A stretch of 12,558 nt of DNA from Pseudobacteriovorax sp. (GTDB lineage: Bacteria > Bdellovibrionota_B > Oligoflexia > Oligoflexales > Oligoflexaceae): positions 1 to 12,558 of the forward strand of contig JBNKNM010000166.1 in the NCBI GenBank assembly GCA_050293845.1, given 5' to 3'. The position numbers and the translations under genes were made by a program. Of the stretch, positions 1 to 12,558 are shown in pieces (the first letter of the stretch is position 1; every line of letters begins with the position of its first letter). Below the pieces are notes generated by a model. That model did no database searches. It saw nothing but the letters and a program-made list of their open reading frames with translations, and was not told where the DNA came from.

Positions 1-2
1 CT

Positions 3-86
3 TTCTTTTTGCCTATGTTACTTAAGGTTGCTAGTCTCTTTTTTATAGCTCTGATTCCTGGGATCATCTTGCTTTTGCATCGATAG
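3..86 (+). CDS. 3' end of a probable membrane protein (partial, runs off the left edge)
   Basis: My translation of + frame 3 is open from the window edge: FFLPMLLKVASLFFIALIPGIILLLHR*, TAG at 84-86. It is strongly hydrophobic, like a terminal TM helix. The other two + frames stop earlier. Confidence 0.45.
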   Translation, partial: FFLPMLLKVASLFFIALIPGIILLLHR

Positions 87-232
87 GGTGTGCGTAGAAA
101 ATGCGAACTCAATTTTCAGATCCTAGATAAATGGCATCAATATTCAAAATAATTCAAAAAGGTGTGGGTTGAGAGTCAACTTAACTATGTTGGAGTAGGA
201 TTTCAGAAAAGTATAAATTAGATCAGATATAA

Positions 233-496
233 TTGTATATGAGTTTAAATGAAACTGAAAAATCTCCATCCTATGGAAACTTTCTTCAAACATTTTCACA
301 AACAAAAAACTTACAAAATTTTCAATCTCACTTAAGCAATACAGATTTTTTTTCAAATCTCGAACAAATGGAAGGTCAGTATAACTTTCAGAAAGTATTT
401 CCTGCTATCATGATTTTAAATGAACACAGTCAAAAATCTCTTGGGCATAGCTTTAGGGGAGAGAGAATTTCTCCCCTAATCATTAGCATCAATTGA
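233..496 (+). CDS. Possible small hypothetical protein (Q/N/S/F-rich), probable ATG at 239
   Basis: 87-codon ORF in AT-rich DNA, convergent with lon, with TATAAT at 227-232 just upstream. No clear RBS or recognisable motif, and its 3' end runs through the 453-479 hairpin. Confidence 0.25.
   Translation: MYMSLNETEKSPSYGNFLQTFSQTKNLQNFQSHLSNTDFFSNLEQMEGQYNFQKVFPAIMILNEHSQKSLGHSFRGERISPLIISIN
453..479. terminator. Stem-loop downstream of lon, possible terminator or mRNA 3'-end protector
   Basis: Perfect 10-bp inverted repeat TTAGGGGAGA (453-462) / TCTCCCCTAA (470-479), about 30 nt past the lon stop. There is no good U-tract on either strand. Confidence 0.5.
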
Positions 497-509
497 TGGT
501 GAGATCATG

Positions 510-2900
510 TTAACTCAAAAGCGGGGGAGGATTGTCTAAGGCAAGATCATTAAACTTAAAAACATCATCAAAGGTAAAGTTTAGCTTTAGCCCTTCCTCG
601 ATAACCTCTTCTGCCGTTTCTACAAAAATAATGTCTAGTTCTTTACGGACTTCTACTGGAACTTCATGGAGGTCTTTTTTATTTTTTGCTGACAAAAGAA
701 CCTTTTTAACACCCGCACGATGGGCGGCTATGACTTTTTCTTTTATTCCACCAACGGGGAGTACAGTGCCCCTTAAGGTGATTTCACCACTCATGGCAAT
801 GTCGGACTCCACACGCTTCTGGGCAATAAGAGAAACCAGTGAAGAGAGCATGGTTATACCGGCACTTGGACCATCCTTAGGAATAGCCCCAGAAGGAACA
901 TGAACATGAATGTCAAATTTGTCGTACTGGAAACGGGGATTAATTTTATTAAGATGAGCCCGGACATGACTCATGGCGATTTGTAGTGATTCCTTCATGA
1001 CATCGCCCAATTGTCCTGTGATCGTTAGCTTACCACTTCCTGGCATCAATTTACTTTCGATAAACAAAATCTCCCCTCCCAGGGGTGTCCATGCTAACCC
1101 TGTAACGACTCCAGGAGGTAGGGAAGCTTCAGTAAGTTCCAGGCTATAGGGTTCAGGTCCAAGAGTTTTTTCTAAGTCCTGAATGGTAATTTTAATACTG
1201 TCTTCGTTAGTTTGGCGCAAAACTTGCTCGGAAAGGTTGCGGCAAAGAGCTGCTATTTTCCTCTTCAGTTCACGAACACCCGACTCTTTAGTGTAGTGAG
1301 TGATAAGGTGAAGAAGGGCATCCTCAGCGATGGATAACTTATATTGAGCCAAGCCGTGTTTTTCAATCTCTTCAGGCCAAAGGTGTTTTTTGGCAATAAA
1401 TAGCTTTTCAGCTGTGGTGTAACCGCTAAGGTTGATAATTTCCATACGGTCTCTTAGGGGGGCTGGGATTCCCTCTAATGAGTTTGCCGTAGCGATAAAT
1501 ACTACATGGGAGAGATCGTATGGGACGTCCATATAATGATCTTCAAAGGTATTGTTTTGTTCGGGGTCTAAAGCTTCAAGCAAAGCACTGGCTGGATCTC
1601 CTGCCCAACCTTGACTTAATTTGTCGATTTCATCCAATAGAAATACTGGATTATTGGTCCCTGCGCGTTTGATGCCTTGAATTATCCGTCCTGGCATGGA
1701 ACCTAGGTAAGTCCGGCGATGACCTCGAATTTCAGCCTCATCGCGAATACCACCTAGGCTCACACGTACAAACTTTCTTTCCATGGCTGTAGCGATACTT
1801 TTGCCAAGGGAGGTTTTTCCCACTCCGGGAGGGCCGACGAGCAATAGAATGGTGCCTCTTTGCCCTTTGTTGAGCTGCATAACGGCTAAGTGTTGGATGA
1901 TTCTATCTTTTACTTTAACAAGGCCGTGATGCTCCCTGTCGAGTAATTCCCGTGCTTTGACAATATCAATATCTTTTGCTTTGGGCTGTCCCCAAGGAAG
2001 CTCACAAAGAAGGTCTAAGTAATTCCTGATATTGGGGGCTTCCGGTGATGCTGAAGGAGTCGATTCTAATCTTTTCGCTTCATCTCTGGCGACCTTTTTT
2101 ACTTCCTCTGGCATGGGTAATTCGTTGATTTTTTGCACAAAGTTCAAGTCGCTATCACCTTCACTGAGGTCACCCAACTCTTCTCTGATAGCTTGCAGCT
2201 GTTCTCTTAAGATGACTTCTCGCTGCTTCCGGTCCATTTGTTTTCCCAGTTTCTGCCCTAGCTCTACTTGCACTTGCAAAGAATTCTTGCGAATGTGCAG
2301 TAGATCAAGAATTTTTAGCAGACGCACTCTTATTGAAGGTGTCTGTAATAATAGCATTTTTTGATTCAGGGTCAGGTCTAAGTGGGCGGCACAAAGGTTG
2401 ACAAAAAGCTCAGAATCGTCAAGGGATTGTACTAACTCGCTAAGCTTTTTAGAGCCAGAACCTTGGGAGAGTTTTAAAATCTCAACCGCAATGCCTTTTC
2501 CAGACGTCAAAAGCTGCTCTAGTGTCGCATCATCGATATCTACTTCGGTTTCAATAGGCTTATAGCAGCCTAATAGTAGGTCCTGATCTTCATCTGCTGT
2601 GCTACTTTCACTCAGCTCAGCACGAATCAAACCATTGAGAAGGACCTGAAAGCTATCCTTGTTACTTCCTTTCGACTGCTCCACCTTGCAAAGGGTTCCG
2701 AAATTATATAAGTCTTGGGGTGTGGCTTCTCCCGTTTTAGTTCCTTTTTCAACGGGAATCACAAGGACGCGGCCTGACCCCGACAAAGCGGCTTTGATAG
2801 CCTTCTTGTTACGGCGTGAGGCTACAGTTAAAGGTACTGAATTATTGGGAAATATAATAAGCTCGCGGGTCACGAGTATGGGGTACTTTTCGGACGACAT
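510..2900 (-). CDS. lon: ATP-dependent Lon protease (endopeptidase La, LonA type)
   Basis: N-terminal LON domain (YPILVTRELIIFP), Walker A GPPGVGKTS, EAEIRGHRRTYLGSMPG, Walker B FLLDEIDK, catalytic Ser motif PKDGPSAG and Lys motif VGGIKEK. I placed the start at ATG 2900 because GGAGG lies 5 nt upstream of it; the ORF-track start is 2912. Confidence 0.98.
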   Translation of the reverse strand: MSSEKYPILVTRELIIFPNNSVPLTVASRRNKKAIKAALSGSGRVLVIPVEKGTKTGEATPQDLYNFGTLCKVEQSKGSNKDSFQVLLNGLIRAELSESSTADEDQDLLLGCYKPIETEVDIDDATLEQLLTSGKGIAVEILKLSQGSGSKKLSELVQSLDDSELFVNLCAAHLDLTLNQKMLLLQTPSIRVRLLKILDLLHIRKNSLQVQVELGQKLGKQMDRKQREVILREQLQAIREELGDLSEGDSDLNFVQKINELPMPEEVKKVARDEAKRLESTPSASPEAPNIRNYLDLLCELPWGQPKAKDIDIVKARELLDREHHGLVKVKDRIIQHLAVMQLNKGQRGTILLLVGPPGVGKTSLGKSIATAMERKFVRVSLGGIRDEAEIRGHRRTYLGSMPGRIIQGIKRAGTNNPVFLLDEIDKLSQGWAGDPASALLEALDPEQNNTFEDHYMDVPYDLSHVVFIATANSLEGIPAPLRDRMEIINLSGYTTAEKLFIAKKHLWPEEIEKHGLAQYKLSIAEDALLHLITHYTKESGVRELKRKIAALCRNLSEQVLRQTNEDSIKITIQDLEKTLGPEPYSLELTEASLPPGVVTGLAWTPLGGEILFIESKLMPGSGKLTITGQLGDVMKESLQIAMSHVRAHLNKINPRFQYDKFDIHVHVPSGAIPKDGPSAGITMLSSLVSLIAQKRVESDIAMSGEITLRGTVLPVGGIKEKVIAAHRAGVKKVLLSAKNKKDLHEVPVEVRKELDIIFVETAEEVIEEGLKLNFTFDDVFKFNDLALDNPPPLLS

Positions 2901-2954
2901 ACCTTCCTCCATGGTTAGATCGGAAGATAGGGCCCTCCGACATCATCTTTATAA

Positions 2955-3031
2955 AATGATCATCAAACAGTACTTGTCAAGTGAGTGCATCCTATTTCAG
3001 GTAATTAAGCCTTTGTTGAGCTTAAGGTCAA
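2955..3031 (-). promoter_or_regulatory. Putative lon promoter/operator region
   Basis: Minus-strand TTGACA (plus tgtcaa, 2975-2980) sits inside the palindrome ACTTG-T-CAAGT (2972-2982). A second near-perfect palindrome TTGAGCTTAAGGTCAA (3016-3031) contains minus-strand TTGACC. The matching -10 boxes are poor. Confidence 0.3.
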
Positions 3032-3236
3032 GCGGTGAATTTCAAAGTAAACCTCTAGTTGAGAGAAAGAAAAAGGTGCTGATACTACACAAAGCATCAT
3101 AAGATTTATGTGTAGAATTCCTAAAAAACCTCTTCGGACTATTCAAATATATTATACTCGCTCAGTCATGCCACCACCTTGATCATGGGAAACTACTACG
3201 GTGAAGAAGATATCTTTAGTTTCATAATAAAAAAGA

Positions 3237-3271
3237 TTGAAATTTTATACATTGTGTAATAGAAATGCTAC
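3237..3271 (+). promoter_or_regulatory. Putative promoter and operator of the barrel/lipoprotein/nuclease operon
   Basis: TTGAAA (3237-3242)-17 nt-TAGAAA (3260-3265). The spacer contains the near-palindrome TTATACA-T-TGTGTAA (3245-3259). Confidence 0.3.
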
Positions 3272-3367
3272 GCCAAAAACTACTGGCTTAGTCTCCGACT
3301 TTTCTAAGGTATTCCGGTATGGTTCGTTGGCGGAAATGGTAACTTTAACAGAATTAGGCAATTACAA

Positions 3368-4750
3368 ATGTTAAAAAGCAGCTCGGCCCTTTTTATTTCG
3401 ACCATGTTGATCGTAACCCCAATAAGCTATGGTGAAGAGTCCCAAGAATTGGGAAGTGAGGAATCCTCAGAAGTTTTTCTTGAGCGAGTTAGTATTGAGC
3501 AAAGATTTCACTCTTCGAGCAAGGGGTTTGAAGCTGGAGAACGCAATAAACTCGAAGCTGCTTTTCAGTATCAGCCTTCAACAGACAGCTTCTTTCGACT
3601 GCGCTTTGATACCGATCCTAAAAAAAATCCAAAAGAAAATAAAACGTCAGAACTCGAACTCATTATGAACCACCGTGTTCTAGATTTTGAGATACAGGCT
3701 GATTTAAAAACAGACCTCGATGCGGGAGACACTGGTGGTATCAGTTTCGGACCCGATGTGAATTCTGAAGATAGCTTCATCCGCTACAACATCATGGACG
3801 AGCTGTCCTTAACCCTATATCCCTTCAACTTCAAGAAAAGTATGGGTGAATTCTTCTATATGTATAATATCACTCAGATATTTTATATTGATGGCACTCC
3901 CGATGTGATTCCTCAAGTGGAAACAGCTGATGTCAGTCTAAGGAATAAAAGTCTACCAGGCTTTGATGTTAGCTTTAAACCTATAGAAAACTTGGCTATA
4001 ACCGTTGGCGTGGGCGCAGCACGATACCTCTATCCCAGTGATCCCGATTTTACGTTGGAAATTCCGGGCGATCAAAATGGAGTTGGTATTGCTTCCGATA
4101 GCTGGCAGTCCAAAACTGACACCGGCTTGAAGCTAGGTGTTGAACTTGAAACAGACATTGTGAATGTAAGCTTTGAATATTTGACCCACAACAATGCTGA
4201 CGAAACGGGTTCTCTTATGGAATCCGCAGCCAACCTTCAGGTTGTTAAAGGATTAGGGATTTTTGAATTGGGAATGGAACTGGCTTACTCTAAGGCTGGT
4301 GAGAATGCCTACAATGTCACTGATGATTTTAAATGGTTTGCTGAAGATACTTTGTTCAGACCAGTTTACTCCGATGAATATGGAGTCCATCAAAACTGGT
4401 TAGGTGAAGTAGGTTTTGCCTATCATTTTAAACTCAAGTATCTGGCAAACCCAAGTATCAATCCTTACATCGCTTACAGCTTACTAGGTGAAAACTTCAT
4501 TTTCTGGGACGAGGAGTCAGCCCACCGTCTACGTACAGCAGATCGTGCGCTATCGCATGGTGGTTTAAAGATATATGGACTTGGTGTTGATTTTCTTCGT
4601 GGAAAATATTCCATTCGCCCTGAATTTGAATATCTGGCTGCAAAAAACGAAGTCTTTCATAACAAAACTGACTTGCGTAGTGCAGAAAACCTTACCAGTC
4701 GCAACAAAAACCAATCGCGTGTAACTCTTTATGTGACTTATGAACTATAG
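3368..4750 (+). CDS. Secreted protein, probable outer-membrane beta-barrel (porin-like), family not recognised
   Basis: Sec-type signal peptide (MLKSSSALFISTMLIVTPISYG). Many amphipathic alternating strands (KLEAAFQYQ, FFRLRFDTD, ELELIMNHR, LKLGVELET, ELGMELAYS, AYHFKLKYL, SIRPEFEYL). C-terminal beta-signal-like strand RVTLYVTYEL. No alpha-helical TM segment. Confidence 0.75.
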   Translation: MLKSSSALFISTMLIVTPISYGEESQELGSEESSEVFLERVSIEQRFHSSSKGFEAGERNKLEAAFQYQPSTDSFFRLRFDTDPKKNPKENKTSELELIMNHRVLDFEIQADLKTDLDAGDTGGISFGPDVNSEDSFIRYNIMDELSLTLYPFNFKKSMGEFFYMYNITQIFYIDGTPDVIPQVETADVSLRNKSLPGFDVSFKPIENLAITVGVGAARYLYPSDPDFTLEIPGDQNGVGIASDSWQSKTDTGLKLGVELETDIVNVSFEYLTHNNADETGSLMESAANLQVVKGLGIFELGMELAYSKAGENAYNVTDDFKWFAEDTLFRPVYSDEYGVHQNWLGEVGFAYHFKLKYLANPSINPYIAYSLLGENFIFWDEESAHRLRTADRALSHGGLKIYGLGVDFLRGKYSIRPEFEYLAAKNEVFHNKTDLRSAENLTSRNKNQSRVTLYVTYEL

Positions 4751-4786
4751 AGCTGGCAAAACCACTTACGAAAGAAAGGTCTAGTT

Positions 4787-5848
4787 ATGAGATTTCTTAG
4801 TCCCTATATCATTCGTCTCATGGTATTTGCAGGAGCTATGATGTTTAGCTCTTGCAGCCAGACTTCGTCTGACACTACTGATAAAAATCAGCAAGGTACA
4901 CCAGTATACAGTTACATCGTCGAAGCTATTGATATGATCAATGAGATCAATATGAAAATTGATCGCGGCATGTTACTGAAAAATCTACGCGCAGCAGAAA
5001 AGAAAGAGTTTGAAGATTACTTCTATGAACTTAAAGTAGTTCTAGAAAGAATGAAGAGGGATCCTGAAAATGAGGGGGCCATTGATAACTTCGTTGTCTT
5101 AAAAGATCGCTTTACACAGCTATCGCTTCAAGAGGCTGATGTTGGGCAATTGGAGCGTTTGAGAAATCAATTCCAACTGATCTTTGATGAGCTGGTGATT
5201 ATACCCAAAAAGAAAGTCTTTTTTGCCGAAGAGTTTGAGACTGTCGGTGAGCTTGGCCAGTTTACGCAATATATTGTGAGTGGCAATACTTCCTGGACTT
5301 CAGCGGAATACAAGGAAAAAATTTATGCAAAGATAAGCGCTTACAAGAAGACCGAGCCCTCTAATGCTTGGTTATTGTCCCCCCATATCGACCTTACCAA
5401 TATTACCGACCCAGTTTTTCAGTTTGATCAAACGGTGGGCTTTCTTGAGGATTGGAGTGAACTAACAGTTCAAATTTCTACAGACTACGTGAAGGGAAAT
5501 CCTGAAGATGCGACTTGGACGGAACTGGTTATAAAGAACCGACCTGAAATTGGTGATAATTGGCAATGGGTTACCTCTGAGGAGGTATCTTTAAGTGAAT
5601 TTGCTGGTGAAACCATAGTTTTAGGAATGAAATATACGGCTGGAACGAGCAAGCAGTCTACTTGGGAGATTGATTGGGTGAGGCTATCCGGGATGTTTGA
5701 AGGTACTGTCAACGTAACTCCCCTTGAGTCGCATGAGCATACAATTTCAGGAGAGTTGAGCTATCACAATTATTTTGATGGTGAAGCCGTTATAGATACA
5801 AATGGCGCTGGGCATATTCACGAAATACAGGTTGGCGACAACAATTAG
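4787..5848 (+). CDS. Lipoprotein: helical N-domain + DUF5017/choice-of-anchor-J-like beta-sandwich + His-rich tail
   Basis: RBS GAAAGG upstream. Lipobox MFSS-C23 (TGC 4853-4855) followed by an S/T/Q/N linker and a charged helical region. From about 5216 to 5692 there are motifs typical of cleaved-adhesin/DUF5017-like domains: FFAEEFE, NAWLLSPHIDL, LTVQISTDY..G.P..ATWTEL, SEEVSLSEFAG, TWEIDWVRL. The tail has HEH..H..HIH. Confidence 0.75.
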   Translation: MRFLSPYIIRLMVFAGAMMFSSCSQTSSDTTDKNQQGTPVYSYIVEAIDMINEINMKIDRGMLLKNLRAAEKKEFEDYFYELKVVLERMKRDPENEGAIDNFVVLKDRFTQLSLQEADVGQLERLRNQFQLIFDELVIIPKKKVFFAEEFETVGELGQFTQYIVSGNTSWTSAEYKEKIYAKISAYKKTEPSNAWLLSPHIDLTNITDPVFQFDQTVGFLEDWSELTVQISTDYVKGNPEDATWTELVIKNRPEIGDNWQWVTSEEVSLSEFAGETIVLGMKYTAGTSKQSTWEIDWVRLSGMFEGTVNVTPLESHEHTISGELSYHNYFDGEAVIDTNGAGHIHEIQVGDNN

Positions 5849-5861
5849 AAAGGGGCCTAAG

Positions 5862-8423
5862 ATGAAATTATGGCACATATACTGTGTGTTAAGTTTGAGT
5901 GCCTTTAGTGGATGTGTTAAAAATCCTTCAGCCACCTATAAGACAGAGCAGTTTGTAAGCACTGAAGGGCGTTTTCTTCAATCGAGTTCTGCAGGTAATC
6001 TTTTTGCCACAGCAATCAAGGAAGAAAACAATCTCGACATGGCCTTTGTACCCACCGATGCTCTCCTCGATGAGGGTTTTGCATTGGTGACGCCAAATAT
6101 GAGCTCTTCCCATTTGAATACGCGGCTTTATCAACAAGTATACAATCAAAAGCGATCTGCCTATAGAGTAGGTACCATACTAGGTAGGGATCTGGAAAAA
6201 TTTATCCTCTCGCGTACCATGGAAACTCTGCGCCATGACCTTCATGTGGCGGGCTTAACCTACGATATCGTTCTTGCTGGTGGAGTGCCACAAGTTGTCC
6301 ATATCCGCGATGAGTCAGGTGAACCACTTGAACCCGATAGGCTATACAGAATAGCTGTGGAAAACCAAGCTTATCGTACGGTTTTTCCTGGCTACTACTA
6401 CCGCCAGGGTTTTAACTTTAGCTTCCATCTAGAAGACCGTGTGGTTTATGCTAAGGATAGCGTTTTGAGTTACCTTTCACGGGTGAAATCATTAAAGTCT
6501 TTTGAGCGCTTAAGGTCACAGGTGACATTAGTAACCCGTGGAAAAGTACCTGGTATTACAGCCATTGGAACTATTCAAGGGAATACTCATTTTTCCAAGT
6601 ATGTTGGCAAAGTCGTTACCGTCGAGGGCGTTGTAACAGCATTTGGCGCTGATAATGAAGGGAGTCGTTCCGGTATCTATGAGGGCTTTATCCAGTCGGT
6701 GCAACAAGATAATGATTTGCGTACATCAGAAGGCATTTACGTTGATTTTCTAGGGCTTGATGTCTCCGACATATCAGTAGGTAGTTTGATTCGGGCTACA
6801 GGAGTCGTGTATGAGGATGTAGTAGATGAAGGACTGACGCGTACTGGCTTGCGTACCTTATCCGAGCTTACGGTGCTCGCACAAAACCAGACCCTACCCA
6901 GGGCGGTTATGCTAGGGGAAGATATAAAAATTCCTAACCAAGCTATTTCCCGTTTCGCCGGTAATCTAAATAATCGTCGTTATCTTCACCTTGACGAAGG
7001 GCTAGACTTTTGGGAGTCCTTAGAAGGTATGCGTGTTAGGGTGCCTCAACCTCAAGTGGTTGGCTTTGCAGGTGGTAGAAAAGACTTGCTGTCACGGGAC
7101 AGACCTAAGGGGTATATCAATATATTTGTAGCTGCAAAGAATTCCCTAAGTCCGAAACAGCTAACTCCCCAAGGAGGAGTGATTATCGATAATCTCGAAT
7201 TTGATTATAATCCCGAGATTATCCGTGTCATTGACCATCACTTGGCGCCGTCTGTGAGCCCCAAATATGTATATGAAGTGGGGGAAATATTACCTCAAGA
7301 TTTGTGGGGAGTCTTAGGTTACAATTTCAATCTTTTTGGCAGCGGTGAATATACTCTCTATGTTACTAGCGGCGACTTCAATGAGGGACGTAGCAAGAAG
7401 GTGACTCCTCTCTCAGATAAACCCAAAAGTTCCTTGATGCCGACGCCTCATCGGTTGACCGTCGCCTCTTTTAATGTAGAAAATCTATCGGGAAATGCCG
7501 AAGACACTAGTGGTGATCAAAAACGCTTTAATAACATCGGTGAAGCCATTGCTAACAACTTGAATTGTCCTGATATTTTAAATCTTGTGGAAATTCAGGA
7601 TAACGATGGTCCTATTGATAGTGGTAGCGAGCAATTAGGTCCGGATGCCAGCCTTACCTTGCAACGTCTTGTAGATGCCATTACCTGCCCGGAAGATGTT
7701 GTCTATGAGGTTATCAATATTGACCCGTTTGAGAATGCCGAGGGAGGCGAGCCTGGAGGGAATATTCGCGTAGCCATGATCTACAATAGCAACAGAGTAA
7801 GCTTCACCCGTAGAGGGCTTGCCAATGCTGATACGGAGGCTTACTTTGACTCCTCTGGGACTTTAGTAGCGAATCCTTCCCGGATTGACCCGCGCCATCC
7901 TGATTTAAAAGGGGTAAGAAAGCCCTTGGTCGCTGAGTTTCTGTTTAAGGGAGAAAAAATTATTGTGATTGGTAATCACTTTAATTCTAAAGGCTCCGAT
8001 ACCTCGTTATGGGCTGCCAACCAACCACCGCAATTCAAGTCCGAAAGTAAGCGCACCAAAATTGCCGCCTTAGTGAATAATTTTGCGACGCAAATCCTCA
8101 ATAAGGACTCTGAGGCAAACGTGATAATTTTGGGTGACTTCAATGACTTTAACGAGTCAAGACCCCTTAAAACATTAGAAGGTTCTAATCTCGAAAACCT
8201 GGCTAATGTCAAAGATAGTGATGGTCAACCCCTTGTGTTACCAAACGATCAGTACACCTATAACTTTGGTGGAAATTCGCAACCACTTGACTTTATAATT
8301 GTTTCTGAAAATTTAATAACGAAAAAAGATCCAAAGCTTGAAATCATCCATATTAACACGGACTATATGGGGCAGGTATCGGATCATGATCCCATCATAG
8401 CTAGCTTCGAATTTAAACCATAA
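5862..8423 (+). CDS. Extracellular lipoprotein nuclease (ExeM/NucH-like; OB-fold + endonuclease/exonuclease/phosphatase domain) with an N-terminal 5'-nucleotidase C-terminal-like domain
   Basis: True start is likely ATG 5862 (RBS AAAGGGG 5849-5855, just after the upstream stop), giving lipobox AFSG-C18. OB-fold motifs IGTIQG..SKYVGKVVTVEGVVTA, GFIQ...D.D.RTSEGIYV and DFWESLEGMRV. EEP catalytic motifs ASFNVENL, LVEIQD, NHFNSKG, ILGDFND, LDFI and SDHDP (8379-8393). Confidence 0.92.
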   Translation: MKLWHIYCVLSLSAFSGCVKNPSATYKTEQFVSTEGRFLQSSSAGNLFATAIKEENNLDMAFVPTDALLDEGFALVTPNMSSSHLNTRLYQQVYNQKRSAYRVGTILGRDLEKFILSRTMETLRHDLHVAGLTYDIVLAGGVPQVVHIRDESGEPLEPDRLYRIAVENQAYRTVFPGYYYRQGFNFSFHLEDRVVYAKDSVLSYLSRVKSLKSFERLRSQVTLVTRGKVPGITAIGTIQGNTHFSKYVGKVVTVEGVVTAFGADNEGSRSGIYEGFIQSVQQDNDLRTSEGIYVDFLGLDVSDISVGSLIRATGVVYEDVVDEGLTRTGLRTLSELTVLAQNQTLPRAVMLGEDIKIPNQAISRFAGNLNNRRYLHLDEGLDFWESLEGMRVRVPQPQVVGFAGGRKDLLSRDRPKGYINIFVAAKNSLSPKQLTPQGGVIIDNLEFDYNPEIIRVIDHHLAPSVSPKYVYEVGEILPQDLWGVLGYNFNLFGSGEYTLYVTSGDFNEGRSKKVTPLSDKPKSSLMPTPHRLTVASFNVENLSGNAEDTSGDQKRFNNIGEAIANNLNCPDILNLVEIQDNDGPIDSGSEQLGPDASLTLQRLVDAITCPEDVVYEVINIDPFENAEGGEPGGNIRVAMIYNSNRVSFTRRGLANADTEAYFDSSGTLVANPSRIDPRHPDLKGVRKPLVAEFLFKGEKIIVIGNHFNSKGSDTSLWAANQPPQFKSESKRTKIAALVNNFATQILNKDSEANVIILGDFNDFNESRPLKTLEGSNLENLANVKDSDGQPLVLPNDQYTYNFGGNSQPLDFIIVSENLITKKDPKLEIIHINTDYMGQVSDHDPIIASFEFKP

Positions 8424-8456
8424 GAGGAATGCCCCCATAGTGGGCTTTCTTTCTTT
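8424..8456 (+). terminator. Rho-independent terminator closing the nuclease operon
   Basis: GAGGAATGCCC-CCATAGT-GGGCTTTCTTT stem immediately after the TAA stop, with a T-rich tail (TTTCTTTCTTT). Confidence 0.65.
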
Positions 8457-8515
8457 CCAATCCCGCCAGGAAGCGCTAGAATTTTCCCTCATCTTCTAGG
8501 TATGAGGGGTTTTAC

Positions 8516-9175
8516 ATGTTAGAAGCATTAAGTCGTGAACTTTGTGGCACAAGTCTTCCTCCCTTAAGTGGTAATATCTATTGTGTTGGTCGTAACTATG
8601 CCGCCCACGCTAAAGAGTTGCAAAATGAGATTCCCCAAGAGCCGGTTATATTCCTTAAAGCACCGGCAGCATTGAGAGCTTGGCACTCGGGTCCTCTAGC
8701 CTTTGCAGAAGAACAATTCCATCATGAAGTAGAACTAGTTCTGCTTATAGGAAATCATATCGATCGTAATGGTGAAGCAAGGTTAGAAGATATTACCGCC
8801 ATGTCTCTGGGTATTGACCTTACGCGAAGAGGAGTACAGTCAGAACTGAAAGTCAAGGGATTACCTTGGGGCATAGCCAAAAGTTTTGCTGGTGCTGGGA
8901 TCTTGTCGCCTTTTTCGCCAGTGAACAACCATATCTTGACAACAAATATCGGATTTGAGTTACTGGTAAACAATGAGCTAAGACAAAGTGGTGAAACTAG
9001 AAACATGATTTTTGGCTTTACTGCAATGCTTCGCTATCTGCTGATCCATCAGGACCTCTATCCCGGAGATATTGTTTTTACGGGGACACCACAGGGAGTA
9101 GGGGGATTGCACAAAGGTGATCGTATCCATGGACGTTCTCGGCAGTTAGGTATCGATATCAAAGGCGTACTCTAG
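8516..9175 (+). CDS. Fumarylacetoacetate hydrolase family protein (YcgM/FAHD1-like)
   Basis: Motifs IYCVGRNYAAHAKEL, EPVIFLK, HHEVEL, GIDLTRR, PWGIAKSF and GDIVFTGTPQGVG. RBS GAGGGG about 6 nt upstream. Confidence 0.95.
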   Translation: MLEALSRELCGTSLPPLSGNIYCVGRNYAAHAKELQNEIPQEPVIFLKAPAALRAWHSGPLAFAEEQFHHEVELVLLIGNHIDRNGEARLEDITAMSLGIDLTRRGVQSELKVKGLPWGIAKSFAGAGILSPFSPVNNHILTTNIGFELLVNNELRQSGETRNMIFGFTAMLRYLLIHQDLYPGDIVFTGTPQGVGGLHKGDRIHGRSRQLGIDIKGVL

Positions 9176-9343
9176 CATCGATGAGTAAAGTTACCAGGGT
9201 AGTGAATTTACGGTAAATACCGTCTGGGGTCATCATGCGATGACCAATTTTGTGCAAAATAAAAAAGCTGGGGTCGTGAAAAGAAGGAGGCTTCAACGGT
9301 CGGATACTTAAAAAACATCAGAAGTATTATTCAGCATCGAGAA

Positions 9344-10162
9344 TTGCTTGAGCTAATGCTGGTCTCGTCGGTGTTACCCAAATCTGAGGCTGGCCTGATG
9401 ACTCCACAACGTTCCATTTGTCGTGATGGAGTGCTTCTAAAAGTATTCATTCCCCAGCCTTTGCAGGAAGATCGTCAGAATACAGCAGTGCAGTTTCTGT
9501 TGACTTTTGCACTGCGTTCCCGAGCCAGTGAGTTAGCGTGCCTTTTACATTTTTTATTATGTCCAGAACTAGATCGTAAAGGACTTATTACAACTGTTTC
9601 TGAAGAAATGTTAGCAGAGTTGAAAAGTTGCATAAATCTTTACCTGCCACAAGGTATCTTTCCCCTTTTAGGGTTCAATCCTGCAGGATTGTTTCTTGAT
9701 TTTAGAAGGCCTGCTCATTGCCATTATATAGCGAGTTATGATCCGGAAATCTGTAATAAACCAACCAAGAGAGCATTTTGTGCTGCTCACAACAACGAGA
9801 CCTGGTGGTATAGGGACAGGAATCATCTTTCACGGTTAGCAACTATGATGCAATTCTATAATGATCTTCACAATTTCTATACTTATGGTAAAGAAGACCT
9901 TGATCGTTTGGTGAAGAATTTTTGGGAAAATTTTAAATCGTGGTATCAGGATAGTCAAACGTCACAGCTGCAGTTGGCCATGTCAAATTTAGCTATCAAA
10001 CATGAATCTCATCTCCAGGATCTGGGGTTCAAAGGATTGAAAAACTTATATTATCAGAAGACTCTACTCTGTCATCCCGATCGAGGAGGGGATCAAGAAC
10101 AGTTCATATTGCTAAGGCAGAGTTATTTACATTTGAAGCGCTATCTAGAGTTGGCCATATGA
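9344..10162 (+). CDS. Hypothetical protein with a C3H-type Cys/His motif and a C-terminal J-domain-like (HPD) segment; start uncertain
   Basis: C-terminus LKNLYYQKTLLCHPDRGGDQEQFILLRQSY matches J-domain helix II-HPD-helix III. Internal C-x10-C-x8-C-x2-H. The frame is open from 9263, and the TTG start at 9344 has no evident RBS. Confidence 0.75.
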   Translation: MLELMLVSSVLPKSEAGLMTPQRSICRDGVLLKVFIPQPLQEDRQNTAVQFLLTFALRSRASELACLLHFLLCPELDRKGLITTVSEEMLAELKSCINLYLPQGIFPLLGFNPAGLFLDFRRPAHCHYIASYDPEICNKPTKRAFCAAHNNETWWYRDRNHLSRLATMMQFYNDLHNFYTYGKEDLDRLVKNFWENFKSWYQDSQTSQLQLAMSNLAIKHESHLQDLGFKGLKNLYYQKTLLCHPDRGGDQEQFILLRQSYLHLKRYLELAI

Positions 10163-10911
10163 TTTAAAAATATACCTGAGGCAACAGCTACATTGAGGCT
10201 ATCGATTTCAGGTGAAATGGGGATGTGCACCGATAGATCAGCCAGTTCACTTATTTTTATATCAATACCCTCCCCTTCGTTTCCCAACACCAAAACACTA
10301 TGGGGCGCAAAGGAGTGCTGATTTAAACAGATGCTCTTACTACTTAAATCTGCAGCCACCACCTGGTAGCCGGAGTTTTTTAACTGGGTCAGTGCGGTAG
10401 CCAAGCTCTTGCAATGGTGTAGCTGGCATTTAAATACAGATCCCATGGACACCCTAATGGCACGCCTAATAAGGGGAGAGCAGCTATTCTCATCGATTAG
10501 GATGTGGGGAGCCTGCAAGGCAAGGGCATTGCGTACTATAGTTCCAACATTCTCCGCATTATTTACTCCATTGAGTGCTATGATATGCTTCCCTAAAGCG
10601 CGTAAAGGTACATCTTTGGGGCGATGGGCCAGGGACATGACCCCTTGATGGATACGAAAACCAGTAAGTCGTTTTGTCTGTTTTTCGTCTGCAATGAGAA
10701 TTTGTATGCGGCCCCGCTCTAGGAATTCTCGATACTTTTCATAAAACTGTAGGGGGCATAGGACAGAAATAACATCGATTTCTGATGATTTGAGTGCTCT
10801 TATAGTTAAACGCCCACTGTCAATAACGATCGTTTGATGATCTTTGAAGTAGCTATCCCTTTGCATGGCAAATACCCTGTAATCTTCCGCTGTCGCCTCA
10901 CGCAGGTTCAT
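10141..10911 (-). CDS. TrmH/SpoU family (SPOUT) RNA 2'-O-ribose methyltransferase
   Basis: SPOUT motifs NAENVGTIVRNA, RVSMGSVF, LVLGNEGEGI and HIPISPEIDSLNVAVASGI, plus an N-terminal substrate-binding region ending in HQGV. RBS GAGGAG upstream on the minus strand. Confidence 0.95.
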   Translation of the reverse strand: MNLREATAEDYRVFAMQRDSYFKDHQTIVIDSGRLTIRALKSSEIDVISVLCPLQFYEKYREFLERGRIQILIADEKQTKRLTGFRIHQGVMSLAHRPKDVPLRALGKHIIALNGVNNAENVGTIVRNALALQAPHILIDENSCSPLIRRAIRVSMGSVFKCQLHHCKSLATALTQLKNSGYQVVAADLSSKSICLNQHSFAPHSVLVLGNEGEGIDIKISELADLSVHIPISPEIDSLNVAVASGIFLNHMANSR

Positions 10912-11158
10912 AAGCTCCTCATCTTGTTATCATAGTGGATCTGCTTTGTACTTCGCCCAGATGATATCCGTTCCCTGGATTCCCGTTTTCTCATATATCA
11001 AGCCTGTAGAAAATACTCTTTTTGTAGGATGTGAACCAACTTTGGATTTGAATATGATTTATTTATATTAATAATTACAAATAATTATAGAAAAGTCTTA
11101 CGTGTCAGGGAAAAGAGTCGAGAAAGGTTCTAAATACATTTTCGGGAGAAAAATTAAC

Positions 11159-11377
11159 ATGAGCTGTCCAGCCATCTCAGAAACCCATACAGTGATACGT
11201 ATTTTACACTATGAAGGGTACTATTCGTTACTCTTTGAGGATGCATCCATCCTGGCCATTCCATACTCTTTCTTACAGGAACCCTGTCTAGGGGAGAAAG
11301 TTGTGATCTTGCGAAGCCATGAATATGGCTTTATCATCAAGATTTCTTCAGAGACTCAAGACCTAAACTTAGTTTAA
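11159..11377 (+). CDS. Small hypothetical protein (72 aa, beta-rich)
   Basis: ATG at 11159 preceded by GGGAG (11144-11148), in frame with the ORF-track start at 11102. It fills the gap after an AT-rich promoter-like tract (11048-11095). No family recognised. Confidence 0.55.
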   Translation: MSCPAISETHTVIRILHYEGYYSLLFEDASILAIPYSFLQEPCLGEKVVILRSHEYGFIIKISSETQDLNLV

Positions 11378-11415
11378 GTTCATTAATTTTTTAGGAAGCA
11401 ATGAGGACATTATCC

Positions 11416-11443
11416 TTGCAAGTTACTGGGGGACTGCTACAAA
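11416..11443 (+). promoter_or_regulatory. Putative sigma70-type promoter for the DUF1338 gene
   Basis: TTGCAA (11416-11421)-16 nt-TACAAA (11438-11443) with a TG extended -10 element. Strong RBS AAGGAGG at 11466-11472. Confidence 0.35.
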
Positions 11444-11478
11444 TAAGTAGTGAATACTGATTTTGAAGGAGGCGAATG

Positions 11479-12399
11479 ATGGAAAAAATTGCTTGGTGTC
11501 GAAAGGAGGTTTTCAAGAACCTATGGTCTCATTATTACCAATTAGTGCCATATGCTCCGATGATTGAGCAGGCCTTTCGTGATCGTGGTGACTCGTGGAT
11601 TGAGGATCATGTTGCATTTCGTACTTTGCCTGGAGAGTATACCGGAAAGCATATATTACAACAGATTTTCGAAATTCTGGGGTATAAAAGACAAGACGAC
11701 TATCATTTTGCAGAGAAAAAACTTGATGCTTTTTGGATGAGTCCCGATGATACTGCAGGTGCTTCCCATCAAGCTTCACCTAAAATCTTTATTTCAGAAC
11801 TTATTCCCAGTAGTTTTTCTGATGATTTTAAAAGTGAGTTGAAGCACATTACTGCACAAGTGAGTGTTTCTCCGATTCCCTTTTTAAAAGCTCTGGAAGC
11901 AGATGTTAAACATGGTAAAGCTGGTGCTGGCGAGCAACTAATAGCAAGTATCTCTACCATTCTTACTCAAGGTCCATCTTGGGCGCGTCCCACGCAAAAA
12001 TCCTATCAGTTGTTGAAGCAGGAAAGTGATTATGCTGCTTGGACTTATTTATTTGGCCATCAGATTAACCACTTTACAGTCAGTAGCCATTTAATCGAAA
12101 GCTTCTCTACTATTGAGGAACTGGGTAGTTTCATTGAAAATAAGTTGAAAATCCCTATGAATCATATAGGGGGTATGGTTAAGGGAACTCCAGAAGTATT
12201 TTTGGAGCAGATTGCAACCATGGCCGCAAAAATTAATTATCAATTCCAGGATAATATGGCTGAAATCAGTTATGGATTTGTAGAATTTGCAAAGCGCTAT
12301 CCCTTAGCAGGAAAAAAACACGATGGAAACTGGCACTCCTATTATCAAGGCTTTGTGTCTGCTAATGCCGATAAAATTTTTGAATCAACTTATAAATAG
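11479..12399 (+). CDS. DUF1338 family protein (HglS/YdcJ-like 2-oxoadipate dioxygenase/decarboxylase fold)
   Basis: Motifs EDHVAFRT, YHFAEKKLDAFW, PKIFISEL, ESDYAAW..FG..INHFT and GFVEFAKRY supply the His/His/Glu metal triad. AAGGAGG spacing favours ATG 11479 over 11476. Confidence 0.88.
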   Translation: MEKIAWCRKEVFKNLWSHYYQLVPYAPMIEQAFRDRGDSWIEDHVAFRTLPGEYTGKHILQQIFEILGYKRQDDYHFAEKKLDAFWMSPDDTAGASHQASPKIFISELIPSSFSDDFKSELKHITAQVSVSPIPFLKALEADVKHGKAGAGEQLIASISTILTQGPSWARPTQKSYQLLKQESDYAAWTYLFGHQINHFTVSSHLIESFSTIEELGSFIENKLKIPMNHIGGMVKGTPEVFLEQIATMAAKINYQFQDNMAEISYGFVEFAKRYPLAGKKHDGNWHSYYQGFVSANADKIFESTYK

Positions 12400-12434
12400 C
12401 TAATATTATATATAAATAATTAATACCCATTTAT

Positions 12435-12482
12435 GCCAAACAACGAACCTCCGATGTCACATCACAGGTTTTGTTGTTTGGC
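12435..12482. repeat. Long imperfect inverted repeat (48-nt hairpin)
   Basis: Outer arms GCCAAACAAC / GTTGTTTGGC form a perfect 10-bp stem. Inside are GAACCT / AGGTTT(T) and then GATG-TCA-CATC. Confidence 0.8.
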
Positions 12483-12490
12483 GGGCTATT

Positions 12491-12558
12491 ATGCAAAAAT
12501 TTCTTGGGATGCTGCTGGGCTTATTCATTCTTACTGATAATACTGTTGCCAAGATGAG
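12491..12558 (+). CDS. 5' end of a probable secreted protein (partial, runs off the right edge)
   Basis: My translation from ATG 12491 is MQKFLGMLLGLFILTDNTVAKM..., open to the edge. It has a basic N-terminus, hydrophobic core and TVA cleavage-like site, as in a signal peptide. Weak RBS GGCGGG. Confidence 0.5.
   Translation, partial: MQKFLGMLLGLFILTDNTVAKM

Follow-up and report, generated by a model that had tools for sequence, protein, structure and literature searches.

What do three adjacent envelope-protein genes do together? A first-pass annotation of the window (the whole stretch of DNA that was analyzed, 12,558 nucleotides) read them as a bind/cut/import module for nucleic acids. The ORF listing bears out its three co-oriented genes with gaps of 36 nt (4751-4786) and 13 nt (5849-5861), taking gene 3 to start at 5862. 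In its longest ORF gene 3 would begin at 5802; position 5862 is preferred because a purine-rich ribosome-binding site lies upstream of it and the alignment of 30 orthologs begins there. The locus consists of the following elements:

2913-3367, no strand: divergent intergenic region between lon (minus strand) and gene 1; 455 nt, from the sequence
3368-4750, plus strand: gene 1, predicted barrel; 460 aa, from the ORF listing and the sequence
4787-5848, plus strand: gene 2, predicted lipoprotein; 353 aa, from the ORF listing and the sequence
5862-8423, plus strand: gene 3, predicted lipoprotein nuclease; 853 aa, begins MKLWH
8431-8458, plus strand: weak element resembling a terminator, with a T-rich run behind a G+C stem of 4 bp; approximate, read from the sequence

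Boundaries of the locus

The Lon protease gene faces gene 1 across the divergent intergenic region, which presumably contains the operon promoter. A scan of the upstream sequence for sigma-70-like promoters gave weak matches only, no more than shuffled sequences give, and no Rfam family was found there. The upstream regions of the module loci display no motif common to all of them, and no Pho box either. Of the two boundaries initially annotated, the upstream one stands; the terminator does not fare as well, its stem being short, the element being absent from the plus-strand listing of the terminator scanner and the folding of 8415-8515 being no better than that of shuffles (z -0.35).

A porin-like barrel and two lipoproteins

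The annotated targeting signals, one Sec signal and two lipoboxes, are all present: gene 1 has a Sec-type hydrophobic leader at residues 1-22 (3368-3433), read by eye, and the lipobox cysteines of genes 2 and 3 are invariant among their orthologs. Gene 1 has no match in Pfam, NCBIfam or the PDB sequences; the search of TonB-receptor families was also negative, and the TonB box is absent too. Only one weak BBP2 match appears among 59 members of the family. The AF2 model is all-beta (pLDDT 89.3, pTM 0.87), its strands show an alternation of hydrophobic and polar residues, and its best matches by Foldseek and VIA-align are porins: maltoporin 1mpr (Z 16.6) and ScrY (15.7), with further matches to OccD, OprP and MOMP, spanning about residues 25-460. 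By this confident model, gene 1 is one of the porin-like outer-membrane beta-barrels, in an unclassified family without plug or periplasmic domain, much as the first-pass annotation had it. The barrel is probably 18-stranded, a count read from the DSSP string and not computed from coordinates. In our reading, the long loops (YPFNF at ~151-155, ESAH.LRT...SHGGL at 383-400) are where most of the conservation lies, as in substrate-specific porins. In the mature barrel, acidic residues outnumber basic ones (K+R 41, D+E 70); this net acidity sets it apart from the anion-selective phosphate porins, and a simple anion channel is therefore not favored.

The same acidity speaks for a reading that we consider unlikely, in which the barrel is a Slam-like export or anchoring partner that places the two lipoproteins at the surface, with surface DNase activity as the only output. 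Slam flips lipoprotein substrates encoded by its neighbors to the cell surface; here, the barrel is always encoded directly upstream of two lipoproteins whose lipobox cysteines are invariant, and the helical bundle of the 32 gene 2 orthologs has no obvious part in handling a substrate and could serve for docking. By contrast, the first strand of the modeled barrel begins at residue 35 and no periplasmic domain is present, and the top structural matches are diffusion porins, while the CdiB/FhaC and TamA/BamA barrels match at lower Z (14.4 to 10.8).

The two lipoproteins have the following features, all on the plus strand:

4853-4855, plus strand: gene 2 lipobox Cys23 (motif ...FSSC), invariant in 32/32 orthologs
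4886-5200, plus strand: gene 2 four-helix bundle, residues 34-138 (AF2)
5201-5698, plus strand: gene 2 choice-of-anchor-J jelly-roll, residues 139-304 (NF038128 and AF2)
5913-5915, plus strand: gene 3 lipobox Cys18 (motif ...FSGC), invariant in 30/30 orthologs
5964-6365, plus strand: gene 3 5'-nucleotidase-C-like domain, residues 35-168 (weak Pfam 5_nucleotid_C match)
6558-7463, plus strand: gene 3 OB-fold/SpnA-like region, residues 233-534 (SpnA match)
7464-8387, plus strand: gene 3 EEP catalytic domain, residues 535-842, with the SDHDP motif at its end (Pfam EEP families)

Gene 2 scores 50.9 bits against NF038128 choice_anch_J (cut-off 30), a family matched by 27 of the 31 orthologs scanned and by 22 of them above the cut-off. 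The N-terminal helical bundle is common to all 32 orthologs, the number of jelly-roll modules varies from one to four, and the tail after the jelly-roll is disordered. The earlier label, DUF5017-like, fits the choice-of-anchor-J domain and the 16 of 32 orthologs that match DUF5017, but not the window's own copy, which has no such match. Domain search did not find DUF5689 in gene 2. The gene 2 jelly-roll shares 34% identity with a DUF5689 protein in the latter's C-terminal domain; gene 2 may bind DNA. The top structural match to its AF2 model (pLDDT 85.9) is the carbohydrate-binding domain of a chondroitinase (8jiy_A; Z 15.6, rmsd 3.2, 162 aligned), followed by Kgp adhesin, MAM and Eph ligand-binding domains; the jelly-roll fold thus resembles carbohydrate-binding, adhesin and MAM modules rather than known DNA binders.

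Gene 3 matches the Streptococcus pyogenes nuclease SpnA (PDB 9sf9/9sf8), a characterized DNase, with E 1.7e-72 over about residues 233-850, and NF033681 ExeM_NucH_DNase with E 3.2e-41 and a score of 141.8 bits, which falls short of the family cut-off (300). EEP is found in 30/30 orthologs and 5_nucleotid_C in 29/30; no Pfam match to a lamin-tail domain was obtained for gene 3. The EEP residues N538, E577, D580, H706, D759, N761, D810, D841 and H842 are invariant in all 30 orthologs. Judged by its sequence, gene 3 is an OB+EEP nuclease of the ExeM/NucH type with an intact catalytic constellation, in agreement with the initial assignment.

Both lipoproteins are likely to be exposed at the surface, although the face that they occupy is not readable from sequence in this phylum. 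By default, Lol sorting leaves lipoproteins in the outer membrane on its inner leaflet, and no surface-export signal is seen in the two sequences. If both remained on that leaflet, the barrel would admit DNA fragments produced by other secreted nucleases, for instance in the course of predation, and gene 3 would degrade them in the periplasm; predatory relatives are described as secreting further nucleases, by which prey DNA is first broken up (PMC7925074, PMC5760749). Such periplasmic processing appears distinctly unlikely, since choice-of-anchor-J/DUF5017 modules and SpnA-/ExeM-type nucleases are known in proteins that are extracellular or at the surface, and a binding-module array of variable length is better suited to capturing a large polymer outside the cell than to oligonucleotides in the periplasm.

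Conservation of the module and its proposed function

Of 45 loci in Oligoflexia-like and Bacteriovoracia genomes, 39 repeat the order of barrel, choice-of-anchor-J lipoprotein and nuclease, and the six exceptions all meet a contig end within ~1.2 kb of the barrel gene; the arrangement is therefore far beyond chance. The order is kept on the same strand in 15/20 loci of relatives and in 24/25 Bacteriovoracia loci, with 32-50% identity of the module proteins between related loci. The first-pass annotation had proposed to check whether the barrel goes with EEP nucleases across genomes, and this link holds in 39/39 loci with enough flank. Among 131 genomes of the phylum, the barrel is found in 22 and a nuclease ortholog (E <= 1e-100) in 19, all within the 22, counts that overstate independence because the sample includes kin of one family and genus. 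In the three barrel genomes without a nuclease ortholog, the barrel sits at a contig end. In some Bacteriovoracia loci, further genes stand beside the module, coding for a small EEP protein that is secreted, a PAP2 phosphatase or a phosphate porin of the OprO/P type. No nuclease neighbor was seen for distant barrel relatives (~360-420 aa) at 12 metagenome loci; the majority of these loci are not long enough for a verdict.

This linkage bears on whether the nuclease and the gene 2 binder might serve only in remodeling of an eDNA matrix, attack or escape, without import, by clearing DNA of biofilms or prey next to an ordinary porin co-transcribed by happenstance. ExeM and the Bdellovibrio nucleases Bd1244/Bd1934 are described as affecting biofilms (PMC6085458, PMC7925074), and immune evasion is the role described for SpnA (PMC13601614). 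We regard this explanation as improbable: a general porin linked by chance would not remain single-copy, strictly adjacent to the nuclease and strictly co-occurring with it across two classes at identities of 33-50%, and an ordinary porin would be expected in nuclease-less genomes, where none was found apart from the contig-end cases.

The reading that we prefer, at a probability of about one half, is a dedicated TonB-independent outer-membrane system that harvests extracellular or prey DNA. Gene 2 would hold the polymer via its one to four jelly-roll modules, its helical bundle probably docking the protein to a partner, while gene 3 would cut the polymer, its 5'-nucleotidase-C-like domain probably gripping nucleotide ends. 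Nucleotides or short oligonucleotides would then reach the periplasm by diffusion through the plugless, ~18-stranded barrel, and unlinked housekeeping enzymes would complete the breakdown there. The three proteins may form a physical complex, their genes may be co-transcribed, and the module may be regulated. The likely gain, if harvesting is true, is phosphorus, nitrogen and nucleotides. The module itself is real, with direct support from gene order, targeting signals, domain identities, the catalytic constellation, synteny and co-occurrence, and with a modeled barrel fold. Harvesting is supported by the synteny, the co-occurrence, the porin-like fold, the SpnA homology, the kinship of gene 2 to DUF5689 proteins and the extra genes beside some Bacteriovoracia modules; it is weakened by the acidic barrel, a gene 2 fold unlike known DNA binders and the lack of both DUF5689 and a Pho box. 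The original bind/cut/import proposal thus keeps its barrel, linkage, domain identities and literature parallel, but sits poorly with the acidity of the barrel where import by a simple anion channel is concerned.

Comparison with known systems

Vibrio cholerae acquires phosphate and nucleosides from eDNA by means of the nucleases Xds and Dns and the nucleoside porin OmpK, a small Tsx-type barrel; these components are not known to be linked in the genome. The present locus is similar in that an extracellular nuclease would feed a dedicated outer-membrane channel (the channel role being proposed here), but it places a large new barrel in one putative operon with the nuclease. Several substrate-specific porins are genetically linked to enzymes of their substrate pathway. 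Gene 1 shares long conserved loops and the lack of a plug with LamB, ScrY, OprP/OprO, OccD/OprD and chitoporin, its top structural matches (Z 15-16.6 over residues ~30-460), yet has no sequence relationship to them detectable in Pfam or PDB searches, and no single porin is structurally foremost.

Gene 3 resembles SpnA (PDB 9SF8/9SF9), ExeM, NucH and Xds in its OB-type region followed by EEP with the same catalytic motifs, and differs from them by the extra N-terminal 5'-nucleotidase-C-like domain of 29 of its 30 orthologs. The anchors differ as well: SpnA is anchored by LPXTG, gene 3 by an N-terminal lipid. ExeM is described as carrying a GlyGly-CTERM tail (PMC6085458).

The proposed logic of the module parallels that of two Bacteroidota systems, and the linkage in that phylum of DUF5017/DUF5689 proteins with nucleases and with TonB receptors, invoked in the first-pass annotation, is in print (PMC8459023, PMC12478041). 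In Riemerella anatipestifer, RA0C_RS04915/RA0C_RS04920 form an operon of a barrel and a choice-of-anchor-J protein; the genetics reported connects both genes with DNA at the surface of the cell, the DUF5689-class protein and the outer-membrane barrel being required for DNA uptake and natural transformation (PMC8459023). As described there, the barrel includes a domain of the carboxypeptidase-regulatory-like kind, characteristic of TonB-dependent receptors and absent from gene 1, and its partner, which functions in transformation, combines DUF5017 with the DUF5689 that gene 2 lacks. Our module could be an analogous transformation device, in which DNA is bound, nicked or trimmed and single strands are threaded through the barrel: both Riemerella proteins are reported as essential and a nuclease gene as adjoining (PMC8459023, PMC12478041), and that protein class has a C-terminal domain to which the gene 2 jelly-roll is homologous. 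We find this highly improbable, as the Riemerella barrel is of the TonB-dependent, hence energized, type whereas gene 1 has neither plug nor TonB box; the intact, highly conserved processive-type EEP nuclease suggests that DNA is destroyed rather than preserved, and no competence genes were found within the window.

DNA harvesting, our preferred reading, has a counterpart in ddbABCDEF of Bacteroides thetaiotaomicron, described as a DNA-utilization locus with SPII lipoprotein nucleases, an outer-membrane barrel and accessory DUF lipoproteins in PUL-like bind/cut/import logic (PMC12478041), a comparison drawn at the level of the published description. The DUF5689-class DdbD pairs with the transporter DdbC, and its DUF5689 domain is a proposed DNA binder (PMC12478041); in this family, it is the C-terminal domain that is homologous to the gene 2 jelly-roll. 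The ddb locus is described with three nucleases in six genes, whereas one nuclease in three genes is found here, in another phylum. DdbC has a plug and belongs to the TonB-dependent transporters, and DdbD-type proteins contain DUF5689. Within the literature searched, the three-gene module is apparently undescribed, and its novelty relative to the Bacteroidota systems is the replacement of the TonB-dependent transporter by a 460-aa plugless porin-like barrel and of DUF5689 by a four-helix bundle.

Operon organization and linkage of its genes

The window (contig C166, 12.6 kb) belongs to a draft genome of 6.7 Mb in 741 contigs, and its proteins have their nearest named relatives in Pseudobacteriovorax antillogorgiicola and Oligoflexus. 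The first-pass annotation had described three tightly packed, co-oriented genes with gaps of 36 and 13 nt, an arrangement confirmed by the ORF listing and the sequence:

Upstream of gene 1: divergent intergenic region of 455 nt, with the lon protease gene (minus strand) on its other side
3368-4750, plus strand: gene 1, ORF of 460 aa, the barrel
4787-5848, plus strand: gene 2, ORF of 353 aa, the middle lipoprotein
5862-8423, plus strand: gene 3, ORF of 853 aa with the start chosen at 5862, the lipoprotein nuclease

The longest ORF of gene 3 starts at 5802; the start at 5862 has a purine-rich ribosome-binding site upstream, and 30 orthologs align from there. Downstream of the module lie unrelated housekeeping genes (FAA hydrolase, SpoU methylase and an HGLS-family gene). 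The terminator proposed to bound the operon is weak: only a 4-bp G+C stem precedes a T-rich run, there is no plus-strand scanner listing and the folding is no better than that of shuffled sequences. An Rfam scan of the whole window matched no family at E <= 0.1, so no riboswitch or small RNA accounts for the long upstream region. The 300 nt upstream of 39 barrel genes share only A/T-rich 8-mers and a few clade-specific motifs, none common to all 39, and no Pho-box-like element can be claimed from this search. Four sequencing runs of a single study contain this DNA, with no RNA run among those listed. Conserved stretches of ~19 nt, located roughly 60-110 nt 5' of the barrel start in single clades (loci L060-L062 and L073; L019, L024 and L028, with L025 similar), may serve as promoters or operators particular to each lineage. 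PADLOC assigned none of the three proteins to a defence-system family, which gives no indication of a known anti-phage system. Elsewhere in the window (9344-10162, plus strand), an ORF of 272 aa that begins with TTG gives no match in Pfam at E <= 0.01; its C-terminal part carries an HPD tripeptide in a context resembling a J-domain.

The surroundings of barrel homologues were taken in two sets, 20 loci from genomes of relatives and 25 from Bacteriovoracaceae/Halobacteriovoraceae records. The nuclease lies downstream of the barrel on the same strand in 15 of the 20 loci of the first set, the other five stopping at a contig end soon after the barrel (in one of these genomes, G011, the nuclease was found on another contig), and in 24 of the 25 loci of the second, where the remaining locus stops 374 nt past the barrel match. 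The link between barrel and nuclease proposed from the window thus recurs in all 39 informative loci, each with a lipoprotein gene between the two. A sample of 131 genomes of the phylum agrees: the barrel is present as a single copy in 22 genomes of only two families, and the nuclease ortholog in 19, all 19 of which also carry the barrel. In the remaining three of the 22, the barrel sits at the end of a contig. The order barrel-lipoprotein-nuclease is kept across two classes at 33-50% identity, although these counts come from kin genomes and hence are not independent. Judged by the names attached to matching records, cultured carriers include Pseudobacteriovorax antillogorgiicola, Oligoflexus tunisiensis and Bacteriovorax sp. 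DB6_IX.

Extra genes adjoin the module in some Bacteriovoracia loci (L055:14846-15619, L072:6432-7085, L069:2019-3248 and L060:15134-16267). Besides a DTW-domain protein, found in three loci, they encode a small EEP protein of 258 aa that is secreted, a PAP2 phosphatase or, upstream, an OprO/P-type phosphate porin; the latter three hint at a phosphate-scavenging context, though they are not conserved.

A barrel family with a porin-like predicted fold

Gene 1 has no match in Pfam or NCBIfam, and none of the known porin families (Porin_1/4, Porin_O_P, OprD, LamB, BBP2) reaches its Pfam gathering score in it. A Pfam search of 59 members of the barrel family yielded one weak BBP2 match (E 6.4e-4), while the family profile retrieved nothing from the PDB sequences at E <= 1. 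The family is small, comprising 59 clusters in a database of 5.8 billion clusters and 75 representatives among 1.84 billion at E <= 1e-3.

The AlphaFold2 model of gene 1, built on the 59-sequence alignment (pLDDT 89.3, pTM 0.87), is all-beta from residue 35 to the C-terminus. Foldseek and VIA-align matched this model to outer-membrane barrels only, with diffusion porins at the top: maltoporin 1mpr (Z 16.6, rmsd 4.2, 293 residues aligned), ScrY (Z 15.7) and OprP (Z 15.0), along with chitoporin, OccD/OpdC and MOMP. No porin stands clear in the structural search, and the barrel is assigned to no single porin family. TonB-dependent receptors score far below the porins (Z 10.3-11.5). Gene 1 does not fit the SusC/DdbC type of TonB-dependent transporter, which combines an N-terminal plug domain and a TonB box with a barrel of 22 strands: it has no Plug or TonB_dep_Rec match, it is only 460 aa long with its first barrel strand beginning at residue 35, and there is no room for a plug. 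In the predicted model, gene 1 displays a plugless porin fold of the 16-18-strand diffusion-channel kind—a closed antiparallel barrel with short periplasmic turns and long external loops. The DSSP string, read without the coordinates, suggests 18 transmembrane strands; as we read the string, the most conserved motifs, YPFNF and ESAH.LRT...SHGGL, appear to sit in the long loops. Hydrophobic and polar residues alternate along the strands, and acidic residues outnumber basic ones in the mature protein (K+R 41, D+E 70).

Distant, shorter barrels of about 360-420 aa (P0101-P0132) have N-terminal motifs in common with the operon barrel. One of 20 scanned representatives reaches the BBP2 cut-off and two reach that of OMP_b-brl; by these matches, the group bridges the operon barrel to BBP2/OmpL-like and generic OMP barrel families. 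A tblastn search of 12 metagenome loci with distant barrels (L078-L089), most of them <3 kb, found no homologue of gene 2 or gene 3, a result that at this length does not speak against linkage. Look-alikes of the barrel in the ESM Atlas, namely unnamed Spirochaetota clusters and Msp-type sheath proteins, have recognition values below the tool's mark and are leads only.

The middle lipoprotein and the nuclease

The lipobox cysteine of gene 2 (Cys23) is invariant in all 32 orthologs. Residues 146-298 match the NCBIfam choice-of-anchor J family (NF038128) with 50.9 bits against a cut-off of 30. The NCBIfam scan of middle proteins covered 31 of the 39 informative loci, leaving out eight close relatives of those included; choice-of-anchor J is found in 27 of the 31 orthologs at E <= 1e-3, in 22 above the cut-off, and is not detectable in four (L017, L068, L069 and L070). 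The label 'DUF5017-like' attached to this protein by the first-pass annotation is fair for the family, since half of the orthologs (16/32) match DUF5017 (PF16409) in Pfam at E <= 1e-3, but in the window copy itself Pfam matches neither DUF5017 (E <= 0.01) nor any other family. Three of seven individually scanned middle proteins exceed the DUF5017 gathering score of 28.8 bits (L015, 53.0; L055, 41.0; L064, 29.0). An InhA-like MAM domain is matched in four of the 32 orthologs, and DUF5689 (PF18942) neither in gene 2 nor in any of the 32 (both Pfam).

In the AlphaFold2 model of gene 2 (pLDDT 85.9), residues 34-138 form a four-helix bundle and residues 139-304 a jelly-roll, followed by a disordered tail. 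The best structural match of the jelly-roll is the carbohydrate-binding domain of a chondroitinase (8jiy_A; Z 15.6, rmsd 3.2, 162 residues aligned, 23% identity), and others include a Kgp adhesin domain, MAM domains, Eph ligand-binding domains and many CBMs. As modelled, the jelly-roll has the fold of modules that bind polymers or ligands, and DNA is only a putative ligand. Outside the operon family, gene 2 is closest in sequence to DUF5689 proteins, which carry the same jelly-roll after DUF5689: residues 119-301 of gene 2 share 34% identity with one of them, P0061, whose DUF5689 spans residues 41-256. Only the C-terminal jelly-roll is in common, the four-helix bundle being the region of gene 2 that corresponds to DUF5689. 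This N-terminal bundle is retained in 32/32 aligned orthologs, while the length of the middle lipoprotein ranges from 306 to 924 aa across loci (L013-L029, L053-L076), with one to four jelly-roll repeats. Pro/Thr/Ala-rich linkers occur in some copies. The genome of the window (G000) contains a second choice-of-anchor-J protein of 392 aa (56.1 bits; contig C240, L090:449-1627), with no barrel or nuclease nearby; its neighbours are enoyl-CoA hydratase, SLT/solute-binding and beta-eliminating lyase genes.

Gene 3 likewise has an invariant lipobox cysteine (Cys18, 30/30 orthologs). Its residues 233-850 match PDB entries 9sf8/9sf9 (E 1.7e-72), which are Streptococcus pyogenes nuclease A (SpnA) according to the data-availability statement of PMC13601614. 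The ExeM_NucH_DNase model (NF033681) aligns over positions 1-509 of 546 to residues 254-834 with 141.8 bits (E 3.2e-41); by its sequence, gene 3 is a clear ExeM/NucH relative, yet it falls under the NCBI family cut-off of 300 bits. The EEP domain is matched by Pfam Exo_endo_phos and Exo_endo_phos_3 above their cut-offs. Aligned with SpnA, the EEP residues N538, E577, D580, H706, D759, N761, D810, D841 and H842 are invariant in 30/30 orthologs, as is the terminal SDHDP motif, and the metal- and phosphate-binding residues are intact. The N-terminus contains a 5'-nucleotidase C-terminal-type domain that scores 20.9 bits against a threshold of 23.6 in the window and is matched in 29 of 30 orthologs. 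At one locus (L018:6134-8760; genome G021, contig C544) the nuclease gene is broken into one ORF of 572 aa and another of 296 aa, and a search of that genome gave two nuclease matches, one with an internal TGA. A frameshift, an error in sequencing or decay of the copy could explain the split.

A proposed route for DNA products, and its precedents

We favour, at a probability of about one half, a reading in which DNA would be bound and cleaved by the two lipoproteins at the outer membrane, the products would diffuse inward through the channel of the dedicated barrel, and unlinked enzymes would finish the salvage. In its favour are the strict linkage of the three genes, an intact nuclease, the array of binding modules and the porin-like fold, together with the occasional EEP, PAP2 and OprO/P-type neighbours. 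It is weakened by the acidity of the barrel, by the resemblance of the jelly-roll to carbohydrate-binding domains, by a lipoprotein topology that may be surface or periplasmic, and by the absence of a shared regulatory motif. That the barrel exports or anchors the two lipoproteins is unlikely, the porin-like fold speaking instead for diffusion; prediction of a complex of barrel residues 30-460 with gene 2 residues 23-353 scored 0.00 in both runs and counts neither way. A processing module facing the periplasm ranks behind it in probability, the binding-module array favouring capture of an external polymer. Clearing of matrix or prey DNA with no import we consider less probable again. The first-pass annotation had proposed a Sus-like module that binds, cuts and imports extracellular DNA: the observation behind it is real, and its interpretation passed every refutation test that is possible computationally. 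Import through the barrel, the functional core of that interpretation, is what we infer.

Extracellular DNA offers a large store of phosphorus, nitrogen and nucleotides, and predatory Bdellovibrio-like bacteria live largely from prey macromolecules. We know of no route by which DNA breakdown products cross the outer membrane of these predators. If confirmed, the favoured reading would give a function to an unannotated outer-membrane protein family, a three-gene marker of DNA scavenging for metagenomes, a compact system in which to study the cooperation of nuclease, binding lipoprotein and channel, and perhaps a new nucleotide- or oligonucleotide-conducting pore. Should the barrel export lipoproteins instead, it would open a first way into the study of how Bdellovibrionota_B display lipoproteins on their surface.

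A bolder and doubtful proposal is that the barrel is a natural, TonB-independent pore conducting nucleic acids. Its conserved external loops would dock the helical bundle of gene 2 and the nuclease, single-stranded DNA or oligonucleotides from the tethered OB+EEP enzyme would be threaded through the 18-strand channel, and hydrolysis or periplasmic binding would provide directionality. If true, this would represent a new class of polymer importer in predatory and related bacteria, serving feeding and possibly gene acquisition.

No database describes the family of the barrel that is central to the module, but the kind of system is already known. We found no published account of the three-gene operon in the literature searched, the scope of which stopped short of subscription journals and supplementary tables; the supplementary homolog tables of PMC8459023 and PMC12478041 may hold non-Bacteroidota homologues bearing on novelty. 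The nearest precedents are two. In Riemerella anatipestifer, according to PMC8459023, natural transformation requires both the outer-membrane barrel RA0C_RS04915 and its neighbour RA0C_RS04920, a choice-of-anchor-J/DUF5689/DUF5017 protein. DNA uptake for transformation, for which the Riemerella pair is the precedent, is the least probable of the alternatives for the present module; the intact nuclease points to DNA being degraded. In Bacteroides thetaiotaomicron, the six-gene locus ddbABCDEF, which its authors call PUL-like, is needed to deplete exogenous DNA; among its products are three nucleases, the TonB-dependent transporter DdbC, the DUF5689 protein DdbD and the SPII protein DdbE, as PMC12478041 describes. 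The text of that paper mentions neither porins nor Bdellovibrio.

Gene 3 also departs from ExeM proper (Shewanella/Vibrio type), which according to part of PMC6085458 has an N-terminal lamin-tail domain and a C-terminal GlyGly-CTERM/rhombosortase anchor. By contrast, gene 3 has no LTD match in Pfam and ends 11 residues past SDHDP with no hydrophobic tail; the exonuc_ExeM-GG model scores 45.5 bits on it against a cut-off of 1300. The likeness to ddb is one of the same logic in another phylum. Co-encoding of binder, hydrolase and barrel is observed in the module, and by analogy with a PUL-like locus surface binding and transport would form one pathway. The parts differ: where ddb has the TonB-dependent DdbC, the module has a porin-type barrel with no plug, gene 2 has a helical bundle where DdbD has DUF5689, and a single SpnA/ExeM-type nuclease with an extra nucleotide-binding-type domain stands against the three nucleases of ddb. 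Bacteroidota have recently been found to use PUL-like ddb loci with TonB-dependent transporters; the module points to a second phylum in which a passive barrel of the porin type serves the same end.
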